A stretch of 8,235 nt of DNA from a virus (taxonomy: Duplodnaviria; Heunggongvirae; Uroviricota; Caudoviricetes). The notes beneath the pieces are model-generated. The model worked only from the letters and a program-made list of their open reading frames with translations, had not been told where the DNA came from and made no database searches. The stretch lies in the IMG/VR virus record IMGVR_UViG_2778261058_000004, positions 1 through 8,235 of that record. One strand, given 5' to 3'. Shown one piece after another: positions 1 through 8,235 of the stretch; positions within the stretch are counted from its first letter, which is position 1; each line of letters opens with the position of its first letter. Both the position numbers and the translations under genes were made by a program.

Positions 1-277
1 ACCCGGTGTTATCTCGAGGAAAGGATAGCCTCGCCATACTTACCGCCGCGCCATTCCGCGGATTGCCACAACCGGAAGCGTACGGTCGAATTAAATTTAA
101 CGACAAGCCTCATAGGTGAAGGCCTTCGCCGTACGCTTTCGTGTTATGCCCTGACTTTTCAGGGATATATCCTTTCAGTAAACTGTCAGTGCCGGATTCT
201 TATCCGTGTCCGGCGCACGACAACACGCTGTCACGTGTGGTCTCCATTCTCAACCAGTAACCTCAATGGAGGATAAA

Positions 278-616
278 ATGCCAAACAAGCCAATACATCC
301 GCTTATTGAAAAACAGATTGAATGCCTGGTTAATCAACTCAGGCAATCAGGGTTATTAAAAACTCATTCAGAGCCAGGGCTCACAGAATCGGCATTCGAC
401 GATAAATTAAATAATGCGCTTTATAATGGCATCATTGATTACAATCGTGGTGCTGGTCGCCGTGGACTGCTGGCACCGTCCTGTAATTCCAGTCAATCCA
501 GAGCGGATAGTGTTCAGCATAAATATAGTTATACACATCCAGGTTGTATTTGCGGTCTGTCCTTAGCAGGTCGCAAATACACGCCGCAGCTTCCAGGGCA
601 GCAGCTTTGTTGCTGA
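278..616 (+). CDS. Questionable ORF (113 aa from ATG 278); its 3' half overlaps the convergent 232-aa gene antisense
   Basis: GGAGG at 268-272 sits 5 nt before ATG 278. The N-terminal 50 residues look protein-like (MPNKPIHPLIEKQIECLVNQLRQSGLLKTHSEPGLTESAFDDKLNNALYNG) and use common E. coli codons, but the C-terminal half is Cys/Ser/Gly/Pro/Arg-rich and overlaps 432..616 of the minus-strand gene. The track ORF starts at GTG 206. Confidence 0.25.
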   Translation: MPNKPIHPLIEKQIECLVNQLRQSGLLKTHSEPGLTESAFDDKLNNALYNGIIDYNRGAGRRGLLAPSCNSSQSRADSVQHKYSYTHPGCICGLSLAGRKYTPQLPGQQLCC

Positions 617-1130
617 ATAACCATGTGGCAACATTCCGCTCCAACGCTCCTGCGGGACCAGATACCACGAAGGAGCCGTTGGTGTTGCCATCAAATACAT
701 CCATTTCCAGATTTTTACGTAATGCCTGGTGAATTCTTGCCAGATATTCAGTCGGAATTTCGCCACGAATTCGGATAAGGTTGTCATAAACAAACATGTT
801 CCCCGCATACGCATATGGCGATTTTTCTTTCTTGCTTTTTAAACCAGCATCATGAGCAAGCTGATCAATTTCTTCTTCCGTTGGTTTCGTATTGATGTTT
901 TGCACTGTCGCTTCTGCAATTTTCTTTGCCGAATTCTCTTCGTAACCATTGTTCGGGACTGAGTTAGAATACAGTCCGGTAAAAGAATTGCGGACATTAT
1001 TTGATAAATTTCTGATGAACACCTTATCTACTAAGATCATTGGGTTCCGCGCCAGTTGCGAGCGAATCACATCAGCGGCCATTTCCTGTATTGGTAGTGG
1101 TAAATCTTTAAATTCCATCGTCAGCCTCAT
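432..1130 (-). CDS. Hypothetical protein, 232 aa, unrecognised family; second gene of the leftward early operon
   Basis: Long minus-strand ORF. Its ATG at 1130 overlaps the TGA stop of the upstream 50-aa gene (TGATG, translational coupling). A second in-frame ATG at 1118 has GAGG 7 nt upstream. No motif recognised by eye. Confidence 0.6.
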   Translation of the reverse strand: MRLTMEFKDLPLPIQEMAADVIRSQLARNPMILVDKVFIRNLSNNVRNSFTGLYSNSVPNNGYEENSAKKIAEATVQNINTKPTEEEIDQLAHDAGLKSKKEKSPYAYAGNMFVYDNLIRIRGEIPTEYLARIHQALRKNLEMDVFDGNTNGSFVVSGPAGALERNVATWLFSNKAAALEAAACICDLLRTDRKYNLDVYNYIYAEHYPLWIDWNYRTVPAVHGDQHHDCNQ

Positions 1131-1282
1131 CAGTCAGTGTTTCTTGCTAACCAGCGACGCGCGCCAGATTCGGTTTTAAACGTTTTGCTTTTGGTATACG
1201 TCATCGCGGTGAACGTGCCGTCCTGGTTTGGGAACACGCCGTATACCAGAGATTCGTTGTTGCCAAGATCGATAGTATCCAT
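1130..1282 (-). CDS. Small protein, 50 aa, first gene of the leftward operon; possibly DUF1391 (YdfA/YdaF-like), family assignment from memory only
   Basis: ATG at 1282 is preceded by GAGGT about 5 nt upstream (minus sense aaatGAGGTcaacATG). Product MDTIDLGNNESLVYGVFPNQDGTFTAMTYTKSKTFKTESGARRWLARNTD. The track ORF (68 aa from 1336) has no Shine-Dalgarno (SD) sequence. Being first after the operator/promoter matches the position of ydfA in the Qin dicB operon. Confidence 0.5.
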   Translation of the reverse strand: MDTIDLGNNESLVYGVFPNQDGTFTAMTYTKSKTFKTESGARRWLARNTD

Positions 1283-1459
1283 GTTGACCTCATTTCCCCT
1301 TAACGCCGGGGTAGCGGAACAAAAAACCTGCTGCATAGTTAAAGTTGAACCCTGCCGTCATGTTCTTACGCCTCGGGCTGGCTACTTAACCCCTGACCAC
1401 TGCCTGGTAACTCGAAGTATTGCCCTGCGTTCTGTGGGGCGGGGTGGGGTGGTGGAAAT

Positions 1460-1489
1460 AATCTACAATTAAAAACTGTTTTGTGTCAA
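1460..1489 (-). promoter_or_regulatory. Putative sigma70 promoter for the leftward operon (pL-like): -35 TTGACA, 18-bp spacer, -10 TAGATT
   Basis: Minus strand reads TTGACA (plus 1484-1489), 18 nt, TAGATT (plus 1460-1465). The -35 lies inside the palindromic operator-like site. The predicted leader to ATG 1282 is about 170 nt. Confidence 0.45.
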
Positions 1490-1501
1490 CAGTTTTTAAT
1501 T
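1467..1501. promoter_or_regulatory. Operator-like perfect inverted repeat (OL-like): AATTAAAAACTGTT-N7-AACAGTTTTTAATT, core AAAAACTGT-N9-ACAGTTTTT
   Basis: 14-bp perfect arms read directly from the sequence. The same 9-bp half-site and 9-bp spacing recur at 2506-2532 in the repressor/cro intergenic region. Confidence 0.5.
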
Positions 1502-1513
1502 GTTGGGGTGGGT

Positions 1514-1538
1514 AAAAAAACTCCCTCGAATGAGGGAG
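1514..1538 (-). terminator. Rho-independent terminator of the repressor-antitoxin-toxin operon
   Basis: Minus strand carries stem CTCCCTC, loop ATTC, stem GAGGGAG, then a run of 7 T, starting about 18 nt after the toxin stop codon at 1556-1558. Confidence 0.65.
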
Positions 1539-1555
1539 TATGAAAATTGTTCAGT

Positions 1556-1843
1556 TCAGATAGGGAAGGGAAATTGTCGGCGGGCATGCACAATATTTGC
1601 AATTTCAATGCTTGAAGCTGCTACTCGGTACAAAACGATATAATTAGGGTGAACCACAATTTCCCGCAAACCGGATACTCGATCACTTGGCGGATATAGA
1701 TATGGATGCTCGGAGAGGGCTAAAACAGACGTTTCAATACGTATTTTTAGTCTGCGTGCTGCAGGAATATTTTCCTTAGCAATATAGGCTACGATCTGAC
1801 GCAAATCATCGCGAGCAGATGGTAGCCATAAAATGGGTAACAT
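1556..1843 (-). CDS. parE2: ParE/RelE-superfamily toxin, 95 aa (ParE2-like)
   Basis: Size and sequence pattern typical of ParE toxins (…LYRV…IEIANIVHARR…). Its ATG overlaps the stop of the upstream 63-aa gene. Third gene of a repressor/antitoxin/toxin operon, as in the paaR2-paaA2-parE2 locus of E. coli O157 prophages (from memory). Confidence 0.8.
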   Translation of the reverse strand: MLPILWLPSARDDLRQIVAYIAKENIPAARRLKIRIETSVLALSEHPYLYPPSDRVSGLREIVVHPNYIVLYRVAASSIEIANIVHARRQFPFPI

Positions 1844-2034
1844 TACTCGCTCCTGTTAGTTACAGCAATTTGAGCAATAAGATTTTCTATTTCAGCCATT
1901 ACCTCGTCATGTGGAATTGAGGGACGAGGGTCTGCAAGGCTTGACGCCACTTTAGCGCGCAACCATTCGTTGTAACTGTTTTCTTGTTCGGTAGTTTCGA
2001 ATTCTGAAACTATCGGAGAAAGGGCTGTACTCAT
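1843..2034 (-). CDS. paaA2: Small antitoxin, 63 aa (PaaA2-like, no DNA-binding domain)
   Basis: GAGGAG sits about 6 nt before ATG 2034. Acidic 63-aa product MSTALSPIVSEFETTEQENSYNEWLRAKV… immediately upstream of, and coupled to, the ParE-like toxin. Confidence 0.7.
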   Translation of the reverse strand: MSTALSPIVSEFETTEQENSYNEWLRAKVASSLADPRPSIPHDEVMAEIENLIAQIAVTNRSE

Positions 2035-2061
2035 GGCATAACTCCTCTTCTTGTACAGTGG

Positions 2062-2463
2062 TCACGCCCGGCGGCTTTTTTGTGCCGCCAACCACCGGGC
2101 AATGGTTTCTTCCATTGATTTTTTCTTGTCTTTGATTTCTTGAAGCATTTTTTCTTGGTCTTCCTCTGGAAACGCACTAAAAGCCTGGAGCAGTTCGCGT
2201 TGGCGAGGACCAATTTTCATCGTGTCAGGGGTGAAAATTTGCTCCCCCTCTTCAGGAGGCAATAAAAACCAATGCAATGGATGCCCTGTAACCTCAACCA
2301 GTTTATCCAAACTTGAGGCTTTAGGTGTAGCCTTACCGCTGACCCATTGTTGAACAGTTTGTTGTGTCACACCAATTCTACGGGCCAGCTCAGCCTGGCT
2401 CCATCCAGTTTCCTGAAGAAGCTTGCTGATTCTGTACATAGATACTTCTAGAGCGTTCATCAT
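2062..2463 (-). CDS. paaR2: DicA/PaaR2-like HTH (XRE-family) repressor, 133 aa; likely the prophage cI-equivalent and TA operon regulator
   Basis: N-terminal helix-turn-helix (WSQAELARRIGVTQQTVQQWVSG) and a C-terminal helical segment (RQRELLQAFSAFPEEDQEKM) resembling DicA architecture, with no S24 peptidase domain. Divergent from the cro-like gene. The first ATG has no SD and lies 7 nt after a TAAAAT -10 (possibly leaderless); ATG 2439 is an alternative start. Confidence 0.8.
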   Translation of the reverse strand: MMNALEVSMYRISKLLQETGWSQAELARRIGVTQQTVQQWVSGKATPKASSLDKLVEVTGHPLHWFLLPPEEGEQIFTPDTMKIGPRQRELLQAFSAFPEEDQEKMLQEIKDKKKSMEETIARWLAAQKSRRA

Positions 2464-2500
2464 TATTCAATTTTACAGGTAAATACTGTTAAAAGCATCA

Positions 2501-2537
2501 CAATAAAAAACTGTTGATCGCGTACAGTTTTTTATTG
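2501..2537. promoter_or_regulatory. Operator-like perfect inverted repeat (OR-like): CAATAAAAAACTGT-N9-ACAGTTTTTTATTG
   Basis: 14-bp perfect arms between the divergent repressor and cro-like genes, sharing the AAAAACTGT-N9-ACAGTTTTT core with 1471-1497. An extra half-site-like ACTGTT lies at 2485-2490. Confidence 0.5.
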
Positions 2538-2572
2538 TAGGCTTTGCCTGTAGTTTTTTAGAGGAGGGCAAA

Positions 2573-2845
2573 ATGCTAGATAGCACTCGCGAAAAAATTA
2601 GGCAGAAATACACTCAAGCTGAAATAGGTCGTTATATGGGGGTCGCTCAACAGACTGTTTGGCAATGGTTTAGCTTTGGTGTTCCCCCAAAGCAGGTAAT
2701 TCCGTTATGTCAGCTAATGAAGTGGGAAGTTACCCCGCATGAAATTCGCCCTGATATTTATCCTAACCCAACCGACGGGCTGCCTTGTGGAAATAAGTGT
2801 ATGGCGAATGAATCTCTGGCGGTGAACAATGAAAATCACCCCTGA
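2573..2845 (+). CDS. ydaS: Cro/YdaS-like small HTH regulator, 90 aa
   Basis: Strong SD GAGGAGGG at 2561-2568. HTH-like segment (IGRYMGVAQQTVWQWFSFG). Divergent from the repressor and followed by the YdaT-like gene, as in Rac and CP-933P (from memory). Confidence 0.75.
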   Translation: MLDSTREKIRQKYTQAEIGRYMGVAQQTVWQWFSFGVPPKQVIPLCQLMKWEVTPHEIRPDIYPNPTDGLPCGNKCMANESLAVNNENHP

Positions 2846-3350
2846 ACAGGTTCGTGAGGCTCTGGATGCTTGGGTATGCAGACCAGGAATGACACAGGAA
2901 CAGGCGACGATATTAATCACAGAAGCCTTCTGGGCCCTGAAAGAACGCCCGAACATCGATGTTCAACGTGTCACGTTTGATGATGGCGCGGTTGAGCAAC
3001 GGGCGCTTGGCGTTAACCGGGTGAAGATATTCGAACGCTGGAAAGCGATCGACACCAGGGATAAGCGGGAAAAATTCACGGCGTTGATTCCGGCAATCAT
3101 GGAGGCTATCCGGATAAGTGATTTCAGGTTGTATTGTGAAATTACTGATGGAAAAAGCATTACGTACATGCTCGCCGGGTTAAATAAAGAATATGGCGAT
3201 GTGGTGGAGTCCGGTCTGCTTTTGGCAGATCCCGCTGTTGTGGAGCGCGAGACTGACGAGCTTATAGAAAAAGCTATTGCTTTCAAGCATGCGTATCGTC
3301 AGCAATATCAACAAAAAGCCGGATGGAATTATGAGTCTTCTTTTTGCTGA
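2829..3350 (+). CDS. ydaT: YdaT-like protein, 173 aa (CII-equivalent position)
   Basis: Overlaps the cro-like gene by 17 nt. Synteny cro-like / this gene / replication initiator; the KREKFTALIPAIMEAI segment recalls Rac YdaT. Assignment is from memory. Confidence 0.7.
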   Translation: MKITPEQVREALDAWVCRPGMTQEQATILITEAFWALKERPNIDVQRVTFDDGAVEQRALGVNRVKIFERWKAIDTRDKREKFTALIPAIMEAIRISDFRLYCEITDGKSITYMLAGLNKEYGDVVESGLLLADPAVVERETDELIEKAIAFKHAYRQQYQQKAGWNYESSFC

Positions 3351-4296
3351 ACGCCCACTGGTTATTAACACTCAGCTGGCGATGAAAATAGGTCTGAACG
3401 AAGCCATTGTGTTACAGCAGCTGCATTACTGGTTGAGAGATACCGGTTCCGGCATGGAATGTGATGGTGTTCGCTGGATTTATAACACAACAGAACAATG
3501 GCTGGAACAGTTCCCGTTCTGGTCAGAGTCAACGTTAAAACGCGCATTTGCAAGTCTGAAAACGCTGGGGCTTTTGCGTTGCGAAAAGCTCAACAAATCA
3601 AAGCGTGATATGACTAATTTTTACACGATTAATTACGAGAGCGAGCTTTTAGATGGTGGCAAAGTGAGCGAATCCATCAGGTCAAAATGCGCCGCTCCAT
3701 CAGGTCAAAATGACACGATGGAAGAGGCCAAAATGGCACGCTCCATTGGTTCAAAACGACCCAATGTCATCGGGTCAAAATGGCCTGATGATCTTACAGA
3801 GAATACAACAGAGATTACTACAGAGAATAAAAACACTTCTCGTCCGGAAGCTTCGCAACCGGACATGCAGACGGCTGAACAGGATTTTTTAAACCGACAT
3901 CCTGACGCGGTTGTGTTCAGTGCGAAAAAACGCCAGTGGGGCAGCCAGGAAGATTTGGCGTGTGCGCAGTGGATCTGGGGACGAATCGTGAGTCTTTACG
4001 AGCAGGCTGCCAGCGATGATGGCGAAATCATGCGACCGAAAGAACCAAACTGGACTGCATGGGCCAATGATGTGCGCACAATGCGGATGCTGGATGGCAG
4101 AACTCACAGACAAATTTGCGAAATGTTTGGTCGGGCACAGCGGGATCCATTCTGGGTAAAAAACGTCATGAGCCCGTCAAAGCTTCGCGAAAAATGGGAT
4201 GAGCTGGTTATTCGTCTGGGGCGTTCGCCTGTACAGCGTTGTGTAAATCATATTTCTGAACCGGACACCGAAATTCCGCCGGGATTCAGGGGGTAA
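3331..4296 (+). CDS. Replication initiator (lambda O-like / YdaU-like), about 321 aa from ATG 3331
   Basis: Position between the CII-like and DnaC-like genes, and an iteron array plus AT-rich tract inside the coding sequence. The start is uncertain: the track ORF begins at TTG 3277 and ATG 3289 is also in frame; 3331 was chosen for the MSLLFAERPLV N-terminus. Confidence 0.75.
   Translation: MSLLFAERPLVINTQLAMKIGLNEAIVLQQLHYWLRDTGSGMECDGVRWIYNTTEQWLEQFPFWSESTLKRAFASLKTLGLLRCEKLNKSKRDMTNFYTINYESELLDGGKVSESIRSKCAAPSGQNDTMEEAKMARSIGSKRPNVIGSKWPDDLTENTTEITTENKNTSRPEASQPDMQTAEQDFLNRHPDAVVFSAKKRQWGSQEDLACAQWIWGRIVSLYEQAASDDGEIMRPKEPNWTAWANDVRTMRMLDGRTHRQICEMFGRAQRDPFWVKNVMSPSKLREKWDELVIRLGRSPVQRCVNHISEPDTEIPPGFRG
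3673..3835. repeat. Putative origin of replication: 4-5 iterons (consensus near TCCATCAGGTCAAAATG) at 23-bp periodicity, then an AT-rich tract with ACAGAGA(A/T)TA repeats
   Basis: Copies at 3673-3689 and 3696-3712 are identical; degenerate copies at about 3719-3735, 3742-3758 and 3767-3783. The AT-rich segment at about 3790-3835 has three ACAGAGAATA/ACAGAGATTA repeats. Confidence 0.6.
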
Positions 4297-4302
4297 CGAA
4301 GC

Positions 4303-5049
4303 ATGAAAAATATTGCGACAGGCGGTGTTCTTGAACGCATCCGTAAGCTGGCTCCGCAGCATGTAACCGCGCCATACCGAACAGTGGACGAGTGGCGCGA
4401 GTGGCAACTTGCAGAAGGCCAGAAGCGTTGCGAGGAGATCAACCGCCAGAATCGTCAGTTGTGGGTGGAAAAAATTCTGAATCGCTCCGGCATCCAGCCG
4501 TTGCACCGCAAGTGCTCGTTTGCGAATTACCAGGTGCAGAATGACGGCCAGCGATACGCGTTGAGCCAGGCGAAATCCATCGCCGATGAACTGATGTCCG
4601 GATGCACAAATTTCGCATTCAGCGGAAAACCTGGTACCGGGAAAAACCACTTAGCGGCGGCTATCGGGAATCGCCTGCTGAAAGATGGCCAGACAGTGAT
4701 TGTGGTTACCGTGGCTGATGTTATGAGTGCTCTACACGCCAGCTATGACGACGGGCAATCAGGCGAAAAATTTTTGCGGGAACTGTGCGAAGTGGATCTG
4801 CTGGTTCTTGATGAAATTGGCATTCAGCGCGAGACGAAAAACGAGCAGGTGGTACTGCACCAGATTGTTGATCGCCGGACAGCGTCGATGCGCAGCGTGG
4901 GAATGTTGACAAACTTGAACTATGAGGCCATGAAAACGCTGCTCGGCGAGCGGATTATGGATCGCATGACCATGAACGGCGGGCGATGGGTGAGTTTTAA
5001 CTGGGAGAGCTGGCGTTCAAATGTCAGCTATTTGAGGGTTGTTAAGTAA
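4303..5049 (+). CDS. DnaC-like helicase loader (AAA+ ATPase; YdaV-like), 248 aa
   Basis: Walker A FSGKPGTGKNHLAAAIG and Walker B DLLVLDEIG. Similar to E. coli DnaC along the whole length (SGIQPLHRKCSFANY…, MLTNLNYEAMKTLLGERIMDRM…). Confidence 0.9.
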   Translation: MKNIATGGVLERIRKLAPQHVTAPYRTVDEWREWQLAEGQKRCEEINRQNRQLWVEKILNRSGIQPLHRKCSFANYQVQNDGQRYALSQAKSIADELMSGCTNFAFSGKPGTGKNHLAAAIGNRLLKDGQTVIVVTVADVMSALHASYDDGQSGEKFLRELCEVDLLVLDEIGIQRETKNEQVVLHQIVDRRTASMRSVGMLTNLNYEAMKTLLGERIMDRMTMNGGRWVSFNWESWRSNVSYLRVVK

Positions 5050-5063
5050 TTTCATGAGGGCTT

Positions 5064-5459
5064 ATGGCAAAACCTTTTACACCCGAACAGCGGGAAGAGC
5101 TGAAGGCACGAATTATCGGGTTGGTACGCAAAAATGGACGCATGACGATGTCGCAACTGGAGAGAGCGACGGGAGCTGGCTGGCATTCGGTCCGACGCAG
5201 CCTTGTGGATGTACTGGCTTGTGGTGATTTATACATGTCCGGGGAATACGGTGTTTTTGCATCAGAGCAGGCGTATCGTGAATGGCGTAAGACACCGGAG
5301 AAAACAACTGACCAGACACTGATTCGAAAGTTACCAGACGGAGAAATACGCCGCTACGACAGACACCTGAACATAATCTGTCGCGAGTGCCGGAAGAGTG
5401 AGGTTATGCAGCGAGTGTTGGCGTTTTATCAGGGTAATTTTCAGGAGGTGATGGCGTGA
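5064..5459 (+). CDS. Hypothetical phage protein, 131 aa, possible winged-helix DNA-binding fold
   Basis: ATG 5064 follows GAGGG. Protein-like composition. Its stop TGA at 5457-5459 overlaps GTG 5456 of the next gene. Confidence 0.6.
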   Translation: MAKPFTPEQREELKARIIGLVRKNGRMTMSQLERATGAGWHSVRRSLVDVLACGDLYMSGEYGVFASEQAYREWRKTPEKTTDQTLIRKLPDGEIRRYDRHLNIICRECRKSEVMQRVLAFYQGNFQEVMA

Positions 5460-5755
5460 GGGTGAGAGTTTATATTGCCGGTCCAATGACCGGGTATAAA
5501 AATTTCAACCGTGAGGCGTTCCACAATGCGGAAGAGGAACTGAAACGGGAAGGGCATACAGTCTTAAACCCGGCAGTACTTCCGGACGGGCTGACACAGC
5601 CACACTACATGGATATTTGCATGGCAATGATTCGTTGTGTGGATGCGATTTACATGCTGAAAGGCTGGCAGCGGTCGGCAGGCGCTAAGGCAGAGCTGGC
5701 GCTGGCGGAGAAGCTGGGGCATGCAGTTATTTTCCAGGAGGCAAACAGTGAATAA
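5456..5755 (+). CDS. DUF4406-like protein (nucleoside 2-deoxyribosyltransferase-like fold), 99 aa
   Basis: AGGAGG at 5443-5448 sits 7 nt before GTG 5456. N-terminal VYIAGPMTG…FN…F motif and conserved GW…S.GA.AE segment, as recalled for DUF4406. Confidence 0.65.
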   Translation: MRVRVYIAGPMTGYKNFNREAFHNAEEELKREGHTVLNPAVLPDGLTQPHYMDICMAMIRCVDAIYMLKGWQRSAGAKAELALAEKLGHAVIFQEANSE

Positions 5756-6428
5756 CCAATGGCGACCAGATGTTTGCCCTATAACCGGACGTGCATTTTT
5801 CATGTGGATTGAGCATCCGAAATTGGGCAATGTGCCGACGTATGGCGGCCCATTAGACAGTTACACCATTCCAACAAGGGACAGCGATGGTGAGTTTTCG
5901 TGTGAGCGTTACGATCATGATTTCGGTGGCTGGGTAGAAAGCGAATGTCTTGGGTTATATCTGATTGATGATAAAGAACAATGCAGAGTCTACGAACTGG
6001 AGGAACGCATTGCAGAGCTGGAGACTAATCTTGCTGCACTTGCGGCGGAGAATGCGGGGCTGAATAAATTTATCGCACAGAGTTGCTACGTGTTTGATGG
6101 CGAGCAGGATGAACTATCTGATGCGTATATCTGCGCAATAGACGGAAGGATGCCGCAAACCCCAGCCACCGATGCTTTCCTGGCTGAAGTACGTGCGGAA
6201 GCACGCAACGAGGGGATTAACTATACCGCCAGCCGTCTTGCTGCTGCGTTCAATCACGGATTTATCAATAAGTCTTTACGTGAAGTTTTCGACGTTACGC
6301 GCATGATTCTGTCAGCGAAAGAAGAGTTGGCTAATGAACCGCACCCGATTGATGGTCTGTCCGGTGAATATGCGGAGAAATCCCTTGAAGAATGGGCGGA
6401 ACAGATTCGCAAAGGAGACAACCAGTGA
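5748..6428 (+). CDS. Hypothetical phage protein, about 226 aa, with a central coiled-coil; Ea22-like is a guess only
   Basis: AGGAGG at 5736-5741 sits 6 nt before in-frame GTG 5748, which overlaps the end of the DUF4406 gene. Heptad-like segment ELEERIAELETNLAALAAENAGLNKF. The track start ATG 5721 is an alternative. Confidence 0.55.
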   Translation: MNNQWRPDVCPITGRAFFMWIEHPKLGNVPTYGGPLDSYTIPTRDSDGEFSCERYDHDFGGWVESECLGLYLIDDKEQCRVYELEERIAELETNLAALAAENAGLNKFIAQSCYVFDGEQDELSDAYICAIDGRMPQTPATDAFLAEVRAEARNEGINYTASRLAAAFNHGFINKSLREVFDVTRMILSAKEELANEPHPIDGLSGEYAEKSLEEWAEQIRKGDNQ

Positions 6429-6679
6429 GTGAGTCAAAATGCCAAATTAATGGCAACAAGATAGAACCGTGTACGGCTCTGGCAAAATCCCTTGAGCATG
6501 ATGCTGAATACACGACGCGAAAAGGTCTGCTGATATACAAAATCTGGAATGAGAGTTTAACTCGCGGCCCTGATTTGGTGATGTTGCGTTCCGGTGAATT
6601 TTCTAAATCACCAGTGCGGGTTTCATTTTGTCCGTTCTGTGGTGAAAGTCTGAAAACGTGGGAGAACAGAAATGAATGA
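6425..6679 (+). CDS. Hypothetical small protein, 84 aa, with Cys pairs (C-x11-C … CPFC), possible zinc ribbon
   Basis: GTG 6425 overlaps the upstream stop (GTGA), with AGGAG at 6413-6417. The track start ATG 6392 is in frame but lies inside the previous gene. Confidence 0.5.
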   Translation: MSESKCQINGNKIEPCTALAKSLEHDAEYTTRKGLLIYKIWNESLTRGPDLVMLRSGEFSKSPVRVSFCPFCGESLKTWENRNE

Positions 6680-6983
6680 AATTAAAGAAATACCAGTAGT
6701 ACGTGATGAATATGGCTGCTGGACGCATCCTGAATATGAAAAATTCTGTGATGGTAGAGAACATATTTCAACGGAAGAGTTTAACGCATGGATGGAGGAA
6801 AATAATCTTCAATGGACCATCAGAACTATGGATGAAGATGATTTTAATCTGGACGCAGATGGTCCCGATATTGCCGCTTGGGAACCAGAGCGACCAGAGG
6901 GCGAAGGCTGGTTTGTTGGCTCTATTCATGACACTGAAGATGGTCCTGTTTGTGTATGGCTGAGAAATAAGGCTGAAGCATAA
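6672..6983 (+). CDS. Hypothetical acidic protein, 103 aa
   Basis: ATG 6672 overlaps the previous stop (ATGAATGA), with GGGAG about 8 nt upstream. Strongly acidic (DEDDFNLDADGPDIAAWEPERPEGEGW). Confidence 0.6.
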   Translation: MNEIKEIPVVRDEYGCWTHPEYEKFCDGREHISTEEFNAWMEENNLQWTIRTMDEDDFNLDADGPDIAAWEPERPEGEGWFVGSIHDTEDGPVCVWLRNKAEA

Positions 6984-7112
6984 AGGCGATAAATCACCTG
7001 GCAACAAAACACTGAAAAATTTAAATCAGAAGTGAATTTTATTAAATCCTTAACCGGAGGGATTCCTGCACCCTCAGAACATCAGGAGGCCGCCTGAAAG
7101 GGCGGTAATGAA

Positions 7113-7295
7113 ATGCGAAAGTTCAGAATAATAATTGAAACAGGAATGGCTGGTGGAGATTTTGAGGATGTATTCGAAGTGGATGATGGCGCGACACCAG
7201 ATGAAATACAGGACGAAGCAAAAGAAATTTTCTTTAACTACTGCAATTACTCATATCACGAAATAAAAGATGAGGAGGAAGAACAACATGGCTGA
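7113..7295 (+). CDS. Small highly acidic protein, 60 aa
   Basis: ATG 7113 follows AAAGGG. About 20 Asp/Glu against about 5 Lys/Arg, with a C-terminal DEEEEQ. Overlaps the next gene by 8 nt. Confidence 0.5.
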   Translation: MRKFRIIIETGMAGGDFEDVFEVDDGATPDEIQDEAKEIFFNYCNYSYHEIKDEEEEQHG

Positions 7296-7464
7296 TTTTG
7301 GTTCAACTAAATATAACGCCAGTTTTGAAGAATGGCATGAACTGTTAATGGACTATGCAGAGTTACGCGGTGGAAGTGCTGCTGATGCTGAAGCATGGCG
7401 TGATGATTATGAAGCAGGGAAAACACCGGTCGAAGCATATTGTGATGAGTGGGGCGATGAATGA
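7288..7464 (+). CDS. Small acidic protein, 58 aa from ATG 7288
   Basis: GAGGAGG at 7272-7278 sits 9 nt before ATG 7288. The track start ATG 7270 has no SD. Product MADFGSTKYNASFEEWHELLMDYAELRGGSAADAEAWRDDYEAGKTPVEAYCDEWGDE. Confidence 0.5.
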   Translation: MADFGSTKYNASFEEWHELLMDYAELRGGSAADAEAWRDDYEAGKTPVEAYCDEWGDE

Positions 7465-7516
7465 GCGGGATTAATTATCAGGAAAGGTTTGAAAAATATC
7501 AAGAAGGGGCTACGGC

Positions 7517-7861
7517 ATGACGACTTTTACCAGAGAGCAGTTAATAGCTCACGCAGAGGAGACGATTGAGGCACAGAGACTGTGCATACCGGGTACAATC
7601 GACCATGACATCATCCGCACATATAAGATGGATATTGCTGTTCTGGAAATTGCACTGGCATCACTGGCAGCGGAGTCAGCCGGTAAATTGCATGAATACA
7701 AACCAGTGGGGTACCAGCGTCTGGTCGACGAGTTAACCATGCTGGTAAAGCAGTTAACCTGGCAACTGAGGAAAGTGAAGCCGGACTGTAAATTGCCGGA
7801 TAAGGCGATGGACTACCTGAAGCGGAACGAACTGATAAGCGCGGAGGATGTTTTGCGATGA
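7517..7861 (+). CDS. Hypothetical phage protein, 114 aa
   Basis: GAAGGGG at 7503-7509 sits 7 nt before ATG 7517. Protein-like, mostly helical-looking composition. Its stop overlaps the start of the next small ORF (ATGA). Confidence 0.6.
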
Positions 7862-7941
7862 CCCGGCCTGAAGCATTCACAACGGTAGGAATTGCGATGG
7901 CGGTGGCGCTGGTGGTGTATTCGATTTGCCGCTGGGGATAA
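7858..7941 (+). CDS. Putative small hydrophobic (single transmembrane) peptide, 27 aa
   Basis: ATG 7858 overlaps the upstream stop (ATGA), with GGAGG at 7843-7847. Product [27 protein letters not shown]. Too short for the 60-aa track. Confidence 0.35.
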
Positions 7942-7948
7942 AAACGGT

Positions 7949-7976
7949 TTGCGGGAAAAGGAGAGTTAAGTAGAAT
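7949..7976 (+). promoter_or_regulatory. Candidate promoter for the hok transcript: -35 TTGCGG, 16-bp spacer, -10 TAGAAT
   Basis: Hexamers read from the sequence. The predicted transcript start near 7984 would give a leader of about 170 nt before hok, the scale expected for hok-family mRNAs. Confidence 0.3.
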
Positions 7977-7990
7977 TGCTGCGGGTGCTT

Positions 7991-8031
7991 GAGGCTATCT
8001 GCCTCAGGCATGAACACCAAAAGGCAGATAG
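7991..8031 (+). promoter_or_regulatory. Structured hok leader: CTATCTGCC (7995-8003) pairs with GGCAGATAG (8023-8031), with nested GAGGC/GCCTC and TGCCT-c-AGGCA hairpins
   Basis: Inverted repeats seen directly. hok-family mRNAs are known for extensive 5' secondary structure that controls translation. Confidence 0.4.
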
Positions 8032-8095
8032 AGAAAAGCCCCAGTTAACATTACGCGTCCGGCAAGACGCTTAACATTAATCTGAGGCATTCTGT

Positions 8096-8155
8096 ATGCG
8101 ACACATAGAGATTAGCCTCTTACGGACCGAAAGGTCAAGGAGAAGCAGGCTATGA
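8096..8155 (+). CDS. Leader mini-ORF (19 codons, MRHIEISLLRTERSRRSRL) ending in ATGA overlap with the hok start; mok-like coupling element
   Basis: GAGG at 8084-8087 sits 8 nt before ATG 8096. Its stop TGA at 8153-8155 overlaps the hok ATG at 8152-8154. Confidence 0.3.
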   Translation: MRHIEISLLRTERSRRSRL

Positions 8156-8235
8156 AGCAGCAAAAGGCGATGTTAATCGTCCTGATCGTCATCTGTTTAA
8201 CCGTCATAGTGACGGCACTGGTAACGAGGAAAGAC
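8152..8235 (+). CDS. hok: Hok/Gef-family type I toxin, N-terminal 28 codons only (hokD/relF-like); continues beyond the window
   Basis: AAGGAG at 8137-8142 sits 9 nt before the ATG. Translation MKQQKAMLIVLIVICLTVIVTALVTRKD matches the transmembrane N-terminus of Hok/RelF proteins as recalled. Confidence 0.85.
   Translation, partial: MKQQKAMLIVLIVICLTVIVTALVTRKD

Follow-up and report, generated by a model that had tools for sequence, protein, structure and literature searches.

What do the two perfect palindromes that bracket the repressor and toxin-antitoxin operon of this Caudoviricetes sequence represent, and what would bind them? The window, by which we mean the whole stretch of 8,235 nucleotides that was analysed (IMG/VR record IMGVR_UViG_2778261058_000004), had been given a sequence-only reading in which each palindrome was one site of a DicA/PaaR2-like repressor, arranged as the right (OR) and left (OL) operators of a lambdoid immunity region. 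On the minus strand, the operon encodes a CI-like repressor of 133 amino acids (2062..2463; Pfam HTH_3, E = 1.7e-13), a PaaA-family antitoxin of 63 amino acids (1843..2034; Pfam PaaA2, E = 1.1e-21; PaaA2 structure 3zbe, E = 4.4e-22), and a ParE-family toxin of 95 amino acids (1556..1843; Pfam ParE_toxin, E = 6.6e-16; ParE2 structure 5cw7_B, E = 1.2e-37). Farther left on the same strand is a ydfA-like DUF1391 gene (1130..1282; Pfam DUF1391, E = 1.1e-28; probable start MDTIDLG), annotated in L001 as a 153-nt coding sequence and the first gene of a putative PL operon that continues to dicB in near-identical prophages. Rightward, on the plus strand, follow a Cro-like protein of the YdaS family (90 amino acids, 2573..2845; Pfam YdaS_toxin, E = 8e-10) and a YdaT-family protein (173 amino acids, 2829..3350; Pfam YdaT_toxin, E = 1.5e-5), YdaT being the CII analogue in CP-933P (PMC8630535). 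An Rfam scan of the window matched sok at 7983-8154 only, with no match at the sites described below as operators.

Both palindromes are present and slightly longer than had been claimed. The left one occupies 1465-1503 (ACAATTAAAAACTGTT-7 nt-AACAGTTTTTAATTGT, with 16-bp arms) and the right one 2500-2538 (ACAATAAAAAACTGT-9 nt-ACAGTTTTTTATTGT, with 15-bp arms); the arms are 100% complementary in each, and OL and OR are 1,035 bp apart. The pattern AAAAACTGT-N9-ACAGTTTTT has exactly two matches in the window, even with 3 mismatches allowed, and was found in 0 of 200 dinucleotide-preserving shuffles. As the earlier reading had it, the right palindrome lies between the divergent starts of the repressor (2463, minus) and cro-like (2573, plus) genes, and the left one overlaps a leftward -35, the promoter match at 1489..1460 (minus) having this hexamer within 1465-1503. 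The proposed OR/OL layout is backed by the position of the sites, by their overlap with promoters, and by related prophages.

Three promoters can be placed around these sites. The PL-like promoter (1460..1489, minus; 10/12 in a promoter scan) consists of TTGACA (1489..1484), an 18-nt spacer, and TAGATT (1465..1460); its -35 is at the centre of the palindrome, and it points leftward into the ydfA/DUF1391 operon. A PR-like promoter is predicted at 2514..2543 on the plus strand, with TTGATC (2514-2519), an 18-nt spacer, and TAGGCT (2538-2543), pointing rightward into the cro/ydaS-like and ydaT-like genes. It aligns base for base with PL, and the consensus promoter scan missed it, TTGATC/TAGGCT being too poor a match to the consensus. 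For the repressor, a PRM-like -10 hexamer, TAAAAT (2470..2475, minus), can be read from the sequence 6 nt before the ATG. Because of this short distance and the lack of a Shine-Dalgarno sequence, the repressor mRNA is predicted to be leaderless, and the arrangement of a -10, 6 to 7 nt, and then the ATG is kept in relatives. Also kept, in all lineages, are TTGAC and TAGAT beside the OL operators and TTGA(T/C) and TAnnnn beside the OR operators.

The binding unit of the earlier reading, AAAAACTGT-N9-ACAGTTTTT, is not supported, as its N9 is the spacer between two operators, which holds the -35 and varies while the flanking 15-mers are kept. Very probably, judging from the sequence patterns, the unit to which the repressor would bind is a 15-bp operator, ACA(A/G)T-N5-A(C/T)TGT. 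The simplified motif ACAR-N7-YTGT occurs five times in the window, always at OR or OL, compared with a mean of 0.57 in shuffles, 0 of 200 of which reached five; in Sakai prophage Sp4 (~38 kb scanned), the five operators are likewise its only matches. At the left, OL1 (ACAATTAAAAACTGT, 1465..1479) lies between the -10 and -35 of PL, and OL2 (ACAGTTTTTAATTGT, 1489..1503), its exact mirror image, adjoins the PL -35 upstream. At the right, OR1 (ACAGTTTTTTATTGT, 2524..2538) lies between the -35 and -10 of PR, OR2 (ACAATAAAAAACTGT, 2500..2514) between a weak PRM -35 and the PR -35, and OR3 (ACAGGTAAATACTGT, 2475..2489) overlaps the -10 and spacer of PRM. Each palindrome is therefore an O1+O2 pair flanking one -35 hexamer. 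The single site proposed for OR holds insofar as the palindrome is there, but the 109-bp repressor-cro gap (2464-2572) contains three operators, including the previously unnoticed element at 2475-2489, and they overlap TAAAAT of PRM and TTGATC/TAGGCT of PR. A third OL operator was sought beside OL2, and the next 24 nt hold only the operon terminator. The O1+O2 pairs of OL and OR differ solely at position 6 (T versus A), mirrored in both arms. Among 38 distinct operators, positions 1 to 4 and 12 to 15 are near-invariant, position 5 is T in 33 and position 11 is A in 29, and the centre is made of A and T only.

Conservation among relatives separates the operators from the sequence between them. 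In 40 close relatives, which yielded 12 distinct OR cores, none of the 45 operator positions is variable, compared with 8 of 19 spacer positions (Fisher p = 1.7e-5), which suggests purifying selection on the operator positions. The gap between paired operators is 10 nt at OL in Sakai Sp4 and in 8 of 43 close relatives and 8 to 9 nt in distant relatives, and the N7 inside the 15-mers is constant. That constancy is partly built into the search, because the search pattern had N7 fixed, but the fixed pattern still located sites where they were expected in nearly every lineage; Serratia L054 departs from this, with a variant half-site in two OR sites. Loci with repressors 92, 82, 70, 69, 50, and 49% identical to that of the window keep the helix xQQT(V/I)QQW, and their repressor-cro gap contains three 15-mers (Arsenophonus has two) whose starts are 23 to 25 nt apart, with two further 15-mers flanking TTGAC downstream. 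The position of OR3 is shared by most lineages whose recognition helix is of Q type, and the site is degenerate in Morganella L056. Across these loci, the 15-mers stay where they are although their central 7 bp vary, and in the 82 to 49% relatives the large palindrome decays.

These patterns make it improbable that each palindrome is one operator whose half-sites, AAAAACTGT and ACAGTTTTT, lie 9 bp apart and receive a dimer or unit-tetramer in a LexA-like geometry. Such an operator would leave out the outer ACA(A/G)T ends, which are the most conserved operator bases, and would have to tolerate a gap that changes length among relatives and a palindrome that decays where the 15-mers stay. Nor does it account for OR3, which has the 15-mer form without a partner at N9, and its inner CTGT/ACAG centres are 13 bp apart, compared with ~11 bp for the half-sites of the 15-mer, about one helical turn, as in 434-type helix-turn-helix dimers. 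What it would explain is symmetry: the palindromes are perfect about their axis, A-tracts included; O1 and O2 mirror each other at 15/15 positions in 40/40 OR pairs of close relatives; and in Serratia L054 both inner half-sites are altered in the same mirrored way.

The same symmetry qualifies the reading in which each 15-mer is a separate operator. Exact mirroring of O1 and O2 (40/40 OR pairs and 35/43 OL pairs in close relatives) extends to bases presumed to be uncontacted, and independent dimer sites alone do not explain it. It is conceivable, if rather unlikely, that an O1+O2 pair acts as one symmetric 39-bp unit. In such a unit, a higher-order oligomer, formed through the C-terminal domain shared with octameric PaaR2, would clamp both 15-mers, wrap the -35 hexamer between mirrored A-tracts, and bridge OL and OR over 1,035 bp, so that the toxin-antitoxin operon would lie inside a repression loop. 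Such a unit would explain why bases presumed to be uncontacted are mirrored, why the difference between OL and OR at position 6 is mirrored, and why Serratia has a paired change. An alternative, nonselective source of the symmetry would be hairpin-templated correction of a quasi-palindrome.

A palindrome of this kind might also be a nucleic acid structure, either an RNA hairpin that backs up termination or stabilises the transcript at the end of the toxin-antitoxin operon, or a DNA cruciform or recombination hot spot marking the borders of an exchangeable immunity module. The predicted hairpins are indeed stable (-17.6 kcal/mol, z = -7.0, for OL alone), the terminator scan flags 1503..1465, and homology between heteroimmune prophages breaks right at OL/PL. 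Yet the stem is A/U rich, with 3 of 16 pairs G-C, and is followed by the tail AGAUUAUUUC with no U-run; as an intrinsic terminator, for which a G+C-rich stem and a U-run are expected, the palindrome was given low weight and rejected. A canonical terminator of the repressor-paaA-parE operon is already predicted as a hairpin 17 nt upstream (1520..1539, minus; ACTCCCTC-ATTC-GAGGGAGT and then T7), and the OR palindrome would not be transcribed, as it lies upstream of both predicted transcription starts. Relatives, moreover, lose the hairpin potential and keep the 15-mers and promoter hexamers. We therefore regard a structural role as very improbable and retain the operator pairs.

The protein most likely to occupy these operators is only in part what had been proposed. 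The repressor, which is 98% identical to ECs_1069 of O157:H7 Sakai Sp4, combines an N-terminal 434-like helix-turn-helix, with the recognition helix TQQTVQQW at residues 33-40, and a C-terminal PaaR2/DicA-like domain. Its description as DicA/PaaR2-like thus stands for the overall architecture and the C-terminal 98 residues but not for the DNA-binding domain: in BLASTP against PaaR2, only residues 37-133 (the C-terminal ~98) align, at 42% identity, the helix-turn-helix region being unrelated. In the PDB, the best match is instead the DNA-binding domain of the 434 repressor (2r63_A, E = 2.1e-5; 1per_L, E = 5.2e-5), and the residues aligned with 434 Gln17, Gln28, Gln29, and Gln33 are conserved. 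Pfam matches in the 133 residues are of helix-turn-helix type only, with no Peptidase_S24 match; without a LexA-like autocleavage domain, induction must work differently from that of 434. The Cro-like protein has only a weak Cro match in the PDB (E = 0.2), and comparison of helices across loci shows that it carries, in AQQTVWQW, the same QQ..W helix as the repressor.

Operator sequence changes together with these helices. In L058 (repressor SQQTVQRW, Cro RQQNVSRW), the operator is ACAC-N7-GTGT, and in L048 (repressor AQQSVQKW, Cro PQQVVSRW), it is ACAC-N7-GTTA, both in the architecture seen in the window; in repressor and Cro alike, the counterpart of 434 Gln33 is K or R. From these alignments, a residue-to-base rule may be drawn in which Q versus K/R in the helix matches A/G versus C at operator position 4. 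We call this co-variation suggestive because it fits two of three lineages, the third lineage with an R-type helix, L057, showing no clear preference for C at position 4. More broadly, in each of L003, CP-933P, L048, and L058 the repressor helix or domain is a different one, and so is the repeat that occupies the corresponding positions. The L003 and CP-933P modules, which are heteroimmune, have a repeat of their own at OR as well as at OL and share the PL leader to which they are joined, with homology breaking exactly at the promoter/operator.

This dependence on immunity type bears on whether a host factor, such as LexA or another regulator recognising CTGT/ACAG, rather than the prophage repressor binds the sites. 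The LexA (SOS) box is CTGT-N8-ACAG, and the CTGT...ACAG ends here resemble it; the core had been noted as one base pair longer in spacing than a LexA box. The 9-nt gap is correct, but the likeness leads nowhere: it arises because two adjacent operators abut, and we rejected a LexA box since the spacing is both wrong and variable (not 8 nt but 9 in the window, and 10 in some close relatives). A conserved host factor is also not expected to have a motif that changes with the helices of the prophage repressor and Cro and with immunity type. Binding by such a factor is highly improbable.

Repressor operators thus remain the preferred interpretation. The sites are enriched, conserved, and superimposed on promoter elements, and they co-vary with recognition helices; it is very probable that the palindromes are the promoter-proximal O1+O2 pairs of the right and left operators in a lambdoid prophage immunity region. 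Each 15-bp site would probably be bound by one dimer of the 133-aa repressor through its 434-like helix-turn-helix, and the Cro-like YdaS-family protein would bind the same sites at different affinities. OR1 and OR2 would flank the PR -35, with OR1 running into the PR -10; OR3 would overlie the -10 and spacer of PRM, from which the leaderless repressor mRNA would start; and OL1 and OL2 would flank the TTGACA of PL. In a lysogen, repressor would sit on O1 and O2 at both OR and OL, the occupied OR shutting PR (cro/ydaS, ydaT, and replication genes) and the occupied OL shutting PL (the ydfA...dicB-type operon). PRM would still express the repressor together with the PaaA-ParE toxin-antitoxin pair, and OR3 would provide negative autoregulation and would likely be the first target of Cro. 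We infer for this switch not only binding but also a filling order for the sites, PRM activation from OR2, cooperative occupancy, and looping of OL to OR via the PaaR2-like C-terminal domain.

At least 80% of the 1.8-kb module is found in 508 of 5,426 complete E. coli genomes, including Sp4 of O157:H7 Sakai, and a scan of genome contigs with the repressor alignment, at one genome per species, recovered Arsenophonus only. A tblastn search of the repressor against 50,697 phage records gave no match at or above 60% identity, and therefore no characterised phage shares its immunity. A literature search for six operator strings returned no relevant paper, the sole match being an unrelated mouse study. 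The immunity type is common in E. coli, and the textbook picture is unchanged; the design is an ordinary one for a lambda-like switch of E. coli prophages, with no previous description for prophages of this type. Because its operators are unusually clean, being 15-mers whose ends are invariant and of which natural variants exist, the system is convenient for studying the control that a prophage switch exerts over an embedded ParE toxin operon and over a dicB-type operon for a cell division inhibitor, as well as the induction of a repressor that lacks an autocleavage domain. It could also be used to predict cross-immunity among the many lambdoid prophages of pathogenic E. coli.

As in lambda, PR and PRM are placed back to back over three operators 24 to 25 bp apart from centre to centre, and a second operator cluster lies at PL, about 1 kb away; counted from the predicted PRM start at 2463, the centres of OR3, OR2, and OR1 fall at about -19, -44, and -68. 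Lambda differs in operator sequence and length (17 bp) and in the repressor fold beyond the helix-turn-helix, with the toxin-antitoxin pair here occupying the position of lambda rexAB. For DNA recognition, the comparison is with phage 434. Its reference operator, ACAATNNNNATTGT, reads ACAAT-N4-ATTGT; of its bases, the outer 4+4 are conserved and the outer 5+5 contacted, and the centre, which favours A-tracts, is recognised by indirect readout. The operators of the window share the half-site ACAAT, the conserved outer 4+4 bases, and the A/T-rich centre, OR is tripartite in both, and the helices TQQSIEQL of 434 and TQQTVQQW of the window keep QQ...Q. However, the 434 operator is 14 bp (ACAA-N6-TTGT) with 4 central bp, whereas that of the window is 15 bp with 5, and because of this extra base pair the structural analogy is imperfect. 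434 also has three OL sites, compared with two here, and its Cro is unlike the YdaS-family Cro of the window.

The leftward operon resembles that of the Qin DicA/dicB region in starting with ydfA/DUF1391 and, in near-identical prophages, running to dicB; unlike in Qin, the repressor and the PL operon have a toxin-antitoxin pair and a terminator between them. Although the best NCBIfam match of the repressor is the DicA subfamily (NF007257, full length), its 52.6 bits fall short of the cutoff (101), and it is therefore no orthologue of DicA.

The nearest counterpart is CP-933P (Sakai Sp12), with the same gene order of repressor-paaA-parE leftward and ydaS-ydaT rightward and likewise a second promoter/operator just downstream of parE, before the same conserved leader. 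The distance from the PL-like promoter to that leader equals that of the region containing PL933P in CP-933P, and the OL site is positionally homologous to PL933P. The operon is of PaaR2-PaaA2-ParE2 type in composition (regulator, PaaA, and ParE), and ParE and PaaA are close paralogues of the CP-933P proteins, but the regulator itself is not PaaR2, whose DNA-binding domain is unrelated, starting MQKKE... and lacking a Pfam HTH_3 match. The paaR2 -10 is likewise 6 nt from the ATG (GATAAT-TACCAC-ATG), and the PaaR2 mRNA of CP-933P has been shown to be leaderless (Jurenas et al. 2021, mBio, PMC8630535). In that prophage, PaaR2 and YdaS give footprints in the intergenic region, and PL933P is repressed about 100-fold by them; its OR has four inverted repeats of 18 bp, with half-site GTTTAGTAA, and its OL has three operators (PMC8630535), compared with the ACAR-N7-YTGT 15-mers of the window, three at OR and two at OL. 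The GTTTAGT repeats of the Sakai Sp12 intergenic region are absent from OR and OL of the window, and the YdaT box of CP-933P, TTGATT-N6-AATCAA, has 0 matches in the window with up to 2 mismatches. A homologue has been noted on CP-933M (PMC8630535), and by elimination this homologue would be ECs_1069 of Sakai Sp4. The immunity module of the window is a heteroimmune sister of the CP-933P PaaR2 switch.

Two perfect palindromes with a common half-site, which the sequence-only reading had placed correctly to within 2 bases, lie at 1465-1503 (16-bp arms, 7-nt centre; the left operator cluster, OL) and 2500-2538 (15-bp arms, 9-nt centre; part of the right cluster, OR, in the gap between the repressor and cro genes). 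Exactly two matches to AAAAACTGT-N9-ACAGTTTTT occur in the window, even allowing three mismatches, and 0 of 200 dinucleotide-preserving shuffles contained one; the pair is therefore not a product of chance. Each arm in turn forms a 15-mer whose ends are inverted, ACA(A/G)-N7-(C/T)TGT, and a third 15-mer, ACAGGTAAATACTGT, stands at 2475-2489 without a palindromic partner. ACAR-N7-YTGT occurs five times in the 8,235 bases, always at OR or OL, against a mean of 0.57 in the shuffles, none of 200 reaching five. These putative 15-bp operators are referred to as OR3, OR2, and OR1 (starting at 2475, 2500, and 2524, thus 25 and 24 nt apart) and OL1 and OL2 (starting at 1465 and 1489).

The comparison of operators covered 49 loci on viral contigs and seven others, encoding relatives of the repressor. 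Repressors with an xQQT(V/I)QQW helix were found in E. coli, Salmonella-like (82% repressor identity), Klebsiella/Raoultella-like (69%), Pluralibacter (70%), Morganella (68%), and Arsenophonus (49%) lineages and in a 50% lineage. Every such lineage carries ACAR-N7-YTGT 15-mers at equivalent places. The repressor-cro gap usually contains three of them, but two in Morganella and Arsenophonus, and a further two flank TTGAC downstream. Serratia (76%) is a partial exception, with the variant half-site ACTG/CAGT in two OR sites. In Serratia ureilytica (locus L054, 2426-2464), ACTG/CAGT replaces ACAG/CTGT in both inner OR1/OR2 half-sites, a mirrored double change that makes CAGTTGATAATCAACTG a perfect palindrome, and the variant recurs at one downstream site (3631-3645). 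A table of 38 different operators shows no variation at positions 1-3 and 13-15, A or G at position 4, and C or T at position 12; T occupies position 5 in 33 of them and A occupies position 11 in 29. Among relatives, the seven central bases change but remain A/T, and the N7 spacing is constant at every site.

The 12 distinct OR cores obtained from 40 close relatives show no variation at any of the 45 operator positions, compared with variation at 8 of the 19 spacer positions (Fisher p = 1.7e-5), so the 15-mer, and not AAAAACTGT-N9-ACAGTTTTT, is the conserved unit; in another four loci, one central base of OR3 is different. The earlier proposal that each palindrome is a single operator with N9-spaced half-sites fails, because the inter-operator gap varies (8-10 nt across loci; 10 nt at OL in Sakai prophage Sp4 and in 8 of 43 close relatives), the outer ends are conserved, and the partnerless OR3 is left unaccounted for. 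Its functional reading holds in outline, but it is wrong on both the binding unit and the site count, the sites being five 15-mers, including OR3. A hairpin or terminator function for the palindromes is also unlikely, as the stems are A/U-rich without a U-run, a genuine terminator with a T7 tract lies just upstream after parE (1539..1520, minus strand), the OR palindrome is upstream of both predicted starts, and the hairpin is lost in relatives. The large palindrome decays to ACAAGAGTTAACTGT / ACAGTTATTTCTTGT in one relative (L045), and mirror identity of the OL pair is just 9/15 in another (L043). In close relatives, O1 mirrors O2 exactly in 40/40 OR and 35/43 OL pairs, down to central bases presumed uncontacted. 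The OL and OR arms differ only at position 6 (T versus A), mirrored in both arms. The Serratia change, ACTG/CAGT, is likewise mirrored at both inner half-sites. Binding of a symmetric higher-order complex could underlie this symmetry, and hairpin-templated correction of a quasi-palindrome could equally do so.

The operators interlock with putative promoters. The suggestion that the left site overlaps the -35 of a leftward promoter was borne out by a promoter-scan match for PL, TTGACA-18-TAGATT, at 1489..1460 (minus strand) within the OL palindrome. The rightward promoter, PR, was too weak to be detected by the consensus scan of the window; we infer its -35 (TTGATC, 2514-2519) and -10 (TAGGCT, 2538-2543) on the plus strand from a base-for-base alignment with PL, and these hexamers are conserved in relatives. 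The putative repressor promoter, PRM, has a poor -35 (ATGCTT, 2498..2493) and a -10 (TAAAAT, 2475..2470) on the minus strand, the latter 6 nt from a repressor ATG that lacks a Shine-Dalgarno sequence. In both PL and PR the first base of the -35 is the final T of the distal operator, and the hexamer occupies the inter-operator gap; all three -10s likewise start at an operator's last T. PaaR2, the repressor of the sister prophage CP-933P, likewise has its -10 6 nt from the ATG (GATAAT-TACCAC-ATG), and its mRNA has been demonstrated to be leaderless (PMC8630535).

Repressor dimers on O1 and O2 would cover -35 to -10 of PR and PL. Silencing PR would turn off cro/ydaS, ydaT, and the replication genes to the right, and silencing PL the ydfA...dicB-type operon to the left, while a weak PRM would transcribe the repressor and the toxin-antitoxin pair. 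With a predicted PRM start at 2463, the centres of OR3, OR2, and OR1 fall near -19, -44, and -68, close to the operator geometry of lambda; as OR2 also abuts the PRM -35, this suggests activation of PRM from OR2 and autorepression through OR3. Because PaaR2 is reportedly octameric (PMC8630535), the PaaR2-like C-terminal domain may provide cooperativity and OL-OR looping across 1,035 bp.

Among proteins of solved structure, the best match to the repressor is the phage 434 repressor DNA-binding domain (2r63_A, E 2.1e-5; 1per_L, E 5.2e-5). The alignment is ungapped over QAELAxxxGxTQQxxxQ, so equivalents of 434 Gln17, Gln28, Gln29, and Gln33 are kept; in the 434 co-crystal structures of Anderson, Ptashne and Harrison (1987) and Aggarwal et al. 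(1988), the Gln residues reportedly read ACAA. Operators of 434 are 14 bp long, with the outer 4+4 bases conserved, the outer 5+5 contacted, and a centre subject to indirect readout that favours A-tracts (reference site ACAATNNNNATTGT). The half-site ACA(A/G)T is alike in both systems, whereas the window has five central bp and 434 has four. The Cro-like protein carries the helix AQQTVWQW, and thus plausibly reads the same half-site as the repressor. In two heteroimmune loci the Gln33 equivalent is K or R in repressor and Cro alike: L058 (SQQTVQRW and RQQNVSRW) has ACAC-N7-GTGT operators, and L048 (AQQSVQKW and PQQVVSRW) has ACAC-N7-GTTA in most copies. As a third R lineage, L057, showed no such preference, the co-variation is suggestive only. 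Despite the changed ends, 15-mers still flank TTGACA in L048 (2417-2480 and 3456-3493) and L058 (1316-1353). Neither the spacing nor the co-variation of the motif with immunity type is compatible with binding by a host factor such as LexA. Pfam found no S24 domain in the window repressor, so induction would not proceed via LexA-like autocleavage.

On the minus strand, the HTH_3 repressor gene (133 aa, 2463..2062; best NCBIfam match DicA) is followed by genes for a PaaA-type antitoxin (2034..1843) and a ParE toxin (1843..1556), and beyond PL by a leader of ~170 nt (1290-1455) and a ydfA/DUF1391 gene. The leader (CCCCGCCCCACAGAACGCAGGG...GGCAGTGGTCAGGGGTTAAGTAGCCAGCCCGAGGCGTA...) is almost identical across three heteroimmune prophage types. 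Of 5,426 E. coli genomes, 4,395 gave any match, and most of these matched this part of the query. Downstream of ydfA in the PL operon, a 232-aa ORF (432-1130, minus) without a Pfam match stands where relative locus L001 and Sakai Sp4 have short ORFs; a 136-aa ORF (206-616, plus) overlaps it on the opposite strand. On the plus strand, the YdaS-family Cro-like gene (2573-2845) follows the OR palindrome, and then come a YdaT-family gene (2829-3350; 173 aa, versus 141 aa in Sakai Sp4 and Sp12) and replication genes. The published YdaT box, TTGATT-N6-AATCAA, was not found in the window; a CII-like activation site, if there is one, must therefore have another sequence. Inside a 339-aa replication-initiator-like gene, four direct repeats of 23 nt (CATCAGGTCAAAATG...; 3675-3790, starts 23, 46, and 24 nt apart) look like origin iterons, comparable to the lambda ori within gene O. 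A sok antisense RNA (7983-8154; Rfam RF01794, 106 bits) and a hok-like ORF from 8152 (MKQQKAMLIVLIVICLTVIVTALVTRKD...), running past the window end (8235), form a second, type I toxin-antitoxin system of the prophage. E. coli SC407 carries a 99.2% identical stretch in a prophage adjoining ompW, whose leftward operon runs on to dicB, exonuclease, xis, and int.

A literature search gave no paper describing this immunity type's operators, and none of the sequenced phages in the collection searched shares the repressor at >=60% identity. ECs_1069 of O157:H7 Sakai prophage Sp4 is 98% identical to the window repressor. A paaR2-paaA2-parE2 homologue sits on CP-933M (Jurenas et al., PMC8630535). By elimination, the window-type module (ECs_1069, Sp4) would be that homologue. 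We take the CP-933M homologue to be the "system 1" of Hallez et al. 2010. PaaR2 of CP-933P (the CHARACTERISED system) was taken from Sakai Sp12 as ECs_2279, whose N-terminus, MQKKE, matches the published protein. Only the C-terminal ~98 residues are common to PaaR2 and the window repressor (42% identity, the last ~45 very similar), whereas the PaaR2 N-terminal domain is unrelated to the 434-like one. This modularity is seen between 2062-2463 in the window and 4660-5031 of the PaaR2 locus, L062. In place of the 15-mers, CP-933P has GTTTAGT repeats in the intergenic region and after parE2, in agreement with the published account (PMC8630535). Aligned PL regions of the window, Sakai Sp4, Sakai Sp12, and heteroimmune L003 are nearly identical from CCCCGCCCCACAGAACGC onward and fully divergent just upstream, and their -10 hexamers are equidistant from the conserved leader. 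By position, OL/PL of the window is therefore homologous to the part of CP-933P that contains PL933P, a promoter repressed ~100-fold by PaaR2 and YdaS (PMC8630535). Operators at both loci and this homology uphold the predicted OR/OL layout of a lambdoid immunity region, which is textbook and demonstrated by experiment in CP-933P. The window and CP-933P types are classic exchangeable immunity modules, with a common C-terminal domain and flanks and differing DNA-binding domains and operators.

Follow-up and report, generated by a model that had tools for sequence, protein, structure and literature searches.

A PaaR/DicA-type immunity operon with a PaaA-ParE toxin-antitoxin pair as its probable addiction cargo in a Qin/Rac-like lambdoid prophage

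What does a toxin-antitoxin (TA) pair do in the immunity region of a prophage, and does the regulator gene ahead of it serve the pair or the prophage? This question is raised by the window analysed here, a stretch of 8,235 nucleotides from the IMG/VR record IMGVR_UViG_2778261058_000004. Its positions 1460-3350 form the immunity core of a lambdoid E. coli prophage that resembles Qin and Rac (Table 1). An earlier note on this DNA had described a module of a helix-turn-helix (HTH) repressor, an antitoxin and a ParE-family toxin at 1514-2463 and had placed it in the rexAB-like slot of the immunity region. We confirm all three open reading frames on the minus strand as well as their family assignments (HTH_3, PaaA2 and ParE_toxin in Pfam). 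We propose that they are probably an immunity-core operon headed by a PaaR/DicA-type repressor, with the TA pair as a passenger that acts as an addiction device and stabilises the immunity region.

Table 1. Features of the immunity core, with positions in the window
Feature	Position	Strand	Basis
Immunity repressor, PaaR/DicA-type, 133 aa	2062-2463	-	ORF, Pfam, NCBIfam, pairwise alignment
PaaA-type antitoxin, 63 aa	1843-2034	-	Pfam, NCBIfam, PDB match
ParE-family toxin, 95 aa	1556-1843	-	Pfam, PDB match, pairwise identity
Shine-Dalgarno AAGAGGAG of antitoxin	2042-2049	-	read from sequence
Intrinsic terminator of the repressor-antitoxin-toxin transcript (lambda t-imm analogue)	1513-1539	-	consensus scan, RNA fold
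OR-like operator, perfect 39-bp palindrome, 15-nt arms, 9-nt spacer	2500-2538	.	palindrome search
OL-like operator, perfect 39-bp palindrome, 16-nt arms, 7-nt spacer	1465-1503	.	palindrome search
PR-like promoter TTGATC-18 nt-TAGGCT (inferred)	2514-2543	+	likeness to PL-like site
PRM-like -10 hexamer TAAAAT (inferred)	2470-2475	-	read from sequence
PL-like promoter TTGACA-18 nt-TAGATT	1460-1489	-	promoter scan, 10/12 matches
YdaS-family HTH protein, Cro analogue (by analogy)	2573-2845	+	Pfam YdaS_toxin 8e-10; phrog_35 3.4e-22
YdaT-family protein, CII analogue	2829-3350	+	Pfam YdaT_toxin 1.5e-5
DUF1391 (ydfA-like), first gene of PL-like operon	1130-1336	-	Pfam DUF1391 1.1e-28

The layout had been likened to paaR2-paaA2-parE2 of the cryptic prophage CP-933P (Sp12) of E. 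coli O157:H7 (Hallez et al. 2010, cited in PMC8630535), for which PaaA2/ParE2 structures are available (3zbe, 5cw7, 5cze, 5czf). The antitoxin has PaaA2 (PF21217, 1.1e-21) as its sole Pfam match, scores 94 bits against the RelB-type NCBIfam model NF050103 (cut-off 50) and matches PaaA2 in PDB entries 3zbe and 5cw7 with E = 4e-22 (4.4e-22 for 3zbe). It is 71% identical over 56 aa to O157 PaaA2; both proteins are 63 aa long and their C-terminal tails differ. Neither Pfam nor NCBIfam finds an RHH (ParD) or HTH domain in the antitoxin, where the matches span residues 5-49 only. The pair would accordingly differ from canonical ParD-ParE type II systems, whose antitoxin autoregulates its operon, in having an antitoxin without the RHH DNA-binding domain. 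The toxin matches Pfam ParE_toxin (PF05016, 6.6e-16), aligns over residues 1-93 with ParE2 in 5cw7_B (E = 1.2e-37) and shares 67% identity with O157 ParE2. Pfam, PHROGs and PADLOC assign the TA proteins to PaaA2 and ParE only, with no homology to RexA or RexB.

The proposed linkage of the genes by a Shine-Dalgarno (SD) sequence and a start/stop overlap holds. The SD AAGAGGAG sits 7 nt upstream of the antitoxin ATG, which itself follows the regulator stop by 27 nt, and the antitoxin and toxin genes share their stop and start codons in TAATG (1841-1845), with an AGGAG inside the 3′ end of the antitoxin gene. A consensus scan predicts no promoter in the 27-nt gap, and the single terminator-like scan match within the operon is on the opposite (+) strand. 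The clean intrinsic terminator described earlier is also found: it begins 16 nt past the toxin stop and consists of an 8-bp stem (ACTCCCTC/GAGGGAGT), a 4-nt loop and seven U, with a folding energy of -13.9 kcal/mol (z = -3.6 vs shuffles).

The regulator combines an N-terminal XRE-type HTH with a conserved C-terminal domain of ~50 aa (ELLQxFxAFPEEDQ...ARWLAAQKxRRA). Its Pfam matches are to HTH families only, all within residues 5-71 (HTH_3, 1.7e-13; Phage_CI_repr, 9.7e-6). No Peptidase_S24 autocleavage domain is found by Pfam, and RecA-mediated induction is therefore not expected. The protein is CI-like in position and role and stands outside the lambda CI/LexA family. Against the NCBIfam DicA subfamily NF007257 it scores 52.6 bits, under the curated cut-off of 101, in an alignment of nearly full length (residues 11-130 on model positions 9-131 of 135). 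Both of its domains align with K-12 DicA (28% identity, E = 2e-12), and it is a distant DicA homologue and not a DicA orthologue. The match to PaaR2 reaches 42% identity (E = 2e-19) over residues 37-133 only, and the first ~36 residues, which are part of the HTH, cannot be aligned. The likeness to paaR2-paaA2-parE2 thus stands for the gene order and the TA pair, and extends to only part of the regulator. We also considered the C-terminal domain as TA-specific, for example as a sensor of the TA complex. This idea was rejected: relatives without a TA pair conserve the domain just as well, and it can also be recognised in DicA.

Two sites suspected near 1467-1501 and 2501-2537 prove to be real. 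Both are perfect 39-bp palindromes, ACAATWAAAAACTGT-N9-ACAGTTTTTWATTGT, a pattern with 2 matches in the window compared to 0.00 expected (200 shuffles). The OR-like copy spans the -35 to the -10 of the PR-like promoter and abuts the PRM-like -35 region; besides this single palindrome, a possible operator half-site lies at 2482-2490. The PL-like promoter is embedded in the OL palindrome and points at the ydfA-like gene. The reverse complement of 1463-1503 and the stretch 2500-2540 are 80% alike in the same register, TTGA and TAG included, and the PR-like promoter would drive ydaS/ydaT and the replication genes. The palindrome goes with the regulator: it is present 75 nt ahead of the regulator start codon in all 40 of the 40 IMG/VR loci whose regulator is at least 92% identical, and in none of those whose regulator is at most 82% identical.

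For the regulator transcript itself, TAAAAT is found 6 nt before the ATG, without an SD, and the same geometry recurs in four other immunity types including CP-933P. From the position of this -10 and the absence of an SD, we predict that the regulator mRNA is leaderless. The PR-like and PRM-like promoters both score under the threshold of the consensus scan. The published YdaT site TTGATTN6AATCAA is absent from the window, and therefore no PRE-like promoter was placed. More speculatively, the CTGT-N9-ACAG core of the operator, a LexA box plus one base, might allow cross-talk with LexA, which, if true, would provide an SOS input to a repressor without an autocleavage domain.

The regulator gene is divergent from ydaS/ydaT and has shared operators on the PR-like and PL-like promoters, which bears out the cI-equivalent position given to it earlier. 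By analogy with PMC8630535 the YdaS-family protein would be the Cro analogue, and the YdaT-family protein matches phrog_163, ‘CII-like transcriptional activator’ (1.7e-41). The ydfA-like gene corresponds in place to ydfA of K-12 Qin, which follows dicA there. The nearest complete prophage relative (L001) carries int, xis and dicB to the left and replication, Q, lysis and terminase genes to the right, and adjoins rspB, as does Qin. No second repressor in an immunity-type position is found in L001; its nin region encodes a further HTH protein of 373 aa (HTH_3 and Peptidase_M78). Among 5,426 complete E. coli genomes, 509 (about 9%) contain 80% or more of the 1.3-kb core, which makes this a common variant, and the whole window is not found in any one of them (best coverage 75%). 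The PGAP labels found on such loci, ‘RelB family antitoxin’, ‘toxin YdaT’ and ‘helix-turn-helix domain-containing protein’, are misleading for what is a prophage switch.

The TA pair and the terminator occupy the space between the repressor gene and OL/PL. In K-12 Qin this space is empty, with dicA directly followed by OL/PL and 166 nt to ydfA, and related regulators have unrelated cargo ORFs in the same slot. The term ‘rexAB-like slot’ is therefore apt for this variable cargo position, and the resemblance to RexAB is positional only. The cargo ORFs of the TA-less relatives match no significant Pfam or PADLOC family, one of them falling just under the EACC1 threshold. These comparisons show the TA pair to be an optional cargo of a DicA-type immunity operon. 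In natural variants, one 351-bp deletion has cut into both TA genes at once, which is to be expected if loss of the antitoxin alone is not viable. The finding that the pair is absent, replaced or lost only by two-gene deletions fits the published proposal of a TA pair guarding the immunity region. In one related locus (L002), two regulators are found in tandem ahead of the TA genes.

We propose that leftward transcription of the repressor gene would start at the weak PRM-like promoter and probably give a leaderless mRNA, with the antitoxin and the toxin on the same transcript up to the intrinsic terminator. In competition with the Cro-like YdaS, the repressor would bind both palindromic operators, which cover the -35 to -10 of the rightward PR-like promoter (ydaS/cro, ydaT/cII, replication) and of the leftward PL-like promoter (ydfA-like early-left genes). 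With the operators bound, the prophage would stay silent, and a bistable switch would arise. Since the antitoxin has no DNA-binding domain, the TA pair would travel as a passenger on the immunity transcript, like rexAB on that of cI. In lysogens, both TA proteins would be made, coupled through TAATG, and the antitoxin would wrap and neutralise ParE. Upon loss of the immunity region (by deletion, heteroimmune replacement or excision) or arrest of its transcription, the labile antitoxin would decay and the stable ParE would poison the cell, probably by topoisomerase interference and SOS induction. This scheme builds on the gene identities, operon anatomy, operators and promoters read here from the sequence, on the co-occurrence of operator and regulator and on the variability of the slot. 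Repression, bistability, Clp-dependent lability of the antitoxin, toxicity and addiction are carried over from the CP-933P homologue, where each functional step has a precedent in experiments (PMC8630535).

The rexAB-like position and expression logic, with co-transcription with the repressor in lysogens, would also suit a Rex-like exclusion system. A superinfecting phage would then trigger the pair, for example through host transcription shut-off or antitoxin degradation, and the cell would be killed or arrested ahead of any multiplication of the invader. TA systems with labile antitoxins can serve as abortive-infection systems, and the slot holds variable cargo like moron or defence slots. 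Nonetheless, no PADLOC defence-system model matches the toxin or the antitoxin (the regulator matches generic HTH models only). For paaA2-parE2, post-segregational killing is the sole demonstrated phenotype, and no phage-defence phenotype is reported (PMC8630535). We consider exclusion unlikely as the role of the pair. A link to induction fares less well. The earlier note had suggested that repressor loss would derepress the toxin, which is a weak mechanism: derepression raises toxin and antitoxin alike, because both are co-transcribed and translationally coupled. More generally, the lytic switch could disturb the TA balance, by derepression or by YdaS blocking PRM, and the freed ParE could aid host takeover or punish abortive induction. 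The TA genes are indeed wired to the PRM-like promoter and to operators common to the Cro-like protein, and in CP-933P, YdaS is a stronger repressor of PRM than PaaR2 (PMC8630535). However, both switch states of CP-933P still transcribe paaA2-parE2 at appreciable levels, and their SOS-positive fractions (0.88% vs 0.95%) equal that of cells without the construct. ParE2-dependent SOS induction occurs in neither transcriptional state, and transcriptional activation does not free the toxin (PMC8630535). An active part of the toxin in induction is accordingly very unlikely, and we expect its release from operon loss or shut-off, through antitoxin decay, and not from derepression.

It is also conceivable that the 133-aa protein is a dedicated TA regulator only, a ‘split antitoxin’, with the true repressor outside the 8.2-kb window. 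The missing Peptidase_S24 domain, the partial coverage of the prophage by the window, the HTH_3-Peptidase_M78 protein in the nin region of the nearest complete relative and the tandem regulators of L002 would all agree with this. Yet the gene lies at the cI/dicA position, divergent from cro-like and cII-like genes, and its palindromic operator recurs at the PL-like promoter 1 kb away. Full-length homologues of the regulator (55-82% identical) adjoin ydaS at the same position in loci without any TA pair, and the immunity repressor of Qin, DicA, is homologous in both domains. Moreover, PaaR2 represses both PR and PL of CP-933P (PMC8630535). A role confined to the TA pair is thus extremely improbable. 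A search of genome contigs with the regulator sequence alone returned one distant locus, in Arsenophonus, without a TA pair, and was uninformative. Our preferred reading remains an immunity operon whose TA pair is addiction cargo. In CP-933P, locus loss is the sole condition found to free ParE2 (PMC8630535), and for this reason the biological role of the pair is a hypothesis even there.

A conserved block at roughly 1139-2192 holds the regulator C-terminal domain, paaA, parE and the flank past the terminator. It is tempting, if distinctly unlikely, to see in this block a recombination and addiction cassette that is shuffled in-frame between otherwise unrelated DicA-type DNA-binding domains. 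If so, survival of an immunity swap would be under the control of the TA pair, which would in this way shape the evolution of heteroimmunity in enterobacterial lambdoid prophages.

For CP-933P, experiments identified PaaR2, YdaS and YdaT as the CI, Cro and CII analogues (Jurėnas et al., mBio 2021, PMC8630535). PL/OL, a leaderless paaR2 mRNA with its transcription start mapped to the ATG by 5′ RACE, bistability and addiction were likewise demonstrated (PMC8630535). The cI-equivalent position, which the earlier note had singled out, is therefore already published, as are the architecture and the addiction behaviour, and these carry little weight as a discovery. The window shares with CP-933P the order of regulator, 63-aa PaaA antitoxin and ParE toxin with the same coupling, the lambdoid immunity region with divergent ydaS/ydaT, and, following the toxin gene, a PL-type promoter with a second operator set. 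Also common to both are the -10 hexamer 6 nt before the regulator ATG without an SD and a regulator without an S24 domain. Identity is 67% for the toxin, 71% for the antitoxin and about 65% for the regulator C-terminal domain. In contrast, the N-terminal DNA-binding domains differ and the regulators have different lengths (133 aa compared to 123 aa for PaaR2). The operators differ as well: the window has two 39-bp palindromes (ACAATWAAAAACTGT-N9-...), whereas CP-933P has 18-bp repeats with the half-site GTTTAGTAA, and four inverted repeats in CP-933P compare to one palindrome at OR of the window. The YdaS proteins are essentially unrelated in sequence, and the YdaT proteins (173 aa in the window, 141 aa in CP-933P) share 33% identity. 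These differences in regulator N-domain, operators and YdaS/YdaT imply a different immunity specificity, and the locus would be a heteroimmune sequence variant of the published system. Because the DNA-binding domain and the operators differ, regulatory details such as the number of sites and PRM activation may differ too. With one perfect 39-bp palindrome each at PR and PL, the operators of the window are unusually simple, and studies of operator occupancy and looping would have a tidier model here than in CP-933P. DNA similarity to the PaaR2-like ORF of L002 did not lead to the CP-933P locus (19 genomes only, no O157:H7), which was reached via the TA genes instead.

Other PaaR-PaaA-ParE loci of E. 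coli prophages have a TA pair closer to that of the window than CP-933P has. In the L004 and L009 types, the antitoxin is 81-86% and the toxin 85% identical, and the flanks are as in the window: ydaS/ydaT lie to one side, and DUF1391, dicB and an exonuclease to the opposite one. Along its entire length, the regulator of the L004 type shares 67% identity with that of the window; the 166-aa regulator of L009 has only its C-terminal 52 residues in common with it (65%). The intergenic operators are different in every one of these immunity types. Strain AUSMDU00014361 (5.57 Mb) contains L009 as its second locus besides a match to the CP-933P-type TA query, and L009 may be the CP-933M homologue mentioned in PMC8630535. 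Assigning the L004-type module to the O157 CP-933M paaR1 system is unsupported by the genome search: it gave 17 genomes with 80% or more of the query covered, and no O157:H7 strain is among those listed.

With K-12 Qin DicA-DicC, the window has in common a two-domain repressor homologue and a divergent cro-like gene, as well as OL/PL followed by ydfA (DUF1391), ydfB, ydfC and dicB. Unlike Qin, it has the TA pair and the terminator inserted between the repressor and OL/PL. The arrangement also parallels lambda cI-rexA-rexB, with a leftward PRM transcript that carries the repressor and lysogen-expressed cargo, a terminator just before OL/PL, and PR with cro and cII divergent from the repressor transcript. 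The lambda cI mRNA is leaderless (PMC8630535), as is predicted for the regulator mRNA of the window. Unlike in lambda, there is no sequence homology to CI, RexA or RexB, and the cargo is a type II TA pair in place of an exclusion system.

Judged by its sequence, the three-gene cluster of the window appears to be a new, uncharacterised, heteroimmune PaaR-PaaA-ParE immunity operon, and a common one: 509 of 5,426 complete E. coli genomes contain at least 80% of window 1400-2700. The whole window is found in no complete E. coli genome (best coverage 75%), and such partial coverage is typical lambdoid mosaicism.

The three ORFs claimed in the earlier note are exactly as described in a mechanical ORF list, and the claimed Shine-Dalgarno (SD), start/stop overlap and clean intrinsic terminator can all be read in the sequence. 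The regulator stop is separated by 27 nt from the antitoxin ATG, with AAGAGGAG located 7 nt 5' of this ATG. The antitoxin stop overlaps the toxin start in TAATG, and AGGAG is found within the 3' end of the antitoxin gene. The terminator (8-bp G+C-rich stem, 4-nt loop, seven U) lies 16 nt past the toxin stop. It was detected by a consensus scan, and its RNA fold of -13.9 kcal/mol (z = -3.6) was as stable in 1 of 200 shuffles.

Features of the window, with strand and supporting detail
Feature	Position	Strand	Detail
Toxin ORF	1556-1843	minus	95 aa; ORF list
Antitoxin ORF	1843-2034	minus	63 aa; ORF list
Regulator ORF	2062-2463	minus	133 aa; ORF list
Left (OL) palindrome	1465-1503		perfect, 39 bp
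PL-like promoter	1489..1460	minus	TTGACA-18-TAGATT; consensus scan; within left palindrome
Right (OR) palindrome	2500-2538		perfect, 39 bp
PR-like promoter	within 2500-2538	plus	TTGATC-18-TAGGCT; same register as left site
Operator cores	1476-1492; 2511-2527		CTGT-N9-ACAG
Candidate extra half-site	2482-2490		AATACTGTT; within PRM-like promoter
Terminator-like hairpin	2534-2554	plus	9 pairs, then TTTTT to 2559; scan
YdaS-family HTH protein	2573-2845	plus	Pfam 8e-10; phrog_35; divergent from regulator
YdaT-family protein	2829-3350	plus	phrog_163 'CII-like activator', 1.7e-41; overlaps ydaS by 17 nt
DnaC/IstB-like ATPase gene	4303-5049		intact, 248 aa
sok/hok match	7983-8154	plus	Rfam RF01794, 106 bits vs gathering score 59

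The toxin matches Pfam ParE_toxin (6.6e-16) and, among solved structures, E. coli O157 ParE2 over residues 1-93 (5cw7_B, E 1.2e-37). The sole Pfam match of the antitoxin is PaaA2 ('stability determinant', PF21217, 1.1e-21); it is a RelB-family antitoxin in NCBIfam (94 bits vs a cut-off of 50) and its residues 3-54 match the PaaA2 structure 3zbe (E 4.4e-22). PGAP usually labels the three genes as HTH protein, RelB-family antitoxin and RelE/ParE toxin. Our reference for comparison was the CP-933P-type locus L008 of E. coli O157:H7 EC4115, in which the 123-aa protein 5' of paaA2 starts with MQKKE, the experimentally determined N-terminus of PaaR2 (PMC8630535). The suggested alignment to PaaR2, PaaA2 and ParE2 holds for the toxin (67% identity) and the antitoxin (71% over 56 aa, with a divergent tail), and in part for the regulator, which is 42% identical over residues 37-133 only (E 2e-19).

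In Pfam, the regulator has an XRE-type HTH (HTH_3, 1.7e-13) and matches Phage_CI_repr weakly. It matches the NCBIfam DicA subfamily over its full length below threshold (52.6 bits vs 101), and no relative past the HTH of phage 434 repressor was found among solved structures. In an alignment of six regulators, conservation is seen in the last ~50 residues (ELLQxFxAFPEEDQ...KKE.ME..ARWLAAQKxRRA), and three or more types of N-terminal HTH domain can be told apart. K-12 DicA aligns across both domains (28% identity, E 2e-12), and the C-terminal domain, recognisable in DicA, is kept also in relatives lacking the antitoxin-toxin (TA) pair. We therefore assign the regulator to the two-domain repressors of the PaaR/DicA family and expect it to have a DNA-binding specificity of its own.

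DNA similarity to other immunity types begins or ends within the regulator gene (~2192 for relative locus L009, from 2127 for L008), near the junction of the variable HTH and the conserved C-terminal domain; there is thus a mosaic joint within the repressor ORF. In most of the IMG/VR loci with a regulator 98-100% identical (L011-L049), the YdaS-like protein is only ~83% identical to that of the window, and therefore another joint must fall at OR/PR or immediately to its right. One E. coli locus (L002 4977-5840, GCA_014299135.1) has two regulators in tandem 5' of the TA genes: a PaaR2-like 123-aa protein adjoining ydaS and a protein of 153 aa with 57% identity to the window regulator and an extended C-terminus that overlaps paaA. 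This looks like a recombination scar, the regulator and TA block having landed behind another immunity repressor.

The sites previously noted at 2501-2537 and 1467-1501 proved to be the cores of the two perfect palindromes; a degenerate pattern that fits both is matched twice in the window and never in 200 shuffles. The left palindrome holds the sole consensus-grade promoter of the region, a putative PL analogue directed at the ydfA-like gene, and the right one a putative PR analogue 5' of the ydaS SD AGAGGAGGG. The regulator gene has no SD; TAAAAT ends 6 nt before its ATG, and the poor -35 region (ATGCTT) abuts the right palindrome. The same -10-to-ATG spacing occurs in four other immunity types, among them CP-933P, whose paaR2 mRNA is leaderless by 5' RACE and N-terminal sequencing (PMC8630535). 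Based on the missing SD, the position of TAAAAT and the CP-933P-like geometry, we predict a weak, leaderless and possibly activation-dependent PRM-type promoter. Past the PR-like -10 hexamer and before the ydaS SD sits the terminator-like hairpin, which may have arisen by chance or may serve as a second operator or an attenuator. The core of both operators exceeds the LexA box (CTGT-N8-ACAG) by one base, and the regulator has no autocleavage domain.

Scanning IMG/VR with the regulator alignment gave 80 loci, which were analysed by tblastn and pattern matching. The OR palindrome lies 75 nt 5' of the regulator start in all 40 loci with a regulator at least 92% identical, most of them also carrying the OL copy, and in none of the 40 with a regulator at most 82% identical. 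Four other immunity types have different repeats in their intergenic regions; the CP-933P operator half-site is GTTTAGTAA (PMC8630535). This co-occurrence supports the operator assignment and would imply heteroimmunity. It is compatible with the repressor as well as with the Cro-like protein as binding partner; in CP-933P, both bind the same region (PMC8630535).

The TA pair occupies a variable slot. TA sequence is found there in 67 of the 78 evaluable loci; unrelated small ORFs take its place in nine viral loci that keep the ydaS neighbour (regulators 55-82% identical) and in an Arsenophonus locus (regulator 49% identical). Among such ORFs, that of L051 (3553-3915) scores 22.6 bits against Pfam EACC1 (effector-associated constant component; threshold 23.6), and those of L052 (3547-3951) and L073 (3444-4201) matched no family. 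Two IMG/VR loci, L040 and L043, have a clean 351-bp deletion (window 1618-1968) that removes the C-terminal two-thirds of the antitoxin and the first ~75 toxin codons in one event, fusing the first ~22 antitoxin codons to the last ~20 toxin codons and leaving regulator, both palindromes and terminator intact. Such a deletion is probably a natural route of TA-pair loss that hits both genes at once.

In CP-933P, paaR2-paaA2-parE2 lies in the immunity region, with a PL promoter and OL operators beyond the TA genes. PaaR2 works as a CI analogue: it binds between paaR2 and ydaS, strongly represses PR, and activates PRM at low dose and represses it at high dose; YdaS is Cro-like, and YdaT is CII-like at a PRE promoter. 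The region is bistable and heritable, and the locus stabilises a mini-F plasmid (PMC8630535). The earlier note rightly took the layout to be of this type and not novel. It also placed the regulator correctly in the cI-equivalent position, although this feature, which it held notable, is already published for CP-933P (PMC8630535); architecture and position are thus both explained in the literature.

The likeliest model builds on the gene identities, anatomy, operators and slot variability observed here. For binding, repression, toxicity, antitoxin lability and addiction, it draws on the 67-71% identical CP-933P proteins and the experiments on them. In a lysogen, the repressor would occupy both palindromes, silencing PR and PL, and sustain its own leaderless transcript, which would also yield the TA pair in a neutral, complexed form. 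The antitoxin, presumably unable to bind DNA, would therefore delegate all transcriptional control to the phage switch. If the region were lost or replaced, or its transcription stopped, the labile antitoxin would decay and ParE would act, resulting in addiction. Jurenas et al. (mBio 2021) proposed a guard role for the TA pair, which would keep the immunity region from being rearranged or replaced (PMC8630535).

Other readings compete with addiction. The pair might provide Rex-like exclusion: the claimed rexAB-like slot is borne out in position, with the TA genes on the repressor transcript and the terminator just before OL/PL, but not in homology, as neither protein resembles RexA or RexB in Pfam, PHROGs or PADLOC. 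Toxin release might instead be coupled to prophage induction, as in the earlier suggestion that repressor loss derepresses the toxin; this runs contrary to the translational coupling seen here and to SOS reporter data, by which neither CP-933P transcriptional state frees ParE2 (PMC8630535). The weakest reading, that the regulator is dedicated to the TA pair and the true cI lies elsewhere, is opposed by full-length homologues at the same position in loci without the TA pair and by the recurrence of the operator at PL.

Leftward, past the terminator and second palindrome, lies a DUF1391 (ydfA-like) gene; rightward of ydaT come an O-like gene and the ATPase gene. The nearest complete relative, L001, is 99% identical across window 1140-5024. 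It is a full prophage adjoining rspB, with integrase, excisionase, exonuclease and dicB on the left and replication, Q-antiterminator, lysis and terminase genes on the right. Its counterpart of the ATPase gene (22904-23649) is annotated as frameshifted, whereas the window copy is intact. Outside the window, L001 encodes a 373-aa HTH_3 and Peptidase_M78 (ImmA/IrrE-like) protein in the nin region (28183-29304) and, behind the Q gene, a protein with an ORF6N domain; either might conceivably act as an alternative regulator or an antirepressor-type component. The sok/hok match marks a further TA locus at the right end of the window, hokD-like and of type I; the corresponding L001 region is annotated hokD.

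Compared with CP-933P, the YdaT-like protein is longer (173 vs 141 aa) and 33% identical. No copy of the published YdaT site TTGATTN6AATCAA occurs in the window; a PRE-type promoter, if there is one here, must therefore rely on another site. Qin of K-12, also adjoining rspB, has the same skeleton as the window, with dicC leftward, dicA rightward and then ydfA-ydfB-ydfC-dicF-dicB. Its slot is empty, and the dicA-ydfA gap is only 166 nt; against this layout, the window thus carries an insertion, consisting of the TA pair and a terminator, that separates the repressor gene from OL/PL.

Follow-up and report, generated by a model that had tools for sequence, protein, structure and literature searches.

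The window analysed here, a stretch of 8,235 nucleotides from a virus of the Caudoviricetes, carries a replication initiator gene followed by a helicase loader gene, and the initiator gene itself encloses two kinds of DNA repeats. The features concerned are the following:

3331-4296, + strand: coding sequence of the O-like replication initiator, 321 aa (PHROG 391, ORF, start-site agreement)
3331-3651, + strand: N-terminal winged-helix domain, the putative iteron-binding domain (AlphaFold2 model, fold search)
3526-3564, + strand: predicted recognition helix, residues 67-79 in the AlphaFold2 model
3652-3674, no strand: iteron 0, degenerate in the window, GATGGTGGCAAAGTGAGCGAATC (repeat family D3)
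3675-3697, no strand: iteron 1, CATCAGGTCAAAATGCGCCGCTC
3698-3720, no strand: iteron 2, CATCAGGTCAAAATGACACGATG, also one arm of the inverted repeat I1
3721-3743, no strand: iteron 3, GAAGAGGCCAAAATGGCACGCTC, of a variant type; homologs, too, have the GAAGAGGTCAAAGTG variant at this place
3744-3766, no strand: iteron 4, CATTGGTTCAAAACGACCCAATG
3768-3790, no strand: iteron 5, CATCGGGTCAAAATGGCCTGATG; its frame and position match iteron 4 of lambda (GSKWP, versus PSKQG in lambda)
3796-3831, + strand: three 12-nt ACAGAGAnTAC units, a putative DNA-unwinding element (repeats, low stability, conservation)
3838-3866, no strand: GC-rich flank (GTCCGG..GCAACCGGAC), where the origin module probably ends on the right, with its function inferred
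3769-4212, + strand: lambda-O-like C-terminal region of the initiator (BLASTP)
4234-4293, + strand: C-terminal tail resembling the DnaT C-terminus, ..EIPPGFRG (NCBIfam DnaT, PDB DnaT chains)
4303-5049, + strand: DnaC-like helicase loader of the YdaV type (NCBIfam PRK12377, 2.7e-152; Pfam domains IstB_IS21 and Bac_DnaA)

The start of the initiator gene is the ATG at 3331, which corresponds to the annotated start in the phage mEp460_ev081 and to the MSLL start of the homologs. The protein matches the profile PHROG 391, 'replication initiation O-like', with an E-value of 2.7e-96, its residues 18-322 aligning with positions 11-298 of the 298 in the profile. All the repeats lie wholly within this ORF, between the conserved N-terminal domain and the C-terminal domain, so that the initial annotation was right to place them inside the coding sequence of an O-like initiator, in its linker.

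Concerning the first kind of repeat, the annotation had counted four to five copies of a roughly 17-bp unit at exact 23-bp spacing. The repeats themselves are real, but their description needs revision: the repeat finding that it had proposed as a check recovered five clear 23-nt copies, starting at 3675, 3698, 3721, 3744 and 3768, as well as a degenerate sixth one upstream, at 3652-3674, which is clearer in relatives as GAGGTCAAAGTGA. The starts of the clear copies are spaced by 23, 23, 23 and 24 nt, and their identity to the reference copy is 70-100%, the copy at 3721 being the weakest. The array thus comprises six dyad-symmetric units covering 3652-3790, each of them being a full 23-nt imperfect palindrome, CATCrGGTCAAAATGrCCyGATG. 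The 23-nt autocorrelation over 115 nt (0.641) is the top value of the window, the runner-up being 0.48, and 300 first-order Markov simulations of the window did not exceed 0.526. Neither repeat finding nor autocorrelation revealed a further repeat cluster of this kind in the 8.2 kb.

The array is followed, as had been described, by an AT-rich tract with three ACAGAGAWTA(C) units of 12 nt—ACAGAGAATACA, ACAGAGATTACT and ACAGAGAATAAA—occupying 3796-3831. Their 12-nt autocorrelation of 0.79 was reached by 0 of 300 simulations, the highest simulated value being 0.773. The GC content at 3791-3835 is 29% versus 47% window-wide; this tract holds the least stable 40-mer of the gene and falls, for the window as a whole, within the least stable 0.8%.

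Both kinds of repeats were followed through 58 representatives of the initiator family, chosen at an N-domain identity below 85%. A strict periodicity threshold was passed by 34 of them, the period being 21-24 nt in 32 of these 34. The absence of the repeats from homologous initiator genes, which the initial annotation had named as refuting its reading, is thus not what was found: an array of this period directly follows the same N-domain in 32 of the 58 representatives, in both Gram-negative and Gram-positive lineages, including the isolated phages mEp460, HannyBb, Pseudomonas AF and Staphylococcus PHB21. The remaining 24 are below the threshold, weaker arrays being visible by eye in several of them. 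The 12-mer occurs within 300 nt in 44 of the 58 representatives; it is absent at up to one mismatch from the other 14, several of which show degenerate versions by eye. Family-wide, ACAGAGAnTAC has a density of 4.72 versus 0.027 per kb, i.e. it is enriched about 175-fold, on the coding strand only; in 23 of 38 representatives, 19-20 nt separate the first 12-mer from the core of the last iteron. The element is kept from Escherichia to Anoxybacillus and Staphylococcus and regardless of the helicase or loader gene located downstream. Where lambda has only an AT-rich stretch, there appears to be here a sequence-specific element, unusually well conserved and shared across phyla, beyond mere AT-richness.

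A region encoding a low-complexity linker might contain repeats simply because the flexible Ser/Gly/Lys-rich and Thr/Glu-rich protein segment is itself repetitive, the DNA having no role of its own. For the 12-mers this has some appeal, their period being a multiple of three and 63 of 70 units lying in one frame and always reading T-E-x-T. The iterons, on the contrary, speak against it, since a 23-nt period rotates the reading frame, placing one DNA motif in all three frames, so that successive copies encode different peptides (RSKC, SGQN, AKM, GSKR and GSKW). In a comparison of relatives at 72-77% identity, the N-domain showed identities of 0.77/0.91/0.41 at codon positions 1/2/3, the iterons 0.81/0.82/0.79 and the 12-mers 1.0/0.78/0.98; the third position is thus preserved in the repeats (0.79-0.98) and not in the neighbouring domain (0.41). 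Within the 12-mers it is the synonymous choice that is frozen and the amino-acid-changing position that is free: glutamate is encoded by GAG in 63 cases and by GAA in one (227:444 elsewhere in the same ORFs), threonine is ACA in 67 of 70 units (27% elsewhere), whereas the single free position, a second codon position, is occupied by C, A, T and G in 22, 20, 19 and 9 cases, respectively. A few 12-mers are, moreover, found in other frames (L016, L019, L023, L027 and L031). The purely protein-level explanation is therefore largely refuted and retains next to no credibility; the constraint on the repeats, as read from these codon patterns, acts on the DNA rather than on the protein. It should be noted that the reading frame of the 12-mers, tried as a discriminator between DNA and peptide, proved uninformative, being conserved in 63 of 70 units, and since one frame dominates, some additional peptide-level constraint on the 12-mers is possible.

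The right flank of the tract, 3838-3866, is conserved even in homologs with an unrelated C-terminal domain, and homology to the enterobacterial homologs collapses just beyond it, after ~3866. A hairpin considered for this flank (GTCCGG/CCGGAC) is not claimed because the substitutions in homologs are not compensatory. Similarity breakpoints situated at or just past the tract—matches to Klebsiella phages end at ~3826 and the enterobacterial homologs diverge after ~3866—would suit the idea that the 12-mers and the flank owe their conservation mainly to a role in homologous recombination, as junctions at which phages exchange initiator modules. A junction, however, needs neither conservation from Escherichia to Anoxybacillus or Staphylococcus, nor a strict strand bias, nor a 19-20-nt register, and breakpoints beside a conserved element are an expected by-product, which makes this idea very improbable.

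As far as the N-terminal domain of the initiator is concerned, its AlphaFold2 model (pLDDT 82.9) exhibits the order of helices and strands typical of a winged helix-turn-helix. The best PDB folds found by Foldseek are the N-terminal domains of RepA_N initiators (4pql, 4pt7 and 5kbj), followed by wHTH regulators, all with modest scores (E ~1e-3, TM ~0.5). At the sequence level, there was no match to the Pfam RepA_N model (PF06970), and a profile search of the PDB sequences with the domain gave nothing meaningful, no RepA chain among the hits. No Pfam model matched the domain even at E<=10, a hit to Slx4 (Pfam/NCBIfam, E 0.002) being below the cut-off of that model and spurious. A remote relationship to lambda O was also considered and rejected, as hhalign of a 30-sequence profile against lambda O residues 1-138 gave a probability of 0.05; the initiator does not match PF04492 (Phage_rep_O) either. 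The domain is evidently not of the lambda O type, nor the initiator a strict member of the lambda O family. It defines nevertheless a large family of its own, with 16 residues invariant over 30 homologs and 4,546 clusters at 50% identity (E<=1e-10).

The way in which this domain could recognise the iterons is suggested by variation among the lineages. The left and right arms of the iteron agree at position -1 in 81% of lineages versus 38% expected, the arms thus appearing to co-vary so that dyad symmetry is kept across lineages. In the predicted recognition helix, T69 and R72 are invariant, whereas the serine codon at 3529-3531 covaries with the iteron base beside the CAAAATG core. Between residue 68 and half-site base -1 the mutual information is 1.25 bits, a value attained by 0 of 1000 label permutations, with Asp accompanying G in 8 of 8 cases, Arg accompanying A in 3 of 3 and Ser mostly T; the test consists of label permutation and an identity check and is not phylogeny-aware. 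The G class is not a clade by overall identity. Binding of the N-terminal domain to the iterons is supported indirectly by these two covariations. If the candidate rule of one residue for one base holds true, a change of Ser to Asp at 3529-3531 should shift the preference from GGTCAAAATGACC to GGGCAAAATGCCC.

The C-terminal region is homologous to lambda O residues 135-270 (BLASTP, 36% identity, E 1e-27, 148 aligned positions), and this alignment begins at the last iteron, therefore making the layout collinear with ori-lambda. The tail that follows resembles positions 160-179 of the 179 in the NCBIfam DnaT model (E 0.004) as well as the DnaT chains in the PDB (E 0.012-0.036), and is likely to be the contact for the DnaC-like loader. 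The gene after the initiator is indeed DnaC/IstB-like and not a lambda-P-type loader. Similarity to the Rac prophage starts at ~4261 and extends through this gene, Rac having the same gene order (ydaU, ydaV), the same DnaC-like loader with 92.9% nucleotide identity over ydaV, and the same tail, AIPPGFRG, at the end of YdaU. The N-terminal part of YdaU is, on the other hand, unrelated, and ydaU has neither the 23-nt array nor the 12-mers, so that no link to the classical oriJ can be made through it.

The initial annotation had spoken of the lambda ori arrangement; the likeness to lambda covers the collinear layout and the C-terminal homology but does not extend to the N-domain and the partner. 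The origin situated in gene O of lambda and Stx phages resembles the present locus in its iterons, which number four to six, are dyad-symmetric and have an A-tract at the centre (TCCCTCAAAACGAGGGA in lambda, GGTCAAAATGACC here), in their spacing of ~20-24 bp, in the easily melted tract directly after them, and in the placement of all this in the stretch encoding the linker that joins a DNA-binding N-domain to a loader-recruiting C-domain; within gene O, the annotated lambda origin occupies the corresponding position (PMC7466680). The differences are that the units here abut at a constant 23 bp, that the presumably melted tract consists of sequence-specific 12-mers, to which lambda has one weak match only, that the N-domain has no detectable sequence relation to lambda O, and that the partner is a DnaC-like AAA+ loader instead of P, the initiator ending in a DnaT-like tail.

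The second system resembling the present one is that of the RepA_N theta-plasmid initiators, such as pSK41 Rep and pTZ2162 RepA, the top structural matches, albeit modest, to the predicted N-domain. According to the RepA_N section of a review, their ~120-aa wHTH N-terminal domain binds repeated boxes central in its own gene, the origin encodes the linker, and the C-terminal domain, whose structural relationship is DnaD-like, can be exchanged and is specific to the host or partner (PMC5703833). The layout of sites described there is analogous to that of the phage initiator; the differences lie in the missing sequence-level match, in the phage or prophage instead of plasmid context, and in the 12-mer tract, which that section does not describe (PMC5703833).

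On this comparative evidence, the segment 3652-3866 is very probably the vegetative replication origin of a lambdoid, Rac-like prophage, embedded in the linker-coding part of its own initiator gene. Directly repeated, putative initiator sites beside a putative unwinding element, apparently selected as DNA, are what is found in iteron-type theta origins generally. Such an array could instead serve the initiator as a regulatory or copy-control site—for autorepression, as a roadblock, in handcuffing or for the exclusion of related phages—with replication starting elsewhere; plasmid iteron arrays do also act in copy control, and fragments of the lambda origin, when cloned, are inhibitory to related phages, according to two reports (PMC3349717, PMC4488673). 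The array stands, however, in tight register with the gene's least stable DNA, it is collinear with the mapped lambda origin, the same layout constitutes the mapped origin in RepA_N plasmids, as presented in the section cited above (PMC5703833), and it is the only repeat cluster of its kind in the window. Control and origin roles are, moreover, not exclusive, and a purely regulatory array is quite improbable.

It may also be asked whether the origin, genuine by descent, is an inactive relic in a defective prophage, given that two close relatives (L126 and L024) keep the repeats despite a frameshifted initiator ORF, that iterons 0 and 3 are degenerate in the window, and that the visible DNA amounts to 8.2 kb only. 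The initiator and DnaC-like ORFs are, however, intact, the iterons and 12-mers match those of the isolated phages mEp460_ev081, HannyBb and PhiR42_1 with ~91% nucleotide identity over the gene, and relatives have their weak iteron copies at the same places, suggesting that the weakness is by design and not a product of decay. A relic is therefore unlikely.

For the origin thus proposed, the following course of events can be envisaged. Dimers of the winged-helix N-domain would bind the six abutting 23-bp palindromic iterons, the helix from ~residue 67 reading the bases that flank the invariant CAAAATG centre. The period of 23 bp (~2.2 helical turns) would allow a phased, wrapped nucleoprotein complex similar to the lambda O-some, which would destabilise the adjacent tract of three ACAGAGAnTAC units, the first of them starting 20 nt away from the core of the last iteron. 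Recruitment of the phage DnaC-like loader with the host DnaB would then fall to the lambda-O-like C-terminal domain, together with the DnaT-like tail. We infer each of these steps, from binding and wrapping to unwinding in the 12-mer tract and recruitment of the loader. Scans for DnaA boxes and IHF sites by consensus gave only one-mismatch matches of no clear significance, Rfam had no match in the origin region, and a sigma-70 promoter scan of 2000-5200 yielded no sites, hence no evidence for an origin-internal promoter. In the literature, the iteron and 12-mer motifs searched as text strings returned only unrelated primer sequences, searches for origins described in replisome-organizer or DnaD-like phage initiators gave nothing on this family, and we found no experiments on this element or on any of the family's members.

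Sequence-specific elements bound in single-stranded form by initiators are represented by the DnaA-trios and by the unwinding elements on which plasmid Rep proteins act. The 12-mers are alike in being a short, repeated, strand-specific motif at a preferred distance from the last double-strand site, as would be expected of an initiator that, in addition, engages one of the melted strands; in their motif and 12-nt period they are unlike both the 3-nt DnaA-trios and the oriC 13-mers. Lambda O itself binds AT-rich single-stranded DNA (PMC7466680). A tentative extension, to which we give somewhat less than even weight, is that the 12-mers are a sequence-specific unwinding or loading element read by the N-domain itself, probably as one melted strand, and that the three components—N-domain, phased palindromic iterons and 12-mers—make up a portable origin cassette common to thousands of initiator clusters of phages and mobile elements, in Gram-negative as well as Gram-positive hosts, and working with any helicase system attached to it.

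With the putative origin, initiator and loader, the replicon of the window would be pinned down, as a representative of a widespread and experimentally untouched type of origin whose N-domain has no Pfam model. Its architecture is readable—a probable dimer-binding palindrome, a candidate one-residue, one-base rule and a 12-mer that is strand-specific and prefers a certain register—and bears on how an initiator may couple duplex binding to melting, as well as on how origin specificity, and hence incompatibility or exclusion between co-resident prophages, could diversify. It bears also on how one origin cassette can serve a DnaC-like loader, a DnaB-like helicase or a primase-helicase, or do without any loader encoded by the phage, the lambdoid phages lacking such a loader being a class whose replication is stated not to be understood (PMC12315714). 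Among the relatives, the origin module was found with at least three types of C-terminal domain and with partner genes of the DnaC-like, DnaB-like, primase-helicase or lambda-P-like type, or without any partner gene, the lambda-P-like assignment, in the relative L014, having been made by eye.

The window represents the early-right region of an enterobacterial prophage that is lambdoid and Rac-like; many E. coli prophages match it at 92–97%, and no full-length match to any complete E. coli genome was found. Its genes are arranged as follows:

2062–2463, minus strand: HTH repressor
2573–2845: YdaS/Cro-like protein in the cro position (Pfam ‘YdaS_toxin’ match)
2829–3350: YdaT/CII-like protein in the cII position (Pfam ‘YdaT_toxin’ and PHROG ‘CII-like transcriptional activator’ matches)
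3331–4296, plus strand: O-like initiator (PHROG 391 ‘replication initiation O-like’, E 2.7e-96)
4303–5049: DnaC-like loader
5064–5459: DUF977

The initiator, for which no Pfam family was matched, starts at 3331, in agreement with the annotation of phage mEp460_ev081 and with the MSLL start of its homologs. The origin assigned to this gene by the initial annotation is correct and ordinary, an origin inside the O-like gene being expected for lambdoid prophages; it is the type of origin that appears to be undescribed. No description of these motifs or of the origin of this initiator family was found in the literature, the older part of which was thinly covered, so that an earlier description is possible; the closest named phage is stated as not studied (PMC12315714). 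The elements concerned are:

3331–3651: N-terminal winged-helix domain (N-domain), putatively iteron-binding
3652–3674: sixth 23-nt unit, degenerate, clearer in relatives
3675, 3698, 3721, 3744 and 3768 (starts): 23-nt iterons, spaced by 23, 23, 23 and 24 nt (repeat search)
3796–3831: three 12-nt copies (12-mers; repeat search), a putative DNA-unwinding element
3838–3866: GC-rich flank, GTCCGG..GCAACCnGAC

Iterons and 12-mers (3652–3831) lie within the initiator coding sequence, as had been claimed. Of the array described initially, the 23-nt period and the four to five copies stand, five being clear; the spacing, however, is not 23 nt throughout, the sixth unit has to be added, and the unit is not a repeat of about 17 bp but an imperfect 23-nt palindrome (CATCrGGTCAAAATGrCCyGATG), neighbouring units abutting each other. 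The autocorrelation at 23 nt (0.641) has no equal in the window, and 300 Markov simulations reached 0.526 at most; at 12 nt it is 0.79, where the simulations peaked at 0.773. The AT-rich tract with its three repeats was likewise recovered: its GC content is 29% (47% for the window), and it is the least stable 40-mer of the gene, ranking in the bottom 0.8% of the window for stability. In single-stranded form the iterons can base-pair among themselves (z −3.3) and the 12-mers remain unpaired, which is compatible with helicase entry at that site without proving anything. Precisely at the junction of the last iteron with the first 12-mer lies a GATC (Dam) site (3790–3793), which most enterobacterial homologs examined share (loci L002, L008–L010, L012, L014 and L015), L011 and L013 lacking it.

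Frame and codon evidence rule out a pure peptide repeat. The 23-nt period cannot be of that kind, all three frames being used to read the same DNA. Concerning the codons, the window was compared with seven enterobacterial homologs whose N-domains are 72–77% identical: identity at codon positions 1/2/3 is 0.77/0.91/0.41 in the N-domain, 0.81/0.82/0.79 in the iterons (3652–3790) and 1.00/0.78/0.98 in the 12-mers (3791–3831), i.e. the usual coding pattern, a flat one and an inverted one, respectively. Across 70 12-mer units from 30 divergent loci—lineages that are not fully independent—the consensus is ACAGAGAnTAC, the sole free position being a second codon position (C22, A20, T19, G9). Synonymous choice is frozen, with Glu codons GAG and GAA at 63:1 versus 227:444 elsewhere in the same ORFs, and Thr encoded by ACA in 67 of the 70 units versus 27% elsewhere; since the search tolerated two mismatches, GAA versions would have been detected. 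Judged from these substitution patterns, the target of selection on both repeat types is the DNA rather than the peptide.

By tblastn, 139 phage records contain the N-domain (115 aa), among them those of Vibrio, Staphylococcus, Bacillus, Klebsiella, Pseudomonas, Listeria and Flavobacterium phages, and it is present also in bacterial genomes from several phyla; in an exhaustive HMMER scan, 10,223 clusters (50% identity) passed E ≤ 1e-3 and 4,546 passed E ≤ 1e-10. The recurrence of the repeats in homologous initiator genes, where their absence had been named beforehand as a refutation, was surveyed in 58 representatives (N-domain identity <85%). Strong periodicity directly 3′ of the N-domain is seen in 34 of them, the period being 21–24 nt in 32 (32/34, or 32/58), and at least one 12-mer (≤1 mismatch) occurs within 300 nt in 44/58. 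The 93 matches near the N-domain, all exclusively on the coding strand, amount to 4.72 per kb versus 0.027 per kb in the remainder of the same loci. The last CAAAATG-type core is separated from the first 12-mer by 19–20 nt in 23 of 38 representatives, and most outliers deviate by roughly one or several iteron periods, suggesting that the scan overlooked degenerate cores. Read by eye, the Anoxybacillus array consists of CCATCTGGTCAAAATGAACAGT four times followed by ACCAGAGAATACTACAGAGATTACTACAGAGAAAAAAG, and that of Pseudomonas phage AF of GGGCAATTTGCAC followed by ACAGAGATTACTACAGAGACTAC; the Listeria, Flavobacterium and Vibrio phage arrays are more degenerate yet recognisable. The iteron/12-mer array is tied to the N-domain. 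An iteron array of purely regulatory function, a relic origin that is inactive and a recombination junction may each be true in part, but all three leave the register, the strand bias and the cross-phyla conservation unexplained.

Among near-identical E. coli prophages (L050–L129, N-domains ≥96% identical), the number of 12-mers ranges from 1 to 5—one in L076 and L085, four in L065 and L006, five in L075—suggesting slippage and tolerance of copy number. Two close relatives, L126 and L024, have the initiator ORF interrupted upstream of the 12-mers with the repeats kept, and look like decaying prophage copies. Many family proteins of 400–880 aa (among P0125–P0215) have two N-domain matches, i.e. 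tandem copies in one protein, which could be a built-in pseudo-dimer.

With regard to recognition, the iteron centre CAAAATG is nearly universal across lineages, and the arms vary by lineage (GGTCA/TGACC, GTGCA/TGCAC, ACCCA/TGGGT, TGGCCA, TGCTCA/TGAGCA, TGTTCA/TGAACA), both changing in concert. The left arm matches the right in 81% of lineages at position −1 (38% with random arm pairing), in 68% at −2 (45%) and in 86% at −3 (67%), a covariation that reads as the signature of a symmetric dimer site. The N-domain was modelled as a confident winged helix (AlphaFold2, pLDDT 82.9), the closest solved folds being the N-terminal domains of RepA_N plasmid initiators (4pql, 4pt7, 5kbj), with modest scores (E ~1e-3, TM ~0.5), followed by many wHTH regulators. 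Residue 68, the second of the predicted helix 67–79 and adjoining the invariant T69 and R72, leads all alignment columns in mutual information with base −1 (1.25 bits; runner-up 0.84), a value reached in 0 of 1000 label permutations; the statistic consists of this permutation and an identity check and is not phylogeny-aware. G goes with Asp (8/8 lineages), A with Arg (3/3) and T mostly with Ser. Overall identity does not set the G class apart as a clade (0.53 within it, 0.51 between classes), several members having T-class nearest neighbours.

Similarity to homologs is high across the N-domain, iterons, 12-mers and GC-rich flank and is lost after 3866; Klebsiella phage matches are limited to 3388–3826. 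The C-terminal domain, assigned in relatives by reading translations rather than by profile searches, is lambda-O-like in the window, L014, L015 and L017, of a different phage type in L008 and DnaD-like in L025 and L039. The next gene encodes a DnaC/IstB-like ATPase in the window, L041 (by eye) and Vibrio VVP001, a lambda-P-like protein in L014 (by eye), a DnaB-like helicase in L020 and L035 (by eye) and a primase-helicase in phage AF and the Flavobacterium phage; in Staphylococcus PHB21 the second downstream gene is annotated as a DNA helicase, and both mEp460 records and Stenotrophomonas QH16 have no adjacent helicase or loader gene. As the partner genes vary, the 12-mers go with the N-domain rather than with any one helicase system, and for that reason we think that the N-domain itself, or the complex built by it, needs the 12-mer sequence.

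Phages mEp460_ev081 (L001) and mEp460_4F5 (L002), with O-like genes of ~91% and ~80% nucleotide identity, carry the same origin with no loader gene after it; O-only replication modules occur in 34/314 lambdoid phages, their replication being stated as not understood (PMC12315714). The initiator tail (4234–4293, ending in EIPPGFRG) matches the last C-terminal residues of the restart protein DnaT, and the similarity of the window to Rac spans from ~4261 through the DnaC-like gene. Rac YdaU (L296 1228–2016), otherwise unrelated to the window's initiator, also ends in AIPPGFRG, and L008 (AIPPGFRG) and L017 (AIPKGFRG plus four further residues) carry the tail with no DnaC-like gene next to it; the tail may be a portable peptide that recruits DnaC/DnaB.

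The lambda ori arrangement proposed initially holds for the collinear layout and the C-terminal half, whereas the N-domain has no relation to lambda O detectable at sequence or profile level and the loader is DnaC-like instead of P. Lambda O residues 135–270 align with the C-terminal half of the window's initiator (36% identity, E 1e-27) from iteron 5 onwards, GSKWP corresponding to PSKQG of lambda iteron 4, with TCAAAA read as Ser-Lys in both. The lambda record has four annotated iterons at the same relative place, then an AT-rich tract, and only one weak 12-mer match. The layout also agrees with that published for lambdoid origins, i.e. iterons (four in lambda, six in Stx phages) of intrinsically bent A-tract DNA and an AT-rich tract, both midway in gene O, with AT-rich ssDNA being bound by O (PMC7466680). 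The same three-part logic is established for RepA_N plasmids: a wHTH N-terminal domain, a linker-encoded origin and an exchangeable C-terminal domain (PMC5703833). By the precedent of lambda and RepA_N, initiator dimers would occupy each 23-bp unit, a phased, wrapped complex would form on the iteron array, the 12-mer tract would melt, and the C-terminal domain with its tail would recruit the DnaC-like loader with host DnaB.

Rac YdaU is without iteron array and 12-mers. Its gene (L296 ~1549–1640) has several short GTTAC-containing repeats (GGTTACAAACG, AGTTACAAAAATACG, CGTTACACAAACG, GCGTTACCAGAGG) followed by a GAGGAAGAGGAAGAGGAAGA tract; the repeats may serve as iterons for this other type of initiator. 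Elsewhere in the window, low-scoring short tandem repeats (GTGGG ×3.8 and AGAAATGAA ×2.7) are located at 1434–1452 and 6668–6691, and an Rfam match to the sok antitoxin RNA of a hok/sok-type toxin–antitoxin locus at 7983–8154, plus strand (106 bits, E 4.9e-24).

Follow-up and report, generated by a model that had tools for sequence, protein, structure and literature searches.

The early region of the Rac/Qin type (ydaS-ydaT-ydaU-ydaV-ydaW) has a repressor, a cro-like gene, a YdaT-like gene, a replication initiator, a DnaC-like loader and a DUF977 gene (ydaW-type) in this order, and after the DUF977 gene small overlapping ORFs continue rightward towards RusA and Q. In phage lambda the nin region takes the same place, downstream of the replication genes and ahead of Q in the rightward early operon, and the lambda ren and nin genes are likewise small and overlapping. 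Short conserved intergenic repeats at the joints of accessory genes have been described as the PeSL cassettes of T4-type phages and proposed, for lambdoid mosaics, as 'conserved boundary sequences' (PMC2839356, PMC4122927, PMC3029335), both found in several copies per genome, with indels or replacements bounded by the copies; the PeSL consists of a strong early promoter and a terminator stem-loop. At the level of translation, split ribosome-binding sites are known in T4, where a hairpin reduces the distance between a remote Shine-Dalgarno (SD) sequence and the AUG from 22 nt to 5 in gene 38 and from 27 nt to 11 in gene 25 (PMC3014915). Among the accessory proteins, lambda Ea22 was reported to favour lysogeny (PMC7093339), and its NMR structure has been reported (PMC10834534).

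The window, i.e. the whole stretch of 8,235 nt of a Caudoviricetes record (IMGVR_UViG_2778261058_000004), shows the Rac/Qin-type gene order. The immunity and replication genes of the ydaS-ydaT-ydaU-ydaV type precede the region under study, with a cI-like HTH repressor followed by YdaS-like, YdaT-like and DnaC/IstB-like genes, and after the DUF977 gene the small overlapping ORFs run rightward as in the type. Downstream there is a hok ORF with an Rfam sok match (106 bits, 7983-8154), which was the sole match at E<=1 among the covariance models of Rfam 15 over the window, the gap discussed below belonging to none of these families. In relatives the block continues to DUF968, RusA and Q, the latter lying outside the window. 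Very probably, the interval 5064-7941 is where a Rac/Qin-type lambdoid E. coli prophage keeps the accessory genes of its early rightward operon; it extends from the replication genes (ydaU/ydaV type) to the hok/sok module and includes a portable cassette. The likeness to the nin region suggested by the sequence-only reading holds by position (replication genes before, DUF968-RusA-Q after in relatives), but the comparison of protein families does not extend it: none of the nine proteins has a Pfam match at E<=0.01 to the NinB/Orf, NinC, NinE, NinF, NinG/Rap, NinH or NinI families, and only a motif shared by g1 and Ren was found, so that the chain is nin-like by position only. The features of the interval are as follows:

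5064-5459, + strand: g1, 131 aa, pI 9.5 (basic), DUF977 family, PHROG 142 labelled 'Ren-like exclusion protein'
5456-5459, + strand: junction g1/g2, GTGA, overlap of 4 nt
5456-5755, + strand: g2, 99 aa, DUF4406, nucleoside 2-deoxyribosyltransferase-like superfamily
5748-5755, + strand: junction g2/g3, GTGAATAA, overlap of 8 nt, with AGGAGG 7 nt upstream of GTG 5748
5748-6428, + strand: g3, acidic chimera, 226 aa (GTG 5748) or 235 aa (alternative in-frame ATG 5721)
6425-6428, + strand: junction g3/g4, GTGA
6425-6679, + strand: g4, 84 aa, PHROG 4030 (E 2e-40), the match beginning at the GTG start
6672-6679, + strand: junction g4/g5, ATGAATGA
6672-6983, + strand: g5, 103 aa, pI 4.1 (very acidic), PHROG 1372
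6984-7041, + strand: AT-rich spacer, 31% GC, with extra stop codons, the g5-linked variant of the cassette 5' part
7042-7112, + strand: conserved portable leader cassette, 52% GC, covariance-model match at 7042-7108
7084-7105, + strand: SD AGGAGG (7084-7089) abutting the predicted hairpin H2, CCGCCU-GAAA-GGGCGG (7090-7105), six pairs and a GNRA tetraloop
7113-7295, + strand: g6, 60 aa, pI 4.1 (very acidic), DUF7167, opening the putative second coupled train
7288-7295, + strand: junction g6/g7, ATGGCTGA, overlap of 8 nt
7288-7464, + strand: g7, 58 aa, pI 4.05 (very acidic), PHROG 519 (E 2e-23)
7461-7520, + strand: relay ORF, 19 codons, ATGA overlaps with the g7 stop and the g8 start
7517-7861, + strand: g8, 114 aa, PHROG 660 (E 1e-38), pN/pS 0.21
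7858-7861, + strand: junction g8/g9, ATGA
7858-7941, + strand: g9, 27 aa, hydrophobic, with an intact frame across loci

The interval thus holds nine protein ORFs and a tenth, the relay ORF, instead of the eight genes initially counted. All six junctions pointed out by the sequence-only reading are present as given, each start with an SD-like motif, and identical overlaps are found in the independent RefSeq annotation of related prophages. With both ends of the relay ORF included, there are eight junctions with overlaps of 4 or 8 nt; the SD-like motifs lie 3-9 nt 5' of each start, and their duplexes with the anti-SD have energies between -6 and -12 kcal/mol. The description of one co-directional, tightly packed unit with stop/start overlaps compatible with translational coupling is borne out, the small genes forming two putatively coupled trains: g1-g5 (5064-6983), and g6, g7, the relay ORF, g8 and g9 (7113-7941). 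Within each train the next start overlaps the preceding stop and the SD lies inside the upstream gene, therefore a terminating ribosome could restart while still on the mRNA; the overlaps themselves are observed, and coupling within the trains is what we infer from them. By comparison of variants the ORFs are genuine coding sequences, and the check on coding conservation named with the sequence-only reading comes out in their favour: purifying selection is seen in eight ORFs (pN/pS 0.08-0.39), with a third-position excess and frames intact in nearly all variants, the full-length form of g3 having no comparator in the selection set. All eight ORFs of at least 58 aa match PHROG families (E 1e-23 to 1e-55), and these matches, along with DUF977 in g1 and DUF7167 in g6, supersede the earlier statement that none of the proteins apart from the DUF4406-like one is recognised. 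A defence-system search with the chain proteins gave no matches, and no PDB relatives of them were found. The chain itself is an unremarkable set of small conserved phage genes.

In the first train, g1 starts 14 nt past the stop of the DnaC/IstB-like loader gene and matches Pfam DUF977 (E 9e-63) and phrog_142 (E 5e-44), with pN/pS 0.18. PHROG 142 puts g1 and lambda Ren together, and the position of g1 after a helicase-loader gene matches that of Ren; by BLASTP the similarity comprises only a 20-residue C-terminal motif (11/20 identical, E 1e-6 for the single comparison), and lambda Ren itself has no Pfam family. The next protein, g2, is assigned to DUF4406 at E 1e-37 (128.8 bits against a gathering cutoff of 22) and to phrog_355 at E 9e-48, with pN/pS 0.11. 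Proteins of the g2 type are called LygF in some phage records. The chimeric g3 combines an N-terminal domain and a coiled coil with the C-terminal domain found in proteins called 'ead/Ea22-like' by RefSeq, its phrog_614/368 matches spanning residues 92-235. Many genomes have the N- and C-terminal halves apart from each other, and just 3 of 5426 have them joined as in g3. The Ea22 label rests on the RefSeq names of relatives, because a phmmer comparison of g3 with all PDB chains gave no relevant match to any solved structure at E<=1. In the alignment of g4 the motif FCPFCGESLKTW is invariant and C6 nearly so; there are four Cys in total, so the protein may bind zinc (its AF2 model, pLDDT 45, is unusable). 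This gene (pN/pS 0.39) is always accompanied by g5, which is widespread among Enterobacterales prophages.

The second train opens with g6 (Pfam DUF7167, E 6e-13; phrog_1997, E 2e-28; pN/pS 0.08 over 28 unique alleles), which is always accompanied by g7 (pN/pS 0.10), the latter adjoining it with the same overlap in 82 of 82 related loci examined. What seemed to be a 52-nt gap after g7 (7465-7516) would be translated, because the relay ORF overlaps both neighbours. The first eight codons of this ORF match a gene beginning MSEINYQ, which follows g7 in most loci; the final 10 correspond to the end of the gene found before g8 in other loci, in one prophage (L001) an HNH endonuclease. By this comparison the relay ORF is the scar of an in-frame deletion. 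In g8, residues 63-114 are the conserved part by the pattern of tblastn matches and are always followed by g9, which is present in 62 loci with its frame intact in 22 of 22 unique nucleotide variants (pN/pS 0.29) and is probably a single-pass membrane peptide. The exact g9 sequence was called once in GenBank, as 'bacteriophage protein', and is without RefSeq annotation in the relatives examined.

The interval is mosaic, and its exact combination of modules sets it apart from other Rac/Qin-type regions: at least 80% of the interval is covered in none of 5426 complete E. coli genomes, while pieces of it are present in 3720. The blastn breakpoints cluster where genes meet and at either end of the cassette, and the relay scar records a deletion within the chain. 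On this distribution, the chain genes are conserved exchangeable accessory modules with the fixed pairs g4+g5, g6+g7 and g8 C-terminus+g9. The exo-xis/b-region of Stx phages offers the same kind of material, as g6, g7, an Ea22-like gene, the cassette, DUF4014, HNH and g8 are found in the early-left region of Stx2a phages, e.g., ArgO145, whereas in the window the modules stand in the early-right operon. Since many different genes have this cassette beside them, it may also work as a homology patch for the exchange, insertion and deletion of modules by prophages; what is observed is the comparative pattern, and the mechanism is our deduction from it.

The 129 nt between the trains (6984-7112), rightly described before as the only sizeable intergenic break, are the sole true untranslated break in the chain once the interval after g7 is filled by the relay ORF. 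Their description as AT-rich holds for the 5' half but not for 7042-7112, and the hairpin noticed there is real but better drawn with six pairs and a GNRA tetraloop. As to a promoter or terminator, the presence of which in the gap had been put forward for checking, neither is detectable, and a conserved portable leader cassette is found instead. A covariance model finds it once in the window (97 bits). The part at 7042-7112 contains two mutually exclusive predicted upstream hairpins (7045-7051/7058-7064 or 7057-7061/7071-7075), an anti-SD-like AAUCCUU, the SD, H2, and a 7-nt tail followed by the AUG. Elsewhere the upstream ORF ends within CTGAATAATTAAAT in 76 of 119 unique instances, 26-32 nt ahead of the ATCCTT in the cassette core; CTGAATAATTAAAT carries a stop in each of the three frames, and at least five different C-termini are represented among these ORFs. 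The same leader precedes DUF7167, DUF4014 and at least three more unrelated ORF families, the similarity ending just past the hairpin. The cassette is confined to Escherichia and Shigella; of 5426 complete E. coli genomes, 2280 (~40%) carry it, in up to five places per genome, and it is never annotated. The prophage L001 has two copies, and in a partial copy (L002) the surviving part is the SD and the hairpin. In the window the cassette (~100-130 nt) joins the two trains, the stop codons and the AT-rich spacer forming its 5' end and the 3' end supplying a complete translation-initiation region. Like the PeSL and the boundary sequences, it is a short conserved intergenic repeat at accessory-gene joints; a genome may have several copies, and these bound indels or replacements. 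It shows, however, neither the promoter nor the terminator of PeSL, and it appears intercistronic rather than a boundary of transcription units, because stop codons and a translation-initiation region replace these signals.

Upstream of g6 the arrangement suggests, tentatively and with chances put slightly below even, a hairpin-bridged split ribosome-binding site: the AGGAGG ends (7089) 23 nt before the AUG (7113), and the stable 16-nt H2 (predicted P(unpaired) ~0.01 in every context tried) would bridge the SD to the AUG, reducing the effective spacing to the 7 nt that follow H2. The dimensions are close to those of T4 genes 38 and 25 (SD at 22 and 27 nt, shortened to 5 and 11), which are not homologous to the cassette, the latter being portable, preceding at least five unrelated genes and having a predicted structure only. 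The bridging is consistent with the position of the AUG: in downstream families lacking an SD within the tail, the AUG comes 6-9 nt past the hairpin, and the one family with an 11-nt tail has its own GGAG. It also agrees with the invariant GGAG core of the SD and with the survival of the SD and hairpin in the partial copy of L002. Covariation support for the hairpins is no better than chance, and the structure is unproven by it: over 63 variants, 95% identical, paired cells were 96.8% in the observed alignment against 96.7% in shuffles, and only one pair has changes on both sides, with two compensated against eight A.C mismatch variants. Also against the bridging, the hairpin arms vary more than any other stretch of the leader, and the conservation of the leader could stem largely from recent spread and recombination rather than selection.

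The same elements may be read otherwise. Since the 3' arm GGGCGG has itself a weak likeness to an SD, with 5 nt between it and the AUG, the hairpin could mask an SD instead of bridging, and so act as a translational attenuator or sensor, the alternative being that AGGAGG is masked by CCCUC or UCCUU; the second train would then be weakly expressed, or dependent on temperature or on melting by another factor. Motifs resembling an SD and motifs resembling an anti-SD each occur twice in the leader. Over the 25 nt before the AUG the strongest SD-like match is AGGGCGGUA (-7.8 kcal/mol, 5-nt spacing), located inside H2, and the upstream CCCUC or UCCUU can pair with AGGAGG, whose predicted accessibility is only 0.35-0.69; the minimum-energy folds pair it with CCUC or UCCU, with P(unpaired) 0.35-0.45 in longer contexts. 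Both the masking and the weak or conditional expression that would follow from it are nevertheless considered unlikely: the upstream SD keeps its GGAG core in 30 of 30 unique leaders, which were selected by protein similarity, whereas the 3' arm varies, occurring as GGGTGG, GGGCAG, GGACGG and TGGCGG, and the hairpin exactly abuts the SD and keeps its distance to the AUG in unrelated genes, as bridging predicts. An improbable reading, too, is that the cassette has no function of its own and is hitch-hiking shared DNA, a recombination scar or a linker with an incidental hairpin. The chance-level covariation among nearly identical variants, the restriction to two genera and the coincidence of breakpoints with both cassette ends agree with it, as does the long-standing proposal of short conserved boundary sequences as joints of phage mosaics (PMC3029335). 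Against it, leader diversity (0.069) is lower than at the third codon positions of the adjacent g6/g7 (0.12) in the same loci, the SD and hairpin persist in the truncated copy, and the downstream genes have no other SD, so the cassette must contain the driver of their translation.

That the gap carries a transcription signal is very unlikely, be it an internal promoter within the AT-rich half or a hairpin-built terminator, attenuator or antitermination site (nut/boxA-like, put-like). The low GC of the 5' half, a possible loose resemblance of AUCCUUAAC to boxA, and the pairing of a promoter with a stem-loop terminator at module joints in the T4 PeSL (PMC2839356) speak for it; the + strand of the spacer showed no sigma-70-like site in the window's version nor in the commoner one (locus L085), the + strand terminator scan was negative, and the Rfam search gave no match to the cassette at E<=1. 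H2 is followed by UAAUGAAAUG and not by a U-tract, and because there is no T-run after it (nor after the other hairpin) it is not an intrinsic terminator. The cassette hairpins are too short for RNase III. Finally, because the cassette sits just upstream of the DUF4014 and HNH-endonuclease pair in some prophages, it might be the target or flank of a homing element, the endonuclease cutting cassette-bearing genomes and copying the module in. The order cassette-DUF4014-HNH endonuclease in L001 and phage ArgO145 would fit, and the scar in the window shows exactly the DUF4014-HNH block deleted, but the majority of the cassette copies stand before DUF7167 or another gene and lack an HNH gene in the vicinity, and homing is very unlikely.

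The prophage operon, the coupled gene trains, the portable cassette and the split SD, taken as one explanation, are the best account of the interval and a reasonably probable one. A further step, which is doubtful at present, would be to regard the cassette as a selected mobile 'operon adapter' composed of stop, spacer, split SD and start, by which any ORF might be plugged into the early operon of an E. coli prophage and translated from a hairpin-bridged ribosome-binding site. If this is true, the adapter would be to lambdoid phages what the PeSL cassettes are to T4, but with its action on translation, and would stand unannotated in ~40% of complete E. coli genomes.

All six junctions listed in the sequence-only reading, which took 5064-7941 for a chain of eight small genes, are present exactly as described, and a Shine-Dalgarno (SD)-like motif is found 3-9 nt 5' of every chain start, within the preceding gene, with anti-SD duplex energies of -6 to -12 kcal/mol. 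The same 4- and 8-nt overlaps are independently seen in the RefSeq annotation of related prophages. The count of eight has to be raised to nine ORFs (g1 to g9), and a 19-codon ORF, with an ATGA overlap both with the g7 stop and with the g8 start, fills the 52-nt 'gap' from g7 to g8.

Reading frames of the chain, with pN/pS in brackets, and their junctions
5064-5459, plus strand: g1 (0.18)
5456-5459, plus strand: g1/g2 junction, GTGA
5456-5755, plus strand: g2 (0.11)
5748-5755, plus strand: g2/g3 junction, GTGAATAA
5748-6428, plus strand: g3 (without full-length comparator in the pN/pS set)
6425-6428, plus strand: g3/g4 junction, GTGA
6425-6679, plus strand: g4 (0.39)
6672-6679, plus strand: g4/g5 junction, ATGAATGA
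6672-6983, plus strand: g5 (0.26)
7113-7295, plus strand: g6 (0.08)
7288-7295, plus strand: g6/g7 junction, ATGGCTGA
7288-7464, plus strand: g7 (0.10)
7461-7520, plus strand: 19-codon ORF
7517-7861, plus strand: g8 (0.21)
7858-7861, plus strand: g8/g9 junction, ATGA
7858-7941, plus strand: g9 (0.29)

The pN/pS values were obtained from 80 IMG/VR loci recovered with g6 together with annotated E. coli loci, and purifying selection was found in every ORF with full-length comparators. That several of the ORFs might not be conserved as coding sequences is contradicted for g1, g2 and g4-g9 (pN/pS 0.08-0.39), since the purifying selection is accompanied by an excess of variable sites at third codon positions and by frames intact in nearly all unique alleles. 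As for g3 (5748-6428 in the window; 4395-5075 in the related locus L084), one of its three carriers is annotated by RefSeq with only a shorter 468-nt ORF, despite which the full 681-nt frame is open there with the GTG overlap start.

The claim that only the DUF4406-like protein is recognisable did not survive the profile searches, as g1 (DUF977, E 9e-63) and g6 (DUF7167, E 6e-13) are recognised besides g2 (DUF4406, E 1e-37), and PHROG family matches were obtained for all eight ORFs of at least 58 aa (E 1e-23 to 1e-55), with such labels, annotation only, as 'Ren-like exclusion protein' for g1 and 'nucleoside 2-deoxyribosyltransferase' for g2. Lambda Ren, encoded at the corresponding place after P, has in common with g1 only a C-terminal motif of 20 residues. 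This motif is contained in the final third of g1 (5330-5459), a part conserved in DNA across variants only ~54% protein-identical elsewhere, and 55 blastn alignments begin near 5330. The g3 protein is a chimera with its joint in a coiled-coil segment; its N-terminal and C-terminal combination is rare (3 of the 5426 complete E. coli genomes), while each half is common. In the g4 alignment the FCPFCGESLKTW motif is invariant and C6 nearly so, and this conservation of the Cys motif suggests zinc binding; the predicted structure model of g4 was too poor for a fold search. The model of g5 is confident, yet the structure search gave no relative among solved folds, and PDB sequence searches gave none among solved structures for g1-g5 and g8. 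The chain proteins had no match among defence-system profiles or in NCBIfam, and literature searches on DUF4406, DUF977, DUF4014 and DUF7167 returned nothing functional. The g3, g5, g6 and g7 proteins are strongly acidic (pI 4.05-4.4, net charge -12 to -22), a composition known in phage DNA-mimic and anti-restriction proteins. The 27-aa hydrophobic peptide g9, absent from the RefSeq annotation of the relatives examined, is conserved with intact frames in 62 related loci and is always ATGA-coupled to g8-type proteins at their conserved C-terminus, including those whose N-terminus is different. Judged only by position and composition, these genes are provisionally taken to be early accessory genes that serve in host takeover, exclusion or anti-defence.

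The chain belongs to the early rightward operon of a lambdoid prophage of the Rac/Qin type. Upstream of the chain are a ParE/PaaA2 toxin-antitoxin pair, a minus-strand cI-like HTH repressor, a YdaS-like cro gene, a YdaT-like gene, a 339-aa ORF in the position annotated as a DnaT-like initiator in relatives, and a DnaC/IstB-like loader. The toxin-antitoxin pair (1556-2034, minus strand; a ParE-family toxin of 95 aa and a PaaA2-type antitoxin of 63 aa) separates the cI-like repressor gene from the DUF1391 (ydfA-like) gene of the leftward operon. Directly 3' of the chain, a hok/sok type I toxin-antitoxin module occupies 7983-8235, and in the related E. coli prophages the operon goes on to DUF968, RusA and Q.

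Parts of the hok/sok module
7983-8154: sok, Rfam match at 106 bits
from 8097: mok-like ORF
from 8153: hok ORF (MKQQKAMLIVLIVICLTVIVTALVTRKD...), cut by the window end

The likening to the nin region stands for the position and fails for the content, as no protein of the chain matches a lambda nin family, and the sequence-only account as a whole is partly borne out, with corrections, in what it observed and partly supported in what it made of it. The gene chain itself is an ordinary mosaic block of Rac/Qin-type prophage genes of unknown function that adds nothing new. Pieces of the chain interval were found in 3720 of 5426 E. coli genomes, none covering 80% of it, and for the window as a whole the best match reaches 75% coverage. 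E. coli 401651 (locus L083, 7406-8151), the closest whole-window relative, has its DnaC-like loader gene annotated as frameshifted, and carries DUF1627 and a DNA-binding protein in place of the DUF977 gene. Blastn breakpoints across ~200 related loci cluster at the gene boundaries 5450, 5750, 6420, 6670, 7490, 7850 and 7940, and further at 7010-7040 and 7100-7110. Three pairs always stay together, namely g4 with g5, g6 with g7, and g9 with the C-terminal half of g8; these fixed pairs, like the very acidic small proteins, could reasonably be entered into screens for host takeover or anti-defence. The 19-codon ORF is the scar of a deletion. Its first eight codons are those that open the MSEINYQ... 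Ea22-like gene found behind g7 in most loci, and its last ten are the end of the gene preceding g8 elsewhere (an HNH endonuclease in strain SA53-3). Relative to SA53-3, the window has lost an Ea22-like gene, a second cassette, DUF4014 and HNH by a deletion that is in frame and keeps both ATGA overlaps.

The 129-nt gap at 6984-7112, the only untranslated break in the chain, had been described as AT-rich, which is true of its 5' half (6984-7041, 31% GC) and not of its 3' half (7042-7112, 52% GC). What fills the gap is an intercistronic cassette, portable and widespread, which annotations leave out. Its 3' 71 nt are kept 5' of g6 whatever gene precedes, and ORFs of at least five unrelated families (DUF7167, DUF4014, MQDIKENIRQ..., MTELTKEQLI... 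and MGITKERLLE...) have the same sequence in front of them, with the similarity among copies stopping just past the hairpin. On the other side, upstream ORFs with at least five different C-termini stop inside CTGAATAATTAAAT, which has stops in all three frames 26-32 nt 5' of the cassette core, in 76 of 119 unique cassette instances; the window's g5-linked variant has a longer spacer. With the covariance model, the window contains a single copy (7042-7108, 97 bits) and one SA53-3 prophage contains two; megablast detects the cassette in 2280 of the 5426 complete E. coli genomes, at up to five places per genome and always in unannotated DNA. Stx2a phages such as ArgO145 also have it, in their early-left region, with g6, g7 and g8 homologues. 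One scan of species-representative genomes located it in Escherichia and Shigella alone, apart from a single Collinsella MAG scaffold (L210; full-length covariance-model match, 99.6 bits); pattern matches in Oceanirhabdus and Gudongella were unconfirmed by the covariance model. Parts of the chain and the cassette are present at 94-96% identity in the Actinobacillus phage vB_Apl-pPE4 (PP818812.1, 11142-13189). Both PP818812.1 and L210 carry E. coli prophage sequence, and their host assignment or binning may be wrong. Two copies (locus L095, 9343-9406, and locus L199, minus strand) are followed after the hairpin by AT-rich non-coding DNA instead of a start codon, and the end of similarity there fits recombination at the hairpin 3' edge. 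In three IMG/VR loci (L096, L112, L194), the variant GGATGG, which breaks an upstream-hairpin pair, co-occurs with g6 cut to 36 aa, and these cassette copies may be decaying.

The hairpin H2 of the cassette (7090-7105, CCGCCU-GAAA-GGGCGG) has six pairs and a GNRA tetraloop, GGCA in some variants, and was predicted to form with a probability of ~0.99 in every context tried. The SD AGGAGG (7084-7089) abuts it, with the core GGAG invariant in 30 of 30 unique leaders, a set picked by protein similarity and unbiased by any DNA pattern. The AUG lies 7 nt past H2 in the window and 6-9 nt past it in other families, after A/U-rich tails without an SD; one family with an 11-nt tail has its own GGAG. In the related locus L002, the surviving part of a partial cassette is the SD with H2. 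The formation of H2 would, by prediction, shorten the SD-AUG distance from 23 to 7 nt, so that the hairpin would bridge a split ribosome-binding site and restart translation for the second gene train. Such a hairpin-bridged mechanism is plausible and is favoured because this shortening matches the arrangement shown experimentally in the T4 genes 38 (22 to 5 nt) and 25 (27 to 11 nt) (PMC3014915).

The other readings of the cassette are kept alive by a covariation that is not significant, the variability of the H2 arms, the possible pairing of the SD, the SD-like 3' arm and the diversity pattern of the leader. Identity among the 63 unique variants is 95%. Covariation as a proof of the hairpins was discarded, with 96.8% paired cells vs 96.7% in shuffles, one pair changed on both sides and eight variants with A.C mismatches; an apparent GAGTG/CACTC compensation proved, in the consensus register, to be a U.U mismatch. 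Within the leader, variability is highest in the H2 arms (diversity 0.10-0.20). A recombination linker without function is considered unlikely. At the same loci, the leader diversity of 0.069 is lower than the 0.12 at third codon positions of g6/g7 and higher than at their first and second positions, a pattern compatible with constraint. A translational attenuator is judged improbable to the same degree. The upstream part of the leader can form two mutually exclusive hairpins, with AAUCCUU/AGGGAUU favoured over GAGGG/CCCUC by ViennaRNA, the upstream CCCUC or UCCUU can pair with the SD, leaving it 35-69% accessible in silico, and the H2 3' arm is weakly SD-like.

A transcription signal is distinctly less probable than either. 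The internal promoter or terminator for which a check of the gap had been proposed was found on the plus strand by none of the scans, which were negative for a sigma-70 promoter and for an intrinsic terminator (hairpin with T-run), for the window as well as for the commoner variant of the cassette. The flank of a homing endonuclease is the least probable reading of all. As to known elements, Rfam at E<=1 matches only sok, and the Pas sRNAs, considered as a possible identity of the cassette, were set apart on the text of their preprint, which describes them from other prophage regions and has no matching sequence.

The cassette resembles the split ribosome-binding sites of T4 without being a member of that kind. 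Nor does it belong to the T4 PeSL cassettes, which are likewise conserved intergenic repeats at module joints and mediate module shuffling (PMC2839356, PMC4122927), but contain a promoter and a terminator, neither of which is present in the window's copy. It fits the idea, an old one as cited in PMC3029335, of short conserved boundary sequences in lambdoid mosaics. In a limited search, no description of the cassette was found in Rfam or the searchable literature, and the exact hairpin string had no match in any paper searched. The cassette would matter modestly, as a concrete and very common example of the boundary sequences long proposed to mediate module exchange among lambdoid phages. As the start codon follows 6-11 nt past the hairpin, the cassette is also an inexpensive marker for annotation, and, via reporter fusions, an easy experimental handle on accessory-gene expression in Stx and Rac-type prophages; if the split-SD reading is true, split ribosome-binding sites would gain a second natural setting.

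Follow-up and report, generated by a model that had tools for sequence, protein, structure and literature searches.

What do three small and very acidic proteins, encoded in a row behind the replication genes of a prophage, do for the element that carries them? The window studied here, that is the whole stretch of 8,235 nucleotides that was analysed, covers 8.2 kb of a Rac-like lambdoid E. coli prophage, namely its immunity, replication and nin part. On its minus strand a RelE/ParE-family toxin of 95 aa and an upstream acidic partner of 63 aa (net charge -7) occupy positions 1556-2034, between the repressor and the left operon, and are followed by a cI-like repressor gene on the same strand. 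Cro-like and YdaT-like genes lie between this repressor and an O-like gene that ends at 4296, after which comes a DnaC/YdaV-like gene (4303-5049). Directly 3' of these replication genes are a DUF977/Ren-like exclusion protein and then DUF4406 (5064-5755), the latter nucleoside 2-deoxyribosyltransferase-like and a member of PHROG 355. Four genes separate the O-like and DnaC/YdaV-like genes from the acidic ORFs, called A, B and C in the following, which are framed by coding pieces of an Ead/Ea22-like mosaic at 5721-6428 on the left and 7517-7861 on the right. The right piece is a 114-aa ORF with matches to the C-terminal ends of several Ea22-type PHROGs, and since C homologues elsewhere abut Ead_Ea22 genes, this suggests that the two pieces serve as recombination anchors. 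An Rfam search of the acidic-gene region found no RNA family inside it. The window closes with a hok/sok type I toxin-antitoxin locus at 7983-8235 (Rfam sok, 106 bits at 7983-8154), whose Hok-like ORF starts at 8153 and extends past the window end.

A sequence-only reading of this DNA had proposed three consecutive acidic small ORFs after the replication module, with net charges estimated at -17, -15 and -12, and our calculations bear out both the arrangement and the strong acidity. ORF A (6672-6983, plus strand) encodes 103 aa with 27 Asp and Glu against 8 Lys and Arg residues, a net charge of -19 and a pI of 4.14. ORF B (7113-7295, plus strand) encodes 60 aa with a net charge of -13 and a pI of 4.11, and ORF C (7288-7464, plus strand) 58 aa with a net charge of -12 and a pI of 4.05; Asp and Glu make up 26-30% of the residues across the three. 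The start of ORF C was placed at 7288 and not at the ATG at 7270, which would give 64 aa, because the 58-aa start (MADF...) is shared by the homologues and has GAGGAGG upstream. Expressed per residue, net charges of -0.18 (A), -0.22 (B) and -0.21 (C) compare with 0.002 +/- 0.056 for 110 other annotated CDS of five related lambdoid early regions, more than 3 SD below this background, and the only near-equals in the set were another C homologue (-0.207) and YdfB (-0.167). Acidity is retained in all family members examined, with net charges from -11 to -22 for A, -9 to -17 for B and -4 to -15 for C, with some acidic positions fixed and others floating. Codon comparison with homologous loci gave dN/dS values of 0.03-0.22 across the three ORFs (A 0.11, B 0.10, C 0.03-0.22). 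The three ORFs are real genes under purifying selection and their acidity is more than a chance feature.

That the ORFs arose by chance, or are decaying remnants without function, has a negligible probability and is effectively refuted by the conservation data: dN/dS is about 0.1, the homologues number in the hundreds and keep their length over genera, phage types and plasmids, and the fold of ORF A is predicted confidently. What can be cited in its favour is the cryptic prophage of E. coli Br_190_kylling (L001), where the A copy (12481-12792 of that locus) has an internal stop and the B copy (12921-13094) ends three codons early and lacks the last 3 residues; these lesions are decay in a cryptic prophage.

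The trio consists of two independently mobile modules that lie side by side. The first is formed by ORF A together with an 84-aa non-acidic gene with CxxC-type ends (6425-6679, plus strand; PHROG 4030, E 2e-40; net charge +1; dN/dS 0-0.47), which overlaps it by 8 nt. By annotation a 255-nt CDS adjoins the A homologue in L001, L002, mEp460 and Rac-SA53, and the pair is kept together in the ea region of mEp460 and the nin region of Rac-SA53. The second module is formed by ORFs B and C, which also overlap by 8 nt (ATGGCTGA) and which travel as a pair, usually with an Ea22-like gene, in ArgO145, Stx2a phages and many E. coli prophages. Homology breaks at about window position 7041, where the phage matches to the B-C module start. 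Both modules occupy hypervariable early-operon slots and shift between the ea (PL) and nin (PR) regions. The three-in-a-row arrangement is rare: of 5426 complete E. coli genomes, 118 have 80% or more of the 793 bp as one contiguous stretch and 2601 have some part of it.

Between A and B the scan, which included the linker at 7085-7112, found no plus-strand promoter or terminator, and the three genes are probably transcribed with the early-right operon of the Rac-like prophage. The linker (plus strand) reads as GGAGG, a 6-bp stem (7090-7095 with 7100-7105) with a GAAA loop, then TAATGAA and the ATG of B. Alignment placed it upstream of a different gene in mEp460 and upstream of B in ArgO145 and E. 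coli prophages, and a C>T change of the window in the stem still allows pairing, as G-U. From its sequence the linker looks like a hairpin-bridged ribosome binding site that is also the mosaic boundary of both modules. Some database entries carry an 87-aa form of ORF B because the TGA at 7095-7097 of the window is CGA there and the linker is read through.

The earlier reading had recognised none of the three proteins. All of them fall into catalogued families, namely PHROG 1372 for A, DUF7167/PHROG 1997 for B and PHROG 519 for C, yet these families are uncharacterised: the biochemical job of none is known, and one has a reported immune-related phenotype. ORF A belongs to PHROG 1372 with a profile E-value of 4e-54 and matched nothing in Pfam, NCBIfam or PADLOC. 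Its 193 homologues of about 103-108 aa are spread across Enterobacterales prophages and share the strongly conserved motifs RDxxGxWTHPE and GWFVGSIHDTEDGxVCxWLR (GWFVGSIHDTEDG). Phages of Burkholderia, Pseudomonas, Vibrio and Erwinia carry more distant copies (30-45% identity), some as a domain of a longer protein. In the real longer phage proteins with an A-like domain no second domain could be recognised; longer database entries that we considered as domain fusions of A look like frameshift or gene-call fusions. The AF2 model (pLDDT 86, pTM 0.77) predicts a compact alpha+beta domain with an acidic loop at residues 53-70 of lower confidence, and no PDB fold matched it. A putative zinc site (H19/C26/H86/C94) is invariant in the enterobacterial copies, but in Burkholderia phi1026b gp46 and Serratia Parlo gp49 the residues C26, H86 and C94 are not retained; the site was therefore rejected for the family as a whole. 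Very common Salmonella prophages carry an A homologue directly 3' of recE-recT, a slot that we take to be the lar/ralR position in Rac. Copies were also found in 2041 plasmids, of which 1762 are conjugative. On F-type (IncFII/IncFIB) plasmids the A homologue lies between finO and repA2 (L018 8336-9946 and L022 2351-3961), and on other F-like plasmids between traW and traU.

The immune-related phenotype comes from a homologue of ORF A, orf184 of phage mEp213. BLASTP aligned the two proteins over their full length (106 aa) with 45% identity and an E-value of 1e-32. According to the supplement of Silas et al. 2023, orf184 is library gene UDP0184 and mEp213 protein AFM76385.1 (mEp213_045), a locus that tblastn with ORF A also found. 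The two proteins have the WTHPE and GWFVGSIHDTEDGP motifs, size and acidity in common, ORF A is by sequence a member of the orf184/PHROG 1372 family, and both are early-operon accessory genes of lambdoid phages. They differ in position: orf184 is in the PL operon just 3' of N, in the ral region, whereas ORF A is in the PR/nin region 3' of the replication genes. According to the preprint, orf184 is a phage accessory gene picked from a region that also holds the anti-restriction gene ral, and it triggers cell death via gop-beta-cII, a toxin-antitoxin-like abortive-infection (Abi) system of the P4 hotspot, an effect that was reconstituted in a lab strain (bioRxiv 10.1101/2023.04.06.535777). The same text describes the authors' own homology searches with orf184 as yielding "nothing meaningful" (bioRxiv 10.1101/2023.04.06.535777) and, as far as it is available, reports no counter-defence activity of orf184 itself. 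On this source, the response of gop-beta-cII directly shows that the mEp213 homologue interacts with host immunity; triggering an Abi system is no proof of an anti-defence role. Judged by motif searches, B and C are absent from the 200-gene accessory screen of Silas et al. 2023, and the supplements of Silas 2025 (Nat Commun) had no match to motif strings of these families.

ORF B is a member of Pfam DUF7167 (PF23768), with 49.1 bits against a gathering cut-off of 24.4 and residues 2-53 aligned to profile positions 1-60 of 60, and of PHROG 1997 (E 2e-28). Its nearest homologues are E. coli prophage genes. At 35-45% identity, homologues were found in Enterococcus Herelleviridae, phAPEC8-like myoviruses, a Klebsiella Guernseyvirinae phage and Pseudomonas plasmids, all of about 56-57 aa and equally acidic. 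The AF2 model (pLDDT 73) predicts a beta-beta-alpha-beta arrangement followed by an acidic tail, a generic fold that many unrelated structures match at equal Z. A link of B to exonucleases was considered and dropped: it was seen in two phage groups and the nuclease neighbour is absent in phAPEC8-like phages. No literature was found on DUF7167, DUF5419 or the protein accessions and peptides of the families.

Of the three proteins, ORF C has the most remarkable distribution. Residues 1-58 correspond to profile positions 76-137 of 143 in PHROG 519 (E 8.5e-23), and none of 30 family members tested had a Pfam match; the label "DUF5419" on the C homologue of Morganella phage Mecenats66 was not reproduced with Pfam. 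An exhaustive search returned 61 representative clusters, nearly all of about 30-130 aa, many of the short ones being truncated or fused gene calls. Conserved residues are F13, W16, W37 and Y41, which form an aromatic core, G44 and P47, with a motif AG-TP, and from the alignment we would guess three helices. C homologues are found in lambdoid prophages, often abutting Ead/Ea22-like genes and in either early operon; in Salmonella P2-like prophages, where they overlap the 3' end of the replication gene A and border the variable defence hotspot (L035-L038, 5001-5189); in Vi01-like Ackermannviridae, right 3' of the major capsid gene (Vi01, L014 3001-3195); and near rdgC in a Morganella phage. A homologue with 86% identity belongs to the IncI2 plasmid backbone (pMCR-NMG21, L015 8001-8177), and of the 554 plasmid records with a C homologue 516 are conjugative. 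The IncI2 operon is ordered CaiF/GrlA-type regulator, DUF1187, C, SPFH, NfeD and T4SS, so that C lies in an operon leading into the T4SS genes, about 18 kb from oriT. This setting is not a classic leading-region anti-defence island.

Our preferred reading, held tentatively and with a little less than even confidence, is that A, B and C bind proteins of the host or of rival elements stoichiometrically and act as counter-defence or host-takeover effectors. Each acidic ORF would give a small soluble protein that binds and blocks, or decoys, a protein of the host or of a rival element, and its role would be that of an effector rather than of an enzyme or structural protein. A homologue of ORF A is sensed by gop-beta-cII in the way of other phage proteins that tamper with immunity. 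We favour this reading because the genes are real, their acidity is extreme and conserved within the families, the modules are mobile and the early slots they occupy are hypervariable. For A it is favoured further by the homology to orf184, which is located in the ral region and triggers gop-beta-cII, and by the A homologues directly 3' of recE-recT, and for B and C by their presence in virulent as well as temperate phages and, in the case of C, also in P2-like prophages and plasmids. It also counts in its favour that none of the three matched a catalytic or structural family in Pfam, PHROG, NCBIfam and PADLOC; nor did any of them match a DNA-binding family, or a PADLOC defence model at E <= 1. 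Against it stands that no known anti-defence protein was matched by homology or, for A and B, by fold. The C homologue of Vi01, which lies beside a capsid gene and outside an obvious early cluster, speaks against an effector function, as does the place of C in the IncI2 operon. We infer the stoichiometric mode of inhibition and the targets of all three, and likewise any anti-defence role of B and C. The earlier suggestion of anti-defence or host-interaction functions thus holds in part for A, through orf184; for B and C the case is circumstantial and consists of conserved acidity, hypervariable early slots and a spread over temperate and virulent phages and plasmids. The region is best called a set of phage accessory or counter-defence-associated genes.

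The same earlier reading had pointed to DNA mimics, and indeed T7 Ocr and plasmid ArdA are, like A-C, small, very acidic and early-expressed proteins of mobile elements. As classic mimics of this type the three proteins would imitate B-DNA with their acidic surface and block type I restriction-modification or BREX. Consistent with this are -0.18 to -0.22 charges per residue, held as bulk charge with only some acidic positions fixed, the early-operon position and the occurrence of A homologues in ral/lar slots. However, no Ocr, ArdA or Antirestrict family of Pfam was matched at E <= 1 by A, B or C, nor was any anti-restriction protein in NCBIfam or among PDB sequences, and neither the A nor the B model has an Ocr/ArdA-like fold; the compact alpha+beta domain predicted for A differs from the elongated, helical, DNA-shaped dimer of Ocr and ArdA. 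We regard mimicry of this kind as improbable. A likeness of A to lambda Ral and Rac Lar (RalR) is positional only: in mEp213 (after N) and in Salmonella prophages (after recT) A-family genes fill slots equivalent to those of Ral and Lar, and A has no sequence similarity to these proteins (no Pfam match). Ral is not acidic, unlike the A-family proteins. Less improbable than mimicry, though still unlikely, is that the three serve the phage itself as accessory factors for replication, recombination or the lysis-lysogeny decision, for example as acidic proteins that chaperone or modulate basic DNA-binding proteins (RecT, Ea22-like or replication proteins), in the manner of the small ORFs of the exo-xis region. 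This is a real alternative because adjacency to such genes is recurrent, though inconsistent. All three ORFs lie 3' of the replication module in the window, A homologues directly 3' of recE-recT, and C homologues directly after P2 gene A and directly before or after Ead/Ea22-like genes; a B homologue overlaps an "exonuclease" gene in Klebsiella phage VLCpiS11a and Enterococcus phage MDA2. Yet the neighbours vary: phAPEC8-like phages have no nuclease beside B, the upstream partner of A differs by context, and C is also found in plasmids and beside a capsid gene. The interaction of orf184 with a defence system also argues against a purely internal role.

Two narrower explanations follow from the recombination and nuclease genes near some homologues. 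Gam of lambda, gp5.9 of T7 and Abc2 of P22 are, like A-C, small acidic phage proteins often located beside recombination genes, and the trio could be their functional analogues, inhibiting RecBCD for a RecET-type phage. RecE/RecT lambdoids of the Gifsy-1 class are without a recognised anti-RecBCD gene (PMC12315714), and in some genomes A adjoins recT and B adjoins exonucleases. Against this, A-C have no homology to these inhibitors (no Pfam similarity to Gam or Abc2), and the RecET lambdoid class is often Chi-rich and tends to use RecBCD and Chi (Zheng et al. 2025, PMC12315714). The window contains two plus-strand Chi sites (GCTGGTGG) in the same orientation, at 7149-7156, inside ORF B (codons A-G-G), and at 7908-7915, where 0.24 are expected; two sites were reached in 5 of 200 shuffles. 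This fits with Chi-rich RecET-type lambdoids (PMC12315714). Since the window is Chi-enriched, the RecET class uses Chi and mEp213 carries Abc2 besides orf184, RecBCD inhibition is highly unlikely. Hardly more probable is the possibility that ORF A protects against a partner nuclease in the manner of an immunity protein or antitoxin, so that the phage copies would be orphan antidotes to DUF2726- or PLD-type nucleases. In pKp30E-NDM-1 and pECTOK-001_2 the last 4 nt of a DUF2726 (PD-(D/E)xK-like) gene are shared with the A homologue, DUF2726 stands beside the match in two further rows of the 2041 plasmid hits, and a DrmC-like PLD-family nuclease gene comes next after the A homologue in both F-type plasmids. 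We rate this explanation low because the DUF2726 or PLD partner is not conserved elsewhere: other plasmids, like the window, have an unrelated gene upstream of A, and other F-like plasmids have A between traW and traU. Moreover, most such plasmids are probably of one backbone lineage, and the DUF2726 gene matched no PADLOC defence model. Other small phage inhibitors were also compared. T7 Gp2 is an inhibitor of RNA polymerase and T4 Dmd an antitoxin against RnlA/LsoA, and neither had a Pfam match among A, B and C. Profile comparison of ORF B with Gp2 by hhalign gave a probability of 0.18%, so that their likeness is at most an analogy, and in phages that rely on the polymerase of their host an RNA polymerase inhibitor would be unexpected.

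If A, B and C do antagonise host factors, as in the effector reading that we prefer, they would add targets and mechanisms to the counter-defence of phages and plasmids. It is possible, though rather doubtful, that at least one of them is a new class of inhibitor common to mobile elements. ORF A could truly antagonise immunity, with gop-beta-cII as a guard against this activity, and the action of A in the cell could explain what this system senses. For now the region is ordinary "dark matter" of phages apart from one helpful link to the literature, and ORF A offers a concrete handle on it: gop-beta-cII, an Abi system that is already defined, responds to a homologue. ORF C could neutralise a conserved enterobacterial factor that faces all incoming DNA elements. 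The IncI2 plasmids, which have C in their backbone, spread mcr-1, so a part played by C in plasmid establishment would be of practical interest. Finally, in phage Rac-SA53 (L009 5673-7308), where the A homologue is rac22, genes annotated "CII phage-like protein" and "beta" lie about 1 kb 3' of rac22, past an IS1, and match the component names of gop-beta-cII by annotation only.

Follow-up and report, generated by a model that had tools for sequence, protein, structure and literature searches.

Prophage setting, hok gene and mRNA leader

The window analyzed here, 8,235 bp in length, was identified by exact protein look-up as the complete contig NLNZ01000093.1 of draft assembly GCA_002229985.1, and it represents the early region of a lambdoid Escherichia coli prophage. 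A ParE/PaaA2 pair (1556-2034, minus strand) lies next to a cI-like repressor (2062-2463, minus strand); a ParE module had been claimed in the original prediction, and a domain search confirmed it as a real ParE/PaaA2 pair. The genes occupying the cro and cII positions (2573-3350) have Pfam matches to YdaS_toxin and YdaT_toxin in the annotation precomputed for this contig. YdaS and YdaT form a lambdoid-prophage pair for which a toxin-antitoxin role was once proposed. The replication genes, among them one for an IstB/DnaC-like protein (4303-5049), are accompanied by a row of small nin-type ORFs.

The right end of the window carries the first 28 of the 51 codons of a hok toxin gene (8152-8235, plus strand; MKQQKAMLIVLIVICLTVIVTALVTRKD), cut by the contig end and preceded on the same strand by the ribosome-binding site AAGGAG (8137-8142). 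The 28-aa fragment matched Pfam PF01848 HOK_GEF with 30.2 bits (E 3.5e-7; cut-off 22). The gene had been called hok in the original prediction and this identity stands, with the start codon corrected from 8153 to 8152-8154. As the window is the entire contig, the truncation at 8235 is the end of the assembly and no biological boundary; the 3′ third of hok and the fbi element lie outside the window. A scan with window-specific strings, meant to extend the contig, gave no exact match in viral or genome contig collections. A twin contig (L215, GCA_946888795.1), recovered by the exact protein look-up, shares 99.93% identity with the window along 7,097 nt, without a single difference in 7858-8235, and runs on into an intact 51-aa Hok (MKQQKAMLIVLIVICLTVIVTALVTRKDLCEVRIRTGQTEVAVFTAYEPEE) followed by fbi (CCTCAACGCACCC). 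The extension of the gene that had been called for could be made in this twin, and it revealed neither truncation nor frameshift. The full 51-aa protein of the twin matched PHROG 251, "MokW-like host killing", with an E value of 1.5e-32. Directly after hok, the twin carries a hicA/hicB pair (8734-9451); with ParE/PaaA2 and hok, this brings the early region of one prophage to three toxin-antitoxin modules.

Of 5426 complete E. coli genomes, 4694 contain matches to the cassette region, frequently as multiple copies, and the top matches were 99.5% identical and annotated as hokD. Together with the Pfam and Rfam scores, this prevalence puts coincidence out of the question. Up to 9-10 copies of the hok sequence occur per E. 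coli genome. The contig thus ends inside a multi-copy gene, which probably explains the assembly break, and we infer that the break at 8235 most likely represents a repeat collapse within hok.

Upstream of hok, the plus-strand candidate promoter listed in the original prediction was present as described (7949-7976), with TTGCGG at -35 (7949-7954), a 16-nt spacer and TAGAAT at -10 (7971-7976). Loci with otherwise unrelated upstream DNA share the -10 block, AGTTAAGTAGAAT. Transcription would start at 7983, the position at which the match to the Rfam model RF01794 begins. A generic promoter/terminator scan called no site in 7800-8235, at either the hok or the Sok promoter. The hok -35 matches only 3 of 6 positions, which accounts for its being passed over, and because the thresholds of the scan exclude both this weak -35 and the interrupted U-tail of Sok, the null result was not counted against either.

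The hok mRNA leader (7983-8154, 172 nt, plus strand) matched RF01794 over its full length with 106.3 bits (E 4.9e-24; gathering score 59). The model, entitled "sok antitoxin (CssrC)", also matched the hok-sense strand in phage 933W (L001, 1626-1800) and in an R1-type plasmid (L214, 232-403); in 933W this is the strand opposite the annotated sokW (1676-1746, minus strand). Because the match lies on the hok-sense strand and ends on the hok AUG, it supports the hok mRNA leader and not the antisense RNA itself. The elements of the leader, all on the plus strand, are tac (GGGTGCTTGAGG, 7983-7994), a 5′ stem-loop (7984-8042), the predicted target of Sok and, beside the hok ribosome-binding site, a GACC-GAAA-GGTC hairpin (8125-8136). 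The last of these shows a compensatory change between forms of the locus (GACC-GAAA-GGTC versus TGCC-GAAA-GGCA). Nested inverted repeats had been noted in this region, and they are present as repeats I1 and I5.

Folding of the leader together with the 3′ region was predicted for the mRNA of the twin. In the predicted minimum free energy fold of this 390-nt RNA, which extends from the putative start to fbi, nt 1-12 pair with nt 375-387, corresponding to a tac-fbi interaction. When the 3′ 40 nt are removed, nt 5-13 are predicted to fold into a local hairpin, with nt 1-4 still pairing distally. Fold-back inhibition followed by refolding is the established scheme for R1 hok mRNA, and the predicted folds of the twin would conform to it. 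The terminator that usually follows fbi (CCCGCTTCGGCGGGTTTTT in other loci) is replaced at the hicAB junction in the twin, which makes the 3′ end of the hok mRNA uncertain in this lineage.

Predicted Sok antisense RNA and the mok leader ORF

A Sok-like antisense RNA had been expected on the minus strand around 8040-8110. Homology to the annotated sokW, together with a strand-asymmetric fold, predicts an RNA of ~69 nt running from 8102 to ~8034 (8034-8102, minus strand). Its 5′ tail would be single-stranded, with complementarity to the mok AUG and ribosome-binding site, and would be followed by a long stem-loop (8042-8083) and the terminal tail CUUUUCUCU. The fold of this region is stronger on the minus strand (-30.0 kcal/mol, z -5.3) than on the plus strand (-20.1 kcal/mol, z -3.4). 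Both the direct repeat TTAACATTA (8045-8053 and 8071-8079) and the hairpin that it flanks (GCGTC at 8055-8059, loop CGGCAA, GACGC at 8066-8070) were found where they had been reported. What looks like a direct repeat in fact supplies both arms of the Sok stem, which pair via G·U wobbles on the minus strand; these become A·C mismatches on the plus strand, which explains the stronger minus-strand fold. Across 37 distinct sequences this stem is preserved, and 3 of its pairs show compensatory change.

The predicted Sok promoter (8109-8138, minus strand) consists of a -35 element, TTGACC (8138→8133), an 18-nt spacer and a -10 element, TAATCT (8114→8109). It was read from the sequence and placed by the position of the Sok promoter of R1 (TTGCGC-17-TATCCT). 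The R1 sequence containing this element was found at 100% identity in NC_002134 and other plasmids, and the positions of the Sok -10 element are nearly invariant among the distinct leaders. The ends of Sok and both promoters of the locus were placed by homology and should be taken as putative.

The mok leader ORF (8096-8155, plus strand) encodes 19 codons, MRHIEISLLRTERSRRSRL, followed by a stop codon, and coincides in position with the mokW start of 933W. Its ribosome-binding site, GAGG (8084-8087, plus strand), lies 8 nt upstream of the AUG. The original prediction had described a 19-codon ORF whose stop overlaps the hok start, and the TGA at 8153-8155 does overlap the hok ATG (AUGA). Among 107 distinct leaders, the mok AUG and the GAGG are invariant. 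The spacing between the mok and hok start codons is 56 nt here, 57 nt in 933W and one IncFII plasmid and 58 nt in R1/R100; with 57 nt, mok becomes an in-frame 70-codon extension of Hok. In 80 IMG/VR prophage contigs chosen by Hok identity only, the 57-nt in-frame form was found in 66 and the 56-nt, 19-codon form in 11, the leader being absent from 3. Locus counts were computed separately for each IMG/VR sample, as two samples share some contigs. The 56-nt form is therefore a recurrent minority allele, and it is also found in STEC005, DA33137 and SK1144. Translation of hok has been reported to require translation of mok, which is blocked by Sok, in work that also covers 3′ processing of the hok mRNA (PMC4147584). 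The occurrence of mok in all three frames fits the published view that the translation of mok matters and not its peptide.

The bases flanking the mok AUG are hypervariable. The hypervariable patch covers 8089-8095 and 8099-8108, on either side of the invariant AUG, and nearly all other bases are invariant across the 107 distinct leaders. The patch corresponds to the 5′ tail with which Sok is predicted to recognize its target, so that the specificity of each cassette copy may depend on it. The tail alleles differed in 4 of the 5 genomes with two sampled copies, which is about what allele frequencies alone predict and so lends no support to selection for orthogonality beyond chance. Both the hypervariable Sok tail and the free frame of mok (spacing of 56, 57 or 58 nt) may be the result of selection for mutually orthogonal copies in multi-hok genomes.

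Over 7858-8235, the DNA shares 92% identity with the hokW-mokW-sokW locus of 933W/Sp5 (AF125520; PMC8621323) and with that of VT2-Sakai, and mokW, hokW and sokW are annotated in the 933W and Sakai phage loci. HokW of 933W and the present Hok, taken at full length from the twin, share 46 of 51 residues (90%). The promoter, tac, the Sok stem, the position of the mok start and the lambdoid prophage setting are common to both loci. They differ in that mokW is in frame with hokW (57 nt, 70 codons), whereas the 19-codon mok of the present locus, with its 56-nt spacing, ends on the hok AUG. The net difference of 1 nt is made up of 2 nt fewer after the mok AUG and one extra T in AAAGGTCAAGG of the present locus. 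The bases around the mok AUG, that is, the Sok 5′ tail, also differ, and the cassette is located in the nin region here but near the right end of the 933W record. For hokW-sokW, a type I toxin-antitoxin system dependent on RNase III and Hfq has been shown experimentally; the toxicity of HokW, the 90% identical homolog of the present Hok, is neutralized by sokW, and the system aids phage release after induction (PMC8621323).

Closer still are RefSeq hokD (relF) loci of E. coli prophages, annotated "type I toxin-antitoxin system toxin HokD", which are 97-99.5% identical over 8040-8235; the present Hok has Val at residue 10, where these have Ala. The hok/mok/sok locus of plasmids R1 and R100 is more distant. 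It shares the architecture and the Hok fold family, and RF01794 matches the hok-sense strand in both. Also conserved are tac, the mok ribosome-binding site and AUG, AGCCTCTTAC and the block around the hok ribosome-binding site, CAAGGAGAAG. In contrast, R1 Hok is only 42% identical to the present Hok, the R1 Sok stem is unrelated in sequence, and R1 mok starts 58 nt upstream and runs for 70 codons in the third frame (the frame was counted by hand).

Degeneration of the locus was also considered, namely that it is a decayed, non-functional hok relic like several of those in E. coli K-12 and that the truncation is a true loss of the gene. Within the window hok does end after 28 codons, some chromosomal hok loci have been reported to be inactive, without post-segregational killing (bioRxiv 10.1101/2025.08.07.668861), and relBE-hokD loci of the K-12 type, found in 3 of the 80 sampled contigs, lack the whole 5′ leader. 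The present locus differs from that type (compared through 2 leaders) in having both the leader and the Sok region, and its promoter, tac, mok ribosome-binding site and AUG and Sok stem all fit the consensus. The coincidence of the truncation with the end of the contig, the intact ORF and fbi of the twin and the retention of an intact hok in 97 of 98 assessable related loci likewise argue against decay, which we regard as scarcely credible. We therefore read 7949-8235 as the 5′ two-thirds of a standard hok/mok/sok cassette, carried as a moron in the lambdoid nin region, with the 27-aa ORF upstream as a separate element, and assign this reading a probability of about 0.93.

A 27-aa hydrophobic ORF at a cassette-exchange site

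Upstream of the cassette lies a 27-aa ORF (7858-7941, plus strand), the ATG of which overlaps the TGA of a 114-aa gene (7517-7861). The original prediction had presented this ORF as a separate one, coupled to the 114-aa gene, that could encode a second small membrane peptide. The coupling is borne out by the ATG/TGA overlap, and the ORF is probably a real small gene; it does not belong to the hok locus, as other cassettes follow the same ORF elsewhere. The encoded peptide is hydrophobic (GRAVY 0.96), with residues 10-24 forming a core that scores 2.46, and a ribosome-binding-site-like GGAGGA/AGGAGG lies 7-9 nt upstream. The DNA of the ORF was found in 1350 of 5426 complete E. coli genomes, about a quarter. 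The exact peptide has been deposited as KRR59888.1, "bacteriophage protein", and records from a few genomes list it under that name or as "putative prophage protein". The ORF is unannotated by PGAP in the records compared, searches of Pfam and PHROG gave no family for the peptide, and a literature search with the peptide string found no paper. An origin as the detached C terminus of a DUF551 protein was rejected, as the clustered 121- and 185-aa DUF551 proteins end just before the peptide (…PEPPQEVNQ and stop).

The proximity of the ORF to hok, with its end 8 nt before the hok -35, raises the question of a two-peptide module, in which the ORF would encode a second membrane toxin or accessory factor. 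Its hydrophobicity and coding constraint would suit such a role, the homology with 933W begins exactly at its ATG (7858), and a small hydrophobic ORF is found directly upstream of hok in other contexts as well. The distribution of the ORF argues otherwise. Four loci, three from assemblies and one from a gut-metagenome contig, carry this 114-aa gene and 27-aa ORF but continue with a terminator and then either RelE/HTH or ParDE, with no hok, and homology between the window and these RelE- or ParDE-bearing loci stops at 7945. Conversely, many hok cassettes lack the ORF, homology in those cases beginning only at ~7938. Since the ORF lies upstream of the hok promoter, it is absent from the hok mRNA, and it is disrupted in 7 of 110 contigs versus 1 of 98 for hok. 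A joint function with hok is thus very unlikely, and the ORF is better placed outside the cassette.

Two side observations concern the surroundings of the ORF. At 7941-7945, an exchange hot spot is followed, in different genomes, by hok/sok, by a RelE-family toxin with HTH or by HTH with ParDE (L208, L209, L211 and L213 at ~3425-3480; L210 and L212). Elsewhere among prophages, the hok transcription start is preceded, at a distance of 41-89 nt, by the end of some other small hydrophobic ORF: ~30 aa in L025 and L006 (…IYCLAVVLMDHLSD), 49 aa in L035 (…VYCLVVFLMDRLGN) and 72 aa in L005 and L013 (…FMAVMCIEYWR). Most sampled prophage hok cassettes therefore lie directly behind some short membrane-like ORF.

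For analysis of coding constraint, a DNA pattern anchored just outside the 27-aa ORF was used to retrieve 120 IMG/VR contigs, and 50 in-register alleles were pooled from these and from loci fetched earlier. The ORF was intact in 45 of the 50. Across the intact alleles pN/pS was 0.29 in frame, compared with 1.2 and 1.7 in the other same-strand frames, and 5 of 2000 column shuffles reached 0.29, a count that is indicative and no true probability, because the alleles are interrelated. Start codon, length and ATGA overlap persist whichever of three kinds of gene lies upstream, be it the 114-aa gene, a DUF551 gene or L0139 of 933W. These features, together with the ribosome-binding-site-like motif, speak against the view that the ORF is untranslated and conserved as a lambdoid "boundary sequence" for recombination between modules. 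That view draws on mosaic joints within 4 nt of both ends of the ORF, on conservation of its 3′ half even at synonymous sites (pS 0.12 versus 0.26 in the 5′ half) and on the stop or frameshift at codon 3 in the remaining 5 of the 50 alleles, and the missing PGAP annotation and Pfam/PHROG family are in keeping with it. We consider it unlikely, if a serious competitor.

We favor the reading that the 27-aa ORF probably encodes a genuine small membrane protein belonging to the phage backbone, and that its stop codon marks the cassette-exchange site. It would be a separate small phage gene, its product probably membrane-inserted, translationally coupled to the preceding gene. Two wider readings may be added. 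In one, the ORF would encode a translated, uncharacterized lambdoid membrane protein, in every case joined by a stop-start overlap to the gene before it, at a hot spot for swapping toxin-antitoxin modules (hok/sok, RelE-HTH, ParDE). In the other, the variation in Sok tail and mok frame would result from selection for orthogonality. Both are put forward tentatively, at rather less than even odds.

Proposed mode of action and significance

By homology with R1 hok/sok and 933W/Sp5 hokW-sokW, the cassette would operate as follows. The weak promoter (TTGCGG-16-TAGAAT) would yield a stable hok mRNA from ~7983, which at full length would be inert, its 5′ tac pairing with the 3′ fbi that lies just past the contig end and is present in the twin. 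Slow 3′ trimming would then allow the 5′ end to refold and expose the mok ribosome-binding site (GAGG 8084-8087, AUG 8096). Sok, an unstable RNA transcribed on the minus strand (~8102→8034) from its own promoter, which overlaps the hok ribosome-binding site, would base-pair through its 5′ tail with the start region of mok, block translation of mok and leave a duplex to be cut by RNase III. With hok unable to start alone, ribosomes translating mok would have to unfold the RNA near the hok ribosome-binding site, stop at the mok UGA (8153-8155) and reinitiate at the overlapping hok AUG (8152). Once Sok is no longer replenished, whether through prophage loss, transcription shut-off or induction, Hok would be made and would depolarize the inner membrane.

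As a finding, the locus is already known: it is an ordinary, widely annotated prophage cassette, and hok genes have been reported to be enriched in prophages (bioRxiv 10.1101/2025.08.07.668861). The result matters mainly as correct annotation and adds nothing new to hok/sok biology itself. It is mildly new only at its margins, which provide side leads for work on small phage proteins and on the specificity of type I antitoxins: the plasticity of the mok frame, tolerated in all three registers, the hypervariable recognition tail of Sok and the conserved, unannotated 27-aa ORF.
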